From the IMG/VR virus record IMGVR_UViG_3300044946_000175, positions 55,162-119,161 of that record: a DNA stretch of 64,000 bases; one strand, given 5' to 3'. The translations under genes were made by a program, and so were the position numbers. Source of the stretch: a virus. The notes beneath the pieces were generated by a model that made no database searches, had not been told where the DNA came from, and was given only the letters and a program-made list of their open reading frames with translations. Positions 1-64,000 of the stretch are shown here, piece by piece (the first letter of the stretch is position 1; each line of letters opens with the position of its first letter).

Positions 1-134
1 CATTCGCCTGAATGGACTGATGCTGCCCGAAGCGACTCCTGCTCTGGCTGTGTAACCGGCAGTTCCGAGAAAAGGCAGGATTATATCTTGCCTTTTCTTT
101 ATGTCAAAACACCCCAAACATAAAAAGGCAAAAC

Positions 135-752
135 ATGAACGCTACTTCAAAAATCCTTTGGCTCCGCGAGCGCATCCGCGATCAACAAAAGTGGATTGAA
201 ATGAATGGTGGTGATCTTGCCGGTTATCGGGCACGATACGGAGATGTGAACTATGCTCCGTTGAACGCCGATGGTAGTATTCGTACATTCACTATTCCGA
301 CTGAGAGACAGACGCCAGAGCTTATCGAAGGACTAAAGCGGATAGACTCCGTGCGATTTGTCGTTCCCATGTACGCTGACGGCGGTTCCAAAATCTGGGA
401 AGCCGATGTGATGGCTTACGACAAGCTGGTGGATGAATTACTCGAACTGGAGAAACAGCATCCAGAAGCAGCACGGACGGCTGGCATTGCTGATCCTCGT
501 CCGGTTGTTATTAAGTGCATGAAGAATTACGATCCCGAACGCGATCTGAAGTATTTCGGATCGCTAGTGCATAGTTGGGATAATAGCCCCCGACCTTCAA
601 ATGGAGAAATAGCTGCAAGTTCTATAGCTCATAATCTGCTCCAAAATCTCGGCAAACTGGACGAGTCGGCGCAACGAGGTGTGGTTGCTTTTGTCGAACT
701 GCTCATGCGGGGCGAAGTCAAACGAGCTAGTGAGATTTTGAGGGGCAAATAA
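135..752 (+). CDS. hypothetical phage protein
   Basis: 205-aa ORF preceded by AAAAGGCAAAAC-ATG motif. Confidence 0.7.
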   Translation: MNATSKILWLRERIRDQQKWIEMNGGDLAGYRARYGDVNYAPLNADGSIRTFTIPTERQTPELIEGLKRIDSVRFVVPMYADGGSKIWEADVMAYDKLVDELLELEKQHPEAARTAGIADPRPVVIKCMKNYDPERDLKYFGSLVHSWDNSPRPSNGEIAASSIAHNLLQNLGKLDESAQRGVVAFVELLMRGEVKRASEILRGK

Positions 753-796
753 AAGGCAAAATTCTGACTTGCCTTTTCTGGAATCGGTTGTAAGAT
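751..796 (+). promoter_or_regulatory. sigma70-like promoter, family A (TTGCCT-N16-TAAGAT) with upstream inverted AAAAGGCAA
   Basis: TTGCCT 769-774, TAAGAT 791-796; same geometry recurs at about 10 other loci. Confidence 0.7.
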
Positions 797-824
797 TCTG
801 GTAACTCAAACTCAGGAGCTTGCT

Positions 825-1361
825 ATGCCGAATTCTGTTACCGTTATGCATTACGGAGTCGAGGGAACTGGTCGTACTGTGACTGAGGCAAAGAAAGATG
901 CCGGTAAGAAGATCGAGAAGGCGTTGGAGGGCAGCTATACGCCGCAGATTCTTGCGTGGCGTGGTTATGTCGCTTTGGTCTATCGCGATATGCAGGGATG
1001 GCAGAGTCGTCTCATCATGGACCCGGAGCGAGGCGTCATCGACGGTCCTGTCCACGGATCGCATTACGGAGACGAAATCAAGGAAGCGGTGGATGCAGCC
1101 AACAGTAATCTTGCTCAACTTGGTTGGAAGCCTGAAGATTGCCTGGAATGTCCGTCCATCCTTACCACACGCGAGCAGCAGAGCGATTTTCGGCACTGGT
1201 GCAAGTTTCAGTTGCGATATAAGGCAGCGAAGAGTGCTGGCTTGAACGACAACGAAGCTCATTCCTTCGCCGGATATAACCCGTCAACGCCGGAACTTCA
1301 GACGAGAGTTCCACAAGAGGCTCTGGCTGCATTCGGCGTGGCTGAGTCGAAGGCGATTTAA
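825..1361 (+). CDS. hypothetical phage protein
   Basis: 178-aa ORF with AGGAG RBS downstream of promoter. Confidence 0.75.
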   Translation: MPNSVTVMHYGVEGTGRTVTEAKKDAGKKIEKALEGSYTPQILAWRGYVALVYRDMQGWQSRLIMDPERGVIDGPVHGSHYGDEIKEAVDAANSNLAQLGWKPEDCLECPSILTTREQQSDFRHWCKFQLRYKAAKSAGLNDNEAHSFAGYNPSTPELQTRVPQEALAAFGVAESKAI

Positions 1362-1416
1362 TGGCTGTTCAGTTTGTATCGAAATTCAAACCGACCAGTT
1401 CAGAGGAGGAAGACAA

Positions 1417-1629
1417 ATGAATAAAAAAGACATATTCATCCGCGCCTTGGCTGAATTCTTGGTGAAGGACCAAGCTAAAAAGAGTGTGGAACTGGCAATG
1501 GGGAATGAACACGCCAAGCAGTGGGCGGATCTCAGGAGCGCCTCTCCGCTGTTCGACTATCCAACAGTTGAAGAGGCTGAAAAGAGCCTGAAGGAATTTT
1601 TCTCTAACAAAACAGGAAAAGGCAAATGA
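1417..1629 (+). CDS. hypothetical protein
   Basis: 70 aa, GAGGAGG RBS. Confidence 0.65.
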   Translation: MNKKDIFIRALAEFLVKDQAKKSVELAMGNEHAKQWADLRSASPLFDYPTVEEAEKSLKEFFSNKTGKGK

Positions 1630-1760
1630 CAACCGAGACAGCAAAGTTTATACTCGACGTATTTCCGGTCTGTTTTTTGATCGTAACCATACCCGGCTTC
1701 ATCCTGGTGTTTTTGCTGCTAGTGAAGTCGATAATTTCTGTGGGAGATAGAGATAAATGA
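1626..1760 (+). CDS. small single-pass membrane protein
   Basis: 44-aa ORF MTTETAKFILDVFPVCFLIVTIPGFILVFLLLVK..., ATGA overlaps with both neighbours. Confidence 0.55.
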   Translation: MTTETAKFILDVFPVCFLIVTIPGFILVFLLLVKSIISVGDRDK

Positions 1761-2251
1761 ATAAAAGATTTCCTCCACGATTGAATTACGGCAGTACGAT
1801 GGAGTTCTCCGTCGCGCACGGATTTCTCGAAAACGGTCCATCGAAGTCAAAGCCAAAACTGCCGCGATTGTTGCAGTTTGTCCTTCCTCCCTTCCAGCGT
1901 GGCGAGGTGTGGACCACTACGCAAAAATCGCGATTCATCGAGTCGTTGTGGTTGGGTCTGCCGATTTCTGTCTATGCTTACAATGAGTCGCCTACCTTCG
2001 GCGAAATCGACTACTGGCTCATCGATGGGCAACAGAGATGGACGGCAATTCGAGACTTTGTAGAGAATAAATTCGAAGTGTTCGGCGGGTTGAAGTATAG
2101 CGACATGAACGAGTGCGAATTGAGGCAGTTCAAGAACAAACGATTTCCTGCCATCTTGATCAATAGTGACGACGTGAAGGAGTTGCAGGATATATATGAG
2201 CGGCTGGCTTATGGCGGAACTGCTCACGAAAAATCAGGAGAAAGCAAATGA
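1757..2251 (+). CDS. stand-alone DUF262 (ParB/Srx-like, GmrS-type) domain protein
   Basis: LPPFQRGEVW...FIESLWLGLP...LIDGQQRWTAI signature. Confidence 0.85.
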   Translation: MNKRFPPRLNYGSTMEFSVAHGFLENGPSKSKPKLPRLLQFVLPPFQRGEVWTTTQKSRFIESLWLGLPISVYAYNESPTFGEIDYWLIDGQQRWTAIRDFVENKFEVFGGLKYSDMNECELRQFKNKRFPAILINSDDVKELQDIYERLAYGGTAHEKSGESK

Positions 2252-2460
2252 AACTTGACGACGACAAGACTGAGGCAACTTTGTGGATGATCTTTTCGTG
2301 CGTTGCCTTGTTCGGTCTCTTATCGCACGAGGGAGTCCGACAGGCTAAGGGTCCGGATGATAACGCAGAGCGTGACGCGGCCGCAAGCGCTGATAGAATG
2401 CTCAGGAGATTCAAAAAAAGATTCGACCAAGATTCTGAGTCGTTCGGAAAGGCAAAATAA
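2248..2460 (+). CDS. hypothetical protein
   Basis: 70 aa, translationally coupled. Confidence 0.55.
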   Translation: MKLDDDKTEATLWMIFSCVALFGLLSHEGVRQAKGPDDNAERDAAASADRMLRRFKKRFDQDSESFGKAK

Positions 2461-2672
2461 TGATTCGTCCAAAATGGACTACCGCTAAACCGACCCAACC
2501 CGGCTGGTACTGGTATCGTCAGGGAGCAGGTGGTGAGATAATTGTTTCTCTTCATCAATACAACGATTCATTCATTATACGATTTTCTGGTAACGGCCAG
2601 AGCTTTGATTTTGATGAAGTGGTTGCAGAATATCCGGGCGCTGAGTGGGCCGGGCCGTTAGAAAAGCCTTAA
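2460..2672 (+). CDS. conserved-type phage hypothetical protein
   Basis: WTTAKPTQPGWYWYR...EWAGPLEKP motif typical of small phage proteins. Confidence 0.65.
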   Translation: MIRPKWTTAKPTQPGWYWYRQGAGGEIIVSLHQYNDSFIIRFSGNGQSFDFDEVVAEYPGAEWAGPLEKP

Positions 2673-2796
2673 AAATTCCGTCAAGAATCCGTAGCACGAT
2701 AACCCCATCTTCTGCGAGTGTATTTCCAGAGGCTTCTGCGCTCCATTACTTTCGATAGAATAAAACCGATCAATAACCTGAACCTGGAAAGTTCAT

Positions 2797-3306
2797 ATGA
2801 ATGCTAGACCGAACGCGAAAGAATTGAGAGAAAAGGCTGCTGAACTCAAAGAGGCAAAGAATGCCATCAAGACGGTGCCTCTTACCGTCGAGAACGTGGA
2901 TCGTCTGGATGCGACCACTTCAAATGCAAAAGCATCTGCCAAACCGAAGCCGGAAAAGAAGCAAAAACCACCAAAAGACCCAAAAGACATAAAACCACCC
3001 CAACCGCCAGACCCTAACTCCAAGAGAAGTCAGAAAAAGCTCAAAGGACGGCTCCCGCACGGTTCCAGGTTCGACAATTTCGTTTATGATGGCGAGAAAG
3101 TGGAGTGGACGGGGATACTCACAGTTCCTGGATTCGAGGTATTTAGGGACCGGGCCAATGGCGTGATGACTCTGTTTTCCAGACTTGATAAAGCCTATCG
3201 AAGAGCGGCGAAGGAACGAGAGTCTGCCTCACCCGTTCCACCATCGCCAGAGCCGAACTGCGAGCAGCACACTGGCAATGATGACCAAAATCGCGATGGC
3301 GAGTAG
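2797..3306 (+). CDS. hypothetical Lys/Pro-rich protein
   Basis: 169-aa ORF. Confidence 0.6.
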   Translation: MNARPNAKELREKAAELKEAKNAIKTVPLTVENVDRLDATTSNAKASAKPKPEKKQKPPKDPKDIKPPQPPDPNSKRSQKKLKGRLPHGSRFDNFVYDGEKVEWTGILTVPGFEVFRDRANGVMTLFSRLDKAYRRAAKERESASPVPPSPEPNCEQHTGNDDQNRDGE

Positions 3307-3357
3307 TATCGGTAGTTCCAGAGTTGCATATCCAGCTTTGCGTTTCATGGATTTTTC

Positions 3358-3386
3358 TTGACCTCGAAACTTGATGGGCATAGACT
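3358..3386 (+). promoter_or_regulatory. sigma70 promoter for candidate large ncRNA
   Basis: TTGACC-N17-TAGACT. Confidence 0.65.
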
Positions 3387-3389
3387 TTT

Positions 3390-3950
3390 GGGGTGGATTA
3401 AACGGAAAGAGCGAGTTTTCCCGCAAAGAAAAGACTCGCTCGACCGTCACGTCAGTGTGAGCACATTCTATGTGACACACCGACCATAAGCAATTCCACA
3501 ATTCAAAAATTCTTTGCGTATAGCCTCCAGGTTTGAGGCGACGGAAATGCCATACATCTGCGGACTGGCGAGCAATAGCGGTATGGGAACCGGCTTGGCG
3601 TTGTAGTAGCGGGAGTTCCCCACTACCAGCCAAAGTCGGCTGGCTGCATTTTCTCGATTGAAAAGAGGGAATGCTATCGGTTTGTTGAGGTGACGGGTGG
3701 GTGAATTTATTTCACTGGCTTTGTCCAACTGTGCAAGCAGTTCCATGCGTTCGGGGGTAGGTGGCTGGCGCTCCTTAATAGAGCATGGAGTCGTGGGGGT
3801 CAGCATGGGCTGGCGTCCGGAGCGACTGTAAACAAGACTCCGGACCAAACGAAAGCGAGGATGAGGGGTGACGCATTCGTGAAGTAGCTCCGTATCGTTT
3901 CAAGATCATTTAAATCTTGGAATGGTACGGGGCTACTCCGCTCAGAATCC
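3390..3950 (+). ncRNA. candidate large structured ncRNA (~560 nt)
   Basis: no credible + strand ORF; about 10 consecutive hairpins, several with G-U pairs valid only on + strand (e.g. 24-bp stem 3883-3937). Confidence 0.6.
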
Positions 3951-4012
3951 AGGATCAACATTCCATTTCAGAGTTGGTTGTGTTTAGCTTTGTGTGTTGG
4001 AAGTGAGGTGTT

Positions 4013-4573
4013 TTGATGGATGCAGTACAATATGCGAAATACCTAAGATCGGATCATTGGATTGAGTTCAGCAGTCATGTCCGGAAGAGTCGATGCTTTT
4101 GTTGTGGTGTTGAGAAGACTGGTTTGCACGTCCATCACATAACATACGAACGTGTTGGGAAAGAACTGGAACAGGATGTTGTGACAGTATGTAATGGATG
4201 TCACATCAAAATCCACAAGAGAGTCAAGAGAGGAACCAAACTTGAAGATGCACATTTTGTCGTCAAGAAGTCGATGACGAGTCGAGAGGGACACCTGGTC
4301 GGGAAGTGGTGTTCGTGGCCGCGCCTTTTGAATCCGTCACTACAACAAACCATCGGCAAGTTGAAAGCCTTTCTAGTTCTCAAGGGTCTTTTGGAAGATG
4401 GGAGGGCATCAAAGCTCGCATACCGCTTGAAGTTCGCTCGGGTAGTAAATGGTAAAGAGAGATGGCACAAAATGCGGTTCATTGATATGGCGAGAGCGGA
4501 TCGTAAGATATGGAGGTGTAGGCAACAAGGAAAGGCAATTTATCCATCGCTCCGCAAACGCGCTCTTATTTGA
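4013..4573 (+). CDS. HNH endonuclease
   Basis: YLRSDHW...CFCCG...LHVHHITY...VCNGCHIKIH. Confidence 0.85.
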   Translation: MMDAVQYAKYLRSDHWIEFSSHVRKSRCFCCGVEKTGLHVHHITYERVGKELEQDVVTVCNGCHIKIHKRVKRGTKLEDAHFVVKKSMTSREGHLVGKWCSWPRLLNPSLQQTIGKLKAFLVLKGLLEDGRASKLAYRLKFARVVNGKERWHKMRFIDMARADRKIWRCRQQGKAIYPSLRKRALI

Positions 4574-4583
4574 AAAGGCAAAA

Positions 4584-5060
4584 ATGAAAATTCAACTCTT
4601 CTTCGATGGCGGATGTACTCCCCGTAATCCAGGAGGAACCGGTACGTGGGCCTACGTCATCAAAGGTCTGACTGAAGCCGACGTGGAAGGGTACGGTGCA
4701 TTACAGGCTTCTCCCAAGATGACCAACAACGTCGCGGAGTACGTGGCGCTTGGGAAGGGTCTGCGATTTCTGGCCGACTACCAGAGTACCGACGCGGCAA
4801 AGGTCTTGACGAGCCTGGAGATAAGAGGCGACTCCAAGCTGGTTGTAAACCAACTGACCGAAGAGTGGAAGTGCAACAAGGAACATCTTCAGAAGCTTCG
4901 TGCGCGCTGTTGGGAGTTGTTGGAGCAGATCAAGTGTTCGTGGACTACGGAGTGGATTCCTCGTGAAGAGAACTCACGAGCCGATGCTCTGGGTCACAAG
5001 GCTTATACCGAAGCGACCGGACAGCCTTATCCCGATACGATCAACGGCAGGCGGATATAA
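4584..5060 (+). CDS. rnhA: ribonuclease HI family protein
   Basis: FDGG..RNPG, TNNVAEY, RGDSKLVVNQ, WIPREENSRADAL; start reassigned to ATG 4584. Confidence 0.9.
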   Translation: MKIQLFFDGGCTPRNPGGTGTWAYVIKGLTEADVEGYGALQASPKMTNNVAEYVALGKGLRFLADYQSTDAAKVLTSLEIRGDSKLVVNQLTEEWKCNKEHLQKLRARCWELLEQIKCSWTTEWIPREENSRADALGHKAYTEATGQPYPDTINGRRI

Positions 5061-5285
5061 ATGGACGATCCTTATTATGAGGTTCGGAGCGAGATTGAAG
5101 CCCATGAGAAGTTGCTGAAGTCCCATCCTGATTGTCAAAGGATGTGGGATGTCTGGGTCGCCCACCCCGACAAAACCAAGAGTGCATTGAATCCTCGTGA
5201 GATGGCTGAAGTCTGGGGCGTTTCGGAGTTGAGGCGGCATCCTCTATTTGTGCGGTATATCGCGGGTAAGATGGGAGCGGTTTAG
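5061..5285 (+). CDS. hypothetical protein
   Basis: 74 aa, abuts RNase H stop. Confidence 0.55.
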   Translation: MDDPYYEVRSEIEAHEKLLKSHPDCQRMWDVWVAHPDKTKSALNPREMAEVWGVSELRRHPLFVRYIAGKMGAV

Positions 5286-5350
5286 CGGCAAGTCGATAAG
5301 AACCTAACTAATAACTTGCCTTTTCATCTTCCTGTGTTAAAATCCCGACA

Positions 5351-6034
5351 ATGGAACTTTCCGAGCAAGTCTGGTGGGAAGTAGAAGCCGACAACGGTAA
5401 GTGGGCAGGTCTGGTCGATCCGACCTGGATCACTTCCACAGTGATTGCTCTGTGTCAGCAGATCGAAAAGAGTAAAGACGCCTCGCTCCTGCCGATCCTG
5501 GCCGATGCGCTCCATATGGATGCTGGTTGTGAGGATGCACTGTTGTTGAAGTTCTTGCGCGAGAACGTGGTCATTAGAATCGCGAGTATAAATGGGCCAA
5601 TGGGATCTTATAAATGTCGTAGAGATAAAGGCATGTCCCGCGAAGTCATCGCCAGTCAAATAGGCAAATTGAGTCGTTTTTTTGATGGTGGTGATCATGT
5701 GTTTATTGACGATTGGAAAGCTTACCAGGACGCCAAGCGAAAGCACTATCTCGCGCAGGAGCAGTGCAAAAACTATCTCACGAATCCAGACATCAAGGCC
5801 GCTCTCCTGGCGCTCCCTCATCCCCATCCGGCTTTTAGGCAAAGTAAGAAATGGTGGGATTATTGCTGCTGGTTTACTGAAAAGCGGCTCTATCCGACTC
5901 TGCTTCGCAAATTGAAGGAATTGATGAAGGAGAACAAGAGTTTTGCCGTAGTGGTTGAGGAATCGAAGCACGAGAGAGTCGCCACTGCTCCGCTTGTGTC
6001 TGGGCAGAGAGTGTTAGACTGGGATGATGTTTAG
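5351..6034 (+). CDS. protein with Gemmataceae-type PILADAL-DAGC motif
   Basis: WITSTVIALC...LLPILADALHMDAGCED; family-A promoter 5316-5343 upstream. Confidence 0.7.
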   Translation: MELSEQVWWEVEADNGKWAGLVDPTWITSTVIALCQQIEKSKDASLLPILADALHMDAGCEDALLLKFLRENVVIRIASINGPMGSYKCRRDKGMSREVIASQIGKLSRFFDGGDHVFIDDWKAYQDAKRKHYLAQEQCKNYLTNPDIKAALLALPHPHPAFRQSKKWWDYCCWFTEKRLYPTLLRKLKELMKENKSFAVVVEESKHERVATAPLVSGQRVLDWDDV

Positions 6035-6099
6035 AGTATTGGAGAATAAAAGGCAGAATTTTAATTTGCCTTTTGTGGTTTGGGGAGTAAGATGAATTT

Positions 6100-6324
6100 A
6101 TGAAACAATGTACCAAACTCGTCTGTAAGCAGACCTTCTCATTTAAAGTCGATGGAGAAGGCAGAGTTACTACTTTTCGAGAAGGGCAGGAATTCTGGAT
6201 AACTAATACGGAGACGCATCAAAAGAACAGCGGAAGTGTGAACGTGGCGAGAAAAGGTCAGAAGTGGGGCTACAGTTTCACTGCGGAGCAAGTTACTCAG
6301 TTTTTTGTGGAAAAGGAAGATTAA
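6100..6324 (+). CDS. hypothetical protein (possibly leaderless mRNA)
   Basis: ATG 6 nt after TAAGAT -10 box (6088-6093). Confidence 0.6.
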   Translation: MKQCTKLVCKQTFSFKVDGEGRVTTFREGQEFWITNTETHQKNSGSVNVARKGQKWGYSFTAEQVTQFFVEKED

Positions 6325-6546
6325 TAGTTTGCCTTTTCTGGTGTTGCTTCTGGCCAGATGGCAGACCCAAAATGGAAAGCATTGGCTGGAGCTTTATCGG
6401 GACGGCGACAGCTACTACTACAGAGGAGACGACTGCGGAGGTGTCCTGGGCCGTCTGCCTGGAACTGAGGTTGCTATTGCCAAGATAGAAGCTGGAGCAG
6501 TGAGTTGTCTCAAGAGTGATTTTCCTAGCACAAAGAAGGTGAAGTA

Positions 6547-6762
6547 ATGGTTGGAATAGATACTGCTGGTTGTGCTGTACTTGAAGGTCTGGTCGAGAAG
6601 CATGGCTTGTCTGGAGTCGTCGCGGTACTGAGTGATATTTGCTCCGTAAAAGTAGAAGAGGCTGAAATGCCACTAAAGGAAGGGTGGATTATGCTGAGTC
6701 GTGCGTTTTATCTGCTTATCGATACGTGTCATAAGTACAAATTACCAGGAGTTGAGCGATGA
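6547..6762 (+). CDS. hypothetical protein
   Basis: 71 aa, coupled. Confidence 0.55.
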   Translation: MVGIDTAGCAVLEGLVEKHGLSGVVAVLSDICSVKVEEAEMPLKEGWIMLSRAFYLLIDTCHKYKLPGVER

Positions 6763-7307
6763 CAAAGAAAGAACTAGAAGTTCTGGAACGAATCGAAGAA
6801 AAGGCGCACGTAGCCCAACAGACAATCATACGGACGCGAGACAAGAAGAAGTGGCGCTTGCAGGAATTAGCGGAGAAGAAGATCGATGCTCAAATGGAGG
6901 TGGAGTTCGGTAAGCGCATCGAGAAGGCTGTTACTACTTATAACGATGCGCAGGTCGCGGTCAAGAAAGCTCGCATTGAATTCGCCACGGCGAACGCGCC
7001 ATTTCTCATTGGCACGAAGATGGTCAAGTGGGATAAGAAGTATAACTGCTGGTTGAGTAGTTCGACCACCCCAAACCCCATCGTCGAGCTTGCTGCTGGT
7101 GTCTTCGACGTCGTTACTGATGACACCGTTTTTCCTGAAGGTATGTCTCAGTACAAGAAGCCGCGAGTCGGTTCGTATATCATTCGACTCACGCGCAAGG
7201 ACGGTACGCTCGGCATCAAGTTCGAGCAGCTCATTCTTGACGGTTACAGAAAAACAACGGACTGGCTTCCCGTAGGCAAAAAACCAAAGAAAGAGAAGGC
7301 AAAATAA
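6759..7307 (+). CDS. hypothetical protein
   Basis: 182 aa, AGGAG RBS. Confidence 0.7.
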   Translation: MTKKELEVLERIEEKAHVAQQTIIRTRDKKKWRLQELAEKKIDAQMEVEFGKRIEKAVTTYNDAQVAVKKARIEFATANAPFLIGTKMVKWDKKYNCWLSSSTTPNPIVELAAGVFDVVTDDTVFPEGMSQYKKPRVGSYIIRLTRKDGTLGIKFEQLILDGYRKTTDWLPVGKKPKKEKAK

Positions 7308-7564
7308 TGGTTTTTGAAATTGGTAAAAACTATCTGTTCGAATCGATCACCAGTAACCTTTATGTAGGTCGCTTAGTCGAGGTTGGTTTCAGCGGTGAAG
7401 TGTTACTGGAAGACGCGGCTTGGATCAGCGAAACGGGTAGGCTCAATGAGTTTGTTCGTACCGGAAGCGCTGAAGGAATGGAGGTGGAATTAATAGGCAC
7501 AAAAGGACTTCGATACGCTTCGTGGAATCCTTGGCCGCATAAACTTTTCGAGGAGACGATTTAG
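7307..7564 (+). CDS. small Sm-like/beta-barrel phage protein
   Basis: FEIGKNYLF...YVGRLVEV...LLEDAAWISETGR. Confidence 0.6.
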   Translation: MVFEIGKNYLFESITSNLYVGRLVEVGFSGEVLLEDAAWISETGRLNEFVRTGSAEGMEVELIGTKGLRYASWNPWPHKLFEETI

Positions 7565-7860
7565 TGTTTCCTTCTGATTTTTTGCCAGAACATCTTACCA
7601 GCACTGTGCTGGCTTTGTGTGATGTCGTATCGACGGACAGAGTGGTCTTTCCTATTTTGGCAGATGCTTTGCAGGATGCAGGATGTGAGAATGAACGTAT
7701 GTTGGAATTTTTGAGGACCGACAATCATCCTGAGATTGATTCGATTTTTTCAGGAGAAGTTAGATACGGGTCATGGTCAAGGTCAAGGTCAGGGTCAGCA
7801 GGGTCAAGGTCAGAGTCAGCAGGGTCAAGGTCAAGGTCATGGTCATGGTCATGGTCATGA
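7564..7860 (+). CDS. PILADAL-DAGC motif protein with SR/SW repeat tail
   Basis: FPILADALQDAGCEN then GSWSRSRSGS...WSWSWS. Confidence 0.7.
   Translation: MFPSDFLPEHLTSTVLALCDVVSTDRVVFPILADALQDAGCENERMLEFLRTDNHPEIDSIFSGEVRYGSWSRSRSGSAGSRSESAGSRSRSWSWSWS
7768..7858 (+). repeat. degenerate hexamer tandem repeat (GGTCAN)n
   Basis: ggtcat/ggtcaa/ggtcag units encoding SR/SW dipeptides. Confidence 0.85.
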
Positions 7861-7881
7861 ATATTACTAAGAGGCAAAATA

Positions 7882-8193
7882 ATGGTTGTCTTATGCATCG
7901 ACGGTCTGAACACCGGTGAATCGACTCCGTTCGACGGTCAGTACGTGCAGGAGTACGATCCGTCGAAGCAGGGATTTGATCCGACCGGAAGGCCGATGCT
8001 GTGTCATCTGGCTACTACTTCCGATCCTAACAAGGCGCTACAGTTCAAGGATTGCGTGGAGGCACTGGAAGCATGGAAGTTGGTGGATTCCAGGAATCCC
8101 GTGCGGGCAGACGGACAGCCCAACCGACCGCTGACGGCATTTAGCGTGCTGGTGATCGATCTGGAGAAGGCGAAGGAAGGACTCGTGCTATGA
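7882..8193 (+). CDS. hypothetical protein
   Basis: 103 aa. Confidence 0.65.
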   Translation: MVVLCIDGLNTGESTPFDGQYVQEYDPSKQGFDPTGRPMLCHLATTSDPNKALQFKDCVEALEAWKLVDSRNPVRADGQPNRPLTAFSVLVIDLEKAKEGLVL

Positions 8194-8426
8194 AACTCAT
8201 GAGTTTGAAAGACACGAACTACAAAAATCTGAATTCGTGGTTGCGCGCGACAATCTTGCGCTTTGCAAAAGCCGAAGTCGAGGATTCTTGGAAGAGTTCT
8301 CGCGACCCTGAATGTTTTTCATTAATTGAAGAGGAACTGCGAGCGGCTGAACACGAACTCAAGTCCGTCTTGGCTTGTGTGGATGCCGTCATAGATCACG
8401 ACCTTCGCGCGAGGTTTTCGGCATGA
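8190..8426 (+). CDS. hypothetical protein
   Basis: 78 aa, coupled. Confidence 0.6.
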   Translation: MKLMSLKDTNYKNLNSWLRATILRFAKAEVEDSWKSSRDPECFSLIEEELRAAEHELKSVLACVDAVIDHDLRARFSA

Positions 8427-8797
8427 GCAAACTCATTGGTATTATCGATTATCGGGACGGCTGGATGTGCGTCAAAACTACTGACAACGATCTGGACAAG
8501 CCGCAGAAGTGCATCAGTTGGTGGCCCATCGAGCGTGAGTATCCTGGCGAGCGGAACGTTCTGGATCTGACCGGCAATGAGGCCGAGATTGAAGACGGAC
8601 TGGTCATGTTCAGAATGACCAAAGAAAAGGCATGGAACTGGGCGAAGCGGCGACCGCTGTCGGATGGCGGGAAAACCTTTCCTATTGCTACGGAAGTGGT
8701 TCCTATTGTTTGCCCAAAAGTGCGCAAAGGTATTTCTACTCGCTATCGCCTGGGGCGGTGGGAGAAGGGTTTGCGGAGCGGCTGGACGGTGGCTTAA
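8423..8797 (+). CDS. hypothetical protein
   Basis: ATGA overlap with previous gene. Confidence 0.6.
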   Translation: MSKLIGIIDYRDGWMCVKTTDNDLDKPQKCISWWPIEREYPGERNVLDLTGNEAEIEDGLVMFRMTKEKAWNWAKRRPLSDGGKTFPIATEVVPIVCPKVRKGISTRYRLGRWEKGLRSGWTVA

Positions 8798-8868
8798 TAT
8801 TTTTGGAACAATCCCTAGCTAAGTGTTGGTTGGTTAATTTTGTGTGTATGAACCTGAAAGGATTTTCG

Positions 8869-9177
8869 ATGTTTAAAGACTATCTGAATGATGGAGTTTG
8901 CCTGACGTCTTTGGTTGTACTAGGGATCGTAATCGGCACATTTGGAGCTACCAATTGGCATTGCGGTTTGACGCCAGAGCGGATAAGAACCATTCACAAT
9001 GGTTGGAGTTCCGATCAAGTCGTAACGGTTTTCAACGACGATCAATACGAGCAAGAAATGGAATGGCGACGGCAGAATGCTGTCATTCCGCTTGCTTATG
9101 CGGTGCCTCTGACGTTTGGCGGATTCGCAATGGCGATCTCGTGTGGGATTGCCTTACTAAACAAAATGGCTCGTTAA
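8869..9177 (+). CDS. membrane protein (two TM segments)
   Basis: two hydrophobic stretches; AAAGGA RBS before ATG 8869. Confidence 0.6.
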   Translation: MFKDYLNDGVCLTSLVVLGIVIGTFGATNWHCGLTPERIRTIHNGWSSDQVVTVFNDDQYEQEMEWRRQNAVIPLAYAVPLTFGGFAMAISCGIALLNKMAR

Positions 9178-9201
9178 TCGTTTAATCTTAGAAGGCAAAA
9201 C

Positions 9202-9921
9202 ATGAACCGAGATAAAATGAAATTCGATCCGGCTATTTCTGAGTTCTGTGAAGAGAGCAACGCCGCTGCGGTGAAGGAATGGGCTGCACGCCTGGGCTGT
9301 TCCGAAGCGGCTGCGCGGATTCTCGCGGAAGCATGGACAGAGTGGCAGCGCCCGCTGTTTGATGCGGCATGGCATGGTCGGGCGGTAATGGAGATTGACA
9401 TTGACAGTCTACGAAAGATAATCGGGCGGAAGATTGATGAGTTGTTAGGCGGGACTCAAGTACCGAACGCGTTGCCGATAACAGTTCAAATGCGGAAGGA
9501 CACGCTTCCTCATCCGCTTTTTGTTTTCAGCAGGACGCCTCAGTTGCACCTTCCCATAGTTCTTTCGATTCAGGCTGACGGACGAATTTACTGCGGAGAG
9601 GACTACATCCTTCCTCCTTATCGAATCGAAATCAGTCAAGGATTGCCATCAAAAACTACAGATAAGAAAGAACTACCACCAATCAAAGCAGAAAAAGTTT
9701 CGTCCTTGCGGTTTGGTCCACACGTCATTTATTGGTGCGATGGCGGCTCATCGTTGGCAGTGGTCGGTCAGTTACACGATGGAACGCGGTGGTACGCTGC
9801 GGCGAATTGGACGAGCAGCCATCCACAAGGCGTTGCATCGACGGACTGGAGCAAAATACACGATGCCGTGGAGTATGGTGCATGGTCAACCGTACCTTTG
9901 TCAGATGGTATATATGGTTAA
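9202..9921 (+). CDS. hypothetical protein
   Basis: 239 aa after GAAGGCAAAAC-ATG. Confidence 0.65.
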   Translation: MNRDKMKFDPAISEFCEESNAAAVKEWAARLGCSEAAARILAEAWTEWQRPLFDAAWHGRAVMEIDIDSLRKIIGRKIDELLGGTQVPNALPITVQMRKDTLPHPLFVFSRTPQLHLPIVLSIQADGRIYCGEDYILPPYRIEISQGLPSKTTDKKELPPIKAEKVSSLRFGPHVIYWCDGGSSLAVVGQLHDGTRWYAAANWTSSHPQGVASTDWSKIHDAVEYGAWSTVPLSDGIYG

Positions 9922-10003
9922 AAGGCGATTTTTTAATTTGCCTTTTTCACGTCCGGGAGTATCATTGGGTGTAAGGACGACCCACCACCAACCGGAGATA
10001 AAA

Positions 10004-10534
10004 ATGAGCGAGACGCAAACTATTCACTGCTTTGAGGCTGCTGGCCTGGGTAAAGCTCCTTTTACGTATGAAGGGATGGTCGATCAGGACATTTCTTATG
10101 GGCAGCGCAATATTGGGACAATCGGAGGTGTCCAGATTTCGACAAAGCCCGGAGGAACGTGTGATTATTGCTCAACCTACATTGTGAATATGTTCCGCAT
10201 TCGCAGCGCTGACGGTAAGACGTTCAAGGTTGGGTGTGATTGTCTTATGAAGACTGGAGATGCAGGGCTTATCCAGCGAGTCAAGAAGGACGTTTCCGAG
10301 ATGGAGCGCAAGAAGCGAGCGCAAAAGAAGATCGACAAGGAAGCGGTCGCTAAGGCACAGTGCGAAGCTCTTTTGTCAGTACCGGCTGTTTGCGGAGTTT
10401 TGGCCGAGCAGCCTCATCCGTCAGCTTACTTTGCCAACGAAGGCAAGACGAAACTAGACTGGGCAAAGTACATGCTTGAAAATCGGTACTACACGACTTT
10501 ACTGGCGACACTCAAAGGCATTGACAAGAGGTAA
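10004..10534 (+). CDS. Zn-finger phage protein
   Basis: FEAAGLGKAPF...CDYC...FKVGCDC; GGAG RBS; family-A promoter 9938-9965. Confidence 0.75.
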   Translation: MSETQTIHCFEAAGLGKAPFTYEGMVDQDISYGQRNIGTIGGVQISTKPGGTCDYCSTYIVNMFRIRSADGKTFKVGCDCLMKTGDAGLIQRVKKDVSEMERKKRAQKKIDKEAVAKAQCEALLSVPAVCGVLAEQPHPSAYFANEGKTKLDWAKYMLENRYYTTLLATLKGIDKR

Positions 10535-10650
10535 TCTCCTGTGGTGGGAGCGCCAAGGAAGGCGATTTTTTAATTTGCCTTTTCAGAAAACGACGCTAAG
10601 ATGGAGTGTGTTGAAGGCAAAACAATAACTTGTCAAGAAAGGACACTCCA

Positions 10651-10803
10651 ATGATCGTTGATTTTTCTGAAATTTTCGACGAAGAGATCTCCCGCGAAGA
10701 CGTCTTGTTGATGAACCGCATGGGTGCATTCGACGTCGAGTCGGCATCGCTGGTTGAGTCACTGGTTGACGCTACTGACCTGGAGAATTCGATACCATTC
10801 TGA
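10651..10803 (+). CDS. small acidic protein
   Basis: 50 aa, AAAGGA RBS, family-A promoter 10575-10602. Confidence 0.55.
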   Translation: MIVDFSEIFDEEISREDVLLMNRMGAFDVESASLVESLVDATDLENSIPF

Positions 10804-10810
10804 GAGACTT

Positions 10811-10956
10811 GGAGCGGTTCAGTGCGAGCTTAATTGCTCGTGCCCAGAGGCGTTATGCGGTCGGTATGAGTCCCTTGTGGCGTCCGATGCAGCAGGCCGC
10901 TGGTAGACCGGTATTAGATCCGGCGGGAGGAACCGACCTCCACACTGAACCGTTCC
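10811..10956 (+). ncRNA. candidate multibranch structured RNA upstream of sigma-like gene
   Basis: 14-bp closing stem GGAGCGGTTCAGTG/CACTGAACCGTTCC enclosing several hairpins. Confidence 0.5.
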
Positions 10957-10982
10957 TTGGTTTTTACAAAAGGATTGATTCG

Positions 10983-11606
10983 ATGAGAACTCAAGAACGA
11001 GCCGCTGAGTTGTACGAGCAGCACAAGAGCCTAGTGGAAGGCATTGCCGTCAATTTTGCTCATAAGTACCAAAAGGACGTCGAAGAGTCTCTATCGCAGG
11101 CCAATTTGATTTTCATGCAGGTCTTTGCGCGTCACGAGGATGCTAAAGGAGACTTCAAAGTTCGTCTCCTGCACCTCCTGCCTCGTCGATTGAAGGGAAC
11201 GCTTCGCATTTCAGATTCCGTGGTCCGATTTGACACTCGCCGTGCGCGTACCTACGAACCTCCGTTCTTTTTTTTATCATGCGATCTTGAGTCCTCGTGT
11301 GAGAAGGAAGATCGTAACAACTGTAGAACGATTGGGATAGATTTTGTGCCAGATATGAACACGGAGGAAGACCCTTCCTTCGACTACCATTCACTGAGTT
11401 CTTTGATCGGTCCCGATGCCGGACTGGTTTTGAACGAAATCGAGAATATTTCTGGTGACGTGGCACTGGTAGTAGGCGATACAGTAAATAGCAAACATGC
11501 GATGTACAAATTTAGAAGGTTCGTTCGCAGTCGATTTGGCTGGAGCCATGAGCGTACCGTTAGAGCGTTTAATGAGTTGAGTGGGTTACGAGTGGAGGCT
11601 ATGTAA
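10983..11606 (+). CDS. sigma70-family (region 2-like) phage transcription factor
   Basis: LYEQHKSLVEGIAVNFAHKY..DVEESLSQANLIFMQVFARHEDAKGDF resembles sigma region 2.1-2.3. Confidence 0.55.
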   Translation: MRTQERAAELYEQHKSLVEGIAVNFAHKYQKDVEESLSQANLIFMQVFARHEDAKGDFKVRLLHLLPRRLKGTLRISDSVVRFDTRRARTYEPPFFFLSCDLESSCEKEDRNNCRTIGIDFVPDMNTEEDPSFDYHSLSSLIGPDAGLVLNEIENISGDVALVVGDTVNSKHAMYKFRRFVRSRFGWSHERTVRAFNELSGLRVEAM

Positions 11607-11791
11607 TGGCAAAACCAAAAAAGAAACCGGCGGACAAAGAGATTGACGAGATCGAAGACCTCGTTGAGTTATTTCAGAAACTCAACGTGGCGGAAGATGC
11701 CTTTAATGGCGATCTTTTCGATGCTTGTGATAGCGAGGCCGATCTGATGAAAGAAAACATAGCCAAGGCTGGATTGTACGAACAGTTGTAA
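11606..11791 (+). CDS. hypothetical protein
   Basis: 61 aa, GGAGG RBS. Confidence 0.55.
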   Translation: MAKPKKKPADKEIDEIEDLVELFQKLNVAEDAFNGDLFDACDSEADLMKENIAKAGLYEQL

Positions 11792-11877
11792 TTTCTTCAC
11801 TTGCACGGATTTCAAATGGTGCGCATTAAGGAACTTATTGAAGAGTACGCCAAGACTGGCGGGAATCCGTGTGATCC

Positions 11878-12084
11878 ATGAAATTTTCCGACCAGCTTCG
11901 TCTGCTTCGCAAGGCACGCGCCTGGACTCAAGACGAGTTGGGGCGCGAGGCGGAACTACATCCGACGGCAATTGCTCACTATGAGGCCGGGAGAAGAAAA
12001 CCGTCGATGAAGAATCTGCTGGCGCTGGCAAGTGCGTTTGGGATATCGACGGATGAACTTCTTGGACGAAAAAAACTATCTTGA
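11878..12084 (+). CDS. XRE-family HTH transcriptional regulator
   Basis: LRLLRKARAWTQDELG...IAHYEAGRRKPS..NLLALASAFGISTDELLG. Confidence 0.92.
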   Translation: MKFSDQLRLLRKARAWTQDELGREAELHPTAIAHYEAGRRKPSMKNLLALASAFGISTDELLGRKKLS

Positions 12085-12114
12085 CGGTTGTGTCAGGTTT
12101 GATAAATTGGTTTC

Positions 12115-12657
12115 ATGGAAGAAATCTGGAAACCAGTTGTTGGATATGAGGGACACTACGAAGTTTCGTCTCATGGAAGGGTTCGTTCTTTGGATAGGCG
12201 GTGTACGTACAAGCCTAGTAAGAAAAATGGCAAGGTTCGTACTGATTTTCTGATTGGGCGTATGTGTAAACAGATAGATCAGGGTTATTATTTTACTGTT
12301 TGGTTGCATAAAGAAGGGTCGAGGCGTTTTTACGTACATCGTCTTGTGCTTGAAGCTTTCGTCGGTTCTTGTCCGACCGGGATGGAATGTCGGCATTTAG
12401 ATGGTAATTCCAGAAACAACTACGCTGTCAATTTAGCATGGGGAACGCACGATGAAAACGAAGCCGACAAAACCAAACACGGAACTCGATTTGGAGGCGA
12501 CACACACCCCATGAGGAAGATTTCTTCTGATTTAGTAAAAGAAATCAGAAGAAGGCTTTCTATAGGAGAGCGTCAGAAGGATATTGCTGAAGATTTAGAG
12601 TTGGGTTGGCGTCATGTTGGTGCAATAGCCAGACGTGAAATTTGGAAAAACGTTTAA
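12115..12657 (+). CDS. NUMOD4-HNH homing endonuclease
   Basis: EEIWKPVVGYEGHYEVSSHGRVRS; VHRLVLEAF...CRHLDGN..NN...NL. Confidence 0.92.
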   Translation: MEEIWKPVVGYEGHYEVSSHGRVRSLDRRCTYKPSKKNGKVRTDFLIGRMCKQIDQGYYFTVWLHKEGSRRFYVHRLVLEAFVGSCPTGMECRHLDGNSRNNYAVNLAWGTHDENEADKTKHGTRFGGDTHPMRKISSDLVKEIRRRLSIGERQKDIAEDLELGWRHVGAIARREIWKNV

Positions 12658-14135
12658 TGAACACACCACTTGGAACACCGTTGCGTCCTTATCAGGATGC
12701 GGGTGTTCGTATGATTAGAGACTGGGACGGTCGTGTACTTCTATGCGACGATCCTGGACTTGGGAAGACGGTCCAGATACTTCAGTACGTTTGGAGGTTT
12801 CTGCCTAAAGATCCGCCTGGGGCGGTGGTTGTTGTGGGACCGGCCCATTCTAAGCGCATATGGGAGAGAATCTCTCGCGAGCACTTTGGTTTTCGGATTG
12901 AACTGCTGGAAGGTCAAAGAGTCGATCCCGATAAATTACCGCTGTGGGACAACGATTCTATACTGGCGATCAACTATGAGATTCTTACTCCTCCGGCAAA
13001 GGACGGAGTGAGCAGCAGTTGGAAACCGAATATGCCGGTGCCGAAAGATTCTTGGTTGGCATGGCTTTTAAAACTACCGATTCGATTACTTATTAGTGAT
13101 GAGGGTCATGCGCTTTCTAATCCACTATCTGCACGTACGAGAGCTGTGAGGCGGATTGCACGCAACACGAAGCGAGTAATCATAGCGACCGGGACGCCAG
13201 TATCGAATCGAGTCCCGTCGTTGTGGGCGCTTTTGAATATTTTGGACCCGGAAGAGTATCCATCTTATTTTGACTACGTGAATCACTACTGTTTTGCGGA
13301 AGAGAGTTTTGGAGAGACGATCTACAAAGGCGCGAGGAATCTGGACCACCTTAACGACCGGCTCAAAGGCAGGCTGCCTGGCGTGCGGGGATGTCTTATT
13401 CGTCGTCGCAAAGAAGACGTCTTGGCCGACCTCCCGCCCATCCGTCACGAGATAATTCCAATTGAGGTGGACCTGCGCGAGTACCGTACGGCGGAGATCA
13501 ATTTTCTGTTGTGGTTGGAGAACGAATACAACAATGAGAAGCCTGGAGAGAGACAGACCAAAGCGCGGAGTCGGTTGGGTTTCTTGAAGCGACTGGCGGC
13601 AAGACTCAAGTTGCGAAATGCACTGGCCTGGATCGATGATTTTCTACAGTCTGGAAACAAACTGCTGTTGGGGGTAGTTCACTATTTCGTCTCCGGGGCG
13701 CTCATGGAGAAGTTCGGAGACCGGGCGGTTTTAGTGGACGGAAGATTGACCGACGTCGCGAAGCACGCGGGATTCAATCGATTCAATACCGATCCGACCT
13801 GTGAATTGTGTGTGGGGAATGTTCTGAGTGCGGGATCGGCATGGAGTTGTACCTCGACTAGCGATTCGGCTCTTTTGGAATTACCTTGGCGCTTCTGCGA
13901 ATTAGATCAATTTCAGTCCCGGACGCATGGCATCGGACGGGGAGTTGCAAATAGAGGATCGCACTTGCGAATTTTTGTCGCTGAGGGGACCATCGAGGAG
14001 GACATAGTAGGGATGATTCAAGAAAAACACGATCAGGCAGCGGAGATTTTAGATGGTGGTGCAAGCGAAGAATTCAATCTGGACGATTTGATTTTCAGGA
14101 TGAAGAGCCGACATGGAAGAAAGGATTCTATATGA
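12657..14135 (+). CDS. SNF2-family helicase
   Basis: LRPYQ, DDPGLGKT, DEGH, ATGTP, QFQSRTHGIG. Confidence 0.88.
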   Translation: MNTPLGTPLRPYQDAGVRMIRDWDGRVLLCDDPGLGKTVQILQYVWRFLPKDPPGAVVVVGPAHSKRIWERISREHFGFRIELLEGQRVDPDKLPLWDNDSILAINYEILTPPAKDGVSSSWKPNMPVPKDSWLAWLLKLPIRLLISDEGHALSNPLSARTRAVRRIARNTKRVIIATGTPVSNRVPSLWALLNILDPEEYPSYFDYVNHYCFAEESFGETIYKGARNLDHLNDRLKGRLPGVRGCLIRRRKEDVLADLPPIRHEIIPIEVDLREYRTAEINFLLWLENEYNNEKPGERQTKARSRLGFLKRLAARLKLRNALAWIDDFLQSGNKLLLGVVHYFVSGALMEKFGDRAVLVDGRLTDVAKHAGFNRFNTDPTCELCVGNVLSAGSAWSCTSTSDSALLELPWRFCELDQFQSRTHGIGRGVANRGSHLRIFVAEGTIEEDIVGMIQEKHDQAAEILDGGASEEFNLDDLIFRMKSRHGRKDSI

Positions 14136-14446
14136 TTTGCCTTCACTGCAAGAAGACCGAAGCGACTAAACCGCGAGGACTCTGCTGGTTCTGTTACGCC
14201 GACAAAAATGTTCGGCGGCTTTACGCATCGAAAGTTCGACGGGGAGTTGGTGCTGAGCATAAGATCCTCTGTGATTGTTGTGGACGATCTCCGAGAAACA
14301 ACAAAACCATGAAGATGGAAGGCTGGATGGTGCGTTCGATGCGGCAATATGGTTTTCCATCCCTGAATGAGACTTTCTGTCCCTCTTGCTTTAAAGAATT
14401 CGAATGGGGCGATTCTCTTACCAAAATCGTGGGAGTTCAAGCGTGA
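14132..14446 (+). CDS. Cys-rich Zn-finger protein
   Basis: four CxxC-type motifs. Confidence 0.6.
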   Translation: MICLHCKKTEATKPRGLCWFCYADKNVRRLYASKVRRGVGAEHKILCDCCGRSPRNNKTMKMEGWMVRSMRQYGFPSLNETFCPSCFKEFEWGDSLTKIVGVQA

Positions 14447-14691
14447 AAGACGAAATACCATCTGTTCTTTGCAGCGTAACACGCTCATATTCGTACAAAC
14501 TTAATTGCGGCGGATATGAAACTCGTGATTTCTTCTGCTCGCAGACGTGCGAATGCCGCCTGGATGACGCCGAAGAGACGTCTCGCAAGGTGTATCAATT
14601 CTGCAAGAAGCAGGTGCTGGAGTCGGTCGAGGAATATTGCCGAGAGCACGACATGATGGATCATTTTCAGAAGAAAGAAGGCAGACGTTAA
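14443..14691 (+). CDS. hypothetical protein
   Basis: VTRSYSYKLN.GGYETRDFFCSQ; GTG start with GGGAG RBS. Confidence 0.55.
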   Translation: MKDEIPSVLCSVTRSYSYKLNCGGYETRDFFCSQTCECRLDDAEETSRKVYQFCKKQVLESVEEYCREHDMMDHFQKKEGRR

Positions 14692-14693
14692 AC

Positions 14694-15578
14694 GTGCCAG
14701 CAATTCGCGATGTTTTGAAAGAACTTGGCATTCGTTTCTACGAACACGGAGACTCTCCGTATGTATCTGAGGGATGGCTAGGAGCTAAATGTCCATACTG
14801 TGGACGAGGAGGCAAACCAGGACTTGGTATTCACTTGCAAAAGTTCTCCGTGTCTTGTTGGAAGTGCGGATCGGCAGGTAAGTGGCTCCCACGTGTGTTA
14901 GCAGACATGAGCGGTCAGTCGATTCCAGTCATCCTGAACTTACTAGCCGGTCTGGATACTTTCATTCCAGGCGAGAAGCTCAAAACGACCGGTAAGTATG
15001 CTCCCCCGGCTGACGTAGGACCGCTACTTTCGGCGCATGAGCGGTATCTCAAAGACGAAAGAGGACTCGATCCTGATGAGATGGTGCGTGTTTGGGGATT
15101 GGGTGGAATTGGAATCAGTGCTGAGTATCAGTGGAGATTATTTACGACGGTAACTTTACACAATCGACCGGTGAGTTGGTCAACCCGTGCAATTGGTAAA
15201 GTAGCGTCTGGGAAGTATCTCCATGCCAAACCGCATATGGAGAGTGTACCGATCAACGACACAATTTTCGGCATGGATTATGTGAAACATGCGGTTATTA
15301 TCGTGGAAGGGTGGATGGATGTGATGGCTATCGGTCCTGGCGCGGGTGCCATTTATGGACTGAAAACCAGTACGGCACAATTACTGTCGTTTAGCAAAGT
15401 GCCGGTTAGATACATTGCTTTAGATGCCCAATCGTTTGCAAAAAGGCGAGCGGAAGAATTAGCCGCTAACCTGAGTTTATTTCCCGGTCGCACGGAATTG
15501 GTTACGCTGGAAACCGGAAAAGATCCGGCGGAGTGTTCTGAATCTGAGCGGAAGGAACTACGAAAACTACTGGAGTGA
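14694..15578 (+). CDS. DNA primase (Zn-finger + TOPRIM)
   Basis: CPYC...CWKC; IIVEGWMD; IALDA; KDP; start uncertain. Confidence 0.85.
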   Translation: MPAIRDVLKELGIRFYEHGDSPYVSEGWLGAKCPYCGRGGKPGLGIHLQKFSVSCWKCGSAGKWLPRVLADMSGQSIPVILNLLAGLDTFIPGEKLKTTGKYAPPADVGPLLSAHERYLKDERGLDPDEMVRVWGLGGIGISAEYQWRLFTTVTLHNRPVSWSTRAIGKVASGKYLHAKPHMESVPINDTIFGMDYVKHAVIIVEGWMDVMAIGPGAGAIYGLKTSTAQLLSFSKVPVRYIALDAQSFAKRRAEELAANLSLFPGRTELVTLETGKDPAECSESERKELRKLLE

Positions 15579-15582
15579 GAAG

Positions 15583-15945
15583 ATGTGTTACATCGACTTG
15601 GAGCCATGCACGATCTGGAATGAAACCCACCACAAGGCGCGCAAGGAGCACACTTGTTCGTGCTGCGGACGCACCATCCGAGTCGGTGAATGCTACATGA
15701 CTCACTTTTCGATCTTCGAGGGCGAGACGACTTCAGAGAAATGCTGTAATGACTGTGAGGAAGATCGACAAGTCTTTGCTGATGCTCATGAAGGAACGCT
15801 TTGTTCTCCAGGATGGTTAGAGAATTTGTTGAGGGATTGTATCTCTGACGGTGATGATGACACCGATCCGTGGAAGTTGATGCTAGGTCGCATCAAAAGC
15901 CGCACAAAACCCGACCCCCAGACTAGAGAGGTTGGAGTGCAATGA
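15583..15945 (+). CDS. Zn-finger phage protein
   Basis: KARKEHTCSCCGRTI..GE.Y...CNDC. Confidence 0.7.
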   Translation: MCYIDLEPCTIWNETHHKARKEHTCSCCGRTIRVGECYMTHFSIFEGETTSEKCCNDCEEDRQVFADAHEGTLCSPGWLENLLRDCISDGDDDTDPWKLMLGRIKSRTKPDPQTREVGVQ

Positions 15946-16136
15946 CTGACGACGAAATCGATGGTTTAATCTATGAAGCTTTTCGTCAGTCTGGAGCATT
16001 AATTCCTCAGACTATTGCAGAAGTGGAACAGGCGGAAAAGGAGATGGAGGGAATTGAAATCGAACTTCCTGAATCCCTTCGCGATCCAGAAGCCGTTTGG
16101 AATAGAATACAGACTAAAAGACAAAATAATGAATGA
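15942..16136 (+). CDS. hypothetical protein
   Basis: 64 aa, coupled. Confidence 0.55.
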   Translation: MTDDEIDGLIYEAFRQSGALIPQTIAEVEQAEKEMEGIEIELPESLRDPEAVWNRIQTKRQNNE

Positions 16137-16911
16137 TTTCTTCTCACCTACTGCCAGTCCAAATGACCGCCAAAAGAAAAAAGGCCATTTTGTCTTCCAT
16201 CCTGGTGAGAAGCAGCCTGACAAGATGCGACGGGCCTTGGAGGAGATCGACACGACGCGGGCCAAGAAATTGCGCGACTTCGCGAGAAAACAGGGATGGT
16301 TTGTACAGTCTGGAGATCAGCACTGGGAAGAGCCGCTCGCTTCGCTCCGGATTGGTCTTGAGGATTCGGATCGAATCGATGTGATTCTGGACTGGTACAT
16401 TGGCTGGTGGAAGGCAGGTAAGTATCCGGAGGTCAAGACCGGACAGCAATTGAAGAACGTTTGGAACTGGTTGTCGGATCTGTTCAACGAGCACAACGCG
16501 GCGAGCATTGAGATTTCCGCGACTGCCAGGCGCATTTGTACGACGCTCAACCGCTCCGCGCACGACGAACGATTGGTCGTGGCCGTGCAGCAATCTCTGA
16601 ACAACTATACCGCATTCCGTGACAAATTATTTTCTGTGATGAAGAAAAGAGGCGATATAGCAGATAGGGAAATGCGCACGGACTCGGTGGCAATCCGGCT
16701 CAAAATGCTCTTGTCCGGAAATTCCCTGCCCGACGCGCGGATGTTCGTGATGGAGTGGTTTCGGGCGATTCTGAACCGGTGTCCGGACTTCGACGGGAAC
16801 TGGAAGCGCCTTGTCGTGTCCGAAATAAATGATCGATTCATGGGTCGTGTGAGGTTTTTGCTTGGTGAGCACGCCAAGCAGGTTTTAATGGAAGTAGAAG
16901 GCAAAACATGA
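16129..16911 (+). CDS. hypothetical protein in replication module
   Basis: 260 aa between primase and helicase. Confidence 0.65.
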   Translation: MNDFFSPTASPNDRQKKKGHFVFHPGEKQPDKMRRALEEIDTTRAKKLRDFARKQGWFVQSGDQHWEEPLASLRIGLEDSDRIDVILDWYIGWWKAGKYPEVKTGQQLKNVWNWLSDLFNEHNAASIEISATARRICTTLNRSAHDERLVVAVQQSLNNYTAFRDKLFSVMKKRGDIADREMRTDSVAIRLKMLLSGNSLPDARMFVMEWFRAILNRCPDFDGNWKRLVVSEINDRFMGRVRFLLGEHAKQVLMEVEGKT

Positions 16912-17126
16912 AATATTATTATTGGGGAAGACCGATGGAGTCGAAGAAGTTTCACATCTTTCCGGAACCGAACTTTTCTACGTCCCTTTGCGGCAAGTGG
17001 ATGTTGACTCCGGACAAGGAGCAGCCCAAAACAGAAGTCATCTGCGAAGCAACGAAGGAAGATTGCAAAGAATGTGTCAAGCGATTTAACAAGATGATTG
17101 AAAAGGCAAGTAAGGAATCTGCCTGA
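16908..17126 (+). CDS. small Zn-binding protein
   Basis: FHIF...SLCGKW...CKEC. Confidence 0.6.
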   Translation: MKYYYWGRPMESKKFHIFPEPNFSTSLCGKWMLTPDKEQPKTEVICEATKEDCKECVKRFNKMIEKASKESA

Positions 17127-18520
17127 TGAAAGTGCAGCAAGTCGATAGCTCGCCCGACCGTATGATTCTGGTCGCTATGATTACATCGACGGCTGTTCTG
17201 GCAGGTGTTGCAAGCAAGTGGGACGGCAAACTGTTCGCATCGACATGGGCCAACAAGATCGCCGGTTGGGCGGTCGAGCATTTTAAAAAGCACCAGCAAG
17301 CGCCAGACAGTTCCATCACGGTCTATTTCGAAGAGTGGGCAGCTAGTAATGGGAGCGACAAGGACAATATAGAGTCGATCAGTTCGCTTCTTGCCTACCT
17401 CTCTCGTGAGGGTTTTAAGGCTCAGCACAACCATACTCCTGACTTCGTGCTCGACATTGCCGCCAAGCACTTCACTCGCAACCGGATCGCCGCGACCAAC
17501 CGAGCCGCAGAAGCCGATCTGGAGATGAATGAGGTTGACCGCGCGGCCAAACGAATATCAGAGTTTAGAAAAATCGAGATGGGAAATGGTGTATACGACA
17601 CTTTTGGGTCTGAATCACTCATTCAGGAGTTGTTCGCGGTCAGGGCCGAGCCGCTCATTAAGTGGAAATCGAAGGCAATTAATAACTTCTTCGACACATC
17701 ACTGGAGCGGGATGGGTTCCTTGCTTTTTGGGGAAAGAACAAAGTCGGAAAGTCATATTTCCTTTTGAATATAGCATGGCAGGCGTACATCCAAGGATTG
17801 AAGGTGGCCTACTTTGTTGTGGGGGATATGAGCAGACTTCAGGTATGGCCTCGTTTGATTGAGCGCGCCGCGAGACGATCCATGCGAGTCGATCCTCATG
17901 GGTGGGACTTGCCTATCGAGATTGAAAACGTCGGACGGGAACTGCCGATTGTCAAGTACGATAAGCGGCACGCCGAAGCGGATATGACGCCGGATGATTG
18001 TTTGGAATTGTTCGGTCGAGTCAGGGAGCGGTTCGGGACTGGCTTGCGAGTGAGAACATGGCCTTCACTATCGGTTTCCATTCACGGTCTAGAAGCGGAA
18101 CTCTCGGCATGGGAATATGATAACTTTCAAATTGATGTTGCGGTAATCGACCATGCCGATAATCTTGCTCCAGTATCGAACGAAAAAGGAGCCGACAAGA
18201 GAGATCAGATTTATACCACCTGGAAGTTGATGCGTGCCATGTCCCAACGTCGGCATGCTTTGGTAGTCACCGCAAGTCAGGCCGATACTAAGTCATTTCA
18301 TGCCAGGATACTTACACGAGATAATTTTTCAGATGATCGGCGCAAACTTGATGACGTGACGGGCACTATTGGCATCAACCAAACGGACGAGGAGAAGATA
18401 GCTAATCTCTATCGGCTGAATTGGATAAATGGACGTACACTCCGTTTTGCGGAAACGGAGTGTTTGTGGTTGGCTTCGTGCCTACCGATTGCGGACCCAA
18501 TGGCGATTGGGACGTTCTGA
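17126..18520 (+). CDS. dnaB: DnaB-like replicative helicase
   Basis: Walker A GKNKVGKS, VIDHAD, VVTASQ, GINQ. Confidence 0.82.
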   Translation: MKVQQVDSSPDRMILVAMITSTAVLAGVASKWDGKLFASTWANKIAGWAVEHFKKHQQAPDSSITVYFEEWAASNGSDKDNIESISSLLAYLSREGFKAQHNHTPDFVLDIAAKHFTRNRIAATNRAAEADLEMNEVDRAAKRISEFRKIEMGNGVYDTFGSESLIQELFAVRAEPLIKWKSKAINNFFDTSLERDGFLAFWGKNKVGKSYFLLNIAWQAYIQGLKVAYFVVGDMSRLQVWPRLIERAARRSMRVDPHGWDLPIEIENVGRELPIVKYDKRHAEADMTPDDCLELFGRVRERFGTGLRVRTWPSLSVSIHGLEAELSAWEYDNFQIDVAVIDHADNLAPVSNEKGADKRDQIYTTWKLMRAMSQRRHALVVTASQADTKSFHARILTRDNFSDDRRKLDDVTGTIGINQTDEEKIANLYRLNWINGRTLRFAETECLWLASCLPIADPMAIGTF

Positions 18521-18705
18521 ACCGGCAAACCGAGTTCGCGGCGCGCCTCCACTTCTGACAGAAATGGATTTTCTGCCAAAAGACGAAGTAACAGGTATTC
18601 TTTCTTCTTTTTGTCCATGATGTCTTTGCCTTTTCGGGCAATACGTCGATATGATGTAGTATAGGGTTGGTACGTGTACGTTTACAATGTCAAATGGTAA
18701 GCAAA

Positions 18706-19533
18706 ATGTTTCCTGTCGATAAGAAAGCTCTCGTCGAACTCCTCACCTCACTTGGGGTGGACACCGCCAAGGACTGGGATGTTCAAGTCCTTCAAGAAAA
18801 GGTGAATACCAATGGGATTACTTACTACTTGCCTTCGACTGGTCTTCCGGAGTTGGATGCCGATGCGAAATTTTTGCTAGGCGAGTGTATGGAGCGGCAG
18901 AGTCGAGGAGAAAAACTGGAGGTGATCGCCGATCCTCTCGCGTACATCTCTCAACCAGTCTCAACTTCTGTTTCGTCGGAGCCAGAGAAGACAGCGGAAG
19001 CTGAAGATGTGACGGGTTCACTATCGACGGAAACGAACACAGAAGCGATTTCCGGGCAGGCCGATGTTCTTCCTGGTCCAGAACCTTTTCCGCCTCCCGC
19101 CAAGCAAAAAAAGCAGCGCACTTCGCGAGAGCCTGCGAAAGAACGTAAGTCGAAACCACACAAGACACAGAAGAAAGCAAAGAAGTGGAAGCCAAAAATA
19201 CTCTCCGTGACTGATCGCGGTGCGGGAGTGACTCGTACGATTATCGAGGAACTCCAGAAGGCAGGCAAGGAAGGTAAGCCGATCACCAAGAGCAAGCTGT
19301 TGAAGATAATGGTGAAGGCATTTCCGAATCGGCCAGACGGCGAAAAAAAGATGAAGACAACTATCGACAACTTGTTGGGGTCGAAGCTGAAGTCGCAGTA
19401 CGGAATCGATGTCCAAAAGACGAAAACACTGACAAAAGTGAATAACCGTTGCGCGAATTGCGGCCACAAAGTCGTTATGAAACGAGGAGAGCGTCAATAT
19501 TGGATTGACACCAAAGGACGCCAAGTTGGGTGA
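18706..19533 (+). CDS. hypothetical Lys-rich protein (possible C-terminal winged helix)
   Basis: 275 aa, basic C-half. Confidence 0.65.
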   Translation: MFPVDKKALVELLTSLGVDTAKDWDVQVLQEKVNTNGITYYLPSTGLPELDADAKFLLGECMERQSRGEKLEVIADPLAYISQPVSTSVSSEPEKTAEAEDVTGSLSTETNTEAISGQADVLPGPEPFPPPAKQKKQRTSREPAKERKSKPHKTQKKAKKWKPKILSVTDRGAGVTRTIIEELQKAGKEGKPITKSKLLKIMVKAFPNRPDGEKKMKTTIDNLLGSKLKSQYGIDVQKTKTLTKVNNRCANCGHKVVMKRGERQYWIDTKGRQVG

Positions 19534-19536
19534 GTA

Positions 19537-19631
19537 TTTCGGGACCGGTGGATGGCTAGGCTCTCGTCGTGTGAAGCCGAGAGCAGCCTGAAACGGTCGA
19601 AGACTGTCACACGGCACCACCGGTCCCGGAA
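19537..19631 (+). ncRNA. candidate pseudoknotted structured RNA
   Basis: 15-bp closing stem, two inner hairpins, loop CGTGTG complementary to CACACG; followed by T-run. Confidence 0.55.
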
Positions 19632-19666
19632 CTTTTTATTTTTTCGTTCGCGTCTTCATGTCAAAT

Positions 19667-19681
19667 CAGGCGATACAGTAA
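19667..19681 (+). promoter_or_regulatory. family-B promoter motif CAGGCGATAYWGTAA
   Basis: also at 24778, 27159, 31040; variants at 39993, 59931, 42181; these copies lie just upstream of a gene or RNA. Confidence 0.6.
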
Positions 19682-19717
19682 GACAGAGCCACCCCCAAAC
19701 CATCGGTCATTCTCGTC

Positions 19718-20848
19718 ATGAAAATAGTCAGAGAAACTCTCCTAAATTGCCTCAATCAAGTATCTGCTGGCTTATCCAGTCGAGACCTCGCGGAGCAAAC
19801 TTCTTCCTTCATCTTCCAGCCTCCATTCGTTATCACATTCAACGATGAAATATCAGTCCGGATGAAACTAGAGGAGCTTGATGGGGTCGAGGGAGCCGTG
19901 AGAGCCAAGCCTCTCCTGGCCGCACTCACCAACATGAGTCACGAAGAAATCGACGTGACCACCGATGAGAAAAACCTCATCATCAAGGCTCCTCGTACGA
20001 AGGTGCAGATTCGCAGGGAACCGCAGGCCGATCCCTCCCCTATCGACGCCATCAAACCGCCAGCAAAGAAAGCATACGGTGACCTGCCCGAGCATTTCGG
20101 TACTGCTGTAGAGCAAGTGTGCAGTGTGACGAGCAGCAGCAATGATCAGGAATTCTTCACGGTCGCGGTACACCTCACCAAGGGATGGATCGAGGGATCA
20201 GACCGCAAGCAGTTCTGTCGCTATACGATGGATCTGCCTCTATCTGGATCGTTCCTGGTCCGCTCCAAGAGCCTGAAGCATCTGGCCGGACTGGACGTGA
20301 CGCGCGTGGCGGAGAATGGGGACTGGCTGCACTTCCGCAATCAGACGTTGATCTTCTCCGTGCGACGGCATATCAGCAGCGGTTATCCAGACTTGACCAG
20401 GAATCTCTCATTTCGCGGCGCGAAGACTGTGCTCCCCAAGGGCGGCATTCCGGCGGCGAAACTGGCAGCGGCATTTAGCAGCGAAAACAAAGACAACGAC
20501 CGCGTCCAGGTGCAGTTGAGCGACGGAAAGATGGTTGTGGTGGGACTGAGCGCCCACGGGCAGGCAGAGACGACACTGGAATGTGGTTACACAGGAGGGC
20601 AGGTGTCGTTCTGGATCGCTCCGAAAGCACTCGTGCGACTCATAGAGGACTTCAACGATTGCGAGATTGCGCCAGAAGGTAGACTTTCGGTATTTGGTGA
20701 GGGGTGGGTGTACAGCGCGGCGCTCAGCAAGGACAAGGAAGAGAAAAAGGACGAGAAGGCAAAAGATAAGAAACAAGCTGCACTTCCGATGACTGAAGAG
20801 TTTGAGAACTCGGAAGAGGAATTGGAAGAAACAGAACCTCCATATTGA
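19718..20848 (+). CDS. dnaN: DNA sliding clamp (Pol III beta-like)
   Basis: MKIVRETLLNCLNQVS start, ~370 aa three-domain layout, GSD and GYPD motifs. Confidence 0.8.
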   Translation: MKIVRETLLNCLNQVSAGLSSRDLAEQTSSFIFQPPFVITFNDEISVRMKLEELDGVEGAVRAKPLLAALTNMSHEEIDVTTDEKNLIIKAPRTKVQIRREPQADPSPIDAIKPPAKKAYGDLPEHFGTAVEQVCSVTSSSNDQEFFTVAVHLTKGWIEGSDRKQFCRYTMDLPLSGSFLVRSKSLKHLAGLDVTRVAENGDWLHFRNQTLIFSVRRHISSGYPDLTRNLSFRGAKTVLPKGGIPAAKLAAAFSSENKDNDRVQVQLSDGKMVVVGLSAHGQAETTLECGYTGGQVSFWIAPKALVRLIEDFNDCEIAPEGRLSVFGEGWVYSAALSKDKEEKKDEKAKDKKQAALPMTEEFENSEEELEETEPPY

Positions 20849-20859
20849 AAGGCAAGCTA

Positions 20860-21330
20860 ATGTTTGGTACATCTGCTAACGCGATTGATCGGTTTGATGA
20901 GATTTTGGGTAATGCTGAAGCCGAAATGCAAACTGGTTGTTTGTCTTTAGACACGTTTTTGCTTTTACAGCGGTTGTGGTCCGCACGAACATTTGGACCA
21001 CAATCGCATCGTGGGCCAATGGGACCATTGAAGCATCTGAAAAAGGAAGTTGAGGAGGCTTTGAATTCCGTTGCGACTACCGTTAATGCTGCAAGTCCAC
21101 AAGATGCAGCAGACTGTCGAGAAATTCAGATTGAAGAACTGGCTGACTGTTTTTTCCTGGTCGTCGATGCAGTCTGGCGTTCTGGAGTCAGTCCGGTGGA
21201 GTTTCGGCAAGCACTGACGACCAAGCTCATCAAGAATCGAAACAGAGCGTGGCCCGACTGGAGAGAGAAGGACGCTAACGATGCAATTGAGCATGTGAGG
21301 AATGAGAATGACGTCGGTGATGGAATATGA
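20860..21330 (+). CDS. DUF550 dATP/dGTP pyrophosphohydrolase (MazG-like)
   Basis: WSARTFGP...GPLKHLKKEVEE...EELAD...NRNRAWPDW...AIEHVR. Confidence 0.82.
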   Translation: MFGTSANAIDRFDEILGNAEAEMQTGCLSLDTFLLLQRLWSARTFGPQSHRGPMGPLKHLKKEVEEALNSVATTVNAASPQDAADCREIQIEELADCFFLVVDAVWRSGVSPVEFRQALTTKLIKNRNRAWPDWREKDANDAIEHVRNENDVGDGI

Positions 21331-22556
21331 GCGACGGCGAGTTCTTCTCCCGGTCGGAAGCCATGAAGTTCCGGCCTTCTGTTTCACTCATTCCGGCATG
21401 TGAAAGGTGTCAGCTTTTTCGGCGCGGGTGTGTGACACCTAAGATGCCGACTTCAGGACGTGGTGAAAAGAAAATCCTCATCGTGGGAGATCACCCCGGC
21501 GAATCCGAAGATCGAGAGGGCAAGCAGTTTGTTGGTCGTTCTGGACAATACCTGCGTGGCATCCTCTACGACTGTGGTCTGGACCCCAATCGCGATTGCG
21601 TGTTCACCAATGCTACTATATGCTATTCTTCTGACATTCGTGAGCATAAGACTGCCCTTCAGGACTGTCTGCCGAATCTGCTGAAGACGATTCGCGTGCA
21701 TCAGCCGGAAATAATTCTACTCTTGGGTTTGGAAGCCGTATCGAGTCTTGTCTCTCACCTGTGGGGAGAGAGTGTAGGAGATTCGATAGCCAAGTGGGTC
21801 GGGTGGAGGATTCCGGTACGTTCAAATAATACTTGGGTGTGTTGTTCGTGGAACCCTGCTTACATCATTCGGGATCGAGATAGCGGTAAGCAGAACAGGG
21901 CTTTAGAATTACACTTCAAGCGGCACATAAGAGAGGCGCTGGCTTTGTCTGGACGTCCTTGGCCGAATGGTGCGCCTGACTATGCCAAACAGATCGAGAT
22001 AATTCTGGACCCGGTGGAGGCTGCACAGCGACTCGCAGGGTACGCGATGGCACCAGCCATCGCGTTTGATTTTGAAACGACAACACTAAAACCTCAAGGA
22101 CAGCACGCGGAGATAGTTTGTTGCGGCATCAGTGACGGCAAAGAAACAATTGCCTTTCCGTGGTGTGCGGCAACAAGAGACGCCATGAAGTCGATACTCG
22201 AAGATTCTAATATTGGTAAGATCGGCGCAAATTCAGGATTCGAGCATGTTTGGGCGGCAGAACAGGCTGATATTCAAATACAAGGATGGTTGTGGGACTG
22301 TTGTTTAGACTCACATCTGCTTGACGCACGGGCAGGAATTACGAATGTTGCTTTTCAGGCGTGGTGTCGTCTTGGAGTCGAATCTTATTGGCATCACATT
22401 GCGCCATTTCTTGAATCAAAAGAAAGTGGCGGGAATTCTCCTAACAGAATTCGGGAAGTGAATCCTTACGATCTTGCTTTATATTGTGGCCAAGACGCAC
22501 TTATTGAATGGGGTATAGCCATGAGTCAAATGAAAGAAATGGGGGTCGAGATATGA
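21327..22556 (+). CDS. uracil-DNA glycosylase (family 4) fused to 3'-5' exonuclease; N-terminal half of split DNA polymerase
   Basis: CERCQL..GC, ILIVGDHPG..ED..GKQFVGRSG; Exo I FDFETT; Exo III YCGQDA. Confidence 0.85.
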   Translation: MSDGEFFSRSEAMKFRPSVSLIPACERCQLFRRGCVTPKMPTSGRGEKKILIVGDHPGESEDREGKQFVGRSGQYLRGILYDCGLDPNRDCVFTNATICYSSDIREHKTALQDCLPNLLKTIRVHQPEIILLLGLEAVSSLVSHLWGESVGDSIAKWVGWRIPVRSNNTWVCCSWNPAYIIRDRDSGKQNRALELHFKRHIREALALSGRPWPNGAPDYAKQIEIILDPVEAAQRLAGYAMAPAIAFDFETTTLKPQGQHAEIVCCGISDGKETIAFPWCAATRDAMKSILEDSNIGKIGANSGFEHVWAAEQADIQIQGWLWDCCLDSHLLDARAGITNVAFQAWCRLGVESYWHHIAPFLESKESGGNSPNRIREVNPYDLALYCGQDALIEWGIAMSQMKEMGVEI

Positions 22557-23293
22557 ACAGCAGCGAACGATGTGGAACTTGTCCGGACCCAGACGCCAGC
22601 GAGATTCAGGCCATAGAAATCAGTTTTGCGATTCCGGTCTTTATGACTCAGGACCAGCAAGGACGATTGATTCGTCTCGTCGATGACATTATCGATCAGC
22701 CGTGGAATGAACCGCTGGAAGGCGTCCACTGGATGGCAGAGGTCGGCGCAAAACCGAACTGGTCGCAGATCGATGCTGCACTGCTCGAAAAGCCAGTCGA
22801 TCCGAATGCCCCCGCGACTGGCGAGCCGACTTTCGATGACAGTGTATTTAGTATTGGAAGTTGCGCTCGTGGATTTGTGAGTGAAAAGGAAAGAGATCAA
22901 GTGCTTGAGCGAAGGACCAAACCAAAGCGGGAATTGGTCCAGGCTGAGGCTCTGGCAAAGTTGTTTTATGAAGCATATGGTCGCAATGCTCCAACGCCGA
23001 CTTTTGAGGATAGTATGGGTCTCGTGCATAGTGCGACTGTTATTCCGTGGGAGGGAATTTCTGAAGATCACAAGGATTTGATGATTGCGGCTTGTAAGGA
23101 GATTCAGGTGGAGTTGGATCGAATTGCTTCGGAGAAGTGGAGGCGCAGACGGAAAAAGGAAGACGAAAGAGTTGCCGCTTTACGGGCGATTTTTAAGTGG
23201 TGCGATGCGGACGATGAGACACCACAAGGCCAATGTATATTTGAGATTGAGCGTCTGGCGAAGGCTGCATTAGGCATACCGGAAGTAGGTTGA
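22553..23293 (+). CDS. hypothetical protein inserted between polymerase halves
   Basis: 246 aa, overlaps both neighbours by 4 nt. Confidence 0.65.
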   Translation: MNSSERCGTCPDPDASEIQAIEISFAIPVFMTQDQQGRLIRLVDDIIDQPWNEPLEGVHWMAEVGAKPNWSQIDAALLEKPVDPNAPATGEPTFDDSVFSIGSCARGFVSEKERDQVLERRTKPKRELVQAEALAKLFYEAYGRNAPTPTFEDSMGLVHSATVIPWEGISEDHKDLMIAACKEIQVELDRIASEKWRRRRKKEDERVAALRAIFKWCDADDETPQGQCIFEIERLAKAALGIPEVG

Positions 23294-24774
23294 GTATGTA
23301 CCTAACTACTCTTGATGCTCGTCGTTTGTTTGCTGAGGGAAACCTTGTGCTATCGGCCATGTCGCGATGCGGCATGCGCGTGGATCACGGCTATCTGCAA
23401 ACCGTAACCAAACTGGCCGACGACAAGATACGAGAGCATGAGGCTGAAGTGCGCGTATGCCCGGCATACAAGGACTGGCAGCGACTCTATGGCGAAAAGA
23501 CCAACCTTGCCGCTCCAGCACAATTAGCCCGACTCATCTTTAAAGAATACGGTCACACCTACAAGCCGGTCATCTTTACCGACTCGGAAGAGCGAGAGTC
23601 GGCAAGCGAAAAGGCATTGGAGCACGTCGATCATCCACTCGTGAAGGCGTATTTTCGCGCCAGCAAATTTCGAAGACTACGCGGGACTTACTTGGGTGGA
23701 ATTCAGCGGGAGATGGTAGAGCATTCTCCTGGGATCTGGCTCATCCATCCATCATTCAACCTGAACACAGTCAAAACATTCAGAAGCTCATGCAATCGCC
23801 CGAACGTTCAAAATCAGTACAAACGTGACCCAGAATTCATGGAACTGATGCGTCGAGTGTTCATTCCGAGACCTGGACGACAGAATATTGAAATTGATTA
23901 TTGGTCAAACGAAGTTGCTATGGCCGCTCGGTACACATTAGATCCAAACGCCGTGGCGGAGTGCAACGATCCGACCAAAGATCCCCATCGCGATACTGCC
24001 TGCAAACTGTTCTTTTTGAAACCACACGAAGTGACCAAGACTGTGCGGAACATTGCTAAGTCTCCGTTCGTGTTTGCTCAGTTTTACGGTGACTACTATG
24101 TAAACTGCGCCGTCAATATCTGGCACGAATTACAGGATGTAAAGAACGTCATGGTGAAGGATTCAACCGAAACCATTCTGGACCGACTGGCAAAGAACGG
24201 TATCACGAGGCGGGGGTTGTGCAGCCCCAAAGAAAGGCCAACTCCGGGAACATTTGAAGCACACGTCAAGAGTGTAGAAGATTGGTACTGGAATGATAAA
24301 TATCGAGTTCATGCGGCTTGGAAAGATTCGTGGTGGAACAGATACCAAGAAACTGGTGGTTTCATCACCAAGGTCGGCTTCGCGGTCAACGATGTGCGGG
24401 TGAGAAATGAAGTCATCAACTGTCCTATTCAATGCGATGCTTTCCAACTCCTGCTCTGGTCTTTAATCCGGAAAGCCAAGCTGATTCGTAAGTATAAGAT
24501 GGATGTACTATTGATAGACGAAGTGCATGATTCTGATAACGCTGAAGTTTATCCGAATGATAGAGAGAACTACATTGAGATGGCCAGAAAGGTCATGACT
24601 GAGGACATCGTAAAGGCATGGCCCTGGCTTGAAGTTGTAAAACCAAGAGTTGAAATAGAAGCATGTCCAATAGATAGTGCATGGGCGGACAAGATGGAAC
24701 TGATCCGAAGTGGTGATGTGTGGCAGCCGAAAGACATCACAAAATGGAAGGAGAATTTCGGACTGTGGGTATGA
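23290..24774 (+). CDS. polA: family A DNA polymerase (polymerase domain only)
   Basis: TFRSSCNRPNVQN; motif A IDYWSNE; motif B RNIAK..FVFAQFYG; motif C VHDS. Confidence 0.9.
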   Translation: MSMYLTTLDARRLFAEGNLVLSAMSRCGMRVDHGYLQTVTKLADDKIREHEAEVRVCPAYKDWQRLYGEKTNLAAPAQLARLIFKEYGHTYKPVIFTDSEERESASEKALEHVDHPLVKAYFRASKFRRLRGTYLGGIQREMVEHSPGIWLIHPSFNLNTVKTFRSSCNRPNVQNQYKRDPEFMELMRRVFIPRPGRQNIEIDYWSNEVAMAARYTLDPNAVAECNDPTKDPHRDTACKLFFLKPHEVTKTVRNIAKSPFVFAQFYGDYYVNCAVNIWHELQDVKNVMVKDSTETILDRLAKNGITRRGLCSPKERPTPGTFEAHVKSVEDWYWNDKYRVHAAWKDSWWNRYQETGGFITKVGFAVNDVRVRNEVINCPIQCDAFQLLLWSLIRKAKLIRKYKMDVLLIDEVHDSDNAEVYPNDRENYIEMARKVMTEDIVKAWPWLEVVKPRVEIEACPIDSAWADKMELIRSGDVWQPKDITKWKENFGLWV

Positions 24775-24796
24775 AAACAGGCGATATAGTAATTAC

Positions 24797-26266
24797 ATGG
24801 CAAAATTGTTCTTAGATTTGAATTCGATAGATGGGTATAAGACATTCCTCAAGGTGAAGTCTCTGCCTCTTTATCGTTTCGTGGGTCGAGAAGCGTGGTT
24901 TCCTGACGAGTATGCCGGTGAGTTGGGATTGAGTGCCGAAAAGGCAAAAGAAAAGAAATATTCCCCTTCCAGTTCATTATTTGACTATCAGGAAGGAATT
25001 AGCCGAATCGCGATCCGTAAGCGGAAGTTCAGCGTGTTTGCTGATTGTGGATTAGGCAAAACTTTGATTGCCTTTGAATTAGTTAAACATGCTCTTTCGT
25101 GCATGGGACAGGATCGGGCAGCGCTTATTATTTCGCCTTCGATGGTCATTGACCAGACCATTTCGGAATTGATGCGGTTTTATGGCAAGGAACTGCCTAT
25201 TGAGAGGGTTCGAGCGGCTGGTCTGAAGTCGTGGATGCATTTCGGAAAATGTCGTCTGGGAATTACGAACTGGGAGGCTCTTTCTGACGAGATTACTGGT
25301 CCAGGAAGAGTTGATTGTGTAGTAGCAGACGAATCGAGTTATCTGAAATCCCAATACGGTAAGTGGGGGACCCGGTTGATTCATTTAGGTCGTGGACTGA
25401 CGTGGAAACTGTGTTTGACTGGTACACCTGCACCGAACGACCGGATCGAATATGCGAATCATGCGGTTTTTATGGATCGTTTTCCCAATGTGAATAGCTT
25501 TCTGAGTAAATACTTCATCAATCGTGGCGAGACTCAGAACCGATGGGAACTCAAACCGCACGCTCTTCACTCGTTCTATCGCTCATTGTCCCACTGGTGC
25601 ATCTTCCTGACAAATCCTTCTGTTTACGGATGGAAGGACAACACCAAACCGCTGCCGTCCATTGATGTGAAGTATTTAAACGTACCATTGACAGACGCGC
25701 AGTGGGAGAAGGCGATAGAAGTGACGAGTAACATTATGGGTATTCCAGGCGGGATTGGAGAACGAAGCAAGGTCGCGCAAATCGCAAAATCCAGCGCCGG
25801 ATATAAGCCGAAGTTCATTGCCGATCTAGCCAGAGCGTCGGACGCGGGAACCATAATCTGGTGTAAGTACAATGAGGAGCAGGACGAACTCTATCGCTTG
25901 CTGCCGGAAGCGGCCAATATCAGTGGAGACACACCTGAAAACCGTCGAATCGAACTAATTCGCGAGTTCAAGCAAGGTACGAAAAAAATTATCCTCACAA
26001 AAGACAAGATACTCGGGTATGGCCTGAACCTTCAGATGTGTCATCGGATGATCTTCTCGACGCTCATGGACTCAGCAGAGGGTTACTATCAGTGCATCAA
26101 GAGAGCCAATCGATATGGGTCGGTACATCCCCTCGAAGTGTTGATACCGGCGACCGACATCGAACTGACTATGGTCAACAATGTATTTCGTAAGTTGGAG
26201 AGGATGGAGCAGGACAACAGAGAGCAAGAGAAAATCTTCAGGCAGGAATCGATAGGGTTAATGTAG
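24797..26266 (+). CDS. SNF2-like helicase (helicase-methylase pair)
   Basis: LFDYQ, DCGLGKT, DESS, TGTPAPND, QCIKRANRYG. Confidence 0.88.
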   Translation: MAKLFLDLNSIDGYKTFLKVKSLPLYRFVGREAWFPDEYAGELGLSAEKAKEKKYSPSSSLFDYQEGISRIAIRKRKFSVFADCGLGKTLIAFELVKHALSCMGQDRAALIISPSMVIDQTISELMRFYGKELPIERVRAAGLKSWMHFGKCRLGITNWEALSDEITGPGRVDCVVADESSYLKSQYGKWGTRLIHLGRGLTWKLCLTGTPAPNDRIEYANHAVFMDRFPNVNSFLSKYFINRGETQNRWELKPHALHSFYRSLSHWCIFLTNPSVYGWKDNTKPLPSIDVKYLNVPLTDAQWEKAIEVTSNIMGIPGGIGERSKVAQIAKSSAGYKPKFIADLARASDAGTIIWCKYNEEQDELYRLLPEAANISGDTPENRRIELIREFKQGTKKIILTKDKILGYGLNLQMCHRMIFSTLMDSAEGYYQCIKRANRYGSVHPLEVLIPATDIELTMVNNVFRKLERMEQDNREQEKIFRQESIGLM

Positions 26267-26275
26267 AAAGGAATT

Positions 26276-27145
26276 TTGATGTTGCTTAAAGATGGAGAGA
26301 ATTGGAGAGTCGTTCACGGAGACTCGATTATTCATATGGCAGAGATGCCTATAGAATCAGTCGATTTTTCGATATTTTCTCCACCGTTCCCCGCGCTATA
26401 CTCGTATACCGATTTGACTAACGACATAGGAAATTCAGAAGACAAAACAGAAACTCGTCTCCATCTGTCTTTTTTCTATCGTCAGCTTGCGAGGATCGTC
26501 AAGCCAGGTCGGGTGATTATGGTTCACATCATGCAGATTGCTCGTATGAAGCGAACCGGCGAAGTCGGTTTATTTGACTTTCGTGGTTTGAATATCCGAT
26601 TGGGAGAGCGGGCTGGTTTGGTTTATGAGTACGACTGGATGGTCCGTCGCAATCCACAGAGTCAGGCTATCAGGACTCGCTCGCGAGAATTGCAATTTGC
26701 TGGTTTGGAATCTGATCGCGCTAAGTCTCGTGGTACGCTATGTGACTACCTCATCAAGTTTCGAGTTCCTGGGGAGAATACCGTTCCGGTGGATTCAGAG
26801 AATGACGTTTCGCGCAATGATTGGATTCAGTGGGCTGAGGGCAGTTGGGCAAACATCAAAGAAACAGATACACTCAACGTTCAAGGAAGTAAAGGAAAGA
26901 ATGACACCCGTCATGTGTGCCCGCTTCAGCTTCAGATAATTAATAGGCTGGTGCGACTCTACACCAATCCAAAAGAGATCGTCTTCTCACCATTTGCAGG
27001 GATCGGCTCTGAACTTGTGATGGCTTTGAGATTGGGACGCCGGGCTTATGGAATTGAACTGAAGGACGAATACTACCGAAAGTGCGTCGAGAACTGCGAA
27101 ATGTCAGGTAAAGAATCGCAAATAGAAGAGAATTTATTTTGGTGA
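26276..27145 (+). CDS. N4-C/N6-A DNA methyltransferase (beta class)
   Basis: catalytic SPPF precedes SAM-binding SPFAGIGS; HVCP. Confidence 0.9.
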   Translation: MMLLKDGENWRVVHGDSIIHMAEMPIESVDFSIFSPPFPALYSYTDLTNDIGNSEDKTETRLHLSFFYRQLARIVKPGRVIMVHIMQIARMKRTGEVGLFDFRGLNIRLGERAGLVYEYDWMVRRNPQSQAIRTRSRELQFAGLESDRAKSRGTLCDYLIKFRVPGENTVPVDSENDVSRNDWIQWAEGSWANIKETDTLNVQGSKGKNDTRHVCPLQLQIINRLVRLYTNPKEIVFSPFAGIGSELVMALRLGRRAYGIELKDEYYRKCVENCEMSGKESQIEENLFW

Positions 27146-27261
27146 GTCTGTGTGAAAACAGGCGATACAGTAATTAAGAGAACATGGCAGGAGGGGCATC
27201 TAAAGGGGTTCGTTTAGAATCGCACGGTGTCTCTTCTGTCTTGTGTTTTGAGAAAAAGCAA

Positions 27262-27492
27262 ATGACTGACGCGGAACGTGATAGGTACATGGCAAAGATT
27301 GCTAACAGTGCTGAGAGACTGGCGGCATTGTTACGACATCAAGAGCCTGGACTTCTTTCGTGGGCTTCTGATGTCAGGCGGCATGCTGAGATTGTGGCAA
27401 ATTGGTGGAACGGAGAGAAGGCAAATCCGGAACCCGTCGATAGGTGTGGGGACTGTGGCGCGGTGATGCCCTGTGTTTGTAGACCGACGTGA
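27262..27492 (+). CDS. hypothetical protein
   Basis: 76 aa with C-terminal CxxC. Confidence 0.5.
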   Translation: MTDAERDRYMAKIANSAERLAALLRHQEPGLLSWASDVRRHAEIVANWWNGEKANPEPVDRCGDCGAVMPCVCRPT

Positions 27493-27506
27493 AAGGAAAA
27501 GACAAA

Positions 27507-28460
27507 ATGGCTGATTGTCTTTACACAAAACATCGTCCGAAGACTATTAATGATCTTGCAGGACAAGAGGATATAGTTAAAATCATTCGCGGCTACGGAC
27601 AGAAAATCCCGAATGCGATCATTGCCATTGGCGGAAGCGGAACGGGGAAAACTTCGACCCTTCGCATTTTGTCGCGGATGGTTGGCGTGGACCCTGAGAC
27701 GAACGCAACGGACTATCAAGAGATCAATTGTGGGGACGTAAAATCTCCGCTCGACACGATCCAGGAAATTCGGCAAGGAATGACGCTGACGGGGCTGCAA
27801 GGTCACAATAGAGTCTATTTATTAGACGAACTTCAGGCTTTTAGCCGCTCGCGATTCAGTATGGAAGCTATGCTGAAGACAATCGAGGATGGTCCCAATC
27901 ATACCTTCTTCTTTTTAGGGACTACTGATCCGCAGAAGATTCTCAAAACCATTCTGAATCGTTGCCACAAACTTACCTTCAAAGCCATTCCGGACGGAGC
28001 CTTGACCGATCTGATCAAGCGAGTAGCCAAGGCCGAAAACCTGGATCTGGAAGAACGACTCATAGACAAGATAGTAGACGCTTCGGCGGGATCGGCGCGG
28101 ACGGCACTGGTAGAGCTTGAGAAGATCGCCGGATTGGAACCAAAGGACCGCATGGCAGCGGTGGGCCGGGCTGGTGCCGAAAAGGGCGGTTACGATCTGG
28201 CGAAGGAACTTTTGCCTTTTCAGGGACAGGCTAATTGGGCTGCAATCGCATCTCTCCTGGAAGATGTGAAAGACGAGGACAGCGAGTCCATTCGGCTGAT
28301 TGTGTTAGGACTGGCACGTTCGGCGCTTTTGAAGGGAGGAAACAATCCTCGTGGTATACTAGCCTCCAGAGTGATTGATCGTTTCGAGTTGAACATGTAC
28401 GGGAACGACGGTCGGGCGATTTTGGCGAATGCCTGTTACAAAGTAGTTTTTGGGAAGTAA
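27507..28460 (+). CDS. dnaX: clamp loader ATPase (Pol III gamma/tau-like)
   Basis: LYTKHRPKT..DLAGQ, GGSGTGKT, LDE, TTDPQKI..TI.NRC, GSAR. Confidence 0.9.
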   Translation: MADCLYTKHRPKTINDLAGQEDIVKIIRGYGQKIPNAIIAIGGSGTGKTSTLRILSRMVGVDPETNATDYQEINCGDVKSPLDTIQEIRQGMTLTGLQGHNRVYLLDELQAFSRSRFSMEAMLKTIEDGPNHTFFFLGTTDPQKILKTILNRCHKLTFKAIPDGALTDLIKRVAKAENLDLEERLIDKIVDASAGSARTALVELEKIAGLEPKDRMAAVGRAGAEKGGYDLAKELLPFQGQANWAAIASLLEDVKDEDSESIRLIVLGLARSALLKGGNNPRGILASRVIDRFELNMYGNDGRAILANACYKVVFGK

Positions 28461-28470
28461 AAGGTGTAGC

Positions 28471-28794
28471 GTGACTAAACCAATTGAGGAACACGAAGGC
28501 AAGAAGTACCTTCGTCTTATCTGGCCGTGCGGGAAGGATGTTGTTTGCGATCCAAAAACTAATCAACTGGGGATATATGTCGATGTATACGCTGTCATTG
28601 AGGCATTTGGTGTGACATGTCCGGCGCGTCAGCACGCACTCAAAAAATTGCTGTGCTGTGGCAATAGAAATAAAGGAACAGAATTGGCCGATTTGGTTGG
28701 AGTTGAGGCAGCGGTTGCGAGAGCGATTCAGTTACAGAATCAGCGAGATCGAGATAAAGAACAGGCAATCAAAGTTGCAGAAAAGAAGAAGTAA
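28471..28794 (+). CDS. conserved phage protein (DUF3310-like)
   Basis: VDVYAVIEAFGVTCPARQHALKKLLC.G.R.K. Confidence 0.65.
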   Translation: MTKPIEEHEGKKYLRLIWPCGKDVVCDPKTNQLGIYVDVYAVIEAFGVTCPARQHALKKLLCCGNRNKGTELADLVGVEAAVARAIQLQNQRDRDKEQAIKVAEKKK

Positions 28795-28797
28795 CTC

Positions 28798-29034
28798 ATG
28801 CGTCAATTCATCATCGGTGATCGTGTCGCTCTCTCTGTGCAGTTCCTCAAGTCAATCGGTGAGACACCGACTGGCGAGATGTGTCGCTGGCGCGGCGTGG
28901 TGCAGGAAGAGAATATACTTGGCAAATTACGCATCCTGAAAGTGTTATGGGATCACGATCCTGAATACGCATTGGTTAATGAGGCAAACTTGGCGCTGGT
29001 GGGACCGAATTCGAGGTTTGCTAATTGCGAGTAA
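28798..29034 (+). CDS. small SH3-like hypothetical protein
   Basis: F.IGDRV...V.WD...VNEANL. Confidence 0.55.
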   Translation: MRQFIIGDRVALSVQFLKSIGETPTGEMCRWRGVVQEENILGKLRILKVLWDHDPEYALVNEANLALVGPNSRFANCE

Positions 29035-29044
29035 AAGGCAAAAC

Positions 29045-29425
29045 ATGAACGTTCTTGACATTTCAAAAGTGTCGATTCAAAACCGGCCAGTGGTGATCGG
29101 TGTGCCTCGTTCGTTTTATGTGGAATATTATGGTAAGGTGATATCGACCGGTCGTTTATTCATCGTAGTGCGGCCACGAGAGAACTGGGAATATACCGAC
29201 TTTGCCGTACTGCTCGATGTCAGTACCGACGGAAACGGCGACCATTTTACGTCTTTGGGCGTGACGCAGACGACCAGGTATCGAGACGGAGGAACTACCG
29301 ACATCGAGACGAAGCAAGGCAACTGGCATTTTCCGAGTCCATTCAATCGAAACGATAAGGCGACTTTCGATGGTGAGGAATTGGAGGTATACGATCCAGA
29401 ACGGACGAGGGAGTTGCTGATATGA
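29045..29425 (+). CDS. hypothetical protein
   Basis: AAAAGGCAAAAC-ATG start. Confidence 0.6.
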   Translation: MNVLDISKVSIQNRPVVIGVPRSFYVEYYGKVISTGRLFIVVRPRENWEYTDFAVLLDVSTDGNGDHFTSLGVTQTTRYRDGGTTDIETKQGNWHFPSPFNRNDKATFDGEELEVYDPERTRELLI

Positions 29426-29607
29426 GTCGCGGCGAAAAACTGACTGAGGCGATCAAGTGTGTACTGGCCAGTCGCATCACATCTCCGTCAGTGAAGAAGG
29501 CGGCGGAACTGCTTGAGGAATTATTCCCGCTGAACTATTCAGAGGCTCTTCTCAGCCTTAAAGGACAAAAGCGGAACAAGTTAGACACATCTCCGAAAAG
29601 CGAATAG
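29422..29607 (+). CDS. hypothetical protein
   Basis: 61 aa, coupled. Confidence 0.5.
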   Translation: MSRGEKLTEAIKCVLASRITSPSVKKAAELLEELFPLNYSEALLSLKGQKRNKLDTSPKSE

Positions 29608-29622
29608 AATCTACACCACGTC

Positions 29623-29665
29623 AAAAGAAAAGAACCAGGAGATTGGCTCCTGGCTCTTTCTCTTG
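29623..29665. terminator. bidirectional intrinsic terminator-like hairpin
   Basis: A-tract, CCAGGAG/CTCCTGG stem, T-rich tail. Confidence 0.55.
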
Positions 29666-29733
29666 TTTCGGCCCTTAGTCTCCTACTTGACAGGAGAGCA
29701 TCGGCCTAGTCCTCCTACATCACAGGAGTCCAT

Positions 29734-30990
29734 GTGAGCAATTCTAATCCGCTTTGCCTTTTCGATCAACCCAATCCAGAAAAAGAATTTACTCAAGAAG
29801 AACTCCACGAGATACGAGGCAGCGGTATCGACTGGGAACCGAAAATACAATTTTCTTTTTCGTCTTTGAGGCAGAACGAAGAATTGCAAAATATGATCCA
29901 AACAATCCGAGACGGTGGGAACTGGTTTATGGTGCCTCGATGCTTCACCAAGATCATGTCCATCGAAGCGTCTTTTGTCCTTGGATCTCTTATCAATCTC
30001 GGAGCAAATAAATCGACCAAAGAAGGGTGGATTGTCTGCACTCGCGAATTCTTGAAAGATGAACTTAACATCACAAAGCATACCCAAAATCGTATATTCA
30101 AGGAGCTACAAAGACTCGGACTCATCAGTATTCGAATGGACAAAGCACACCACTTTCGTCTAATTCACATCGACGTTTTGAAGATATTCGAGCGACTGGA
30201 GGAGTTAGGCTTGGCCGTAATAGAGGACGAGGCTCGTCCGCAAACCAGGATGAGCTTGGCCGCAAACGCGGACGAGGCGGCTACGAATTCGACCATCGAA
30301 GCAGATAACCTCGTCCGCAAACCAGGACGAGCTAACGACCACCACGACCGCAAACCCGGACGAGGCTCGTCCGCAAACCAGGACGAGCTAACGACCACCA
30401 CGACCGCAAACCCGGACGAGGCTCGTCCGCAAACGCGGCCACTATTAAGTATAAGGGAAGAAGTAAAAAATGAAGAAAAAGGAAAAGGAGGAGGAAAAGT
30501 CGCTCCTTCTCCTTCATCTTTTTCTCATCTTTCTGACAAACCTAAACAGCCCGCATCCAACGATCCGTCCAGCGAAGAAGCAGAGAAGAGGAAGGAGGCT
30601 TCGCCCTCCTCTCTCTCGTCTCTTTCAGAGCTTGCCTCTCGTATGTCTGAGATACGTCAGCGCTTTGGTATACCCGAACCACTCGATATGGATTGGAACT
30701 CGATTGTAGCCAAACTGGACAGGGCAGCGGCCAAACGACCTGACTTGTTTGCGCTACCCGAGGAAGTAGAAACCTCGACTCCTCCTCTTACGGCCAAACA
30801 AATGTGGGATATGTTACCAAACACAAAATACCTGGAGACTGGCGAGTTACCGGAAGAAGAGCAAATGCCCGAACCCGAATATGGTCCACCGCGTTATCAG
30901 AAGAAAGAGAGACCGTACGTTGATGTGGATGGGATCGTGGGGAAGGTATTCAAGAAGAACGGAGAACTCCGTCACCCCAAGAGGGAATAA
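29734..30990 (+). CDS. replication initiator-like protein (HTH) containing internal origin
   Basis: CTREFLKDELNITKHTQNRIFKELQRLGLI winged-HTH; internal DNA repeats as in lambda O-type genes. Confidence 0.65.
   Translation: MSNSNPLCLFDQPNPEKEFTQEELHEIRGSGIDWEPKIQFSFSSLRQNEELQNMIQTIRDGGNWFMVPRCFTKIMSIEASFVLGSLINLGANKSTKEGWIVCTREFLKDELNITKHTQNRIFKELQRLGLISIRMDKAHHFRLIHIDVLKIFERLEELGLAVIEDEARPQTRMSLAANADEAATNSTIEADNLVRKPGRANDHHDRKPGRGSSANQDELTTTTTANPDEARPQTRPLLSIREEVKNEEKGKGGGKVAPSPSSFSHLSDKPKQPASNDPSSEEAEKRKEASPSSLSSLSELASRMSEIRQRFGIPEPLDMDWNSIVAKLDRAAAKRPDLFALPEEVETSTPPLTAKQMWDMLPNTKYLETGELPEEEQMPEPEYGPPRYQKKERPYVDVDGIVGKVFKKNGELRHPKRE
30225..30535. repeat. iteron array and purine/pyrimidine-asymmetric tract (putative ori)
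   Basis: 56-nt period (30310, 30366, 30422), core CCGCAAAC..GGACGAG, followed by A-rich then T/C-rich tract. Confidence 0.75.
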
Positions 30991-31069
30991 GGTCGATTTC
31001 CAAAAAATTCCGCAACCGACACGCCGCATCTCGTCGAATCAGGCGATATTGTAAATAAGGGGATTGGTT

Positions 31070-31558
31070 ATGTCGGAACGTCATCCACTCGACATTGGCG
31101 AGAATTTGTGGGAGGAATGGAAGCGGCAGCAATCTTTGACGCGAGCAGCAGGACGAGCGAAGGCCGATGCCAAGCATGCTTTGTCTCAGGCCAAGGCGCA
31201 GTTGAAGGTGTTGGGCGCGAGGCTCAAACTGAGGATTCGTACCGACCCAAAAGAATTCGGCCTCGATAAGATCACCGAAGATGCAGTGAAGAGCGCGATG
31301 GAAGTGAGTGGCGAATATCGCGAGATGGAGGCCAAGATTCGTCGCTTGGAGTGGGAAGAGGATATCTGTTCGGTGGAAGTATCGGCGAACGTGGATCGTC
31401 GTAAGGCGCTGGAGAACATGGTGCAATTGCTCTCGATTGAGTACCATAGCGAACGCGAACCAAGACCGCTCTCGCCTGCTGCCGCCGAAGAGTTGAGGAA
31501 TCGACAGAAGCGAGTTGTGCGGTCGGTGATCGATGAGCATGAAATCGAACGAGATTGA
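31070..31558 (+). CDS. coiled-coil protein, possibly UvsY-like recombination mediator
   Basis: helical, FGLDKITEDAV motif, near SSB and RecA. Confidence 0.45.
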   Translation: MSERHPLDIGENLWEEWKRQQSLTRAAGRAKADAKHALSQAKAQLKVLGARLKLRIRTDPKEFGLDKITEDAVKSAMEVSGEYREMEAKIRRLEWEEDICSVEVSANVDRRKALENMVQLLSIEYHSEREPRPLSPAAAEELRNRQKRVVRSVIDEHEIERD

Positions 31559-31748
31559 TTGAAATCCCTTGCAAGGGGTAGTGGGAACTGGCGCGGATGC
31601 TCAGGCAGAAGCGAAATACTACTACCAGCCCACGAGGACGGGAACTGGCGGTTGGATGGGGACAACAAACCCGGACATCGAAATTACTTACCAGCCCGTC
31701 TTTTACTATTTAAACTTTTGCCTTTTAATCCTTGGGGTTGAAGTGACG

Positions 31749-32063
31749 ATGAAAGCCATACCTGATGTTGTCATTTGTGGCCGAACGGAACAGATAAATG
31801 AGATCGGATCGACCGAGGTTTCTGCGCCACTAGGTCAGACAGGTTTGTACTCGACAAAAGACGGGTCGCGACATCCCGGCGCTGCGTTTTGGTTGTCTGC
31901 TGTGCTTGATCCTGGATTTGATGGATTAAAAGAACCCTGCGTGGTGCGGTTTGCTGCATTTGAAGGTGATGTTGAGCAAATCAAGAAGCAATTTGGTTTG
32001 ATAATCGACGAGCTTTATAACAATTCCGGCAATTGGGAGAATCGGAATTTGATCGAGACTTGA
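31749..32063 (+). CDS. hypothetical protein
   Basis: 104 aa. Confidence 0.5.
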   Translation: MKAIPDVVICGRTEQINEIGSTEVSAPLGQTGLYSTKDGSRHPGAAFWLSAVLDPGFDGLKEPCVVRFAAFEGDVEQIKKQFGLIIDELYNNSGNWENRNLIET

Positions 32064-32127
32064 TCAGCAGTTTACTACTTCACTACTTGAGCTTTTGCCT
32101 TTTAACCTTTTTATTTTTGAGGAAAAC

Positions 32128-33417
32128 ATGACTGAACGACGAAGAATGTCCCGAGAAGAATTTGACGTGGAAGATACATCTAAGCGGAGCGCCATGCACG
32201 GCACCGGGAAGCAGTCGCTGACGCTGCCTCCAGGTTTGTCCATGTGGCGTGCCTTCAAGGAGGGCTCGCGCAACATTGACATCATTCCGTTCAAGGTGAC
32301 GGAAGAGATTCTGAGGTTTTCGGAGAAACTGCGGTTCGCATCGCCTGGTAAGTGGTACGGTGAGTGCTCCTACTGGGCGCACGGCCAGATTGGCGTGAGT
32401 CCGGAACAGTACACCTGTCCCGCGCGGACGTTTGGCCTGAAGTGTCCGATCTGTGAGGACGTGAGCGAGCTATACCAGTCGCCTCACAAGGACGATCAGA
32501 AAAAGGCTGGGAAGCTGAAGGCAAAAGATCGCCAACTCTTTTTGATCTACGACCACGAGCAGAAGGAACGTAGTGTTCAACTCTGGGAAGTGGCCAATTG
32601 GAACTTCGGCAAGCACCTCGACAAGTTCGTGGAGGGCGCTCGCGCGCAGGACAAGGAGAGCTATCGGCGATACTTCCATCCGTATGATGGCTACACAATC
32701 CGCATCACCGCATCGCCGGAAGTGATCGAGGGGGGGAAGCCGAACACGATCTGGACTCCACACGCCTTTTACAAGCGGGACGAGGACCTGCCTGAGTCGA
32801 TCATCATGCATGGGTATGATCTGCACTCAATCGTTCGCTGCCTCTCCTACCATGACCTGGATGCGATTTATCGCGGTGAGGTGGACGTGCAGGAAGATGA
32901 CGACAACACGCCTCCTACCGGCAGAACTCGCGATCCCGAGCGTAACAGAACGCCAGATCGTGAACGGGAGAGAATCCAGACTCGTTCTGAGCCGGAGAAA
33001 CCTCGTGAGGAGCAGCGTCGGGAACCCGAGAAGACTCGTGAGCCCGAGAAGGCGCGTGAACCGGAACGTCAGAAGGAGCCCGAGAAACCGGCCCCAAAGA
33101 AAGAAGAGAAGGTCGAATTCGGCGAGAAGGATCTCGTGTCGTTCATGTTCATGGATCGCCGGATTGAAGGCATCATCGAGGATGTGGATCGCAAGGCGGG
33201 AACGGCGAGCGTCAAGGTCGATGGCCAGAAACGTCCGCTAATTTTTGAGTTCGAGGAGTTGACGCTTGTGGTCAAGAGCGATCCTTCATTCAAGTTGACG
33301 GACACACTCAAGGACGACCCTGCCGCTTCCGATCCGAAGGACGGCAAGTCATCCAGACAAAGCGATTGGGATACAGAAGAAGACAATCGTGTAAAGGAGC
33401 CGAAGAAACGGAAGTAG
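32128..33417 (+). CDS. gp32-like single-stranded DNA-binding protein
   Basis: IDIIPF...YWAH...TCP..TFG..CPICE; charged repetitive linker; acidic tail. Confidence 0.7.
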   Translation: MTERRRMSREEFDVEDTSKRSAMHGTGKQSLTLPPGLSMWRAFKEGSRNIDIIPFKVTEEILRFSEKLRFASPGKWYGECSYWAHGQIGVSPEQYTCPARTFGLKCPICEDVSELYQSPHKDDQKKAGKLKAKDRQLFLIYDHEQKERSVQLWEVANWNFGKHLDKFVEGARAQDKESYRRYFHPYDGYTIRITASPEVIEGGKPNTIWTPHAFYKRDEDLPESIIMHGYDLHSIVRCLSYHDLDAIYRGEVDVQEDDDNTPPTGRTRDPERNRTPDRERERIQTRSEPEKPREEQRREPEKTREPEKAREPERQKEPEKPAPKKEEKVEFGEKDLVSFMFMDRRIEGIIEDVDRKAGTASVKVDGQKRPLIFEFEELTLVVKSDPSFKLTDTLKDDPAASDPKDGKSSRQSDWDTEEDNRVKEPKKRK

Positions 33418-33451
33418 CAATGGAACCATTACGATACCTTTTAGGTTTTAT

Positions 33452-33961
33452 TTGATGGACGCTTTTGAAAAGAAAATTCTCGGCATCGTTCCTTTAGAAA
33501 AGCCGCAAGAGCGCCCAATAGCTAAGCGTTTCTGGTCTCGCGTTCGAAAAACTTCTAAGTGTTGGATATGGACCGGGACCAATCTGGGAGAGAAGAAAAA
33601 ATACGGAGTAATGCGGGTCGGCGGAAAGTCGATGCGGGCACATCGTATTTCATGGGTTATTCACTTCGGGTCCATACCGTCTGGGATGTGTGTTTGTCAC
33701 AAATGCGACAATCCGGTTTGCGTTCGACCAGATCATTTATTTCTTGGAACTGATTTGGATAACGTGAAAGACAGAGACACCAAAGGACGTACTGCAAAAG
33801 GCGAAAGAGGCGGTAATGCTAAACTCACTGAGAGGCAAGTTGCCAAAATACGTAAGCGTTTAGCCAAAGGAGAATTGCATAGGGAAATAGCTAAAGCATT
33901 TGGAGTTGGGCGTTCTTTGATTGGATACATTGCACGGAATCAGCTATGGAAGGTGGTGTAA
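33452..33961 (+). CDS. HNH homing endonuclease
   Basis: CWIWTG...AHRISW...VCHKCDNPVCVRPDHLFLGT..DN; C-terminal HTH. Confidence 0.92.
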   Translation: MMDAFEKKILGIVPLEKPQERPIAKRFWSRVRKTSKCWIWTGTNLGEKKKYGVMRVGGKSMRAHRISWVIHFGSIPSGMCVCHKCDNPVCVRPDHLFLGTDLDNVKDRDTKGRTAKGERGGNAKLTERQVAKIRKRLAKGELHREIAKAFGVGRSLIGYIARNQLWKVV

Positions 33962-34551
33962 TGAACATGGAAGTATCTAAATTTCCTTTGCAATGGCCTG
34001 AGAACAATTCGCGGACTCTTTCACGGGAGAGCCCGCGATTCAAAACTAATTCATTTGCCGCCGAGCGCGATCATTTACTTGCCGAACTCGGCAGATTAAA
34101 GGCCAAACAGGTAATCATCTCGTCGAACATACTTCTTCGACAGGATGGTCTGCCTTACTCTGGACAAAGACAACCGACCGATCCCGGCGTGGTGGTCTAC
34201 TTTCAAAGACAAGGAAGAGATTTGTGTCTGGCGTGCGACCGATGGAGCAAAGTCGAAGATAATGTGCGGGCTATTGCGGACGCAATTGAGTGTATTCGTA
34301 TGATCGAGCGTCGCGGCACCGGGCAGATGGTGGATGCTGCCTTCTCCGGATTTGCGCAACTTCCACCCAAGAAGGAGGATATTCCGTGGACCGAGGTTTT
34401 TGATCTATCTCGTGATTGTTCGACGCATATTGTTCAAGAGACATGGAAGCGAATGGTGTTACTGAACCATCCTGATCGAGGCGGCAGTGTTGAGAAGATG
34501 GCAGAGATTAATGCTGCATTCGACCGGTTCAAGAAAGAACGAGGATTGTAG
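33961..34551 (+). CDS. phage J-domain (DnaJ) protein
   Basis: PLQWP...DPGV.VYF...ACDRW..V.DN; C-terminal HPDRGG. Confidence 0.88.
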   Translation: MNMEVSKFPLQWPENNSRTLSRESPRFKTNSFAAERDHLLAELGRLKAKQVIISSNILLRQDGLPYSGQRQPTDPGVVVYFQRQGRDLCLACDRWSKVEDNVRAIADAIECIRMIERRGTGQMVDAAFSGFAQLPPKKEDIPWTEVFDLSRDCSTHIVQETWKRMVLLNHPDRGGSVEKMAEINAAFDRFKKERGL

Positions 34552-34552
34552 T

Positions 34553-35671
34553 GTGGCGAAGAAGGACATAGACAAACTGGCTGAACAACTGAGCCAGTCC
34601 ACTCCGCGCCAGCCGATCATACCCGATAGTGAGATGCTATCTGCGGGATGTACGCTTCTTAATCTTGCCTTTTCAGGACGACCTAACGTTGGAATTCCAT
34701 GTGGGAACTATGTATTTATCTTTGGGGGATCGGGGAGTACAAAAACTTGGTCGGGTTTTACGTGGTTCGCCGAAGCCTCGCGCAACAAACATTTCAATGA
34801 TCACAGGTTTGTTTTTGATAATGCCGAGAACGGAGCGCTTTGGGACACGGAGCGGTTTTTCGGGGCGAGTGTGTACGAGCGACTGGAGCAGCCGTACAAG
34901 AACGTACGAGGGAGCGGGTCGGTAGAGGAGTTTTATTACCATCTGGCGATTAACTGCGAGAAGGGTCCTTGTATTTATCTACTCGATTCAATGGATGCTT
35001 TGAATCCGGATGTAGCGAATGAGATTTGGGAGGCCAAGCTGGAGAAGTACCAGACCGGCAAAGGCAAAGTCGCGGGGTCGATGGGAATGGATAAAGGCAA
35101 AGTGAACTCACAGAACATCAATCGAATGGTGATGGATCTATATAAGAGCAGAAGCATCCTTATTATCATTGGTCAGTATCGCAGTAAGCCGGGTGGGTAT
35201 CCAGGACAGAAAGCGGTGAGTGGAGGACTTGCACTTCGGTTTTATGCCCACATACGAGCTAGTTTGGAGGCAAAGGAAAGCATCACAAAGACATACTTGA
35301 AGAAAGAAAGAAATGTTGGTTCTCGTATTCAGGTGGATGTGGAAAAGAATCGCGTGTGCGGATGGGAAGATCGGATCTCGTTGGAGTTCCTGAAGAACTA
35401 CGGAGTCGATGACATCGGAACATCTGTTCAATGGTTGCTGGATGAGTTTTATTGGACCACTCCGGAGAGGAGAAAGAAGGCAGCATATGACGATGATGAA
35501 GTAGCGAAGTTGTTTGCTGCTCCGGAATTTGAATTTGAAGGCAAAAAAGAAAAGCTCATCGAGTTGATTCAAGACAAGTCACTGGAGTGGGAGCTTCAGC
35601 AATTGGTTGCGAAGGTCTGGCGAGGAATCATCGATGGCGCAACGCCGAATCGGAAACTTAAGTACAGGTGA
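34553..35671 (+). CDS. recA: RecA/UvsX recombinase
   Basis: GGSGSTKT, DNAE, LLDSMDAL, GGLALRFYA, KNRV. Confidence 0.85.
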   Translation: MAKKDIDKLAEQLSQSTPRQPIIPDSEMLSAGCTLLNLAFSGRPNVGIPCGNYVFIFGGSGSTKTWSGFTWFAEASRNKHFNDHRFVFDNAENGALWDTERFFGASVYERLEQPYKNVRGSGSVEEFYYHLAINCEKGPCIYLLDSMDALNPDVANEIWEAKLEKYQTGKGKVAGSMGMDKGKVNSQNINRMVMDLYKSRSILIIIGQYRSKPGGYPGQKAVSGGLALRFYAHIRASLEAKESITKTYLKKERNVGSRIQVDVEKNRVCGWEDRISLEFLKNYGVDDIGTSVQWLLDEFYWTTPERRKKAAYDDDEVAKLFAAPEFEFEGKKEKLIELIQDKSLEWELQQLVAKVWRGIIDGATPNRKLKYR

Positions 35672-35674
35672 AAT

Positions 35675-36022
35675 ATGACGGGTTTTGAGTGGTTTTTGGT
35701 GACTGTTTTGGTGGGGATGTTTATCTTGACCATTCTCAGTAACGGAGCGGCGTATCGTAACGGGGTGACTGACGGTTACGGGTATTCCAAGGAGCCTTCT
35801 TGTCCTGGATACAGGGCGGCTGGTGAGTACCTTGTCAAGTACATGAGTCATCGCTGGCCGGAACTGAAAGCATGCACGTACGTGTTTCCGGTTCCTGGTG
35901 GAGTAGAGGTGGCTGTGTGTGATTGCGATACAGTGCCAGGCGAAAAGAGAGTTCTTGTGCCTGCCGGTCAGATGGTCTATGTTTGTGGTAGGTGCCGTGG
36001 AGCGAAAATTTACAAAAAGTAG
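35675..36022 (+). CDS. membrane-anchored hypothetical protein
   Basis: N-terminal TM; YRNGVTDGY. Confidence 0.55.
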   Translation: MTGFEWFLVTVLVGMFILTILSNGAAYRNGVTDGYGYSKEPSCPGYRAAGEYLVKYMSHRWPELKACTYVFPVPGGVEVAVCDCDTVPGEKRVLVPAGQMVYVCGRCRGAKIYKK

Positions 36023-36042
36023 CATTTTCAAGGAGTAATACT

Positions 36043-36237
36043 ATGCTTGTGTTGACCAGGAAATTGCATGAACAAATTGTCATCAACGGCAATATCACTG
36101 TAACTGTAATCGAAATAGATCGTAATAAGATTCGTCTGGGGATTTCATGTCCTAAAGAAATTCCGATTTTTCGTCGCGAGCTACTGGACCAAGAGGGCAA
36201 ACCATTAACTCCTCCAAAGGATTCTAGTGATAGCTAA
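36043..36237 (+). CDS. csrA: carbon storage regulator CsrA
   Basis: MLVLTRK..EQIVI..NITVTVIEI.RNKIRLGI..P.EIPIFR.EL; AAGGAG RBS. Confidence 0.95.
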   Translation: MLVLTRKLHEQIVINGNITVTVIEIDRNKIRLGISCPKEIPIFRRELLDQEGKPLTPPKDSSDS

Positions 36238-37072
36238 GGACTGGATCGTCTGTGATGTGCATCTACTCGTTTGGAGAGAGTTCTATGCCTCTGCCAAATC
36301 CGATCCTATGGCGTCCATTGTCGGAATGCTCTCGCGCCTGAGTGGCTTTGTAGAGAGGTTCGGCACGCGGCACATTGTTTTCTGTCTTGACACTCCGCCG
36401 TATACTCGCCTGAAGTTATTTCCGGATTACAAAAAGAAGAAACCAAAAGAGCAGGAACTTCAAGAGGCTCTGGATGTAACGACCAAACGCATCTATCAAC
36501 TTCGCGAGATTCTGCCGGAACTGGCCTTTAAGAACGTCTTGCACGAAGAGGGACTGGAAGCCGATGATATGATGGCTCGCGTCGCGACTGGACTCGCTGG
36601 CGAGGACCGCGTCATTCTTATTTCAGAGGATCAAGACCTCTATCAACTCTTGTCGTGGAGGTGCGCGGTCTACCATCCCCGGAAGCAGGAATTTGTAACC
36701 GCCAAATCTTTCAAGAAAGAATACGATATCCCGCCGAACTGGTGGACGGCGGTGAAATCGATTGTGGGGGATGAATCGGACAACCTGCCGGGCGTGCCGG
36801 ATGTCGGTATCAAAACGGCGATCAGTTTCATGCACAGTACGCTCAGCACGAAGTCCAAGCGCCGAGCGGATATCCAGAAATGGATTACGTCAGAGGAATA
36901 CAAGACAAATTTGAAATTGGTCACGCTGCCTTTTTCTGGCGAGCCGATTCATCTTTTTGAGGATAATGCATTCAGCAACGACCTCGTGGGGCGATACTGT
37001 AAGGTAGCGGGAATTGCTCCGCCGATGACGATGGAAGACCACAAGCGTGAAGTGAGAGGAGGCGGGTTGTGA
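36227..37072 (+). CDS. 5'-3' exonuclease (FEN/PolA N-terminal type)
   Basis: R.KLFPDYK, EADD, SEDQDLYQL, GDESDNLPGVPDVGIKTA. Confidence 0.92.
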   Translation: MIAKDWIVCDVHLLVWREFYASAKSDPMASIVGMLSRLSGFVERFGTRHIVFCLDTPPYTRLKLFPDYKKKKPKEQELQEALDVTTKRIYQLREILPELAFKNVLHEEGLEADDMMARVATGLAGEDRVILISEDQDLYQLLSWRCAVYHPRKQEFVTAKSFKKEYDIPPNWWTAVKSIVGDESDNLPGVPDVGIKTAISFMHSTLSTKSKRRADIQKWITSEEYKTNLKLVTLPFSGEPIHLFEDNAFSNDLVGRYCKVAGIAPPMTMEDHKREVRGGGL

Positions 37073-37329
37073 CGCTCGACGAAATCAAAAAAGAAGCGTA
37101 CGATTTATACATGACATCCAAGTCTGTCTGGACGGAGGATGAGTGCACGCGGCATTTGCCGGGACATATGACGCTTGGTATGGCCATCAAACAGCACACA
37201 GGAAAAGATTATCTGGAAGCTGAATTGCAGGTAGACTACGGCGACCACTTCGTTAAATTTTGCGAGGGTGGTTGGATTGAAGTGATTGCTTTTGATTGCG
37301 ACTCTCTCCACAAATTGGAAACGATATGA
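37069..37329 (+). CDS. hypothetical protein
   Basis: 86 aa, coupled. Confidence 0.55.
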   Translation: MTLDEIKKEAYDLYMTSKSVWTEDECTRHLPGHMTLGMAIKQHTGKDYLEAELQVDYGDHFVKFCEGGWIEVIAFDCDSLHKLETI

Positions 37330-37598
37330 CCGACGAAGAAACCAAAGAACGAGAACAGCAGGTCAAACGCGAACTCCGCGAGAAACTTGCCGGTCTGTTT
37401 CGGTCATGGGCGGTGATGGCGGAAAAGAGTGATCAGTGGGATCATGTACAAGATACTCATGGCGCAAAGATACACAGTGCGGCATTGACTGAAGATGTGG
37501 GGATCATGCTGAGAGTCGATACTCGATGGCTTTGTTTTCAGGTTACCATCAAAAGACCAGTAGGAGCAGAACCATGTCCACCGAACCCGACTGGTTAA
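37326..37598 (+). CDS. hypothetical protein
   Basis: 90 aa, coupled. Confidence 0.55.
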   Translation: MTDEETKEREQQVKRELREKLAGLFRSWAVMAEKSDQWDHVQDTHGAKIHSAALTEDVGIMLRVDTRWLCFQVTIKRPVGAEPCPPNPTG

Positions 37599-38107
37599 TA
37601 CGAGGGAGGGCTGATGGGAGCATCGTCGAGAAACCGACCCTGGGCGAATCTCTGGCCAAGCTGACCTCTGTTTCTTCTCCCGATGCATCAGAGAAGAAAA
37701 GCAAAAAAGCCGTCCTGTTGCCTCACCAGAGACTCGGGACGGGTAAATGGCAGGTTGGAGTGGAGGTAGTAAATGAGAGTAATCTGCGGGATTGGAAGGG
37801 CCGCAATCGACGTGCTGGAGCGGTATGGAAAGCAGTGAGGGAGGCAGTGACTTTGCTGGAGCTTGTTGCGTTTGAACTGCGATTGAGGCACAGAGAACAT
37901 GTCTACGCACGATTTACACGCATCGGGCCTCGTATTGTTGATCGTCATATTAATCTTCCGGCTTGCTTCAAGGGTGTAGAGGATTGTGTGTGTTATCTTC
38001 TCGGTATAGATGACAGTAATCCACTCTGGCATCTGTACTTTGATCAACAAAAAGGCAAAGAAGTAGGCATTCTTATCGAATTGAGCTTCGAGAAATTCAA
38101 TGGCTAA
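37574..38107 (+). CDS. RusA-like resolvase (tentative)
   Basis: NL...FKGVED......GIDD pattern. Confidence 0.45.
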   Translation: MSTEPDWLIRGRADGSIVEKPTLGESLAKLTSVSSPDASEKKSKKAVLLPHQRLGTGKWQVGVEVVNESNLRDWKGRNRRAGAVWKAVREAVTLLELVAFELRLRHREHVYARFTRIGPRIVDRHINLPACFKGVEDCVCYLLGIDDSNPLWHLYFDQQKGKEVGILIELSFEKFNG

Positions 38108-38564
38108 AACCAAACGCAGGATCGGTGAACCAAAGAAGTCGATTCCCGAACATATAGAGAAACTGAAGAACCCCGGCACTGTCGATTCGGACTGGCCTGT
38201 GGGATGCGATCCTCGTCTGTTGCATGAGGAAGGTAGATTGCGTACTCCAGAGGGTATTCTGAGAGTTCCCGACAAGCTGCCGGGTCGTAACACGGAGTTC
38301 GTGGCGGAATACTGGCTCTTGTGGGCATATCGAGTGGAGTATGGATTCGACTGCATCACAGGAAAGGATCTGGAAGTGCAATTCGATTCCGTGACTGGAT
38401 ATCCTCTCACCAACGATCTGGAGGACGTGACGGTGGTGGAGGCGGAAGTGTGCTCGCAGTGCGGGTATCGAGCGCAGATACATCCAAAAGACGCACGCCG
38501 GATGGAATTGGAGTTGCGGGTATTATGCAATGGGAAGCGAGTCAAAGACGAGAAGGCAAACTAA
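38100..38564 (+). CDS. hypothetical protein
   Basis: 154 aa. Confidence 0.6.
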   Translation: MAKTKRRIGEPKKSIPEHIEKLKNPGTVDSDWPVGCDPRLLHEEGRLRTPEGILRVPDKLPGRNTEFVAEYWLLWAYRVEYGFDCITGKDLEVQFDSVTGYPLTNDLEDVTVVEAEVCSQCGYRAQIHPKDARRMELELRVLCNGKRVKDEKAN

Positions 38565-38578
38565 TCACTGAGGTTTTT

Positions 38579-38926
38579 ATGAAAATTTGGGCAAAGACTA
38601 AAGAATTTCAGGAAGGTAAGTACCTCGTGGTTCGCCGCGACGGTACAATTCCACACTGGCCGCATTTTGTAATAGGCGGAGATGATCCTAATGCGTCTGC
38701 TGCCCTTCGTGCATATGCAGATGAAGCAGAGAAGAACAAACTCGATCCTGAGTACGTGGCGAGTATTCGGGAACTGGCCGACGATTTTGAAGCCAGGGTG
38801 AAGGCAATCGCTAGTGGGGAAATGCAAGGCAAAGCCGATCCCGACGCTCCACCTCATCGCAAAGATAATCCAGCAATAATCGAGATGATGAGAGGTAACG
38901 GCGATCTGTCGGACTATAACAAATGA
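38579..38926 (+). CDS. conserved-type phage hypothetical protein
   Basis: GKYLVVRRDG...FV....DP.A.AAL.AYA. Confidence 0.65.
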   Translation: MKIWAKTKEFQEGKYLVVRRDGTIPHWPHFVIGGDDPNASAALRAYADEAEKNKLDPEYVASIRELADDFEARVKAIASGEMQGKADPDAPPHRKDNPAIIEMMRGNGDLSDYNK

Positions 38927-39174
38927 AGCTGAAAGACAAAATTATGATTGGTAAAGTCAGAGTCGAGATTGATGAGAGCTACAGCAACGGCTACAAGGAA
39001 GGCGCAGCCGATTGCTTGAAATGCATTTATGCTCTACTGGTGGCGGGTGACAAGGGAATGTTTCCCGCATTGGGTTTATTGACGGCCAGAGAGAAGGTAG
39101 CCTTGAACACAGCAATGCAGAAGATCAGAGACCACGTTCATTCCCCAACGGCGGATTCCAATGAGTCGGAATGA
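38923..39174 (+). CDS. hypothetical protein
   Basis: 83 aa. Confidence 0.5.
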   Translation: MKLKDKIMIGKVRVEIDESYSNGYKEGAADCLKCIYALLVAGDKGMFPALGLLTAREKVALNTAMQKIRDHVHSPTADSNESE

Positions 39175-39955
39175 TCCCCACGAACAGAAAATGCTGAACA
39201 TCCTGCGCAAGACCGATTGTTGGTCGGGCATACCTCTCTTGCGTACTGCTTTCAACAAAGGCAAATGGCGGATCTTCTACTGGTCCGCGCGGAGCATTCA
39301 TCGCCTTTTGGATCGACTTGAGAAGCGAGGACTTGCAGCATCGAAGTACGACTTTGTTCCAGTCGCTGGCGTGAAAGTGGCGAAGTTATTCTTTCGCATC
39401 AATGGCAGCGAGAATGAAAAGTGCAGTAATCAACTCAAGGACATCCGTCGCTCCGCCAAGACTCCACCGATAGGGGAGATCGTTCTCCATTGTGGCCACG
39501 TCGTGGGTGAATTTACTTTTTGGAACGTACCGGACGGAATGGATTTCATGTCTCCGGACGGCGAGATGGGCAGCGCCAAATGGATTATGGCGTGCAGGGA
39601 GTGTGACGAAGCGAGCAAGGACGATCCAAACCAATTGCGAGTCAAAGGTGACATAGAATGGAGTGAGAAATACGACGATATGACTAGCGACATCCTCTTG
39701 CAGCAGAAATGCCAGGCGCTCATTGCAGAGGTTCTGGAAAAAGTGCCAGAGGAGTATGAGTCACAACAAATCTACGTCGATCTGGACACCGACAATCCCA
39801 ACATGAAGACTGCTCAAGTGCTGGTGGTCATGGAGGATGGCAAGGGGTTTCTTTTGAAGAAGATCGATACACTGGAATTCGAAGAGACTCCAATTTTGGT
39901 GGAATTTAAAATGGAAGAAGGCAAGATCGTGATTGAGAAAATATCTACTACTTGA
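39161..39955 (+). CDS. multidomain protein with HCGH...CxxC domain
   Basis: central domain paralogous to 46151-46558. Confidence 0.65.
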   Translation: MSRNDPHEQKMLNILRKTDCWSGIPLLRTAFNKGKWRIFYWSARSIHRLLDRLEKRGLAASKYDFVPVAGVKVAKLFFRINGSENEKCSNQLKDIRRSAKTPPIGEIVLHCGHVVGEFTFWNVPDGMDFMSPDGEMGSAKWIMACRECDEASKDDPNQLRVKGDIEWSEKYDDMTSDILLQQKCQALIAEVLEKVPEEYESQQIYVDLDTDNPNMKTAQVLVVMEDGKGFLLKKIDTLEFEETPILVEFKMEEGKIVIEKISTT

Positions 39956-40023
39956 ATAAATCTTTTATTTTTCCGGCGGGAGCCTGGAAGACAAGGCGAT
40001 ATTATTGGATAAGGAGATCCATC

Positions 40024-41124
40024 GTGGCAAACGATACCATAGTCCGTGCTGTTACCATCGCCGCGAGCCGACCGCTTACTGGCGATTGGGCTGACTTCAA
40101 TAAAGCAATGGCAGCATGCTGGAGGTCGTCCACCAACGCGGCCAACTGGTGCATTACGGAGTTGTTCCGTCGCGACATTCCCAACGAGGCCAAGACTCCC
40201 GACGCGGTGAAGATGGGAAAGCAGAGCGACGGGCGATTTTACGCCTACGGCGAAGCCAAGAACCTGCCCTGGTTCTCCGAGTGGAGCGGTCAGAAGCAGT
40301 CGCTTAATATCGTTCTTCAGTATGCGCACAGGGAGTATCTGCGGCGTCGATTCGACGTGATGGTGCGGCACACTCAGTCCCTCTTGACCGTGCGGTATCC
40401 CTATCCGTTTCCGCTGGACGCCGATGTATGGAAATTGAGCTACAAGGCTGGCGACTTTCCCGTGGTTTCGTTCGCGCTGCCGGGACTGGGTAAAGTGGAT
40501 TTGCGCTTGAAGCGTCACGGGGATTTTCGGCGGCAACTGGCCATGCTGAAGCAGATACATGCGGGCACGGCAGCAAAGGGCGAAGCGGCGGTCTACAAGA
40601 ACTCAAAAGGCGATTTGTTAGTTAAGATTGTGGGGAAGTTCCCGCGCGTGGAGCGGTCGAAGGACAATCGAGTTCATGCCTGTGCGATGCACACCGATCC
40701 TGCTGCTTTATTGGTTGCCGAGATCGATGGGAGGCAACCGTGGATTCTGAACTGTGACCACTTTCGTCGTTGGCAGGCACAGCATCGAGACTTTCTACAA
40801 AGGACGCATGAGGATTTGAAGCGAGAGAAGCGAATGGATCGCCGCCAGCGAGAACAACTCAACAAGGTACGGGAGGAGAGATGCCGCAAGCACAACGACA
40901 AGCTGAAGACGGCGATTCATTCTGTTTCGAAGCAGGTCGTTCGCTTCATGGAGAGGAATCAGGTCGCGACTTTGGCATACGATGACGCGAATAAAGAGTT
41001 CATCCCGGATGGTTTCCCGTGGCATATGCTGAAAGAACAACTACGCTACAAGCTGACCGGGATGGGAGTGGAGTTCATCACTACTAACGATATCGAAAGG
41101 AACAAGACAAAGGAAATAGAGTAG
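40024..41124 (+). CDS. compact TnpB/Cas12f-like type V effector, predicted nuclease-dead and C-terminally truncated
   Basis: GTG start after AAGGAG; RuvC-I-like CAMHTDP, Arg-rich bridge helix ending IHSVSKQVV, RuvC-II-like TLAYDD, FPWHMLKEQLRYKL..MGVEF then stop; adjacent CRISPR arrays. Confidence 0.8.
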   Translation: MANDTIVRAVTIAASRPLTGDWADFNKAMAACWRSSTNAANWCITELFRRDIPNEAKTPDAVKMGKQSDGRFYAYGEAKNLPWFSEWSGQKQSLNIVLQYAHREYLRRRFDVMVRHTQSLLTVRYPYPFPLDADVWKLSYKAGDFPVVSFALPGLGKVDLRLKRHGDFRRQLAMLKQIHAGTAAKGEAAVYKNSKGDLLVKIVGKFPRVERSKDNRVHACAMHTDPAALLVAEIDGRQPWILNCDHFRRWQAQHRDFLQRTHEDLKREKRMDRRQREQLNKVREERCRKHNDKLKTAIHSVSKQVVRFMERNQVATLAYDDANKEFIPDGFPWHMLKEQLRYKLTGMGVEFITTNDIERNKTKEIE

Positions 41125-41128
41125 ACCA

Positions 41129-41235
41129 TGTGCTTTTGCCAAGCGCGGCTGCAATGGGCACTATTACCAGTGCGTAATAGGTCGCTCGCAGAACGCCGGA
41201 AACACTGGTCCAGAAGAAGGCGAACAGCCACGGCT
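41129..41235 (+). ncRNA. tracr/omega-like scaffold RNA, copy 1
   Basis: close copy of 42201-42307 with compensatory stem changes; fused to first repeat. Confidence 0.75.
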
Positions 41236-41786
41236 CTGGAGAGACCTTTGGAATCTGAAGGAGCCCGCAAGGGAATCTGAAGTGAAGGTGCAAGCAAGCC
41301 AAAAAACTTACCAATGGGATCTGAAGGTGTAAGCAAGATCTTGTCGTGCATCTTGTATCCGACGGTCGTTTTCCGGAGAGACTTTCGGGATCTGAAGGAT
41401 CGAGCAAGACTAGATTGGGCTTGCAGAGTTCAGATCAGAGGAGCCTTCGGAATCTGAAGGAACTTGCAAGGCTAAAATTTCAGCATTGCAAAATGTGAGA
41501 AAAATCACTCGGAGAGACCTCTGGGATCTAAAGGAACTTGCAAGACCAAACCATCGGCCCGACACCAGGGCAATCTTCCACCGGAGAGACCTCTGGGATC
41601 TAAAGGAACTTGCAAGCTGATACTCCAGAACTTTTAAAACTCTGCGAAGTTCTGGCCGGAGAGACCTTTGGAGTCTGAAGGAACTTGCAAGGTGAGCCGC
41701 CGAGATCCGGAGACATTGGAAGTGCTTGCCGGAAAGACCTTTGGGATCTGAAGGAGCCCGCAAGGGGATCTGAAGGTTCAAGCAAG
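41236..41786 (+). CRISPR. CRISPR array 1 (heterogeneous repeats)
   Basis: full repeats at 41236, 41373, 41435, 41509, 41581, 41656, 41729 plus half repeats at 41272, 41316, 41765; spacers 26-39 nt. Confidence 0.9.
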
Positions 41787-41854
41787 AGTGGCCCCGCTAG
41801 GAATATGCAAGTAAGGTGGTTTTTATCCATGACACCAAAAGGAGAGTTTCAATT

Positions 41855-42094
41855 ATGTCTTCTCGCGAAAGCAAAGTATCAGGCACTCAAGAGGCTGGCC
41901 GCGCATCGGTCCAGACACCGATTGAAGTCGCATCCGGCGGTCTCAATACGTTCCAAGATCATTCGCGCATGTCGAGTGCGTTGATGGTTGAATTGCTCAA
42001 TGGCAATTTGCGGAGCAAGAAAGCCAATACAGCCTGTCGAATCGGAAACTATGGGCTGCGCGCTCTGGAGGGTGCTGCCGAAGAGCGGAACTGA
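41855..42094 (+). CDS. small protein between the two CRISPR arrays
   Basis: 79 aa, AAGGAG RBS. Confidence 0.65.
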   Translation: MSSRESKVSGTQEAGRASVQTPIEVASGGLNTFQDHSRMSSALMVELLNGNLRSKKANTACRIGNYGLRALEGAAEERN

Positions 42095-42200
42095 AACAGG
42101 GGTCTGGCAGTTATTCAGGCCACTTTTTGCGAGTGGTGAAGTGGTGAACAGATCACTGGTAACCGCTCGCGCAATCCTAACAGGAGATACACAGTGACTT

Positions 42201-42307
42201 TGCGCTTTTGCCGAGCGCGGCTGCAATGAGCACACTCATCAACGCATGAGTGGCCGCTCGCAGAACGCCGGAAACACTGGTCCAGAAGAAGGCGAATAGC
42301 CACGGCT
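42201..42307 (+). ncRNA. tracr/omega-like scaffold RNA, copy 2
   Basis: see copy 1; preceded by CAGGAGATACA (family-B promoter variant). Confidence 0.75.
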
Positions 42308-43041
42308 CTGGAGAGACCTTTGGAATCTTGAAGGTGCAAGCAAGGTGTGACATTGAAGATGGTTCCGTTTTTGACTTTGACATCCGGAAAGATCTTTGGG
42401 ATCTAAAGGAACTTGCAAGGCCTCGTCTCGGGGATTGGGTTTACGCTGGTTGGTTCACCGGAAAGACCTTTGGGATCTAAAGGAACTTGCAAGCGATCGT
42501 GCTCGACTCACCTGTCGGACCAAGCTTGCCGGAAAGACCTTTGGGATCTAAAGGAACTTGCAAGCTGCACGGGAATCTGTGACAGCCGCCGGAAGTTTCC
42601 CGGAAAGACCTTTGGGATCTAAAGGAACTTGCAAGGAGTCGTCTCACGTTGAAGGATCGGCACGAGATAAACCGGAAAGACCTTTGGGATCTAAAGGAAC
42701 TTGCAAGACCGAGTAACACCATCAGCGGGAACGGGCCGTCGGGCTCCGGAAAGACCTTTGGGATCTAAAGGAACTTGCAAGTACCAAACGGTTCGATTGA
42801 GGCTTCCACAGTGGACCGGAAAGACCTTTAGGATCTGAAGGAACTTGCAAGCCATCCATGAAGTCTTTGATGCCTTCATCGTCTTTCCGGAAAGACCTTT
42901 GGGATCTAAAGGAACTTGCAAGGTGACAGAGTATCCCGGAGTGAGTGCTCGGAAAGACCTTTTGGATCTAAAGGAACTAGCAAGCTGTAAGGCCCCTCAA
43001 TGAGGACCGAAAATACTTTTGGAGTCTGAGGAATTTGCAAT
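42308..43041 (+). CRISPR. CRISPR array 2, 11 repeats / 10 spacers
   Basis: consensus CCGGAAAGACCTTTGGGATCTAAAGGAACTTGCAAG; spacers 39,38,35,35,36,38,34,35,26,22 nt; degenerate terminal repeat 43007-43041. Confidence 0.97.
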
Positions 43042-43088
43042 AATATAAAGGAAGGAGAAGACAAAATCATTTTTGAGGAAAATGAATA

Positions 43089-43874
43089 ATGGCACGTCCG
43101 AAGAAGGGGTTCTCGAAAGCAGGCAAGCGTCTGGGTAGGCCGGTGGGGACAAAGAACAAACATAAGAAGCGGAATATTCCTGTTCCGCCTCCTCCCGATG
43201 CGCCCATCGATCCGAACACGCCTCCAGAAGATCGTCCTCTCTCGCCCACCGAGCGGATGTTCGTGGGTCGCTATCTGGTGAACAACAACGCAACTCGTTC
43301 GTACCAGGAGGTATACCAGTGCAGTTACGGCAACGCGAACAAGGAAGGTCCGTTGATGCTCCGCCGCCCCAATGTGGCCAAGGAGATCCGCTGCGCCACG
43401 GAAGCGGTGATGCAAAAGTTTCGGTTAAACAACGAGGATGTGATCCAGGAACTTATTCGGGTTGCCTTTTCCGATCTGGTCTGCGTGGAGAGTGCGTTTG
43501 GTGATTTCCTGCGCCTGTCGCAAATTCCCACGCAGGAGCGCCGGGCCATTCAGTCGTGTAAATTTCGCACGCGATCTATTTCGAGGAAGAAGGGACCGCC
43601 GATAGTGGAGACCACTATCGAGTATAAGATGCACAAAAAGGTGGACGCTTTGGGTCTGCTTGCGTCTTATCTGGGAATCCGCAAGACCGGTATTCCCGAT
43701 TTTGAAGCGTTCTTGGCTCTGCTGCCGACAGAAGTCGCGCAGCAACTCAAGGACATGATCTCCAAGACAATGAAAGAAAAGACCGAAGCTTCGAAGAATG
43801 GGCATGTTGATGAGTTGCCTTCTACTTCTCCGGTCAAGACGGAGGTGGCCGTTCCCCCTGTCGAAACCCCGTAA
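43089..43874 (+). CDS. terS: terminase small subunit
   Basis: LSPTERMFV..YL...NATRSY...L..PNV..EI...VIQEL.RVAFSD...K.DAL.LLA.YLG. Confidence 0.85.
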   Translation: MARPKKGFSKAGKRLGRPVGTKNKHKKRNIPVPPPPDAPIDPNTPPEDRPLSPTERMFVGRYLVNNNATRSYQEVYQCSYGNANKEGPLMLRRPNVAKEIRCATEAVMQKFRLNNEDVIQELIRVAFSDLVCVESAFGDFLRLSQIPTQERRAIQSCKFRTRSISRKKGPPIVETTIEYKMHKKVDALGLLASYLGIRKTGIPDFEAFLALLPTEVAQQLKDMISKTMKEKTEASKNGHVDELPSTSPVKTEVAVPPVETP

Positions 43875-43918
43875 ATGAAAATTTAAATTTTGCCTTTTAA
43901 ACATCGGAGGAAAACAAA

Positions 43919-44131
43919 ATGCATGACGATCATGACGAGTTCGATGAAGGCGATGCGCGGATGCAGCGGGAGTTCAACGATAAGATGATGGTGATCGGTG
44001 AGCGGAACAACAAAGCCTGCCATGCGCTCCGATACGTGGAGTGTTTTGGCGGAGAGAAGATGGACGATAAGGAACGGAGAGTCCACGAGGCGGCACTGGA
44101 CGTCCTGCTCGATTACTTCAAGAGGGATTGA
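43919..44131 (+). CDS. hypothetical protein
   Basis: 70 aa, GGAGG RBS. Confidence 0.6.
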   Translation: MHDDHDEFDEGDARMQREFNDKMMVIGERNNKACHALRYVECFGGEKMDDKERRVHEAALDVLLDYFKRD

Positions 44132-44544
44132 GTGTGGCCGAGAAGAACTTCGATCCGCAGGGCGGCGTGCCGTGGGAACCCAAGTATCCGGAATTCGCCG
44201 TACCGCACACGCCGGAGTCGGCTGGTGTCAAGGACGAACTCGATGAGTCTGGTAAGGAATGGACACCGGCCCCGTCCACGTCTCACCTGGAGGGATTCCG
44301 GTACTTTCCTGGTAATACTCGCTTTGCTCAACTGTTCTTGAACGGGCGATCTGAGATCCAGGTACGGTTCCGTCCCAAAGGCAAGACGCCGATGACTGAA
44401 TATCACTACTGGCCTTCTGATGTTCATGAGGCCGACCTGTGGTGGTTCAAGCTCTCATCGGCTGATTCTCCTGGGGAGGTCATTCAGGAGATGATCAAGG
44501 CGCAGATTCCGTATCGGAAAGCGGCAATCGGGAGCATGGGTTGA
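44128..44544 (+). CDS. KTSC-like hypothetical protein
   Basis: S.SHL..FRY...I.VRF......EY.Y......W..L..A.SPG. Confidence 0.5.
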   Translation: MSVAEKNFDPQGGVPWEPKYPEFAVPHTPESAGVKDELDESGKEWTPAPSTSHLEGFRYFPGNTRFAQLFLNGRSEIQVRFRPKGKTPMTEYHYWPSDVHEADLWWFKLSSADSPGEVIQEMIKAQIPYRKAAIGSMG

Positions 44545-44930
44545 TTTTTCAATTAAATCCAACGATTCCACTGGACACGATTCGAGGAAAAGGATTTGCC
44601 CATTTTATACTCGATCTTAGCCAGGAGCACCGAACGCTCTTTGGTGTATTCTTGAACGCGTGCGGGTCTTTCTGGTGGATCGATCAGCGAGACGTGAAAC
44701 TGGAAAAGAACTGGAGTCTGGGAATCAGAATAGAGGAGTGTGAATTGTGTCAAAGTACGAACCAAAGGAATTCGGATGCACCTGTCTGCCATCCGCCGAA
44801 GAACACCCAGAACTCATTTGTATCGGTTGTCAAGCCAACCGAGCCATCGCCGAAGCCATGCAGGAAGCAGCCAAAGAAGCCGCTCAAGAAGTCCGCAAGA
44901 CCGACATCGCGGGCTTCAACGAAGTCATGA
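44541..44930 (+). CDS. hypothetical phage protein
   Basis: QLNPTIPLDT.RGKG.AHFILD.SQEH; 3' end overlaps next ORF. Confidence 0.5.
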   Translation: MIFQLNPTIPLDTIRGKGFAHFILDLSQEHRTLFGVFLNACGSFWWIDQRDVKLEKNWSLGIRIEECELCQSTNQRNSDAPVCHPPKNTQNSFVSVVKPTEPSPKPCRKQPKKPLKKSARPTSRASTKS

Positions 44931-45106
44931 GAACCAAATTAGTGATTACGAATGAAGACGATACAGTAAGTGGTAAGACGCTCTGGATCGAAACCCACGA
45001 AGGACATTTCGTCATGGTGGGGATGATCAAGGCTTTAGAGTGGGAGCGGCGCAAGCAGCGATTGGAGAGGGCGAAGTCCTTGGGACAGATTACTTGCTCG
45101 ATATAG
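44747..45106 (+). CDS. hypothetical protein
   Basis: GAGGAG RBS upstream. Confidence 0.45.
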   Translation: MSKYEPKEFGCTCLPSAEEHPELICIGCQANRAIAEAMQEAAKEAAQEVRKTDIAGFNEVMRTKLVITNEDDTVSGKTLWIETHEGHFVMVGMIKALEWERRKQRLERAKSLGQITCSI

Positions 45107-45292
45107 GGGAGTTGGTGTGGAAATCGAGACGATTTACAAAACGACCGATGTGTTCGGTAGTGTGCGAGTCAGGAGAGCCTCGCACGGCGCCGTTTCTGTT
45201 GAAAGAGTGGGTAAGTCTGTTGTGAACATTGTTCAGCTTTCCAATGAACAAGCTCTGGAGATTGCGAGACTTATTATCGAGAAGGCAAAAGT

Positions 45293-45493
45293 GTGACACA
45301 AAAACAGGTAGATGAGTTCCTTGCGGCATTGAAGATTGTGCGCAAAAAGGAGCCTGGATTCTGCTGTTTGGTCGATATGCTGATCGCCGACCATTCGCAG
45401 TTGCAGACAGAACACGTAGAACTGATCGAAATTAAGAACAATCTGGTGCGGGAGAACTGGGAGTTGGTCGATAAACTGAAGACAAAACAATGA
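45293..45493 (+). CDS. hypothetical protein
   Basis: GAAGGCAAAA before GTG start. Confidence 0.5.
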   Translation: MTQKQVDEFLAALKIVRKKEPGFCCLVDMLIADHSQLQTEHVELIEIKNNLVRENWELVDKLKTKQ

Positions 45494-46140
45494 CTCATGT
45501 TGCAATACCGACTGATCTGACCAAAATCGTCTGCCCGTTTACCGAGAGGGAGATACTTGGCGATTTCTTGCGTCCTTGCGATGCCGATGCTTATTACATG
45601 GGACATGGTGTTGGGGAATGGTACTACTATCTCGGTTTCACTTATCGACCCAAGACGATCCTCGAATTGGGCACACGATGGGGCTATTCGCTTAAGGCGT
45701 TGTATGAGGGCAGTCGAGCAGGAGAGGGGGCAAGCAATTCGCCGTCCGATTACCGTCTTTATTCATTCGACAGCGAAGTAGATTGTCCTGGTTCGTGTCA
45801 GTACGTGCGCGACAAGTTCGCGCAGATGAATCTCGCGATCAGCGTTCAGTGCTTCAAGATCAATCTGCGTGACATCCCCGACGATTTAGGCATCGGGGAA
45901 CTAGTCGATCTGGCGCATGTCGATGCCGATCACAGCATCGAAGGCACGTACCAGGATTGCCATCTGGCATACAGATACGTCAGATCCGGCGGGGTAATGG
46001 TGATCGACGATATGAAAGAGTCAGCAACCGGAGGGCCGACGACTCGAACCGGAGCAGATCGTTTCCTTGCCGAGATAGGTTGTCGCGGTTGCGCATACTT
46101 CGATACTTATCGCGGTCATTACGTTCTCATTAAGGACTGA
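45490..46140 (+). CDS. class I SAM-dependent methyltransferase (Methyltransf_24-like)
   Basis: ILELGTRWGYS, DLAHVDADHS.EG...D, GGVMVIDD. Confidence 0.85.
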   Translation: MTHVAIPTDLTKIVCPFTEREILGDFLRPCDADAYYMGHGVGEWYYYLGFTYRPKTILELGTRWGYSLKALYEGSRAGEGASNSPSDYRLYSFDSEVDCPGSCQYVRDKFAQMNLAISVQCFKINLRDIPDDLGIGELVDLAHVDADHSIEGTYQDCHLAYRYVRSGGVMVIDDMKESATGGPTTRTGADRFLAEIGCRGCAYFDTYRGHYVLIKD

Positions 46141-46150
46141 AGGCAAAACA

Positions 46151-46558
46151 ATGAATAAACAGCCCAAACATAACGATATAATCGTTCATTGCGGTCACTT
46201 TGGACCAGAAAGTAAAAACTCTTATTTTTACGATCAGGGTCCGGGCGCGGAGTTTGGTCGCCCCGACGGTACGAGGGGGACGGCTCAGTGGTTTGTAGTC
46301 TGTAAGGACTGTTACGATAAGACTCAGGGTGACATAAGGAAGGTTCCGGTTGCTGGCGATACGAGATTGGTATTGGATAACGGCTTACTTAAACCAGAAG
46401 TAATGAAGACGAGCACTTCTGACGAGAAGCGATGTCCTATTTGCGGAAAAGAAATGGTTTGGGCAGAAGTACCACAAGAAAACGAGTCGGGAGTTTTGAT
46501 GGCTAATACATGGGTATGTACTAGCTGTGCGAGTTCAGCCATATCGGAGCAACAATGA
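46151..46558 (+). CDS. HCGH...CxxC domain + Zn-ribbon protein
   Basis: paralog of central domain of 39161-39955. Confidence 0.65.
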   Translation: MNKQPKHNDIIVHCGHFGPESKNSYFYDQGPGAEFGRPDGTRGTAQWFVVCKDCYDKTQGDIRKVPVAGDTRLVLDNGLLKPEVMKTSTSDEKRCPICGKEMVWAEVPQENESGVLMANTWVCTSCASSAISEQQ

Positions 46559-46878
46559 TTACTCGTTTTGACTGCAAGTGCATTCGAGTCGATTGTTTGA
46601 AGTGTGAAGGCAATCGATTGATTGAGAGGGCTGTCGCTGAAGAAAGACGAAGTCTCCAGGCCGAATTCAACAGTCGAATTCTCTTTGGTGTCATGACTGT
46701 TCTCAATCCCGAAGCTGCTGTTCCATCAATGGAAATTCGAATGGAGCGAATGGAAGGTGGGTGGGAGACAATCGGTCAGATCAACGTAGATGAGTGGATC
46801 AAGCGAAGAGACAGGTATTTGCGTAGTATTGGGAGAATTGAAGCTGAACCTGTGTCGGAGTTGGCTGGTCTGTCGTAA
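46555..46878 (+). CDS. hypothetical protein
   Basis: 107 aa, coupled. Confidence 0.55.
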   Translation: MITRFDCKCIRVDCLKCEGNRLIERAVAEERRSLQAEFNSRILFGVMTVLNPEAAVPSMEIRMERMEGGWETIGQINVDEWIKRRDRYLRSIGRIEAEPVSELAGLS

Positions 46879-46889
46879 GGAGGGATGCG

Positions 46890-47153
46890 ATGAGCGAGCG
46901 GGCGTATAAAGTTGTGGTGGATGGTGAAGATTATAGTTTTCATTATAGTCTTCCAGTTGAGTATTTGCCTGTGGCTGTTGAGGCAATCAAGGCTGCTGAT
47001 AAGGTTCGTGAACTGATTGAAGCATTGCCTTTGGCGCATCGGGGAGAGGTCATTCTCGTTGCCGCAGAGGCTATTCGCAGGGGGTATTGTTCCCTTTGCG
47101 GCAAACCTCCTGAATGGGGTGGAGAGAAATGTCAGTGCGGGAACGATGAATAA
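46890..47153 (+). CDS. hypothetical protein
   Basis: C-terminal YC..CG......CQC.NDE motif. Confidence 0.6.
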   Translation: MSERAYKVVVDGEDYSFHYSLPVEYLPVAVEAIKAADKVRELIEALPLAHRGEVILVAAEAIRRGYCSLCGKPPEWGGEKCQCGNDE

Positions 47154-47165
47154 CGGAGAGATAAA

Positions 47166-48992
47166 ATGAAAGAATACATCTGCGGTTGCTGTCAGCACGA
47201 ATTTACCCTCATGGCGTGGGAGTCTCGCGCCTGCCCCGAGTGCCGGACAGCGTTCAAAGACGAGGCTGATGAGAACATCAAGAACATGACCAATACGGAG
47301 TCGGTGGAGAAGGCTTTGATTGACCTGCGCGAGAACGGAATCTGCGAAGAGTCCGTTGATCGCGAGTTGGAGTTAAAACCTCCTCCGTCTCAATTTGTCA
47401 GACAGGACAATTCTGGCGCATGGCGCGAGGTTCCGGTTGGTGTGCCAATAACCACAACAGACATTCCAGGCCGTTCCGGCATTTCCAAGTTCGTCGCGCA
47501 GAACGGAAAGATAACGAAAGTTCCCGTACTCGACCGTCGTTCTGGCTGCGCACCAGAGGATGTGCCAGTGGTTGGTTATGCTGACAATTTCCGAGAGAAA
47601 GACGGTAAAGTAGCCTGTGATACTCACGTCGATCCGGCCAAGTTAGGTGAAGACAAAACAGTACTTGATTTCCGCCTTCTCGCCGGAAGTGGTGCGGAAG
47701 GATTTTGGAAACAGCCATCGAGAGAAATCAAATCTTTCGTTCATACTGATCTTAATGCTGCTCTGATCGATACTGAAAAGGCAGTACGCGAAGGCGAGAT
47801 TATTGAATGGAAGGCTTACCGCAATATGCTCATCACGCATCTGGGTCTGGAGGCCCGTCAGGCCGATGAGTACATAGATCACATTCGATGCTGCATCAAT
47901 GCCGGTAAGGACATGGTTGGTAAAGTGATTTGTTTGTCCATGTCGATTTCGGATATCCTTTTTCGGCTAGCCGATGTGGGCATTGTGTTGCCTGACGATC
48001 ACAAGCTGAAGAAGCAACTAAGGCTGAATGCAGCAATAGCAGACATCAGAGACCAGTCACAAAAGCCGTACTTATTTGATTTGCAGGAAGCGGAGAAGTG
48101 GGAGAAAGAAGGCAAACTAAAGAATCCTATTCCGATGGCGAATGGTACGTTGTTGATTCCAGATGAGAAGACATTGGAGGATAAGGCAGGATCGGCAGAC
48201 GATTCGTTGGTTGCGGAGCCCGTCAATCTCGATGCTGCAATGGAAAAGGCAGGCAAAGAACTGAGAGAACATCAGCGTAGGTTGGAGGAAGAAGAAGGAT
48301 ATGCAGACAAAATTCGTAAACAAGCAGCAGGAACTTCGCGACCCTTTCGTGTCAATCGCTACACGAAAATGACCCTCTCTTCTGAAGAACAGGCAAAACT
48401 CAACTCATCCAAATCGTCAGAGATGCCGCTAGGCGATCCGCGTGTGTTGGAAGAGTTAGCGGCGCAGAAACTGCGAGACATGAGAGTTTCGATGGAGTTG
48501 GATGCGAGTGAAGAGGTGCGCAAAGCAGCAGGACTTTCACGACCGGAAAGTCCGGACGATCCGATTATTAAAAACGATTATTATCCAACGCCGGAAGGAA
48601 ATGCATTTGTTCCTCAAACGCAAAAGGCAATAGATGGGGATTACTTCGGCTCTCCGGCCTTGTCCGATCCGAGCTTGAAGCGTGGTCCATCTGAAGGAAT
48701 GGAGGCAATAATGAAAAAGACGCTCGACGAGATGATCCATGAATATCTCGACCATCACCGCGTCCGCGAGACTAACGATCCTGCGCTCAGGCGATTCTTT
48801 ACTGGATCGATCAGTCGCGACACACTGATTCGTAGTTTTTTGGAAGAGTGGCGACTTGGGGGATTTCCGTCTTTCGAGGCATGTTTGTTGGAGATTATCC
48901 TTAAGCAGTACAAGGAACTGCACCGGTTACAGTCTGAGGTTTTCAAGTATCACGAAAGTCTCTCGCCGAATCCGCTAAAGAACAAAACATGA
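47166..48992 (+). CDS. large hypothetical protein with N-terminal Zn ribbon
   Basis: 608 aa, GGAG RBS. Confidence 0.75.
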   Translation: MKEYICGCCQHEFTLMAWESRACPECRTAFKDEADENIKNMTNTESVEKALIDLRENGICEESVDRELELKPPPSQFVRQDNSGAWREVPVGVPITTTDIPGRSGISKFVAQNGKITKVPVLDRRSGCAPEDVPVVGYADNFREKDGKVACDTHVDPAKLGEDKTVLDFRLLAGSGAEGFWKQPSREIKSFVHTDLNAALIDTEKAVREGEIIEWKAYRNMLITHLGLEARQADEYIDHIRCCINAGKDMVGKVICLSMSISDILFRLADVGIVLPDDHKLKKQLRLNAAIADIRDQSQKPYLFDLQEAEKWEKEGKLKNPIPMANGTLLIPDEKTLEDKAGSADDSLVAEPVNLDAAMEKAGKELREHQRRLEEEEGYADKIRKQAAGTSRPFRVNRYTKMTLSSEEQAKLNSSKSSEMPLGDPRVLEELAAQKLRDMRVSMELDASEEVRKAAGLSRPESPDDPIIKNDYYPTPEGNAFVPQTQKAIDGDYFGSPALSDPSLKRGPSEGMEAIMKKTLDEMIHEYLDHHRVRETNDPALRRFFTGSISRDTLIRSFLEEWRLGGFPSFEACLLEIILKQYKELHRLQSEVFKYHESLSPNPLKNKT

Positions 48993-49309
48993 TCCACGAT
49001 TTCGGGAACGGCTTTGTGTGCTGGCGCGTCGGAGACAAAATCGTGTCTTGCGGACCGCAGACTTGTTTTGTGATCGACAAGAAAGCCATGACGTGCGAGG
49101 TTGTGGTTTCTGACGAACGGATCTGTTGCCTAGTGTTCGAGGCTGAGCGGTGTCTGGAGCCTGCCATGCACATGACCAAAGGCGGTGGGTTGCATTCCAT
49201 CTTGTGCGTAAGACACGCGATGAAGTACGGATACTTTCCACTGACCCCCGCGCAACTCGACAGAGAATTGAAGTCGGCGGGGATTCTCTGTACAAATATA
49301 TTGGAGTGA
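48989..49309 (+). CDS. Cys-rich hypothetical protein
   Basis: 106 aa, coupled. Confidence 0.5.
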   Translation: MIHDFGNGFVCWRVGDKIVSCGPQTCFVIDKKAMTCEVVVSDERICCLVFEAERCLEPAMHMTKGGGLHSILCVRHAMKYGYFPLTPAQLDRELKSAGILCTNILE

Positions 49310-49312
49310 GAA

Positions 49313-50005
49313 ATGTACGAGCGATTTACAGGCCGCGCCCGCAAGGTGATGCAACTGGCCAATCAGGATGCGCAGCGGTTCAACCACGAGTACATCGGCA
49401 CCGAACATATTTTGCTTGGACTATTGAAAGAAGGTAATGGAGTTGGTCCGTGTGCGCTCAAGCGGTTAGGTATTGATCTGAATACGGTTCGGAGGGAAAC
49501 AGAAAAGCACATTCATTCACACTTACTCAATAGCGAATCTGCGATGGGCCGACTTCCCCTCACGCCGCGAGCCAAGAAAGCCCTTGATTATGCGATTGAG
49601 GAGGCTCGTGCTTTATTTTTCAGTTATGTTGGGACAGAGCATATCCTTCTCGGTCTGATTCGTGAGGCGGAAGGCATTGGAGGAACTGTTCTTTTGGGCA
49701 TGGGCGTGACTTTGGACAAGATGCGAGAAGAGACGAAAAGAATGACGGGAAGGATAAACAGGTTAGGTGAAATCGGGGAGCCGAAAGACGTACAGCCCAT
49801 GCCGGACGCAATGAAGGCCGGAATCAGCGGAATTCGTGCGGCAATGAAAGGATTCGGCGAGATTGCGAATTGCCGACTGACCAACACCAATTACAGTTTA
49901 TCCGAAGATGGACAGATACTCCAATTCTCTGTCAGTGGTACAATCCAGGTTCCACAATCCGAAGACAAGCCCGTCGTGGTTGAAGATCGGAAAGACAAAA
50001 CATGA
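49313..50005 (+). CDS. stand-alone ClpC N-terminal domain protein
   Basis: MYERFTGRARKVMQLANQDAQRFNHEYIGTEHILLGL...TPRAKK...YVGTEHILLGL; no AAA+ domain. Confidence 0.9.
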   Translation: MYERFTGRARKVMQLANQDAQRFNHEYIGTEHILLGLLKEGNGVGPCALKRLGIDLNTVRRETEKHIHSHLLNSESAMGRLPLTPRAKKALDYAIEEARALFFSYVGTEHILLGLIREAEGIGGTVLLGMGVTLDKMREETKRMTGRINRLGEIGEPKDVQPMPDAMKAGISGIRAAMKGFGEIANCRLTNTNYSLSEDGQILQFSVSGTIQVPQSEDKPVVVEDRKDKT

Positions 50006-50262
50006 TTAGTCTTTCTGAAGCTTATGCTCTTCTGCGTAGCGGCACTCCGTTTGGAGACGTGTATCAGATTGTTGCCTCTTACGACCAGGAGGGATTGAAG
50101 TCGATCTTCGCGCGAGACGAGAGACTTCCCAACCTGGTCAAGCGGAATATCCCAGTATCGTCGAATGGGGAAACATGCGATAAGTGCGGATCGTTCCGTC
50201 TCATCCAGGCGGGTAGTTGTAAAACATGTATTGATTGCGGAAGTTCAAATGGATGTTCGTGA
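50002..50262 (+). CDS. Zn-ribbon protein resembling class II RNR C-terminus
   Basis: CDKCGS....AGSCKTC.DCGSSNGCS. Confidence 0.55.
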   Translation: MISLSEAYALLRSGTPFGDVYQIVASYDQEGLKSIFARDERLPNLVKRNIPVSSNGETCDKCGSFRLIQAGSCKTCIDCGSSNGCS

Positions 50263-50436
50263 AATGATCGACGACGACGACCCTGAACCGGATTGGCACA
50301 TGCCGCTCAATAAGCCGGTCAAGGCTGTGCAGCCGATGGTGACGAGCGAGTTAGCTCTGCTCCTGTCTCTTTTGGCGTTGATTGCGGGCGCTCTAATTGG
50401 ATGGTTTATTGGGGATACTTGGGGTTTGGATTAACG

Positions 50437-50847
50437 ATGCCAGAACAACCACCTTACATGAAGTATCCGCCCATCGACGTGCGGCCTGTGATCGGTAAGC
50501 CGACCATCGTGGCATACTACGAGTGCGATCAATGCAAACGTCGTGGTGAGGTGAGAGTACGAGCCCGCACCGAACAGGAGGCATCCGCCGAAGGCGAAGA
50601 AAGAGATCGTCTTTTATGTGGTTGGGTCAATGGCATGGCTCAGTATTGCGGGGACGACCATGCTCTCAAGCATCCTCAGTGCAGTATCGGGAAGAGATCC
50701 GTGAGTGTGATTTTTCAAACGCACGAGAAGCAGGAGTGGATCGGGCAGTACATTCCCGAATTGGACCAGCAACCGCCAGTCGATCTGGAGACGACGAAGC
50801 TGTTCGACAGGAAGGCTTCGGACATGATCGACGGAAAGGCAAATTAG
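50437..50847 (+). CDS. hypothetical protein
   Basis: 136 aa. Confidence 0.55.
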   Translation: MPEQPPYMKYPPIDVRPVIGKPTIVAYYECDQCKRRGEVRVRARTEQEASAEGEERDRLLCGWVNGMAQYCGDDHALKHPQCSIGKRSVSVIFQTHEKQEWIGQYIPELDQQPPVDLETTKLFDRKASDMIDGKAN

Positions 50848-50852
50848 ATATC

Positions 50853-51353
50853 ATGAAACTGGATAAGGCGACTTTCGACGTCTCCAATCACGCGATGGAG
50901 CGTTGGCGGGAACGAGTTCGCGATACGGATTGCAACGACCTGATCGAGAGCGCGCGCAAGTCTCGACTCATTCCAAAAGGCGAGCCGGTTCCATTCATTG
51001 CGGATCGAGTGTCGGGGACTACTTACAGCATCCATGATGGCGTACTCTTTATCATGCGCGCGACTTCGATACTTCACGCCGAAGTCATCACCGTCATGAC
51101 GGCGGAAGTGAGAGGCAAATCATTAATTCTTTCGAGTCCTTACGATGAATTTATCTTCGGCAAGAGCCATAGGTGCGATTCGAAGTGGTGTATTTATCAG
51201 GATGGAGATTCCGTTTCGCTTTGCAAGAAACATTCGAAAGGGCATATAGGCCGTCGGCTTCTGGCGAGTGATGGTACGAATAAAAAGACATGTCAAATGT
51301 GTTTAGACCGAATGAGAAAGATCATTCGGGAGAAAGAGAAGGTTACGGCCTGA
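50853..51353 (+). CDS. hypothetical protein (S.HA.ERW.ER motif)
   Basis: VSNHAMERWRERV, seen in RelE-like/DUF4258-type domains. Confidence 0.5.
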   Translation: MKLDKATFDVSNHAMERWRERVRDTDCNDLIESARKSRLIPKGEPVPFIADRVSGTTYSIHDGVLFIMRATSILHAEVITVMTAEVRGKSLILSSPYDEFIFGKSHRCDSKWCIYQDGDSVSLCKKHSKGHIGRRLLASDGTNKKTCQMCLDRMRKIIREKEKVTA

Positions 51354-51391
51354 CGGGCTTTCAGTAGAATGAGCAGGAACTGGAGGTTTTC

Positions 51392-53260
51392 ATGCGTCAA
51401 CCTACACTCTACCACCTTGTCAACTTGAGTAATAAGCTCGCACATCAGCTTCACTATCTCAAAGACCACATCCACTTGCATGGGAATGCTCCCGTTGGTG
51501 GCAGTGAGGAGGCTCACCTCTGGACACCGGAGGAGGAGCAGGAAGCCAACTGGATGGCCGAGCGCGCCATGCGCAGGAGGCCGACCGCGCAACATCCCAA
51601 CGACGAGTATTTGCATATTCAGGGCAATCGACCAGCGGAGCAGTATGCTTCTAGAGGTGATATTCCTGGACCAGGAAACACATTTGACTATCCGACTGAG
51701 ATCTATCCAGCAGATATCGGACATCCGAATGTCGGACAGGCATTAGGGCACGGTTTGCAGGCGCGCGACATGAATCGACGAAATTCTGCAATTGGTGGAC
51801 GAATCAAAGCACATACACAAGCCGCCAAACGATTTCGTAATGCGGGAGATGCATTCGGTCTTGCGCCGCAGACTTTATCGCCAGCATCCAGACGAAAAGA
51901 ACGACGTCGGGCTGGTCAAATGCCTCATTTTGGTGATTACTATGCAGGGACGGATATTCCAATCGGATACGCTGAATCTCCCAAAGACGTGTCGGACTTC
52001 GCGGATCGCGCTCGCAGACCTCAATCCCGTCGCCGGGCCGCGCGAGTATTAGAACACGCAGCCGAAGAGAACACACGTCACGGTTATGGCAATCATCCTG
52101 CCGTGATGCGAATGCGTGATGATGCCGCACGGCAGGAGAGGGAGGCCGAGCGTGAGTCGCACCCCGCACCACGATATTCGCGGTATTCGGATTCAACATC
52201 CAATCCTTTTCATTCGATTTCTTACGGGAGACAGGCGACTTGCGGACAGTGCAATGAACGTTGGTATATCGCCACTGATTCCATCGACCTCGTCTGTCCG
52301 CGTTGTGGAGCTAATTCGACGAAGTATGCCGTGACCGACCAGCCGGGCATTTATGGCCCCGCCACGGCAGCACCGGCTCCGGGCGGTCATGGGCCGCGTC
52401 GTTTGCCTTCCGGACACGATCCGCGAGCGGAAGAAGCGCTGCCGATGGACCGTATGCCTCCTCGTCGTCCGCTGAGACCATCCACGAGACCGGACCCTCG
52501 ATATCCCTATCCCGACACCGGACCAAAAGCACGGCGAAATCCGAACTATGCACGCTACGCCGACAATCCACTCCAACAAACCTACATCCAGGATCGGCGA
52601 TTGCACGAGAATCGTCTCCGGCAGGTTTTTCCAGAGTGGGATGAACTCCATCCTCACGACCAGCAGATGATCTGGAACAAGACCTATCGCACGGGTCCGG
52701 CGCGTCATGGAGTTGGAGTGGGACATCCGACCAACGAAGAGGACTTGGCAGGTTGGCGAGACGAAATGAATCAAAGACAAATTAGTGCTCACCACGATCC
52801 ATTCGATCTGAGCAAGAACCACGCCACGAGCGAGTTTGACGACTACCTGGCCGATACACACGAGCAGAGCAGCCCCGAAGAGTGGGCTTCTCATGTGGAT
52901 CGAATGGAACAAGAATCTGGCGCGAATCGTCGTCCATATAATCCACCCGAGCAGTTACCGGAAGGATTCGAAGAGCCGACCCAGGCATGGCATGAGCATA
53001 TACGTAGAGCTAATCAACCCACTCAGGCGGCTCGTTACTCGCGAACGGACTATCACGGTCGTTTGTGCCGTTTGCGCGAGCGGTTGGCCGCACTGCGTCA
53101 GCCGACGATGTACGACGATGAGATGGACGGTGGCATGGATGAGGAGGGCATGAGCTACGCCGATAATGTCTCTGGGATCGGACAGGATGAGAGGTCGGGC
53201 TACAATACAGGTGAAGCCGAGCCGACGCAGCGTATGTTTCACGGTCACGGAAGCTTTTGA
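51392..53260 (+). CDS. large low-complexity protein with repeated YA/YS motifs
   Basis: 622 aa, GGAGG RBS, P/R/H-rich. Confidence 0.7.
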   Translation: MRQPTLYHLVNLSNKLAHQLHYLKDHIHLHGNAPVGGSEEAHLWTPEEEQEANWMAERAMRRRPTAQHPNDEYLHIQGNRPAEQYASRGDIPGPGNTFDYPTEIYPADIGHPNVGQALGHGLQARDMNRRNSAIGGRIKAHTQAAKRFRNAGDAFGLAPQTLSPASRRKERRRAGQMPHFGDYYAGTDIPIGYAESPKDVSDFADRARRPQSRRRAARVLEHAAEENTRHGYGNHPAVMRMRDDAARQEREAERESHPAPRYSRYSDSTSNPFHSISYGRQATCGQCNERWYIATDSIDLVCPRCGANSTKYAVTDQPGIYGPATAAPAPGGHGPRRLPSGHDPRAEEALPMDRMPPRRPLRPSTRPDPRYPYPDTGPKARRNPNYARYADNPLQQTYIQDRRLHENRLRQVFPEWDELHPHDQQMIWNKTYRTGPARHGVGVGHPTNEEDLAGWRDEMNQRQISAHHDPFDLSKNHATSEFDDYLADTHEQSSPEEWASHVDRMEQESGANRRPYNPPEQLPEGFEEPTQAWHEHIRRANQPTQAARYSRTDYHGRLCRLRERLAALRQPTMYDDEMDGGMDEEGMSYADNVSGIGQDERSGYNTGEAEPTQRMFHGHGSF

Positions 53261-53270
53261 AAGGCAAAAG

Positions 53271-53555
53271 ATGAATAGCTGTCAGCACATGGAATTTGAA
53301 TGTTCGGCCAACATCAATCGACTTGAGAACGACACAGGCGATCCGATGCAGTTTCAGGCTGATATCAGAATCAAATGCGTGAATTGTGGAGAACCGTTCA
53401 AGTTCATCGGTTTGCCTTACGGCGTCGATTTGAATGGCGCGGCTGTGTCAGCGGATGGTCTTGAGGGACGCTTTGCTATCGCGCCAAAGGATCGTGTCTT
53501 GGCAATGACCGATTCCTGGAATGTGGGAGGATTTACAATCAGAAAGGCAAAGTAG
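53271..53555 (+). CDS. hypothetical protein
   Basis: C.H.EF...I.C..CG.PF.F.GLP.G. Confidence 0.65.
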   Translation: MNSCQHMEFECSANINRLENDTGDPMQFQADIRIKCVNCGEPFKFIGLPYGVDLNGAAVSADGLEGRFAIAPKDRVLAMTDSWNVGGFTIRKAK

Positions 53556-53559
53556 ATAT

Positions 53560-53781
53560 TTAGATTACACCTTCCCAAAGGATCTGGTTCAAATACCGAA
53601 TCCCGACTAGTTTCTGCTCTGGGATCATACCGGAGTAGTTGAGCAGTACATCTTTCATGGTTCCCTGTGGAACTGTACCGTCGTTGGAGACCATGTTGTG
53701 CATCTCCAGGACGAGTAAAACAAAAGACTGTATGAATTCAGCGCGGCGGGAGTTAGGAACCTTCGCGATTTTGTCGGCCAT
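53560..53781 (-). CDS. hypothetical protein
   Basis: part of minus-strand operon; GAGGA RBS. Confidence 0.55.
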   Translation of the reverse strand: MADKIAKVPNSRRAEFIQSFVLLVLEMHNMVSNDGTVPQGTMKDVLLNYSGMIPEQKLVGIRYLNQILWEGVI

Positions 53782-53841
53782 AGCTTTGTCCTCGCGGGTT
53801 TTATTATGGACCGACTTCGTCGGTGAGAGGTTCGGTGTGGT

Positions 53842-54066
53842 TTAGTACGGTATTTCATTCAATTCTTGCAGGCGTGTCTTGATCCACGCCCATCTTTTGT
53901 AGTCTGCGTTCACCGGTTCTTTCTTTATATGCTCTTCCAGGCGGTTCATTTCCGCTGTCAGAGTTTCCTTCTCTCGCACTAGTGAATGTGCGATTAACCA
54001 AGCGTATGCTTGAGGGAACAGTTTTTCGAACTCGTTCCAGTCATTGTGTAGATAAGAAGTGTTCAT
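53842..54066 (-). CDS. hypothetical protein
   Basis: AAAGGCAAAAC-ATG on minus strand. Confidence 0.6.
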   Translation of the reverse strand: MNTSYLHNDWNEFEKLFPQAYAWLIAHSLVREKETLTAEMNRLEEHIKKEPVNADYKRWAWIKTRLQELNEIPY

Positions 54067-54302
54067 GTTTTGCCTTTGTATTTCAAGGATCGATACCGAA
54101 CACCCCAACGAGTTTTGTAAGGACGGTCGGGATTTGCGACCTCCTGACCACAGCCGATGCAAATCGAGTATTGTTTGGCACCAAACAGACGGACTTGGAC
54201 AGCGGTTTGGTCTTCGTCATCCACTGGCTGTTTGCAGATGGAACATTCCATGATGAGAGTCATACGCGGATGATGCATCAGGGAGATAGTGAGGCGATTC
54301 AT
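54063..54302 (-). CDS. Zn-finger hypothetical protein
   Basis: CSIC...CIGC; coupled. Confidence 0.55.
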   Translation of the reverse strand: MNRLTISLMHHPRMTLIMECSICKQPVDDEDQTAVQVRLFGAKQYSICIGCGQEVANPDRPYKTRWGVRYRSLKYKGKT

Positions 54303-54538
54303 GTTTTGTCTTTCAGTTTTTGAATTCTGGATTGTATATTCGCAAGCTGGTGGATCATCAGGCCGGTTATTTGACTGATTTCTGGGTCGTTCTTTCTCCA
54401 CCTTTCGATTTCAGATTCGATCTCCGTTGAGGCTGCGTCAAGTGCGGCGTTCCAGGCAGCACGTGCGTAACAAATCGTGCTAGTTCCTCCTGCGTAATGA
54501 GACACGTCTGCCTTGAGCCAGTTATCGAAGGCATTCAT
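54299..54538 (-). CDS. hypothetical protein
   Basis: AFDNW...ARAAWNAA; coupled. Confidence 0.6.
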   Translation of the reverse strand: MNAFDNWLKADVSHYAGGTSTICYARAAWNAALDAASTEIESEIERWRKNDPEISQITGLMIHQLANIQSRIQKLKDKT

Positions 54539-54903
54539 TTTTCCCCTCCTGGCGGAATTTCCTTCACATCCACATAAATCCGATCTGGAGGCGGAAAAAT
54601 ATATTTTTCGAGTGCAGGACAACACCAGCCTCTAAGTCCCGTTTCCGGCCACTTGTACCAATTTCCGCCACAGTCCTCTTCCTGTCGTTCCAGGACCACC
54701 TTCGCGCCGGGGAATGGATCTTTGCTGAACAGGAGGATGAATCCATCCTCGCGGTAGTTGGAAATCTTGAGATCGGTGCAGAGTCGTTCGATCATGTCCG
54801 GCATTCCGGCCACGAATGCTTCTTTGTTTAGGCCGACAGACTCGTCGTCGAAGACCCAAGATCCCCACCAGAGATAAGGTCGGATTGTGTTGATCTGGTT
54901 CAT
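54535..54903 (-). CDS. conserved hypothetical protein (DUF6717-like)
   Basis: I.PY...G.WVFDD..VGL.KE.FV.G...FS..PFPG...GNWY......GW.CPAL..Y. Confidence 0.7.
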   Translation of the reverse strand: MNQINTIRPYLWWGSWVFDDESVGLNKEAFVAGMPDMIERLCTDLKISNYREDGFILLFSKDPFPGAKVVLERQEEDCGGNWYKWPETGLRGWCCPALEKYIFPPPDRIYVDVKEIPPGGEK

Positions 54904-54913
54904 GTTTTACCTT

Positions 54914-55144
54914 TTAGTGTAAGCAACAGACCACCGAAGCAATTTCAGAACTTCGCCAGATTGGTTCGCTGTTTTGTGGTAAGTGACATCCTCTCGCAAG
55001 GATGCGACCTGCGCAACGAGCGCAGACAATTAATGTATCGCCTTCTGTGGTCGGAACGCTCCAACCGACGAGGTTAGACGCAAGCTGGCCGGGCGATTGC
55101 GGTGCATGCTCCAGGGATGTTTTTAGGTATTCGATGGTGGTCAT
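54914..55144 (-). CDS. hypothetical protein
   Basis: 76 aa, GGAG RBS. Confidence 0.55.
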   Translation of the reverse strand: MTTIEYLKTSLEHAPQSPGQLASNLVGWSVPTTEGDTLIVCARCAGRILARGCHLPQNSEPIWRSSEIASVVCCLH

Positions 55145-55222
55145 AATTACTCCAATTCGGGGTTAAGGTTTCGGCCATTCGTGGCCCACTCCCGTGAGAG
55201 TAGGGCGCGAGAGGTCGGGGGA

Positions 55223-55411
55223 TTAGGCTTTGCGGACCTCGTGTCGGAATCGAGGGAGCGGTCCACCACGATTTGAGCCGAACATGTTGGCGTTGGCGCA
55301 CGCGGTCTGAGCGGATTCGTAGGCCACATGATCCAGGCCGCCGAAAGTGTGCAGCACAGTCTCAGTGTCATTCGTGCAGTCGATTCGTATTACGGTGTAT
55401 GTCGTGTTCAT
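55223..55411 (-). CDS. hypothetical protein
   Basis: GGAG RBS; minus-strand family-A promoter 55463-55490. Confidence 0.55.
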   Translation of the reverse strand: MNTTYTVIRIDCTNDTETVLHTFGGLDHVAYESAQTACANANMFGSNRGGPLPRFRHEVRKA

Positions 55412-55495
55412 CTGTCGTCTCCAGTTTGGGGGTCGGGGTATCAGTCGCGTCCTGTCTACCTATATATACAGCACGAATTTTAAAAGGCAAATAAA

Positions 55496-55759
55496 TTATT
55501 TGTCTTCCACTTTTTCCAGAAACACGAAATCACTCGTGGGATAAATCCGCTCGTCGCCGATTCTGCAAACCTCCCAGTGACTCATGTTTTTGGTTGCGTG
55601 AACGATTTCTTTGGCGCGTCCGAGATAGGATGCCCAATAGTAGCCCTCTTTCGGTTTGAGCGTCTGCGGTTCCGTAGCAATTGCCTTCAGAGCTTCCATC
55701 CCTCGCGGAGAGGCGGCTCCGGGGTCTCTATGTCGGTCCATTCGTGTTTTGTGGCCCAT
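55496..55759 (-). CDS. hypothetical protein
   Basis: PKEGYYWA motif, GGAG RBS. Confidence 0.55.
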   Translation of the reverse strand: MGHKTRMDRHRDPGAASPRGMEALKAIATEPQTLKPKEGYYWASYLGRAKEIVHATKNMSHWEVCRIGDERIYPTSDFVFLEKVEDK

Positions 55760-55782
55760 TTCAATTCTCCAGGTAAGAGGTA

Positions 55783-55962
55783 TTAATCATGAACGATATA
55801 GGCGTTGATGCAGAAGACATTAAACAACCATGACCACATCATATCTTCGTGGTCGTCGTCTCGTATTGGATAACGAGCAAAATTCGATGCTGGAAATGCT
55901 CCAATTGCATCGCTTGCGGCTTTTCCATTCGATGTTTCGGCATTCCATTCAAGGTATTTCAT
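55783..55962 (-). CDS. hypothetical protein
   Basis: AGGAG RBS; minus-strand promoter about 55998-56027. Confidence 0.5.
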   Translation of the reverse strand: MKYLEWNAETSNGKAASDAIGAFPASNFARYPIRDDDHEDMMWSWLFNVFCINAYIVHD

Positions 55963-56167
55963 CTTCGTCTCCTGTGTGGTGTTTCGTCTTACACATCGAT
56001 CATACACTACACCAGGAAAGAAGGCAAACCAAAATCTTGCCTTTTTAACTATCTTGCAATTAAACCATGATAAGATGATCAATTAGGCAATTTTAATATT
56101 TGCCTTTTCGATTTTGGATGGTACAAAGAATGTGTCGAGACAAAAAACCTAAACCAAAGGAATCTTT

Positions 56168-56894
56168 ATGAAGGCTATTTCCAGTTACAAAATCGTGGAC
56201 AACAAGATTGTAGTCAGCACTCCCTACTGCGGTGTCGTGGTCGAACAGTGCCGCAAATGGAGCGGCAAATTCGACAAAGCGAGCGGCGGGTGGGTTCTGC
56301 CACTCAGTCGCCTGAAGTCAATTCAGGAGCAGATCGGCGAGGATCAGGATGATTTGGTTGAGGTTGAAGTGAGTGAGGGGATTGAGCCAAAGGTCCGTTT
56401 GTCTTTTGATGAGAAGCAGGAGACCGGCTGTGAGACTCTTGAAGAAGCTATCATCAAGTTTCCGGGAAAGTTCGACGAGGCAATTGCCGGACTTCCGGGT
56501 TACGACGTCACGGATAATTGTTATCATTTGGGTTGGCACGTCATCGCGACCGCGACGCGGTCGCGATGACGCTGCCGACGTTTATGCGGATCTGATTGAT
56601 GGAGAAATACCAGATTCGGGCGGCAGTGCGAAGAATCCGACCGTCAGTGGGGAACAGTGTGTGTTTCGCCTGTGGATTCCGCGCGACCTGGCTCTGGATC
56701 GTGGTTTTGTCGTGGTTGGCGATCCGAAGGCGACGATTGTTAAAGAGTCCAATTCTCCGCCTCCTCAAACTGTATTTGAGGTGAGTCCGGCTGTGGCTGC
56801 CACTATCCACGAGATCGCCAATCAGGAGGGCGTTCCTCCTGAAGCAATCATTACAATGGCTATTGAATCGTTTAGAATTCGCCACCAATCGTGA
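56168..56894 (+). pseudogene. phage gene interrupted by +1 frameshift inside a perfect palindrome
   Basis: deleting one C at 56550-56551 joins ...HVIAT to RRGRDD...DSGGSAKNP. Confidence 0.6.
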
Positions 56895-56992
56895 TTTTTG
56901 ATGAAAAGGCAAATAGCTATTTGCCTTTTCGTTTTCGTGGAGTATATAAATGATGTCGAGACAAAAACCCAAACCAAAAGAGAGGATCAAAC

Positions 56993-57595
56993 ATGCCTGT
57001 CGCACTACAAGTTGAAACGTCCCGTATCTACCTGGTTGGTGATACCTATCCAATCAAGGATCGCATCAAGGCGATGGGCGGGCACTGGGACGGAGACCGC
57101 AAAGCGTGGTGGGTAGGGAAGGCGAAGGCTGCTGAAGCTCAAGCTCTGGTTAGTGCCAGCGCGGTTCCGGTCGATCCCAATGCGCCGAAACCCAAGGAAA
57201 ATCCGGATAATATCCGTCTGACTGGGAAGGGTCGCTACAGAGGTCGTGAGTACTTTGCCGGGTCGATCACTCGCGATGGAACGAAGGTTCGATTGCTGAC
57301 ACTACCAGATGCCAATGGCGACTTTTTGGACTTCTGGGCACTGCGTTCCGAAGTGGAGCAGACCAAAATCTATAAACCACGCGAGCGGTGGAATGGTCGT
57401 CGTGGTTCGAATGGAACGATTACTGTTTATACTACTTTGGGATCGATTTCTGACTTTGTAAAAGATCAGAAACAGGCCAAGGCGGAGGGCGCAGAGCAGT
57501 GTTACGTGTGCGGCAAACGCTCGCACAATCTCGTACACGACCTGGAGACGGGTGGAATGGCCTGTCGAGGCTGCGCCGATATGCCTGCTGATTAA
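56993..57595 (+). CDS. DUF5710-like phage protein
   Basis: GDTYPIKDRIKAMGGHWDGDRKAWW; family-A promoter 56921-56948. Confidence 0.7.
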   Translation: MPVALQVETSRIYLVGDTYPIKDRIKAMGGHWDGDRKAWWVGKAKAAEAQALVSASAVPVDPNAPKPKENPDNIRLTGKGRYRGREYFAGSITRDGTKVRLLTLPDANGDFLDFWALRSEVEQTKIYKPRERWNGRRGSNGTITVYTTLGSISDFVKDQKQAKAEGAEQCYVCGKRSHNLVHDLETGGMACRGCADMPAD

Positions 57596-57655
57596 TTTGC
57601 CTTTTGTCGCCCATGTGTTATCTTTACTTTCACTCAACTCTTACAGGAGATTATT

Positions 57656-58336
57656 ATGTCCCGTTATTTAATCGTTTCCCGCCACCCGGCGGCAGTAGAG
57701 TTCATCAAAACGAATGCACCGGAATTCAAAGACGCTCCCGTATTGGCGTCTGCGGTTCGTGCTGATGTCATCGGTGCTGTGGTCGCTGGCAATTTGCCAT
57801 TGCACTTAGCGGCTCTGGCCGTGCAGGTAGTGGCTGTGGAATTCACCGGCGATCCGCCCCGTGGGGCAGAGTATGGGCAGACGGAAATGATTGCCGCTGG
57901 CGCTAGACTTACACGGTATACCGTGTGTTCGGTCGCTACGGTAGCGACCGAATTGGAGTGGAATGATGGAATTGGTCATCGGGGGCGACAGAGCAAGTTG
58001 CTGATCGGGGCAGGCGATGCAATCCACGAATTTTCCGGGTCACACATATCCGGCGTAGTCGCCGTACTCAAGGCCGATTACAAAAAAAATGGCAAGTGGT
58101 CCAATACTGATTATCGTCTCAAATTGTCACAGACAGCTTGGAGCTATGTGGCCAAGCAATCGTGGGAAGAAGGCGAGTGGTTTCATGGTTGCTCATCTGT
58201 CGCAGCAGTCGTAGCTGAAATTCGCAAAGCTGGCTGTATTGCAGCAGATGCGACAGTTCGGAATTTCCTCGTTGAGAAATTTCCAAAGACGATGGAAAGG
58301 ATCGTTGCGACAGAATCTGCTCTGGCGTCTGTCTAA
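57656..58336 (+). CDS. Csx16-like domain fused to unknown domain
   Basis: IVSRHPAAVEFI...V.GNLPLHLAALA...GAE....EM.AAGARL..Y.V. Confidence 0.7.
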   Translation: MSRYLIVSRHPAAVEFIKTNAPEFKDAPVLASAVRADVIGAVVAGNLPLHLAALAVQVVAVEFTGDPPRGAEYGQTEMIAAGARLTRYTVCSVATVATELEWNDGIGHRGRQSKLLIGAGDAIHEFSGSHISGVVAVLKADYKKNGKWSNTDYRLKLSQTAWSYVAKQSWEEGEWFHGCSSVAAVVAEIRKAGCIAADATVRNFLVEKFPKTMERIVATESALASV

Positions 58337-58343
58337 TCACTTC

Positions 58344-58384
58344 CACTTACTTACTTACTTACTAATGTTAGAGGTAAGTAAGTG
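58344..58384. repeat. (TTAC)n microsatellite with inverted copy
   Basis: CACTTACTTAC...GTAAGTAAGTG. Confidence 0.65.
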
Positions 58385-58417
58385 CTTTAACTTACATTTC
58401 CTTACAGGAGACTTTTA

Positions 58418-59149
58418 ATGCGTCTTTTACCTCTCTGTTTGGCGTCTGTGTCTAAGTGTGCCGATCGGCGAGATGCTGGCGGGCGATTTGCTTTGGGGAG
58501 TGTTTATCTCAAATTCCTGCCAGACAATCGCTTTCAGGTGGAGGCGACCGATGCGCACATCATGATCCGTGTGACCGGGCCGTGCGGTTCCCAAGATGGT
58601 TATCCCGTCCATCCCGGCCTGGAAGCCATACCGAACGGTTCGGATTCCTCACTCGTTCCGTACGAGACTTGGGATAAGGCATTCGCAATGGCGAAGCGGA
58701 CTACGAGAAAGTGTGGTGTGTTTGATGATCTGAAGCAGCTTGCCGTGCAAATCGGTACGAAGGTAGAAAGGGAAGTGGAGAAAGAGGTAGTGAGTGTACT
58801 GAAGAAAACAAAAACGTTAGAAAAAGTCAAACAAATCGAGCAAGTGATTGCCTTCGGCGCGACCGATCTGAAAGAGTTTCCGATGGAACAGATCGATACG
58901 ATCCAAGGGCGGTGGGTGCCGACGGAGAACATCCTGAATGCGGCGAAGTGGAATGAAAATAACGGAAGCATGTCTGCTTTTTGTCCAGTTCAACTCTCCA
59001 CGCTCATGGATACGATTGCAGACGTTTTGGGAGAAGAAGAGCGTAGGGTCGAGATGGTTGTGAAAGGCAACGGCAAACCGGTGTGGTTCACTGCTAAGAA
59101 TGATCGGGGTTTTGACATCCAAGCGCTCATTCAACCGTTAGTCGATTAA
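58418..59149 (+). CDS. beta-clamp-like fold protein (tentative)
   Basis: R.AL..V.......VEATD.H....V; P..F....ALIQP C-terminus. Confidence 0.5.
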   Translation: MRLLPLCLASVSKCADRRDAGGRFALGSVYLKFLPDNRFQVEATDAHIMIRVTGPCGSQDGYPVHPGLEAIPNGSDSSLVPYETWDKAFAMAKRTTRKCGVFDDLKQLAVQIGTKVEREVEKEVVSVLKKTKTLEKVKQIEQVIAFGATDLKEFPMEQIDTIQGRWVPTENILNAAKWNENNGSMSAFCPVQLSTLMDTIADVLGEEERRVEMVVKGNGKPVWFTAKNDRGFDIQALIQPLVD

Positions 59150-59235
59150 AAGGCAAAATAATTACTTGCCTTTTTGTCTTCCGGGTGTATACTCATGGTG
59201 TGGGAATGATTACCCACCAAAACCTGGAGACAAAA

Positions 59236-59802
59236 ATGGCCACTATCACGCGAGAGCAATTGGTTGAACAATTGATGCAGCTTAAAGGCTCTGCTGCCGC
59301 AACCTTCACGGCGACGACTGAAGCCGATGTGTATGCGAAGGACCAAAGGACCAAACAACCGATCCCCTTTGCCAGACCGATCCAAAAAACGAGTACAGTC
59401 AATGGCATGGTCAATTTTCATTACGATGTTGGCGTGCTTCGCAGGCTGGAGAAGGAAGGCAAGTCTCCTGACGAGTTCCGTGCAGGGACGAGTTGGCATC
59501 AGCCGATTCTGGACGATGGCAAGCTGACTCCTCTGTGTGCTCACAAGAGCGACAGCAAGCGGCTGTATGTGCGGTTTATGAGGATTTCGACGGTCGAGGA
59601 GCCGAGCTACAAGGATGCCGAAGGGAAAGAGGTGAACAAGGAAGACTTAAAGCCGTACATGAAGCCGGTGAATAGCTACGCGAATCAGGGGTTGGAAGAT
59701 CCACTCGTGTTTTTGACATACTCATTGGATTCCATCCAGGAAATTCGCATGGGCGGGGATACATACACCATCATGGACGCGCTGGAGGTTGTTGCGGCGT
59801 GA
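59236..59802 (+). CDS. hypothetical phage protein
   Basis: GGAG RBS; family-A promoter 59166-59193. Confidence 0.7.
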   Translation: MATITREQLVEQLMQLKGSAAATFTATTEADVYAKDQRTKQPIPFARPIQKTSTVNGMVNFHYDVGVLRRLEKEGKSPDEFRAGTSWHQPILDDGKLTPLCAHKSDSKRLYVRFMRISTVEEPSYKDAEGKEVNKEDLKPYMKPVNSYANQGLEDPLVFLTYSLDSIQEIRMGGDTYTIMDALEVVAA

Positions 59803-59956
59803 ATTTCAAGGAGGATCGTCATGTTCTGGTCGATCTGTGTGAGAGTGACTCTTATTGCGCTTCCGGAGGGCGTTCTCCGGACGCGTCTTGTCCTATTCTT
59901 GTGCAGCTACTGAGAGGCAAATGACCATGACCGGCGATACAATAAGTAAGGACCTT

Positions 59957-60511
59957 ATGGAGACACCCGTGAAAATCTCGTCATTCCTCTCCAGGAACGT
60001 TCAGATTCGTCCCGTGACGGTCGAGGACTACAAGAGTCTGGCTGCCGTCGAATACGAAGCAACTGGCGGCAAGCAGTGGGGTAGGTTCGGCTTTCAGAGA
60101 TATCTGAAGTGTGGCAACGTCGTTGGGTTTGTGGCTCATTCGGGCGGTAGTTGTGTTGGCTTTTTGCTGGCCAGTCAGCAGGAAACGTTCGTGGAAGTGG
60201 ACTACGTGGCCATACGGCCCGAGTTTCAGCGGCAGGGGATCGGTACGAGGTTGATGATCAAGGCGATGAATGCACTCTCTGCTCCACTCGCGCAGGTGAG
60301 GCACAAAGATGGCGATCCAAAGAATAACGACCTCTCGAATCTTCGATTGGTCGCGAAGAAAGTCCAATGCCGACTGACCGCGACGGTGCATGAGAAGAAC
60401 GTGGCCGCGCAGTTGTTCCTGCGGTCGGTAGGCTTCACGGTGGTGAATTACTTCAGTGAGGTTCGGGAAGACGGATGTGACGCGTATGGATTTGTTTTGA
60501 ATTTACCTTGA
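59957..60511 (+). CDS. RimI-like GNAT acetyltransferase
   Basis: VAIRPEFQRQGIGTRL; V.EKN.AAQLFL...GF. Confidence 0.88.
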   Translation: METPVKISSFLSRNVQIRPVTVEDYKSLAAVEYEATGGKQWGRFGFQRYLKCGNVVGFVAHSGGSCVGFLLASQQETFVEVDYVAIRPEFQRQGIGTRLMIKAMNALSAPLAQVRHKDGDPKNNDLSNLRLVAKKVQCRLTATVHEKNVAAQLFLRSVGFTVVNYFSEVREDGCDAYGFVLNLP

Positions 60512-60516
60512 GCAAA

Positions 60517-60595
60517 CCTGCCGGGCCTCTTCTACGCTCCGGGAACGCAGGGGTAGAAGTCTGTAAGCCCGAAGTCGGCCCGGCAGGGTATTTTT
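60517..60595 (+). ncRNA. candidate structured RNA / complex terminator
   Basis: 11-bp CCTGCCGGGCC/GGCCCGGCAGG stem, inner CTTCTAC/GTAGAAG hairpin, T-run. Confidence 0.45.
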
Positions 60596-60610
60596 ACCGG
60601 GGGATATGAA

Positions 60611-60832
60611 ATGAACAAACCAAAATGCCCCGCGTGCGGCCATCGATTGCGCGTCAAACCTGGACCACGAACGATCCGATTGGCTTTGTGGCAGTGCATG
60701 GTTTGTCTGAAGACAAAACCGCCTGTGGAATGTGAGTTTACAAATGCTATGGTACAGATCGCCGAAGACGAAAGATTAGGTAGTAGTGATTCTGAGATTG
60801 AGTTGGCATATCTCAACAGGAACGAGTGGTGA
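60611..60832 (+). CDS. Zn-ribbon hypothetical protein
   Basis: CPACG...CMVC. Confidence 0.5.
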   Translation: MNKPKCPACGHRLRVKPGPRTIRLALWQCMVCLKTKPPVECEFTNAMVQIAEDERLGSSDSEIELAYLNRNEW

Positions 60833-61041
60833 AAAATGAGCAAATTGAAATTCAAACAAGCAGGCAACAAGTTTGCGACTATCATATCACTCAAGAAGGT
60901 AAAACGTGCGGTCGGTTGCTGCTGATCGATAGTGAATGGTATTTCGAGACAGTAAATATGATGTGTCACGACGAGGCTGATCTGAAACAGATTATTGATT
61001 TTATGAGCACGCTCGAAGTACCTCAGCCGATAAAAGCATGA
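60826..61041 (+). CDS. hypothetical protein
   Basis: 71 aa. Confidence 0.5.
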   Translation: MVKNEQIEIQTSRQQVCDYHITQEGKTCGRLLLIDSEWYFETVNMMCHDEADLKQIIDFMSTLEVPQPIKA

Positions 61042-61850
61042 AGAAGGTCTCTGCCCTCATTCCTTATTTTGGTTCCGGTCGCACCATCGCCGAAAACGTC
61101 GGCAATGTACTTCATGGCTGTACCCACGTCGTAATCGCCTGTGCTGGGTCGATGTGTGAACTCAAGTACATTACCGCTCCATCCATCATCGTCAACGATC
61201 TTCATCGACACGTCATCAATCTGGCCAATGTGGTCAAGGATCGTGAGCAGCGTAAGTTGTTGATTGAAGACCTCGATTGGACGGCGGTGCATCCCGATCA
61301 ACTCAAGCAGTCTCAGCGATGGTGTAAACTTCAGGAAGAGAATCCTAACACACTCTCCGCGTTCGATTGGGCTTACTGGTATTTTTGTGCGTCATGGCTT
61401 TGTAGGAACGGGGATGCTGGTACAAAGAAAGAATTCGACTCGTCCTTCTCGATCCGGTGGAAGGATGGTGGAGGGGATTCGGCGACACGTTTTCGGAACG
61501 CGACGAAAGCACTGGAGGACTTCGGAGAGATATTTCGTCGTTGTACGTTCAGCACGGAGGACTGTTTTGTTCTTTTTGACCGTTGTCATGACTTACCGAA
61601 GCATGGACTGTACATAGATGCACCGTGGCCCAAAGATGGAGATAATTATAAGTTTGCCTTTACGGAAGCACATCAGAGGAAGCTGGCTGCGAGACTTTCG
61701 CAGTTTGAGCATTCTCGCGTTGTGGTTCGGTATGGGGATTGTGAATTGATCCGCGAGTTGTATCCTGAGTCAGAATGGAAGTGGAATTTGTTGCAAGGAA
61801 AGACGCAGGTGAATAAATCCAAGGCTGAGGTTTTGCTGGTGAGAAATTGA
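61038..61850 (+). CDS. Dam-like (D12 class) DNA adenine methyltransferase
   Basis: IPYFGSG, IVNDL..V.NL..V, LYIDAPW, ELY..W. Confidence 0.8.
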   Translation: MKKVSALIPYFGSGRTIAENVGNVLHGCTHVVIACAGSMCELKYITAPSIIVNDLHRHVINLANVVKDREQRKLLIEDLDWTAVHPDQLKQSQRWCKLQEENPNTLSAFDWAYWYFCASWLCRNGDAGTKKEFDSSFSIRWKDGGGDSATRFRNATKALEDFGEIFRRCTFSTEDCFVLFDRCHDLPKHGLYIDAPWPKDGDNYKFAFTEAHQRKLAARLSQFEHSRVVVRYGDCELIRELYPESEWKWNLLQGKTQVNKSKAEVLLVRN

Positions 61851-61936
61851 TGGAACCTTAATCTGCCTTTCCGATTGCGTCATATCGACTAGAATGATCA
61901 ACCGTTCCGATTTTTGTCACTGTTTAATGTGTCGAG

Positions 61937-63637
61937 ATGGCCGATCCATTTTCTGCTTACTTTCTCGACTATTACACGCCGCAAGAAATTTCCAAGACGA
62001 TCACTTCTTCTCAGTCCGGTGAAGACCTCAAAGCGAAATACGCCAAGTACCGATATGACTGTCTGGGTTATGTGGTTGACATACTGAAGATCACCCCGAC
62101 CGATCAGCAGGCCACACTTTACAAAAAACTTCCTGGTCGTGTAAAGGTGAACAGTGGTCATAATATTGGAAAAACGAACTTTTGTGCTTCTGTTCTTTCT
62201 TGGTGGTATGATACTCGCGATCCATCTTGGGTGATTACCACGGCGCCCACGGCTAGAGACATCGAGCAACTACTTTGGACTGAGGTGCGTCTTCAACGAG
62301 CGAGAGCCGGATTATTAACGCCATACATCGGACCAAAAGCAGCGGCAATTTTCGACCATGAAGAGCACCAGGCGATGGGATTTACGGCGCGGAGCGGAAA
62401 CAATTTCGTCGGTCGTCACCGACCTCATATGTGCTTTTTGATAGACGAGGCCGATCTGATCGAGTCGATTTACTGGACCACGATCAACACGATGTATCAA
62501 CCAGGTCCCGAGATGGATCACTGCTGGATTGCAATCGGAAATCCCATCACGACGGATTCCCAAAGTTGTCTGGAGGACACTGCTGTCGATTTGAGTGGTA
62601 ATCCTAAATGGCAAGTTTATAATTTGTCTTCCATCGACCATCCTAACATTGCTGCCGCTCTTAAGGGTGAACGTCCGCCGATTCCTGATGCCGTGTCTCT
62701 GGCGCAATTAAATGACTGGGTGAGTGACTGGTGCGATCCTGTCAATGTTGGCGATGACATCATGCCGATGGACTTCGAGTGGTATCCTCCTTGGGCCATA
62801 ATTGATGGTCCCAGGCAATGGTTCCGACCTGGACCGCAGTTTTTGGCTCGTGCTCTTGGTATCCGTTCAACTGAAGGTGTTAATACAATCTTTGGGGCAT
62901 CTGATTGGGAACGCGCCATCAAGCCGAAGTTCAGTCCGCAGTTTTGTTGGGAGAGTCATTGCGGAATCATAATCGGCTGCGACCCGGCAGAATTCGGGGA
63001 TGATCAAACGAGTATTCACGTAAGGACGGGTCCGCTCAGTCTCCATCACGAGGAGCACAACGGTTGGGCGCAGGATCAGACCGCCAAGCGGCTCTGGGAA
63101 TTATCTATCGAGTGGTGTGGTTGGTACAACAGACAGGCTACGATGGATCGCCTCCCGCTCATTCCGGACAAGGTGAAGGTAATTATTGAACTGGACGGTA
63201 TGGGCAGTGGAGTCATGTCTCACTGTGTTGCGCCTCGCGACTGGTCTGGGTTCAAGGCGAGTGAGGCATCTGAAATTTTGGACGTGTCAGGAAAGAAAAT
63301 CTATTACAACAAGCGCGCTGAGATGTGGTTTGAGAACAGAAAGAAGATGCGAAAGGGGATGATCGACTTGTCGCGTATGTCGAAGAGTGTGCAGAACAAA
63401 CTGCGGCTTCAGCTTCTCGCGCCGTCATACAAGGTCGATAGATTTAGCGGAACTCTGCTGGTCGAGCCGAAGGATGACATCAAAGCAAGACTCAAACGTT
63501 CGCCTGACAGTGCGGACGCTATGCTCTGTTCGCACATGGACACCAGTGTTACATACCTACCAACGATAGTCGGGGCCGATCCTGAGCGGGAAAGTGTTGC
63601 AGATTGGCGATATCTCTCGATACCTAAACCGGCCTGA
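61937..63637 (+). CDS. terL: terminase large subunit
   Basis: Walker A SGHNIGKT, Walker B FLIDEA, IGNP, nuclease IGCDPAEFGDD...SPDSADA. Confidence 0.92.
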   Translation: MADPFSAYFLDYYTPQEISKTITSSQSGEDLKAKYAKYRYDCLGYVVDILKITPTDQQATLYKKLPGRVKVNSGHNIGKTNFCASVLSWWYDTRDPSWVITTAPTARDIEQLLWTEVRLQRARAGLLTPYIGPKAAAIFDHEEHQAMGFTARSGNNFVGRHRPHMCFLIDEADLIESIYWTTINTMYQPGPEMDHCWIAIGNPITTDSQSCLEDTAVDLSGNPKWQVYNLSSIDHPNIAAALKGERPPIPDAVSLAQLNDWVSDWCDPVNVGDDIMPMDFEWYPPWAIIDGPRQWFRPGPQFLARALGIRSTEGVNTIFGASDWERAIKPKFSPQFCWESHCGIIIGCDPAEFGDDQTSIHVRTGPLSLHHEEHNGWAQDQTAKRLWELSIEWCGWYNRQATMDRLPLIPDKVKVIIELDGMGSGVMSHCVAPRDWSGFKASEASEILDVSGKKIYYNKRAEMWFENRKKMRKGMIDLSRMSKSVQNKLRLQLLAPSYKVDRFSGTLLVEPKDDIKARLKRSPDSADAMLCSHMDTSVTYLPTIVGADPERESVADWRYLSIPKPA

Positions 63638-63717
63638 AAAGACAAAAGGCAAATTTCTACTTGCACTTGTTTAGATCATCAGTTAAACTTGCCGACAAAT
63701 CGATTTTCTGACCTGGA

Positions 63718-64000
63718 ATGAAAATCATGGCGGCGATGCACTGGACCGCGCCCTGTCTTGAGCCAGAAGCATTCATCGCCAACCATTCATTTGTCGTTTC
63801 GCTTCACCCAGATACAAATCCTGAAGTCATTCATGCTGAACATAAGCAGCTTGTCGCGAATGCCGTGGAGATGGTGAGGGTTTTGAATCGACCTCTCTCC
63901 GTCGAATTGATCAGCAGTGTCGTTGATTTGCCATACTGGAATGTGAAGAGATGTCTGGAGGAGTTGGGGATTTTGAAGACTGAAGTTAAGACAAATGGAG
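63718..64000 (+). CDS. partial hypothetical ORF running off window
   Basis: ATG 63718 after TTGCAC-N17-TAAACT promoter; no stop before end. Confidence 0.45.
   Translation, partial: MKIMAAMHWTAPCLEPEAFIANHSFVVSLHPDTNPEVIHAEHKQLVANAVEMVRVLNRPLSVELISSVVDLPYWNVKRCLEELGILKTEVKTNG

Follow-up and report, generated by a model that had tools for sequence, protein, structure and literature searches.

A stretch of phage DNA directly upstream of an HNH endonuclease gene carries an excess of predicted secondary structure that is beyond composition-matched chance. The feature is real and unusual; as far as could be judged it codes for no protein, and it is outside the described RNA families. It spans about 550 nt (~3390-3941) and appears to be a hairpin-dense, non-protein-coding part of an accessory island, the + strand of which we tentatively read as a structured untranslated leader, spacer or processing region belonging to an HNH cassette that the phage acquired. 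In the absence of relatives, folding energies by themselves do not distinguish this reading from its rivals.

The window, by which we mean the whole stretch of 64,000 nucleotides that was analysed, corresponds to bases 55162-119161 of a virus record that is 119,161 bases long and has an estimated completeness of 85%, and positions in the text and in Table 1 are counted from its first base. Its provenance is soil: three soil metagenome runs, from three studies, contain all or part of the stretch, with zero differences, one of them possibly being the source, and RNA runs are absent among the sequencing runs listed as carrying it. The phage is an orphan of ~140 kb from soil. Nearly all genes lie on the + strand, and 87% of the 119-kb genome is under + ORFs of at least 80 aa. 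Downstream of the genes that flank the gap there is a replication module with an SNF2 helicase (12642), a DnaB-like helicase (17126), a UDG-exonuclease protein and PolA (21327-24774), the polymerase domain of PolA being encoded separately from the UDG-exonuclease protein; an AAA+ clamp-loader-like protein, a UvsX-like recombinase (34487) and the large terminase (61937) are found further downstream. The HNH protein matches the Pfam HNH family at E 0.0038, which is under the curated cut-off, and PHROG HNH families at a best E of 6.9e-07, and the HNH domain is the only one that Pfam gives on its 185 aa. The codon score of its gene is 0.048, compared with 0.167 +/- 0.054 for the long genes of the phage, and its codon usage is foreign.

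Table 1. Features in and around the gap upstream of the HNH gene, with positions in the window.
Feature	Position	Strand	Details
ORF169, left neighbour of the gap	2797-3306	+	169 aa, no family
Imperfect direct repeat TTyCAGAGTTG-N7-9-AGCTTTGyGT, left copy	3316-3343	+	
Promoter-like hexamers TTGACC-17-TAGACT	3358-3386	+	9/12 consensus matches
Two adjacent strong hairpins	3398-3490	both	z -6.02 (+), -5.80 (-); 0/200 shuffles each
Minus ORF (rival gene reading)	3468-3848	-	126 aa; 92 aa from ATG at 3746
Predicted multi-branch central domain, 305 nt	3494-3798	+	z -2.37 (+), -2.22 (-)
Inner hairpins of the central domain	3586-3680	both	z -3.6 (+), -3.7 (-)
Three local hairpins (3799-3814, 3815-3845, 3849-3880)	3799-3882	both	z -2.73 (+), -3.16 (-)
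24-bp hairpin	3883-3937	+	arms 3883-3906/3914-3937; 4 G-U; 7-nt loop; no U tract after
Linker with HNH Shine-Dalgarno GAGGTG (4004-4009)	3938-4015	+	from sequence
Same direct repeat, right copy, just before the HNH RBS	3966-3995	+	
HNH endonuclease gene, downstream neighbour of the gap	4016-4573	+	185 aa
RNase H gene, after the HNH gene	4584-5060	+	~650 nt downstream of the structured stretch
DUF6717, real minus-strand gene	54535-54903	-	GC skew +0.090 on own strand

The original prediction had listed 11 stem motifs and a pair of promoter hexamers, all of which are in place (11/11 motifs and both hexamers). Eight of the 11 stems are contained in the minimum-energy fold, which replaces GTGGATT/AATTCCAC, CCATAC/GTATGG and the AACTGT-GCAA-GCAGTT hairpin with alternatives. 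When 3390-3960 was folded on the + strand, an energy of -226.5 kcal/mol was obtained, against -186.3 +/- 7.3 kcal/mol for shuffled sequences (z -5.53; 0/100 as good, with 100 dinucleotide shuffles per strand). A terminal helix (3391-3396/3938-3943) closes the whole predicted fold, and the ensemble diversity of 70.2 is lower than that of all 20 shuffles compared (20/20), which indicates a better-defined ensemble. As a control across the genome, 1190 segments of 200 nt were folded and their energy was regressed on composition. The six + segments covering 3340-3840 rank 22, 82, 104, 93, 4 and 18 of 1190, and the running mean of the gap segments ranks first of 1185, so that this is the most structured 700-nt + stretch of the 119-kb record. 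Furthermore, its mean is the lowest among 14 ORF-poor gaps (-2.15; the next is -1.62 and most are near zero). Together, the genome-wide ranks and the comparison with other ORF-poor gaps show a real excess of structure that the intergenic DNA of this phage does not share in general, and the expectation of an unusually structured, noncoding stretch is supported. The gap had also been taken for the largest ORF-poor one; it is the third longest + gap in the window, being exceeded, among + gaps without an ORF of at least 80 aa, by 54324-56167 (1844 nt) and 42095-43088 (994 nt).

The fold signal comes mainly from the two 5' hairpins and the unique 24-bp hairpin. The former lie at 3402-3447, where 3409-3419/3431-3441 make up an 11-bp core, and at 3451-3484, and have pair probabilities of 0.90-0.99; on the minus strand, the first of them is followed by a U-rich tail and has a terminator-like look. 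The central domain, the part that would make an RNA from here ornate, is only modestly structured: two of 100 shuffles are as good on the + strand and four of 100 on the minus strand, and the closing helices of the domain (3494-3499/3793-3798, 3555-3561/3757-3763 and 3581-3588/3741-3748) have pair probabilities of 0.8-0.9. The three local hairpins that follow contain an 8-bp perfect inverted repeat, GTCCGGAG/CTCCGGAC. The 24-bp stem, made of 20 Watson-Crick and four G-U pairs with a mean pair probability of 0.98, belongs to the longest hairpin of the 119-kb genome, in which 28 transition-compatible pairs were counted, the next longest having 19.

For the 24-bp stem a dependence on the + strand had been proposed as well, and such a dependence holds for the long hairpin alone. 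At 3879-3941 it reaches -38.8 kcal/mol (z -10.57) on the + strand and -26.7 kcal/mol (z -7.10) on the minus strand, a difference of 12 kcal/mol that makes it the sole element clearly preferring +; the stretch as a whole folds nearly as well on the other strand, 3390-3960 giving z -5.27 on the minus strand with 0/100 shuffles as good. With a strand-neutral stem finder, eight G.T and five A.C wobble positions were found, which does not differ from the genome background (p 0.42). Composition supports the + strand as the sense strand, independently of folding: phage genes have more G than C on their sense strand (GC skew 0.092 +/- 0.083 overall and 0.137 +/- 0.060 in the window), and the gap itself has more G than C on the + strand, like phage sense strands.

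We found no coding evidence on the + strand of the gap. Its three frames contain 7, 10 and 12 stops, the longest + ORF has 44 aa (P 0.025 in shuffles), and the + codon scores are negative. Recoding is ruled out, since every + frame is interrupted by all three stop codons, and a pseudogene was likewise rejected, the 10 stop-to-stop frames having no Pfam match and matching PHROGs only at E >= 0.028. When the gap was compared by tblastx with the closest related record, G001, only short pieces were obtained (E >= 0.019), none of them at the syntenic place.

That the element would belong to no known RNA family is supported. Rfam 15, with 4227 families that included GOLLD, ROOL, HEARO, OLE, RNase P, tmRNA, 6S, group I and II introns and small ribozymes, gave no match at gathering scores over the 64,000 bases; in E-value mode (E <= 10) over 3200-4700 it gave 11 junk matches, the best being mir-1420 (E 0.23), for which the score was 20.9 bits and the cut-off is 70. 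ARAGORN gave no tRNA or tmRNA genes in the window. Searches for relatives of the gap led to the same outcome in every collection covered: blastn against phage and plasmid records gave nothing similar, viral contigs scanned with ORF169, with SNF2 and with the polymerase, one protein at a time, yielded nothing usable, and two exact-pattern scans of viral contigs did not find the gap elsewhere. Using nhmmer, no homolog was found at the 12 loci where relatives of HNH or RNase H are encoded, nor in 80 polymerase-anchored viral loci from related phages (1.13 Mb), which were retrieved with an alignment of 28 polymerases; the best non-self matches of the phage polymerase have 50% identity. BLAST of the gap in five whole related records gave only pieces of 14-35 nt (E 0.04-0.74), a second copy of the gap is absent from the genome, and no description of the element was found in the literature searched.

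The proteins flanking it are singletons at 90% identity, and a word-indexed search with the full-length HNH protein gave no other homolog. Relatives of the HNH domain were found at four loci, on viral or metagenome contigs, where they precede terminase-like ORFs; they are distant and without synteny, and at all four loci the ORF-free upstream stretch is at most ~340 nt. Relatives of RNase H were found at eight loci, six of them distinct, also distant and without shared synteny. The closest record, G001, shares ~40 proteins of 25-57% identity in conserved order. In this record the interval from the ParB-like gene to the homolog of ORF 5351-6034 consists of 1.4 kb of tightly packed ORFs and contains no gap, no HNH gene and no RNase H gene. 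An HNH domain is present in G001 inside a 268-aa ORF, with no such gap there, and a structure scan of the record peaks in GC-rich coding sequence at ~21.8-25.9 kb, with no ORF-free analogue. Since the syntenic interval is without the block, ORF169, the gap, HNH and RNase H together are, on the evidence of gene order, an accessory island. A partnership of the RNA with the downstream HNH protein had been suggested, and co-occurrence does not support it: none of the four HNH-relative loci has a comparable gap, and the HNH of G001 is gapless.

The stretch had been credited with a promoter of its own, and the hexamers are indeed present, but their match is at chance level: two sites of that quality were found against 1.6 +/- 1.3 expected in 2 kb, and 22 against 18.7 +/- 4.6 over 20 kb. 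The strong terminators that recur in this phage (AAAAGGCA-loop-TGCCTTTT) are found at 68-98 and 6046-6076; between 98 and 6046 there is no strong terminator, only weak consensus matches, and a U tract is absent after the 3' (24-bp) hairpin. Neither a better-than-chance promoter nor a 3' terminator thus marks out an independent transcription unit here, and because no terminator is found 3' of the element on the + strand, an RNA from this place would continue into the HNH gene unless it were processed.

The reading as a structured leader of the HNH cassette, which we prefer while holding it tentatively, is drawn from several of these observations: the + strand is the sense strand of the operon, the next gene is a nuclease gene with foreign codon usage, the island is absent from relatives, the stretch lacks both a promoter and a terminator of its own, and simple, stable hairpins are its strongest elements. 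Most likely, the stretch would be co-transcribed with the + genes on either side of it, and in the HNH-RNase H message it would then serve in cis as a leader or spacer that is long, structured and untranslated. Protection of these 700 untranslated nt from degradation or from Rho termination may be the role of the two 5' hairpins and of the G-rich folded body. The 24-bp hairpin with its G-U pairs, a dsRNA long enough for RNase III, could be a processing or stability site, and might serve to uncouple or throttle the expression of the acquired HNH gene, in the way that RNA hairpins control homing-endonuclease genes in T-even phages. Should the reading as a cis-acting leader hold, the stretch would be another case of phage RNA structure fencing in an acquired nuclease gene, useful for annotation and unsurprising.

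Long dsRNA duplexes are substrates of RNase III, and hairpins processed by this enzyme occur in polycistronic phage mRNAs, such as those of the T7 early region and of lambda; the T7 sites carry internal loops. Like them, the hairpin described here is a near-perfect 24-bp duplex, with G-U pairs and no U tract, situated between genes of one unit. Its 24 contiguous pairs provide the approximately two turns of uninterrupted dsRNA of an RNase III-type hairpin, its transcription being deduced from the operon context. The likeness to the T7 and lambda sites covers 3883-3937 only, where cleavage is a prediction.

A second comparison is with the endonuclease genes of T4-like phages, for which a published account describes control by hairpins, terminators and RNase E processing, both of free-standing and of intron-encoded genes, and, in the case of seg43(25), a very stable hairpin upstream of an RBS that is left uncovered (PMC2988022). 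Like those genes, the one studied here is an HNH-type phage nuclease gene that lies between unrelated genes and, judged by its sequence context, would depend on read-through transcription; as in the case of seg43(25), a very stable predicted hairpin stands upstream of its RBS and the RBS is uncovered. The differences from the T4-like hairpins are that the present element has ~550 nt and at least 10 helices instead of one hairpin and that pairing of its RBS is not above chance. The fold of 3938-4040 does pair the Shine-Dalgarno sequence, but with a z of -0.88 and 39/200 shuffles as good; an RBS-sequestering hairpin of the homing-endonuclease type is consequently not found there above chance level, and 63 nt separate the end of the long hairpin from the HNH RBS. 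These two points count against the leader reading, as does the size of the element, which far exceeds the needs of known endonuclease-regulating hairpins. Furthermore, the two strands fold about equally except in the long hairpin, so that the energies are just as compatible with DNA palindromes or with a minus-strand RNA, the promoter match does not exceed chance, and without homologs no selection on pairing is demonstrable.

Some of the same observations are what would be expected if the stretch had no function at all and were a leftover in a fast-changing accessory island, its hairpins having arisen from local inverted duplications without selection. It is present in one phage lineage only, the three soil runs being identical, the locus is variable between relatives, and the central part is barely above chance. 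We nevertheless consider absence of function unlikely, since this is the most structured stretch of a genome so densely covered (87%) by + ORFs of at least 80 aa, and since all four non-Watson-Crick positions of the long stem are G-U on the sense strand (4/4, a small count), unlike what random decay of a palindrome would leave.

The original prediction was of one large ornate noncoding RNA. Its structure and its noncoding + strand stand, but the single RNA with a promoter does not, in view of the z of only -2.37 for the central 305 nt and of the missing terminator and homologs. A free-standing, trans-acting structured + RNA of ~550 nt, forming a new class and arising either by processing of the operon transcript or by transcription from a promoter of its own, would agree with the overall z of -5.53 and rank of 1/1185, the long-range helices with probabilities of 0.8-0.9, the low ensemble diversity, the terminal helix enclosing the fold, the absence of coding evidence and the absence of a known family. 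The weakness of the central domain, with most of the signal residing in simple hairpins at both ends, argues against it, as do the chance-level promoter and the lack of a 3' terminator; moreover, none of the collections searched contained a relative, the closest phage is without the locus, and a functional class known from a single genome has an unlikely prior. On balance we judge this possibility to be a doubtful one. If it did hold, it would add a class of large phage RNA from soil, where almost none is known.

The known structured RNA associated with an HNH protein is HEARO, the omega-RNA of IscB, a protein that has a RuvC domain. The likeness is that a gene for an HNH-domain protein is immediately preceded, in its own orientation, by structured noncoding sequence; the differences are that there is no Rfam match at E <= 10, that the present protein has 185 aa and no RuvC, and that co-occurrence is absent in the HNH relatives. 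GOLLD and ROOL are large ornate RNAs that are often found in phages and prophages (PMC12286853). With these RNAs the stretch shares a length of several hundred nt, a phage location, a multi-branched predicted fold and the lack of an ORF, and it is unlike them in having no covariance-model match, no homologs and a central part only slightly better than shuffles. That the accessory island carries an undescribed multi-domain RNA of ~550 nt, possibly freed by cleavage at the 24-bp hairpin, is an idea to which we attach a low probability.

A related set of proposals places the function in the DNA. The stretch could be a transcription-primed origin, similar to ColE1 RNA II or to a T4-like R-loop, or an insertion scar between direct repeats. 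The replication primer RNA II of ColE1 has ~550 nt, is G-rich and forms many stem-loops, and the present stretch could speculatively be compared with it in all three respects, the more so as an RNase H gene is close by and as its 5' hairpins fold on both strands, as an antisense regulator would need. A bolder and speculative variant of the RNA reading is that the ~550-nt RNA primes replication with the phage's own RNase H. Unlike ColE1, however, the gap region gave neither origin features nor an antisense promoter when both were looked for. In favour of a DNA-level element are stems that work on both strands, a position at the head of the replication genes and near RNase H, a G-rich + strand that would favour RNA-DNA hybrids, and a flanking bipartite repeat that occurs in 119 kb only at 3316-3343 and 3966-3995, at a locus missing from the closest relative. 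The repeat is weak, with a local BLAST E of 0.08 (111x111), and the other expected signs are wanting in the gap: there are no notable iterons or tandem repeats, DnaA-box matches number 12 in the window against 11.7 expected with none in 3307-4012, and the GC skew does not turn, so that an origin of the iteron and DnaA-box type is not indicated there. As regards a MITE-like insertion, there is no terminal inverted repeat, the phage genome (to which the search was confined) holds one copy, and the flanking direct repeat is the weak one already mentioned. An element acting at the level of DNA is improbable in our view.

The same low standing is given to an orphan gene of 92-126 aa on the minus strand, running from 3848 or 3746 to 3468, for which the stems would be incidental or would form its terminator. 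Two ORFs, one of 126 and one of 134 aa, are open on the minus strand of the gap. In the first of these a public gene caller predicts a 92-aa gene; the ORF is the best of the six frames by codon score (margin 0.037; P 0.055 among chance ORFs), has a GC content by codon position of 0.55/0.47/0.55, close to the 0.56/0.44/0.53 of real genes, and is followed directly after its stop codon by the two strong hairpins and the U-rich tail. Its open length of 126 codons is reached in 10% of shuffles of the gap (P 0.10), and its absolute codon score is 0.058 against 0.167 +/- 0.054. A HMMER search of 1.84 billion representatives gave three matches, namely the ORF itself and two tandem-repeat proteins, its 90% cluster contains contigs of the same phage only, and it has no Pfam or PHROG family. 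A Shine-Dalgarno sequence precedes none of its four possible starts (0/4), compared with 73% of 92 real ORFs, and the minus strand from 2700 to 4700 has no promoter-like site. The ESM Atlas model (pLDDT 0.40, pTM 0.22) reaches a feature score of 0.76 at best, which is under the chance bar. The GC skew of its coding strand, -0.154, is also unlike that of genes, none of the 92 long genes being at or below -0.15. The hypothetical protein of 92 aa that was called here in public data has homologs limited to itself, no Shine-Dalgarno sequence and an ungenelike skew, and the call probably overlies a noncoding structured region.

When the whole 119-kb genome was folded in 200-nt windows, the top single windows on both strands fell at genome positions 52201-52500 (z -4.4), 2.7-3.0 kb ahead of the start of the window. 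This segment contains an ORF-free hairpin of 18 pairs (genome 52361-52401) that is not followed by a U tract; it is an element of the same type as the 24-bp hairpin at 3883-3937, the longest in the hairpin-dense stretch upstream of the HNH gene. Among the 14 ORF-poor gaps compared, the second most structured on the plus strand was that at 41125-41684 (mean z -1.62). By running mean over 700-nt stretches, the second rank on the plus strand went to 29840-30640 (-2.09), which falls within an ORF (29734-30990), has purine-rich and pyrimidine-rich arms (in a 19-pair hairpin at 30465-30522), and may be low-complexity coding sequence. The minus-strand maximum, at 56240-56940, holds a palindrome (56539-56571) whose 15-bp arms match perfectly around a loop of 3 nt.

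A hairpin built as AAAAGGCA-loop-TGCCTTTT recurs in the window at ORF-free places, and is probably the standard intrinsic terminator of this phage; its copies are listed in the table. The first copy, on the plus strand, is overlapped by a perfect minus-strand sigma-70 consensus (TTGACA-16-TATAAT, 12/12, running from 107 to 80), and because of this overlap positions 68-107 have the look of a site of divergent control where the early/replication region begins.

Recurrent hairpins and polymerase A region ORFs in the window
Feature	Window coordinates	Source
Recurrent hairpin, copy 1	68-98	hairpin scan
Recurrent hairpin, copy 2	6046-6076	hairpin scan
Recurrent hairpin, copy 3	55481-55509	hairpin scan
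Recurrent hairpin, copy 4	56901-56932	hairpin scan
UDG + 3'-5' exonuclease	21327-22556	ORF in polymerase A region
261-aa ORF without family	22508-23293	polymerase A region
Polymerase domain	23290-24774	ORF in polymerase A region

The HNH gene (4016-4573) was probably acquired recently. Its codon usage is atypical (a score of 0.048, against 0.167 ± 0.054 for the long genes of the phage), its antisense frame outscores its own, and at the C terminus of the protein about 100 aa form a basic extension that belongs to no family.

On the minus strand at 3229-3349, overlapping the acidic C-terminal end of the plus-strand ORF 2797-3306, lies a 40-aa ORF whose product, MKRKAGYATLELPILLAIAILVIIASVLLAVRLWRWWNG, resembles a membrane peptide with a single pass. 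This ORF has a codon score of -0.028, compared with +0.144 for the plus frame, and its PHROG match is weak (E 0.053). A few real minus-strand genes are present in the phage, since a small cluster of minus-strand ORFs at 53842-54903 has gene-like codon scores (0.089-0.207) and one of its members encodes a DUF6717 protein (E 2e-08).

DNA polymerase A is split over separate ORFs between 21327 and 24774, and in many relatives, too, the polymerase domain is found as a protein of about 470 aa.

Follow-up and report, generated by a model that had tools for sequence, protein, structure and literature searches.

We describe a locus of a soil phage in which a truncated protein of the Cas12f/TnpB fold is linked to a conserved, structured RNA and two CRISPR arrays, and which probably encodes a type V-F-derived, RNA-guided DNA binder and transcription blocker with one guide directed against a type II Bub operon. 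The locus lies in a 64,000-nucleotide stretch of viral DNA, here called the window, and its phage origin is apparent from the terS and terL genes that flank it and from the replication genes upstream (Table 1). The open frame for a 366-aa protein and the two arrays of a 36-nt repeat, on which the preliminary description was built, were both recovered. The arrays do lie downstream of the gene as it had said, but not directly, since two copies of a scaffold RNA, the ORF of a tail and a gene for a 79-aa protein intervene. No match to Cas1 (PF01867) or Cas2 (PF09827) was found across the whole 119,161-bp virus record, which is estimated to be 85% complete, and the absence of cas1 and cas2 first noted for the window thus extends to the full record. 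Our search for RNA runs containing the locus found none.

The GTG start of the body gene is preceded at a distance of 6 nt by AAGGAG and, further upstream, by a copy of the motif AGGCGATA. This motif occurs ten times in the window against 1.32 copies expected, a number reached in none of 100 shuffles, and eight of the ten copies lie on the plus strand. The suggestion that a variant of a phage promoter precedes the gene is therefore upheld as regards the over-represented motif, while its role as a promoter element stays that of a candidate. Because terminator-like sites in the region do not exceed chance (four found against 4.0 expected), the argument for a terminator between orfX and the second scaffold copy is one of position alone.

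Table 1. Features of the locus, in window coordinates.
Feature	Position	Strand	Remarks
AGGCGATA motif, candidate phage promoter element	39994..40001	+	23 nt upstream of GTG start
Body gene, 366 aa	40024..41124	+	open frame 39952/40024..41124; GTG start 40024; form on record
Scaffold RNA copy 1, core without 5' domain	41124..41271	+	enters first, repeat-like unit of array 1
Array 1, degenerate	41236..41786	+	seven 36-nt repeats, three 3' half-repeats, six spacer slots
Separate tail ORF, 51 aa	41829..41984	+	family C-terminal tail motif W..A..AG.R..R.(G/K)SHPAVS
orfX, conserved 79-aa protein	41855..42094	+	homologues in relatives; true start uncertain
Terminator-like hairpin then T run	42101..42121	+	directly after orfX stop codon
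Scaffold RNA copy 2, full length	42125..42344	+	5' domain (42125-42198), core, first repeat-like unit
Guide S2.0	42345..42383	+	spacer wired directly to full scaffold (copy 2)
Array 2	42384..43041 (array as a whole 42308-43041)	+	ten 36-nt repeats, nine spacers

The AF2 model of the 366-aa body protein (pLDDT 94.8) displays a WED-REC-RuvC architecture with a Cas12f fold that ends after RuvC strand beta-5. The best Foldseek match of this model was 8dzj_A (E 1.4e-18), and the top matches, at this E-value and weaker, were nearly all chains of Cas12f, TnpB or other Cas12 proteins. In VIA comparisons the body model aligned with AsCas12f 8dzj_A over 337 residues (Z 21.1) and with the nuclease-dead dCas12f 9n9c_A at Z 18.1, and the long-form model reached Z 22.7 with 7wju_A and Z 20.5 with 9n9c. 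The relation at the sequence level is faint yet specific: a profile match to OsCas12f over WED/REC (E 4.1e-5) was accompanied by a match to SpCas12f1 over RuvC (E 0.016) and a marginal HMMER match to 9n9c, also over RuvC (E 1.6). The TnpB/Cas12f architecture that had been proposed from the letters is thus confirmed at the level of the predicted structure.

The body protein stops just past the W..L...YK...G helix and strand beta-5, and hhalign placed its residues 331-357 on the stretch of the phage's own intact TnpB that directly precedes the CxxC zinc finger, in agreement with the earlier statement that zinc finger and RuvC-III are lacking. Since residues 1-349 of the long-form model align with residues 3-365 of the 365-residue chain of 9n9c, the solved dCas12f stops at the equivalent point. 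Among 193 family members of at least 340 aa surveyed for the catalytic site, none carries a C-terminal CxxC..CxxC zinc finger, and the RuvC D-E-D triad is incomplete because the family either ends before RuvC-III or bears a tail in which we found no invariant acid. Truncation is thus a property of the whole family, and the copy studied here is not a recent pseudogene. Only 133 of the 193 members have Asp at the RuvC-I position and 156 have Asp at the RuvC-II position; the catalytic positions are kept in 133, 156 and 165 members, against 186-191 for non-catalytic, structural motif residues. HMMER sets the YDD of the family on the MED of AsCas12f, which agrees with the earlier reading that RuvC-II departs from xxED, with Asp replacing Glu. 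The substitution of His for Asp proposed for RuvC-I, by contrast, probably reflects a slip of register, given that strand beta-1 ends in a conserved TDP (residues 224-226), where the phage TnpB has GVDLG; judged from the strand pattern of the model, Asp225 is probably the RuvC-I position. Within the subclade to which the window belongs (A2), Asp225 and Asp320/Asp321 vary hardly or not at all, and this conservation means that some metal-dependent activity, such as pre-crRNA processing, may persist there. With the end of its cutting site lost, the body protein most likely binds DNA and does not cut it.

Covariation supports a conserved, folded scaffold RNA, which at both arrays continues into the first repeat. 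Copy 1 is a 133-nt duplication, 87% identical to 42196-42328, and was recovered by nhmmer at window positions 41129-41240 (E 5.2e-17); copy 2 was recovered through both its core (E 8.9e-24) and its 5' domain (E 9.1e-16), and hairpin 2 differs between the copies by four compensatory pairs. RNAalifold, unprompted, paired the hairpin-1 loop with the 3' end of the repeat and placed compensatory changes in 21 of 28 predicted pairs. We tested the structure in ten diverged loci, using 500 shuffles and slid alignments as controls, and found that with the pseudoknot included 88.9% of cells were paired against 33-46% in the slid alignments, that no shuffle scored as high (0/500), and that 24 of 42 pairs had changed on both sides. 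Both the anti-repeat helix and the pseudoknot with the repeat covary, the latter being CUGC:GCAG in most loci, UUGC:GCAA in the window and CUUC:GAAG in L007. Folding energies of the single scaffold sequences are not unusual (z -1.33 and -1.14), and the scaffold has no Rfam family, the whole window giving no match at gathering score. The core is present in 13 of 18 related loci, and four of the five core-less loci end 0-208 nt after the stop of the gene; the other, L015, is the sole related locus that lacks both core and array despite available sequence (3,970 nt downstream). Only the cis repeat (CUGGA) pairs perfectly with the scaffold anti-repeat (UCCAG), the window's array repeats (CCGGA) being mismatched at one of 5-6 pairs.

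Arrays adjoin the homologues in 11 of 18 related loci. In the degenerate array 1, one short slot is an inverted copy of repeat blocks, and a hairpin at 41405-41475 folds with -23.4 kcal/mol (z -2.38). Array 2 has six identical repeats among its ten, another three with 1-2 changed positions and a final one with about 8, the last two being degenerate. Near-identical direct repeats, of a length within the 23-50 nt typical of CRISPR, and unique spacers of similar size between them give it the form of a CRISPR array. Spacers are mostly 34-39 nt long, except for the last two of array 2 (26 and 21 nt). With six slots in array 1 and ten in array 2, S2.0 included, the earlier estimate of about 16 guides proved right. 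No spacer is shared among nine loci and the window, and one soil contig bears a different spacer after a repeat, which, as a sequence observation, suggests array turnover.

Guide S2.0 matches plasmid p1 of Leptolyngbya boryana at 34 of 39 positions, the first 15 nt exactly, at the junction between the 3' end and stop of a Multi_ubiq (bubA-like) gene and the start of an E1 gene, inside an operon. The operon encodes Multi_ubiq (E 6.1e-60), DUF6791+ThiF and DUF6527 proteins, the gene set described for type II Bub (PMC11601596), a predicted anti-phage system. For this single guide the E-value against the plasmid collection is a borderline 3e-3, and because the arrays of other loci hit plasmids at a chance level of E 0.01-0.05, BLAST alone makes a weak case for the target. 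In each of two soil runs (X2 and X3), one contig matches the S2.0 stretch alone, with other flanks, and the flank of the X3 contig resembles that of Leptolyngbya. An exact 24-mer of S2.0 was absent from 185,579 species genomes. Searches of the phage's own genome and of the phage and plasmid collections gave no match for any spacer other than S2.0, and neither 50,697 phage records nor the related phage records G001 and G002 gave a spacer match. The match of this one guide to a bacterial Bub operon is in keeping with the preliminary view that the guides would silence host genes; the proposal of Planctomycetota as the host received no support from our analysis.

In many relatives a C-terminal tail is fused in frame to the body, whereas here it was cut off by the insertion of scaffold copy 1 and array 1 and forms an ORF of its own. 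Codons of the tail frame show more distinct bases at third positions (2.83) than at first (2.17) or second (2.08), and the long-form model folds the tail into two helices. With its N-terminal part, orfX shares sequence with the tail ORF in a different reading frame, and its C-terminal half is the portion that can be aligned to relatives; homologues are present after the body gene in L001, L002, L004, L005, L007, L009, L010, L011, L012 and L016; no Pfam, PHROG or PADLOC match was obtained for it. Because the tail has been split off repeatedly and overlaps orfX, dual coding and gene fission can be put to the test here for an RNA-guided effector. At 50% identity the family as a whole falls into at least 754 clusters, and in the nearest Atlas cluster 78% of those members that have a taxon record are viral. 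A single pattern-based scan of 185,579 prokaryote species genomes yielded no member, and none was found among the phages of the GenBank collection. Of the non-viral Atlas clusters, those nearest by language-model features consist of Bacteroidota proteins of 364-365 aa, a lead only.

In the reading that we favor, the guide RNA loaded by the effector would have the layout of a Cas12f sgRNA or TnpB omega-RNA, in which a structured scaffold is followed by the repeat and the guide, and the 3' GCAAG of the repeat would form a pseudoknot with the hairpin-1 loop of the scaffold. Both scaffold copies would be hard-wired, each to one guide. The array repeats keep the elements predicted to contact the scaffold, namely the 5' CCGGA that would pair with the anti-repeat, the hairpin and the 3' GCAAG, and crRNAs from the arrays could therefore pair with the scaffold in trans. 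We infer that the loaded complex would bind matching DNA and, its RuvC site being incomplete, block transcription instead of cutting. For at least one guide the target would be an operon of the ubiquitin-like type II Bub group, of the kind found in hosts, which would give the complex an anti-defence purpose, and the remaining guides may be aimed at DNA of the host or of rival elements.

The same binding without cutting could be turned mainly on rival phages, plasmids and integrative elements, which would be silenced or excluded, and this we regard as unlikely although several observations agree with it: Cas12m exclusion and the role proposed for virus-borne mini-arrays are natural analogies, the arrays that accompany phage-encoded Cas12r are directed at integrative elements (bioRxiv 10.64898/2026.04.20.719267), the spacer sets are unique to each locus and perhaps subject to turnover, and the Bub-like match itself sits on a plasmid. 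The phage records, including the two related ones, nevertheless gave no spacer match at all, and the sole good match is a cellular defence-type operon and not a phage or mobility gene. It is a good deal more doubtful that the protein still acts as a nuclease, with Asp225 and Asp320/321 cutting DNA or RNA together with the tail peptide, orfX or a host factor, or that it recruits a host nuclease. The missing zinc finger in all 193 members, the poorer retention of catalytic than of structural residues, the tail devoid of an invariant acid and the identical end point of the solved dCas12f all speak against such an activity, even though the 56 closest relatives keep Asp225, Asp320 and Asp321 with few exceptions or none, rearranged yet active RuvC sites have been discussed for TnpB (PMC10691335), and two conserved small products, the tail and orfX, accompany the gene.

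Activation of genes by a polymerase factor, recruited for instance through orfX or the SHPAVS tail, would make the locus resemble dCas12f, its closest functional relative by architecture, which works with sigmaE to activate transcription (PMC13472631). The small, partner-like gene and the peptide tail, both conserved, would suit this role, and the Bacteroidota proteins mentioned above, although a lead only, point the same way. We consider it very unlikely, however, because the S2.0 match falls at a gene junction inside an operon and not upstream of a gene, orfX has no recognizable family, and no sigmaE/rpoE or HTH partner was found among orfX, the tail and the scanned flanking ORFs, which have no family or, as for the downstream gene, are terS.

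If silencing guided by RNA is indeed what the locus performs, it would be a counter-defence strategy of phages, beyond its known use as an immune or regulatory tool of bacteria, and the size of the family would make that strategy widespread. In its boldest form, which we offer as a tentative and rather doubtful proposal, many soil phages would carry a programmable, nuclease-free Cas12f derivative as an anti-defence weapon, using a hard-wired sgRNA and exchangeable guides to silence, at an early stage of infection, immune operons of the host, type II Bub among them, and perhaps rival elements as well; body, detachable SHPAVS tail and orfX would then form a new effector architecture, and the locus would show the step of repeat-tracrRNA fusion with arrays kept. 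The locus would also preserve, in functional form, a stage known from the literature only as a proposed intermediate of evolution, in which RuvC-III has been lost and the tracrRNA-repeat fusion provides a natural sgRNA while conventional arrays are still present. Moreover, a putative DNA binder of 366 aa with a defined scaffold of about 150-220 nt could be of applied interest, as a programmable repressor of very small size.

Finally, comparison with known systems helps to place the locus. Phage-carried Cas12j/CasPhi, CasLambda and Cas12r likewise have arrays without adaptation genes, but they are active nucleases of 560-800 aa; Cas12r, for example, is described as a 564-aa protein whose interference requires D238 and needs no tracrRNA (bioRxiv 10.64898/2026.04.20.719267), and CasPhi and CasLambda resemble the phage protein at a structural Z of only 8-12. 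Cas12m (type V-M) and Cas12k (type V-K) are reported to bind DNA without cutting (PMC10442227, PMC10691335), yet their structural similarity (Z 10.9-14.7) is much weaker than that of Cas12f, they are larger (about 600 aa or above) and retain the RuvC/TNB region at the C-terminus, and Cas12k works with Tn7 proteins. TldR is, like the phage protein, a minimal RuvC-defective protein of the TnpB fold with a scaffold-plus-guide RNA, and one prophage-encoded clade represses a host gene (Wiegand et al. 2024 via PMC13622181). TldRs, however, come directly from TnpB and use single omega-RNA-like guides without CRISPR arrays, whereas the fold of the phage protein is closest to Cas12f and its arrays hold unique spacers. 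Cas12f proteins (AsCas12f 8dzj/7wju, OsCas12f 9nzq, SpCas12f1 9i8y) share the fold at VIA Z 21-23 over about 337-339 residues, as well as the adjacent array and a scaffold with anti-repeat helix and pseudoknot beside the guide. The phage family differs from them in lacking the TNB zinc finger and the RuvC-III Asp, in the change of RuvC-II Glu to Asp, in the fusion of the scaffold in cis to the first repeat and guide, in being phage-borne and in having no cas1/cas2. The nearest counterpart is dCas12f (PDB 9n9c), which, compared by structure, has the Cas12f fold truncated at the same C-terminal point and uses a single guide RNA of scaffold plus guide; with TldR, it is described as an RNA-guided transcription factor (PMC13472631, PMC13622181). 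The phage family is mostly viral, has no sigmaE/HTH neighbour in the scanned ORFs, and at this locus keeps two arrays and adds the conserved orfX and SHPAVS tail. Hoffmann et al. (Nature 2026) describe a separate cluster of CRISPR-array-associated, C-terminally truncated dCas12f with a gRNA predicted upstream of the array (PMC13472631), and a route from Cas12f through RuvC-III loss to repeat-tracrRNA fusion is likewise in print (PMC10691335). Because of these accounts, the earlier suggestion of an undescribed type V subgroup is doubtful, and the locus is best read as a phage-borne variant of the known dCas12f kind.

The body gene proved to be a genuine reading frame, as the preliminary description had proposed: the frame is open from position 39952 of the window, and the recorded 366-aa form (P0001) starts at a GTG that is preceded, 6 nt upstream, by AAGGAG and at which the alignment of relatives also begins. 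Searches with the protein sequence gave a single sub-threshold Pfam match to SRAP (E 0.011), a weak transposase match in PHROGs (E 0.0041), nothing relevant in the PDB using phmmer and no match in PADLOC. An AlphaFold model based on an alignment of 56 relatives (pLDDT 94.8) has a Cas12f fold, in agreement with the kinship to Cas12f and TnpB suggested earlier. Its best Foldseek match is Cas12f 8dzj_A (E 1.4e-18), almost every match listed is a chain of Cas12f, TnpB or another Cas12, and the VIA structure search, which is independent of Foldseek and covered 48,161 chains, returned Z-scores of 21.1 for AsCas12f (337 residues aligned), 18.1 for the nuclease-dead dCas12f 9n9c, 17.3 for Al3Cas12f and 13.5 for ISDra2 TnpB. 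At the sequence level, the family profile matches OsCas12f (E 4.1e-5), and a RuvC-only profile matches almost exclusively Cas12f, TnpB and dCas12f entries (best E 0.016).

Coordinates of the features discussed (window positions unless stated otherwise)
Feature	Position	Length	Remarks
Body gene	40024-41124 (+)	366 aa	GTG start
Scaffold copy 1	41124-41256	133 nt	directly after body-gene stop
Array 1	41236-41786		36-nt repeat, degenerate, includes 3' half-repeats
Inverted slot in array 1	41409-41436		short spacer slot
Tail ORF	41829-41984	51 aa	between array 1 and scaffold copy 2
orfX	41855-42094	79 aa	overlaps tail ORF in -1 frame
Extra 5' scaffold domain	42125-42198		single copy in phage genome
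Scaffold copy 2	42196-42328		5' of array 2
Array 2	42308-43041		six identical 36-nt repeats, three differing at 1-2 positions, decayed last unit
Guide S2.0	42345-42383		joined to full-length scaffold copy 2
terS	43089-43874		phrog_2606, E 3.8e-19
terL	61937-63637		phage hallmark gene
AGGCGATA, example sites	19668, 24779, 27160, 31041, 39994
AGGCGATA-related versions	~41108-41123, ~42181-42195		precede scaffold copies 1 and 2
Phage TnpB	G000 (phage genome) 26205-27299, minus strand (L033:306-1400)	364 aa	27.9 kb before window start

The protein belongs to a family that is mostly viral: 78% of those members of the nearest ESM Atlas cluster that have a record are viruses. A word-indexed search found 57 proteins and an exhaustive search 754 representative clusters at E ≤1e-3 (578 at E ≤1e-10), all of them without a name. 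No member was found by tblastn in the GenBank phage collection or by a pattern scan of 185,579 prokaryotic species genomes, a scan so narrow that it does not prove absence from prokaryotes. An N-terminal CxxC...CxxC ahead of the WED domain occurs in 84 of 193 members (P0021, P0048, P0051 and P0057 among them) and is lacking from the window protein.

The nuclease site was assessed in an alignment of 193 members, each 340 aa or longer, to the family HMM. None of them carries a C-terminal CxxC pair, which bears out the reported loss of the zinc finger, and in an hhalign comparison with the phage's TnpB the final 27 residues of the window protein fall on the stretch immediately before the finger (27 columns, probability 0.4, used for position only). 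When the family is aligned to AsCas12f by HMMER, its YDD falls on MED and Asp320 thereby takes the position of the RuvC-II Glu, so that the earlier reading of a RuvC-II without xxED stands. The RuvC-I substitution of D by H, by comparison, is probably a two-residue register slip: a conserved TDP (224-226) ends strand beta-1 of the model, where TnpB has GVDLG, and from this strand pattern we read Asp225 as the RuvC-I residue. Asp225 is present in 133 members, Asp320 in 156 and Asp321 in 165, and the corresponding counts are 187 for Asp245, 190 for Asp264, 191 for Lys266, 186 for Glu268 and 188 for Arg270. The catalytic positions are less constrained than the others, as expected of a dead site, and are still conserved within the window protein's own subclade.

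The shortness of the protein might also be explained if this copy were a recent pseudogene, an alternative raised in the preliminary description. We reject it, since short forms recur in the relatives L002, L003, L004, L015 and L018, since the nuclease-dead dCas12f 9n9c stops at the same place, and since both scaffold copies keep their fold through four compensatory pairs by which they differ in hairpin 2. The end point of this solved chain (365 aa) coincides exactly with that of the window protein: its residues 3-365 align with residues 1-349 of the model (Z 20.5). Longer relatives do not possess the missing nuclease parts; what they have instead is a tail of 40-60 aa containing W..A..AG.R..R.GSHPAVS, which forms two helices in the model of the long form P0007 (pLDDT 92.5) and has no invariant acid. 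The long-form alignment to AsCas12f extends as far as residue 418 of the 422-residue chain, and the tail therefore probably occupies the place of the post-zinc-finger RuvC helix.

This tail is fused in-frame to the body in L001, L005, L007, L009, L010, L011, L012 and L016, is kept as an ORF of its own in the window, and likewise stands apart, in a different frame, in L004 (where it starts with ATG) and in the L002 group (with GTG). At L004:1190-1354 and L002:1715-1882 it occupies the +1 frame, in overlap with the body gene's end, and stays open for about 55 codons with SHPAVS intact. Such an arrangement could reflect either a separate start or a programmed +1 frameshift; we prefer a separate start, because the tail ORF is headed by an ATG or GTG in each of L004, L002 and the window. 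Across the SHPAVS region of 11 loci, third codon positions of the tail frame show more distinct bases (2.83) than first (2.17) or second positions (2.08), which indicates that the frame is under selection. The small gene orfX has homologues at the same place in 10 loci and consists of a variable Gly-rich N-terminal part and a conserved, likely helical C-terminal half ending in ..LRALE; the conserved part starts near the stop codon of the tail, and the start position of orfX is uncertain. orfX has no family in Pfam, PHROG or PADLOC, a search of the ESM Atlas gave no usable lead, and a co-fold prediction with the body protein scored 0.00, which we count neither way.

The stretch following the body gene recurs 5' of array 2 with 87% identity, and an nhmmer profile detects this scaffold core in 13 of 18 related loci and in exactly two copies in the phage genome. 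RNAalifold was applied to an alignment of 10 diverged loci, whose proteins are as little as 25% identical; of the 28 pairs that it predicted, 21 show compensatory changes, and it joined the hairpin 1 loop to the final bases of the repeat unprompted. A manual structure that includes this pseudoknot comprises 8 helices and 42 pairs; 88.9% of its cells are paired, compared with 33-46% when the partners are slid, and changes on both sides occur in 24 pairs; no shuffle out of 500 reached this score. The pseudoknot covaries (CUGC:GCAG in most loci, UUGC:GCAA in the window, CUUC:GAAG in L007), as do 5 of the 6 pairs of an anti-repeat helix that encloses hairpin 3 and pairs with the 5' end of the repeat. 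Array repeats keep the 5' CCGGA, the hairpin and the 3' GCAAG, and those of the window have one mismatched pair with the anti-repeat. Each scaffold thus continues in cis into a repeat-like unit and the first guide, which would make it a natural sgRNA. Single-sequence folding energies are unremarkable (z -1.33 and -1.14 for the two scaffold copies, -0.48 for the repeat), and an Rfam scan of the window gave no match.

Both arrays described previously downstream of the ORF are present. Their spacers measure 34-39 nt; the exceptions are a slot of 26 nt in array 1 and the two final spacers of array 2, with 26 and 21 nt. The short inverted slot of array 1 holds two repeat blocks in inverted copy, forms a hairpin with the next repeat (-23.4 kcal/mol, z -2.38) and might serve as a local anti-repeat, in processing or as a decoy. 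Scaffold copy 1 is without the 5' domain, and its homology begins inside the last codons of the body gene. We infer an insertion, just after strand beta-5, of a duplicated scaffold core together with an array, which severed the tail that is now its own ORF. Two repeats of the same type lie 5' of the Cas12f-like gene at L011:42-156, so twin or two-sided arrays recur in the family. On a soil contig of sequencing run X2, a different spacer follows a repeat of array 2 from window position 42497 onward. This hints at variable spacer content across the phage population, despite the lack of cas1 and cas2 in the record: neither Cas1 nor Cas2 was matched anywhere in its 119,161 bp, which extends their reported absence from the window. 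At L018:5697-5838 two adjacent spacers are identical (35/35), which points to repeat-spacer duplication and not acquisition.

An array lies downstream of the gene in 11 of the 18 loci. Sequence reaches only the scaffold and first repeat in L005 and L012, stops within the 5' domain in L011 and L016, and is absent downstream of the gene in L006 and L013; L015 has neither scaffold nor array in 3,970 nt downstream. Given the near-duplicates (L007/L008 and L002/L014/L017), about 10 independent lineages carry the scaffold, and no spacer is common to two loci.

The virus record is classed as linear, with an estimated completeness of 85%, and the window is coded almost entirely on the + strand. Besides the terminase genes the record contains two helicases, DnaB, a DNA polymerase and a UvsX-like recombinase as hallmarks; no tRNA was found in the window. 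TerL relatives share at most 26% identity and come from many different hosts, so TerL allows no inference of the host. The phage also encodes a separate, apparently intact TnpB with motifs in canonical order (GVDLG, ALEDL, a CxxC..CxxC zinc finger, NADLNAA), so that a live TnpB coexists with the truncated protein. The octamer AGGCGATA occurs 10 times in the window (8744-55043; 1.32 expected), 8 times on the coding strand, and is a candidate for a promoter element specific to the phage; similar versions lie ahead of both scaffold copies.

The spacer searches proposed earlier yielded one candidate, with the remaining spacers unmatched in the phage's own genome, phages and plasmids. Against the 119-kb genome itself, partial matches of 14-16 nt are at chance level; the phage collection (query 41125-43041, from scaffold copy 1 through array 2) gave no match, nor did the related phage records G001 and G002, which share scaffold and orfX homology only, in a search that left out L010, L015 and L018. 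In the plasmid collection, only S2.0 matches, to Leptolyngbya boryana plasmid p1 (E 3e-3; 34/39 identical, first 15 exact). Because arrays of other loci give matches of E 0.01-0.05 that we take as chance (L009 and L018; none for L003), this E-value is weak by itself. At the site, a Multi_ubiq gene (E 6.1e-60) overlaps with its 3' end the start codon of a DUF6791+ThiF E1 gene, which a DUF6527 gene follows; translated on the opposite strand, S2.0 gives VKVKNGTIFNVT where the plasmid has VKVKQGTVFNVT, and its last residues are the E1 start MSH. S2.0 is likewise, and independently of the plasmid match, the sole match in contigs from two phage-containing soil runs (X2 and X3), with foreign flanks; the flank of the X3 contig resembles that in Leptolyngbya. 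No RNA dataset appears among the sequencing runs listed for the phage. An exact 24-mer of S2.0 has no match in 185,579 species genomes, and a search of the phage genome for PF14452 (Multi_ubiq) carries no weight, since it gave nothing for its controls either. Chambers and colleagues (PMC11601596) name this gene set the type II Bub operon and, from its context, suggest a role in phage immunity. We regard the Bub-operon site as one credible target of S2.0, not as proof of purpose.

What the preliminary description observed is mostly confirmed, and its interpretation is supported in part. We consider RNA-guided DNA binding with a block of transcription the most likely mechanism, and a reasonably probable one; the boldest reading open to us on these data, an anti-defence purpose, seems rather unlikely. 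The kind of system is already known, namely truncated, CRISPR-associated dCas12f. A cluster of such proteins with the gRNA upstream of the array, and activation of transcription by dCas12f with sigmaE, appear in PMC13472631; Altae-Tran and colleagues (PMC10691335) proposed a path from Cas12f through RuvC-III loss to a half-repeat fused to the tracrRNA; and a prophage TldR represses a host gene (PMC13622181). Cas12r and MvCas12m were each considered as the same family and rejected on their descriptions. Compared with these published systems, the window protein's family stands out in being mostly viral, and the locus in keeping arrays alongside a fused sgRNA, in having no sigma or HTH partner among the flanking ORFs scanned, in its conserved orfX and detachable tail, and in a candidate target that is a defence operon.

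What the first reader, a model, noticed from the sequence alone, without database searches (positions are those of the whole stretch)
41129..42344. Duplicated ~105-nt scaffold RNA fused to each array, with four compensatory base-pair changes
Seen: 41129-41235 and 42201-42307 are near-identical except for a central hairpin: CTATTAC-cagtgc-GTAATAG in copy 1 versus CACTCAT-caacgc-ATGAGTG in copy 2. Both are perfect 7-bp stems with 6-nt loops, and four pairs have changed on both sides. The flanking GGGC/GCTC versus GAGC/GCTC swaps G-U for A-U. The 5' GCTTTTGCC can pair with the 3' GGCGAA(C/T)AGC, the variable base being bulged. Inference: this is selection on RNA structure, i.e. a tracr/omega-like scaffold co-transcribed in cis with the first repeat (natural single-guide-like, or an intermediate between TnpB omegaRNA and CRISPR) rather than a plain leader. 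Both copies appear maintained.
Basis: partly seen in the sequence, partly recalled or inferred. Interest (0 to 1): 0.9.

Follow-up and report, generated by a model that had tools for sequence, protein, structure and literature searches.

The report
Guide-RNA scaffold fused to phage CRISPR arrays
The duplicated ~110-base block in front of each CRISPR array is a conserved, folded RNA that base-pairs with both ends of the repeat, most likely the guide-RNA scaffold of a small Cas12f-like protein that lacks part of its nuclease site and is encoded next to it in this phage.

Summary
The blocks at 41129-41240 and 42201-42312 differ at 15 of 112 positions and no difference breaks a pair. Four pairs of a 7-bp hairpin changed on both sides.

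Comparison with other loci supports the RNA-scaffold reading. The same element lies on the + strand, just downstream of the homologous gene and abutting a CRISPR array, in 14 of 14 distinct related loci whose contigs reach far enough. Four of these were found by a covariance model not trained on them. The consensus has 30 pairs, 95.3% of cells paired, and 23 pairs with double-sided changes.

Two contacts link the scaffold to the repeat:
- A 3' anti-repeat pairs with the repeat's 5' end.
- The first hairpin's loop pairs with repeat positions -5 to -2, in 64 of 64 cells across six sequence types.

This matches the guide-pseudoknot-stem design of TnpB omegaRNA and Cas12f sgRNA (PMC10097598). The neighbouring protein has a Cas12f fold but ends before the third RuvC motif.

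Expression, protein binding, and cis versus trans use are untested. The closest precedent is the structured RNAs upstream of arrays beside nuclease-dead Cas12f (PMC13472631). I rate it a new variant of a known kind.

The parts
40024..41124 (+). Effector gene: small Cas12f/TnpB-like protein (366 aa from 40024; longest ORF 390 aa from 39952). It ends before the zinc finger and third RuvC motif.
   Evidence: ORF. The database form P0001 is 366 aa. NCBIfam guided_TnpB matches residues 215-379 to profile positions 168-341 of 389, E 5.7e-4, far below the cut-off. There is no Pfam or PADLOC hit. AlphaFold2 model pLDDT is 87.3. Foldseek top hits are AsCas12f 8j12_A at E 3.2e-19 and dCas12f 9n9c_A at E 9.8e-14.
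41129..41240 (+). Scaffold copy 1. P1 is 41130-41135/41141-41146, with loop 41136-41140. P2a is 41149-41152/41188-41191. P2b is 41156-41159/41184-41187. P3, the variable hairpin, is 41161-41167/41174-41180. The anti-repeat is 41209-41214, paired with 41235-41240. P5, the linker hairpin, is 41219-41221/41227-41229. It starts 5 nt after the effector stop codon.
   Evidence: Covariance-model hits of 116.4 bits (R1) and 106.6 bits (R2). Structure. Coordinates from the A7 alignment.
41236..41271 (+). First repeat of array 1, atypical (CTGG... instead of CCGG...). Its 5' end pairs with the anti-repeat. Its GCAA at 41267-41270 pairs with the P1 loop TTGC at 41136-41139.
41272..41800 (+). Rest of array 1: heterogeneous repeats plus 3' half-repeats. 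All keep the terminal GCAAG.
41855..42094 (+). Small conserved ORF (79 aa) that follows the effector gene in relatives. In another frame the same DNA holds the stranded C-terminal extension of the effector.
   Evidence: tblastn matches to L001, L011 and L026, and blastp of the other frame to the tails of homologs.
42128..42171 (+). Conserved upstream hairpin P0. Its 3' strand CCGCTCGCG equals the 3' strand of scaffold helix P2. It is absent before copy 1.
   Evidence: Fold -26.3 kcal/mol, z -3.1. Seen by eye upstream of 12 of 13 scaffolds.
42201..42312 (+). Scaffold copy 2, in the arrangement found in relatives. P3 is 42233-42239/42246-42252. The P1 loop TTGC is 42208-42211. The anti-repeat is 42281-42286, paired with 42307-42312.
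   Evidence: Covariance-model hits of 121 bits (R1) and 109.1 bits (R2)..
42308..43042 (+). Array 2: an atypical first repeat (42308-42344, GCAA at 42340-42343), then 36-nt repeats CCGGAAAGACC...GCAAG with 34-39-nt spacers (the last two intervals are 26 and 22 nt). The repeats decay towards the right end.

Best explanation
The ~107-nt block plus the first repeat is a structured non-coding RNA made from the + strand. It serves as the guide-RNA scaffold (tracrRNA/omegaRNA equivalent) of the adjacent small Cas12f-like protein.

Shown by comparison:
- The RNA folds into hairpin P1, a long-range helix P2a/P2b capped by a freely varying hairpin P3 with a conserved CNNYGC loop, a conserved single strand, a 6-nt anti-repeat, and a small linker hairpin P5.
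- The anti-repeat pairs with the 5' end of the repeat.
- The P1 loop pairs with repeat positions -5 to -2, right next to the spacer, forming a pseudoknot.

Inferred:
- Scaffold, first repeat and first spacer form a natural single guide. Its guide lies 3' of the repeat, as in TnpB omegaRNA and Cas12f sgRNA.
- The scaffold may also serve the internal repeats in trans.
- The protein lacks the third RuvC motif, so the complex probably binds DNA without cutting it and works as a repressor.

The P3 difference between the two copies is neutral drift in a stem whose pairing matters and whose sequence does not. Copy 2 sits where relatives have their single copy. Copy 1, with array 1, is a later duplicate inserted in the 3' end of the effector gene.
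For: 1. Conservation and position. The scaffold lies on the + strand, downstream of the gene and abutting the array, in the window (twice) and in 14 of 14 distinct related loci with enough downstream DNA. L008, L015, L002, L018 and L003 were found by model R1 at 88 to 23 bits. L004 was found by R2 at 48 bits and E 1.2e-7 without being in its training set. L023, L025 and L026 were fetched through distant family members and found at 41-45 bits. There is exactly one hit in each of 5 other whole virus records of 37-104 kb.
2. Covariation. On 13 scaffolds 95.3% of 383 cells pair. 23 of 30 pairs have double-sided changes. The covariation score is 0.687 against 0.183 in shuffles (0 of 500 as high) and 0.067-0.102 when the partners are slid.
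3. Strand. Pair 32-66 is G-U in 10 of 13 sequences. On the minus strand that would be a C-A mismatch.
4. Pseudoknot. On a MAFFT alignment not fitted to any structure, the four pairs between the P1 loop and the repeat's 3' end are paired in 64 of 64 cells, and 3 of the 4 pairs show double changes. There are six types: CUGC:GCAG, UUGC:GCAA, CUUC:GAAG, CCGC:GCGG, UCGC:GCGA and CCAC:GUGG. Among 98 cross-locus combinations with different repeat ends, only 6 reach 4 contiguous pairs.
5. Anti-repeat. It follows very different repeat 5' ends: CCGG, GGCGA, CCCGA, CCUGG, CCUCGC, CGCGGC and UCCAGC (helix 5, 50, 76, 80).
6. Effector. Cas12f fold, and Cas12f needs a tracrRNA. In ISDra2 omegaRNA, nucleotides -5 to -3 pair with nucleotides near the 5' end of the scaffold. 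That guide-PK-stem design is described as conserved in all Cas12 guides (PMC10097598, passages read).
7. No cas1 or cas2 in the 119-kb record.
8. Within the genome, all 15 differences between the copies keep the structure. A variant in run X2 at 41131 (T>C) turns a U-G pair into C-G (one low-depth contig).
Against: - No transcript, RNA end, or protein-RNA contact has been observed.
- No promoter was found in front of either copy. The promoter-like sites are at chance level and none lies there.
- Single-sequence folding energies are ordinary.
- The structure counts were made on an alignment fitted to the model, which favours the structure. The sequences are related, so shuffle controls overstate significance.
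- In this phage the anti-repeat UCCAGA matches only the first repeat (UCUGGA). It has a central mismatch to the internal repeats (CCGGA), so use in trans with the other spacers is doubtful here.
- In some loci (L003, L015, L010) the two repeat ends can pair with each other. That competes with the scaffold contacts. It also means the scaffold segments resemble the opposite repeat ends there.
- The effector keeps conserved acidic residues at RuvC motifs I and II, so 'nuclease-dead' is an inference from the truncation.
Confidence: 0.78

Rival explanations
1. It is a leader RNA element that controls the array and is not part of the effector complex. Examples would be a leader-repeat hairpin that sets which crRNAs are processed, or an attenuator of array transcription.
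For: Helix P4 pairs the leader with the first repeat. In this phage it fits the first repeat only. Leader-first-repeat hairpins with such roles are reported for other CRISPR types (PMC13187072; I saw only its title and the start of its abstract in the listing). An upstream conserved hairpin P0 shares a strand sequence with P2, which would allow alternative pairing.
Against: It does not explain about 80 nt of further conserved, covarying structure (P1-P3). It also does not explain the P1 loop pairing with the guide-adjacent end of the repeat in 16 of 16 scaffolds. That contact is the hallmark of Cas12/TnpB guide scaffolds (PMC10097598). A protein of this size and fold is known to depend on a long scaffold RNA (established knowledge of Cas12f and TnpB).
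Confidence: 0.12
2. It is a plain CRISPR leader duplicated together with its array. The perfect hairpin is kept by a mutational process in which one arm of a palindrome is copied from the other by template switching, not by selection on RNA.
For: The block sits where a leader sits and was duplicated with the first repeat. Template switching in quasi-palindromes can produce apparently compensatory changes in a local hairpin such as P3 (established knowledge, recalled).
Against: Template switching cannot keep long-range helices (P2a/P2b across about 40 nt, P4 across about 20 nt) or a pseudoknot across about 130 nt. The element is conserved at 26-60% protein identity while the repeats have changed completely. 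There is no cas1 or cas2 that would use a leader.
Confidence: 0.04
3. The functional strand is the minus strand, or the element works as DNA, for example as a binding site for a regulator.
For: The minus strand of copy 2 also folds well on its own (-41.1 kcal/mol, z -1.1). No promoter was identified on either strand.
Against: 24 G-U cells, including one pair that is G-U in 10 of 13 sequences, would be C-A mismatches on the minus strand. All model hits are on the strand of the effector gene and array. Stem sequences vary freely, which does not fit a sequence-specific DNA site.
Confidence: 0.03

Closest known systems
Putative guide RNAs upstream of CRISPR arrays next to nuclease-dead Cas12f not linked to sigma-E (Nature 2026, PMC13472631, Extended Data Fig. 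1a,b; passages and legend read)
   Same: The Cas12f-like protein has a C-terminal truncation that removes part of the RuvC site. A CRISPR array is adjacent. A structured RNA was detected by covariation in the intergenic region upstream of the array. The proposed role is transcriptional repression.
   Different: Those loci are shown for bacterial genomes (a Chitinophagaceae MAG), and they get one sentence and one figure panel. Here the system is in phage records. The protein is remote in sequence (16% identity to dCas12f 9n9c_A in the Foldseek alignment). I could not see their sequences or figures, so I cannot say whether the families overlap.
Cas12f (type V-F) tracrRNA:crRNA and engineered sgRNA
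   Same: The effector fold is the same. The scaffold lies 5' of the repeat and the guide 3' of it. There are two repeat:anti-repeat contacts, one of which is a pseudoknot next to the guide (PMC10097598).
   Different: Here the scaffold is naturally joined to the first repeat through a small hairpin. The repeat keeps its own internal hairpin. The contacts are only 4-6 bp. The effector lacks the third RuvC motif and zinc finger. No cas1, cas2 or cas4 was found (for cas1 and cas2).
TnpB omegaRNA (ISDra2)
   Same: It is a natural single guide. A scaffold of about 100-140 nt begins at or near the end of the protein gene (copy 1 starts 5 nt after the stop codon). Nucleotides -5 to -2 before the guide pair with the 5' part of the scaffold.
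   Different: The omegaRNA carries one guide and belongs to a transposon end. Here the scaffold is followed by a multi-spacer array, in a phage, with no transposon features examined.
TldR and dCas12f-sigma-E RNA-guided transcription factors
   Same: The TnpB/Cas12f derivative is truncated. TldR is phage-encoded. Guide RNAs are of the single-guide type.
   Different: Those use stand-alone guide RNAs without CRISPR arrays, and have fliC/oppF or rpoE partners. No sigma-factor domain was found in the three flanking ORFs scanned here.
Leader-first-repeat hairpins of type II-A and type VI arrays
   Same: The leader RNA pairs with the first repeat.
   Different: Those are short regulatory hairpins. 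They are not a ~110-nt scaffold with a pseudoknot to the guide-adjacent end of the repeat.

Membership tests
tracrRNA / omegaRNA-type guide scaffold of TnpB-Cas12 effectors | Encoded beside the effector gene, on the strand of the array, upstream of the repeat-guide unit | tested here: met
   All 16 scaffolds lie on the + strand between the gene and the array. There is one per virus record in 5 other records.
tracrRNA / omegaRNA-type guide scaffold of TnpB-Cas12 effectors | Anti-repeat complementary to the repeat (R:AR-2 / stem next to the linker loop) | tested here: met
   Helix 5: 97.4% of cells paired, and 5 of 6 pairs with double changes. On the unfitted alignment, 88.5% paired. Exception: in the window it fits the first repeat only.
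tracrRNA / omegaRNA-type guide scaffold of TnpB-Cas12 effectors | Pseudoknot between the 5' part of the scaffold and the nucleotides just before the guide | tested here: met
   64 of 64 cells paired, 3 of 4 pairs with double changes, six sequence types. The feature is as described in PMC10097598. This is inferred from covariation and has not been seen in a structure.
tracrRNA / omegaRNA-type guide scaffold of TnpB-Cas12 effectors | Stable RNA bound by the effector and needed for its activity | not testable with these tools
   No RNA run holds the stretch. No RNA-protein prediction tool was available.
Rfam families | Match to a curated RNA family | tested here: not met
   Only 3 weak, unrelated matches at E 0.13-4.8 in 38000-45000, none in the scaffolds.
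CRISPR leader (promoter plus integration signal) | Adaptation genes cas1/cas2 that use the leader, and a promoter | tested here: not met
   No Cas1 or Cas2 match in the 119-kb record, which is 85% complete. No promoter-like site lies in front of either copy, though the scan covers sigma-70 type only.
Cas12f (type V-F) effector | Cas12f fold with WED, REC and RuvC parts | tested here: met
   Foldseek: AsCas12f E 3.2e-19 with 380 aligned columns, and further Cas12f entries. The family profile hits the OsCas12f sequence at E 2.6e-4.
Cas12f (type V-F) effector | Complete RuvC triad and zinc finger | tested here: not met
   The protein ends 11 residues after the part aligned to position 341 of the 389-position TnpB profile. 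All 23 aligned members lack a zinc-finger/RuvC-III segment. Asp249 and Asp344/345 are conserved.
dCas12f-sigma-E system | Operon with rpoE (sigma-E) | tested here: not met
   No sigma-factor Pfam hit in the ORFs at 39161-39955, 41855-42094 and 43089-43874. The rest of the record was not scanned for rpoE.

The most novel reading that the evidence does not exclude
This is a living intermediate between a single-guide omegaRNA and a split tracrRNA/crRNA system. One scaffold is covalently joined to the first repeat and gives a privileged natural single guide. The same scaffold is lent in trans to the other repeats of a multi-spacer array. It belongs to a large, unannotated family (over 1000 clusters at 50% identity) of mostly phage- and soil-metagenome-borne Cas12f-like DNA binders that have lost part of the nuclease site. 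In this phage the unit has duplicated, and the anti-repeat has co-evolved with the first repeat alone. That suggests a move back towards omegaRNA-like single guides.
Probability: 0.35. Interest if true: 0.8.

Novelty: new variant of a known kind. Interest (0 to 1): 0.66.

Why it matters
Very small RNA-guided DNA binders are sought as tools, and they are unusable until their guide RNA is known. This analysis gives a testable guide architecture for a large family that carries no Pfam or PADLOC annotation. The architecture has a scaffold, two repeat contacts, and the guide 3' of the repeat.

It also gives a natural case in which a tracr-like scaffold is physically joined to a CRISPR array. That bears on how omegaRNAs split into tracrRNA plus crRNA, and how they sometimes fuse again. 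The idea was proposed from structures and phylogeny (PMC10097598, PMC10691335, PMC13472631) but has few natural examples.

Finally, it suggests that soil phages use programmable repressors with many guides.

Tried and rejected
- A leader peptide is rejected. An AGGAG plus GTG lies 7 nt before P1 in window copy 2, L006, L008, L010 and L011. The ORFs are 11-38 codons, differ in length, and are absent or in another frame in L005 and the distant loci. Substitutions follow pairing, not codon position (read by eye).
- Rfam gave nothing relevant.
- Expression: no RNA holder listed for the stretch.
- Laying contigs of three soil DNA runs gave one variant and possible protospacers but no information on RNA.
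- Self-targeting: a blastn-short search of all spacers against the 119-kb record gave only 14-17-nt matches at chance level.
- Targets in cultured phages: no match of 41129-43042 in the phage collection. A 20-nt piece of spacer 1 of array 2 had no exact match in viral contigs.
- The scaffold pattern in viral contigs found only the contig of L001.
- The scaffold pattern in genome contigs was mistyped by me, with K where Y was meant. It excluded the commonest variant. Its single hit, in Rhodospira trueperi, is a chance hairpin (model score 11.4 bits, E 0.12). That scan says nothing about prophages.
- The protein patterns found no relative in genome contigs.
- The 'longer' protein search covered only 887-2530 residues and found nothing. 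It is uninformative about full-length relatives of 500-880 residues.
- Model R1 missed the true scaffold of L004 and gave a spurious weak hit at 10423 (E 0.4). R2 found the true one.
- Supplementary files of PMC10691335 list candidate subtypes V-U6 to V-U45 and could not be read. This family may be among them.
- The TranC paper (Cell 2025) is not in the library. I saw only citations of it.
Full report
WHAT IS THERE. The window comes from a 119-kb virus record. At 40024-41124 on the + strand lies a gene for a small protein: 366 aa in the database form, 390 aa from the longest start. Directly after its stop codon comes a 107-nt block, then a heterogeneous CRISPR-like array (array 1). Next come a 79-codon ORF and a terminator-like hairpin, then a second copy of the block. 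Last is a regular array of 36-nt repeats with 34-39-nt spacers (the last two intervals are 26 and 22 nt), which decays towards its right end (array 2). A small terminase subunit gene follows.

THE OBSERVATION. The two blocks align without gaps. On the structure-guided alignment they differ at 15 of 112 positions:
- Eight differences are four double changes in one 7-bp hairpin (P3).
- Three switch a pair between Watson-Crick and wobble.
- Four lie in loops or junctions.
The duplication also includes the first repeat, which in both arrays starts CTGG instead of CCGG.

IS IT MORE THAN A DUPLICATED LEADER? I collected relatives of the protein. A word-indexed search gave 57 hits. A full profile search gave 1045 representatives at 50% identity, mostly 355-480 aa. 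I then fetched loci from viral and metagenome contigs. Blastn already found the block downstream of the gene in five loci at about 70-75% identity. RNAalifold on seven sequences gave a consensus of 30 pairs.

A covariance model built from these found further copies in L008, L015, L002, L018 and L003. A second model found L004, which was not in its training set, at 48 bits. Three loci reached through distant family members (L023, L025, L026) scored 41-45 bits.

Every hit is on the strand of the gene, downstream of it, and abuts a repeat array. Altogether 14 of 14 distinct related loci with enough downstream DNA have the element. The four loci without it end before the expected place: L007 and L013 end at the gene, and L012 and L016 end in the region just upstream. 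Five other whole virus records of 37-104 kb have exactly one copy each. The model is therefore specific, and the duplication in this phage is unusual.

STRUCTURE. On 13 scaffolds 95.3% of cells pair and 23 of 30 pairs show changes on both sides. The covariation score is 0.687 against 0.183 in shuffles (0 of 500 as high) and about 0.07-0.10 when partners are slid. That alignment was fitted to the model and the sequences are related, so these figures flatter the structure. The slid controls and the independent recovery of untrained loci argue that it is real.

The elements are:
- P1, a 6-bp hairpin with a loop of about 5-7 nt.
- P2a and P2b, a long-range helix with an invariant 3' strand GCUCGC.
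- P3, a cap hairpin in which all 7 pairs vary while the loop keeps CNNYGC.
- A conserved single strand.
- P4, six pairs between the scaffold and the first bases of the first repeat.
- P5, a small hairpin between the two strands of P4.

One pair is G-U in 10 of 13 sequences, which fixes the + strand. Those bases belong to P1 and P5.

CONTACTS WITH THE REPEAT. The repeats of the different loci share little beyond length, yet two scaffold segments follow them.
1. The anti-repeat tracks the repeat's 5' end. Examples are UCCGG with CCGGA, UCGCC with GGCGA, UCGGG with CCCGA, CCAGG with CCUGG, GCGAGG with CCUCGC, GCCGC with GCGGC and GCUGGA with UCCAGC.
2. Four bases of the P1 loop are complementary to repeat positions -5 to -2, just before the spacer, in all 16 scaffolds. 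There are six sequence types.

On a MAFFT alignment that knows nothing of structure, the loop contact is paired in 64 of 64 cells, and three of its four pairs show double changes. The two contacts together give 93.1% pairing against 73.8% in shuffles. Loops combined with repeats from loci that have a different repeat end reach four pairs in only 6 of 98 cases. I formed the pseudoknot hypothesis on the first 13 scaffolds, and it then held in the three loci fetched later.

In the window's own heterogeneous array 1, the terminal GCAAG is the one part of the 3' half that never varies.

COMPARISON WITH KNOWN GUIDES. In the ISDra2 TnpB omegaRNA, nucleotides -5 to -3 before the guide pair with nucleotides near the 5' end of a 116-nt scaffold to form a pseudoknot. 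The authors equate this pseudoknot and the next stem with repeat:anti-repeat duplexes 1 and 2 of the Cas12f sgRNA. They call the omegaRNA a natural sgRNA and state that the guide-PK-stem design is conserved in all Cas12 guides (PMC10097598, passages read). The RNA described here has the same design.

The protein fits. It has no Pfam or PADLOC hit and only a weak TnpB profile match that stops at position 341 of 389. A confident AlphaFold2 model (pLDDT 87.3) matches Cas12f structures at E 3e-19 and the truncated dCas12f at E 1e-13. All aligned family members end before a zinc finger or third RuvC motif, although acidic residues at motifs I and II are conserved.

MECHANISM PROPOSED. Shown: a conserved + strand structure with two covarying contacts to the repeat. 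Inferred: the scaffold, first repeat and first spacer form a natural single guide for the Cas12f-like protein. The protein probably binds DNA without cutting it and acts as a repressor, by analogy with other truncated Cas12f/TnpB derivatives (PMC13472631).

Whether the scaffold also serves internal repeats in trans is open. In most loci the anti-repeat fits all repeats. In this phage it fits the first repeat only, with a compensated CCAG:CUGG, and mismatches the internal CCGG. That points to the cis pairing as the selected one here.

The P3 divergence between the two copies is what is expected of a stem that must pair but is otherwise free. A local template-switch mechanism could speed this up, but it cannot explain the long-range helices.

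ORIGIN OF THE TWO COPIES. In relatives the order is gene, small ORF, hairpin P0, scaffold, array. That is the arrangement of copy 2. Copy 1 starts 5 nt after the stop codon of the effector gene. Downstream of array 1, in a frame overlapping the small ORF, lies a sequence homologous to the C-terminal extension of family members. Scaffold copy 1 and array 1 were therefore inserted into the 3' end of the gene and cut off that tail, which some relatives also lack.

WHAT IS KNOWN. The nearest precedent I found is one sentence and one extended-data panel of the dCas12f paper. They describe a cluster of nuclease-dead Cas12f proteins near CRISPR arrays, with putative guide RNAs found by covariation upstream of the arrays. 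The example is in a Chitinophagaceae genome and targets an efflux-pump promoter (PMC13472631, passages and legend read). The PNAS census of TnpB/Cas12 lists 40 candidate subtypes in its supplement, which I could not open (PMC10691335, passages read).

My literature searches found no description of a phage-borne family of this kind with the scaffold joined to the array. That is four full-text searches in an open-access library, not proof of absence. I therefore rate it a new variant of a known kind.

LIMITS. No RNA data exist for this DNA. One collection scan was wasted by my mistyped pattern.

Noticed in passing
window 42128-42171 (and upstream of the scaffold in L001-L018): A conserved hairpin P0 lies about 30-75 nt upstream of the scaffold in 12 of 13 cases and is absent before copy 1. 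Its 3' strand CCGCTCGCG is the same sequence as the 3' strand of scaffold helix P2, so alternative pairing or a shared protein site is possible. It may be a 5' extension of the RNA, a processing site or an operator.
   Followed up: partly
window 41845-42094: The small ORF (79 aa) is conserved after the effector gene in L001, L011 and L026. In another frame the same DNA encodes the 'SHPAV' C-terminal extension of effector homologs. This makes an overlapping-frame region, left stranded downstream of array 1 in this phage.
   Followed up: partly
window 42344-42381 (spacer 1 of array 2): Contigs from two soil runs (X2, X3) match only this spacer (3 mismatches in X3), with unrelated flanks on both sides that share ATTAGT a few bases upstream. 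These are candidate protospacers for the scaffold-proximal guide. The spacer itself contains two TTGAC motifs.
   Followed up: partly
window 41272-41372 and 41765-41790: Array 1 contains 3' half-repeats (GGRATCTGAAGG-N5-GCAAG) without the 5' half. The first repeat of array 2 ends with the same 16 nt as one of them. The five bases before GCAAG vary from repeat to repeat.
   Followed up: partly
window 41131: One low-depth contig of run X2 reads C instead of T, which changes a U-G pair of P1 in copy 1 to the C-G pair seen in copy 2.
   Followed up: no
window 42101-42121: A terminator-like hairpin with a T run lies right after the small ORF. If it works, array 2 and its scaffold need their own promoter in 42122-42200. 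None was recognised by the sigma-70 scan.
   Followed up: no
I saw the complementarity by eye but did not test it.
   Followed up: no
effector family (P0001-P0201): The family has 1045 representatives at 50% identity (550 at E <= 1e-30), nearly all 355-480 aa, with no Pfam domain on record. Some members carry an N-terminal CxxC...CxxC extension.
   Followed up: partly
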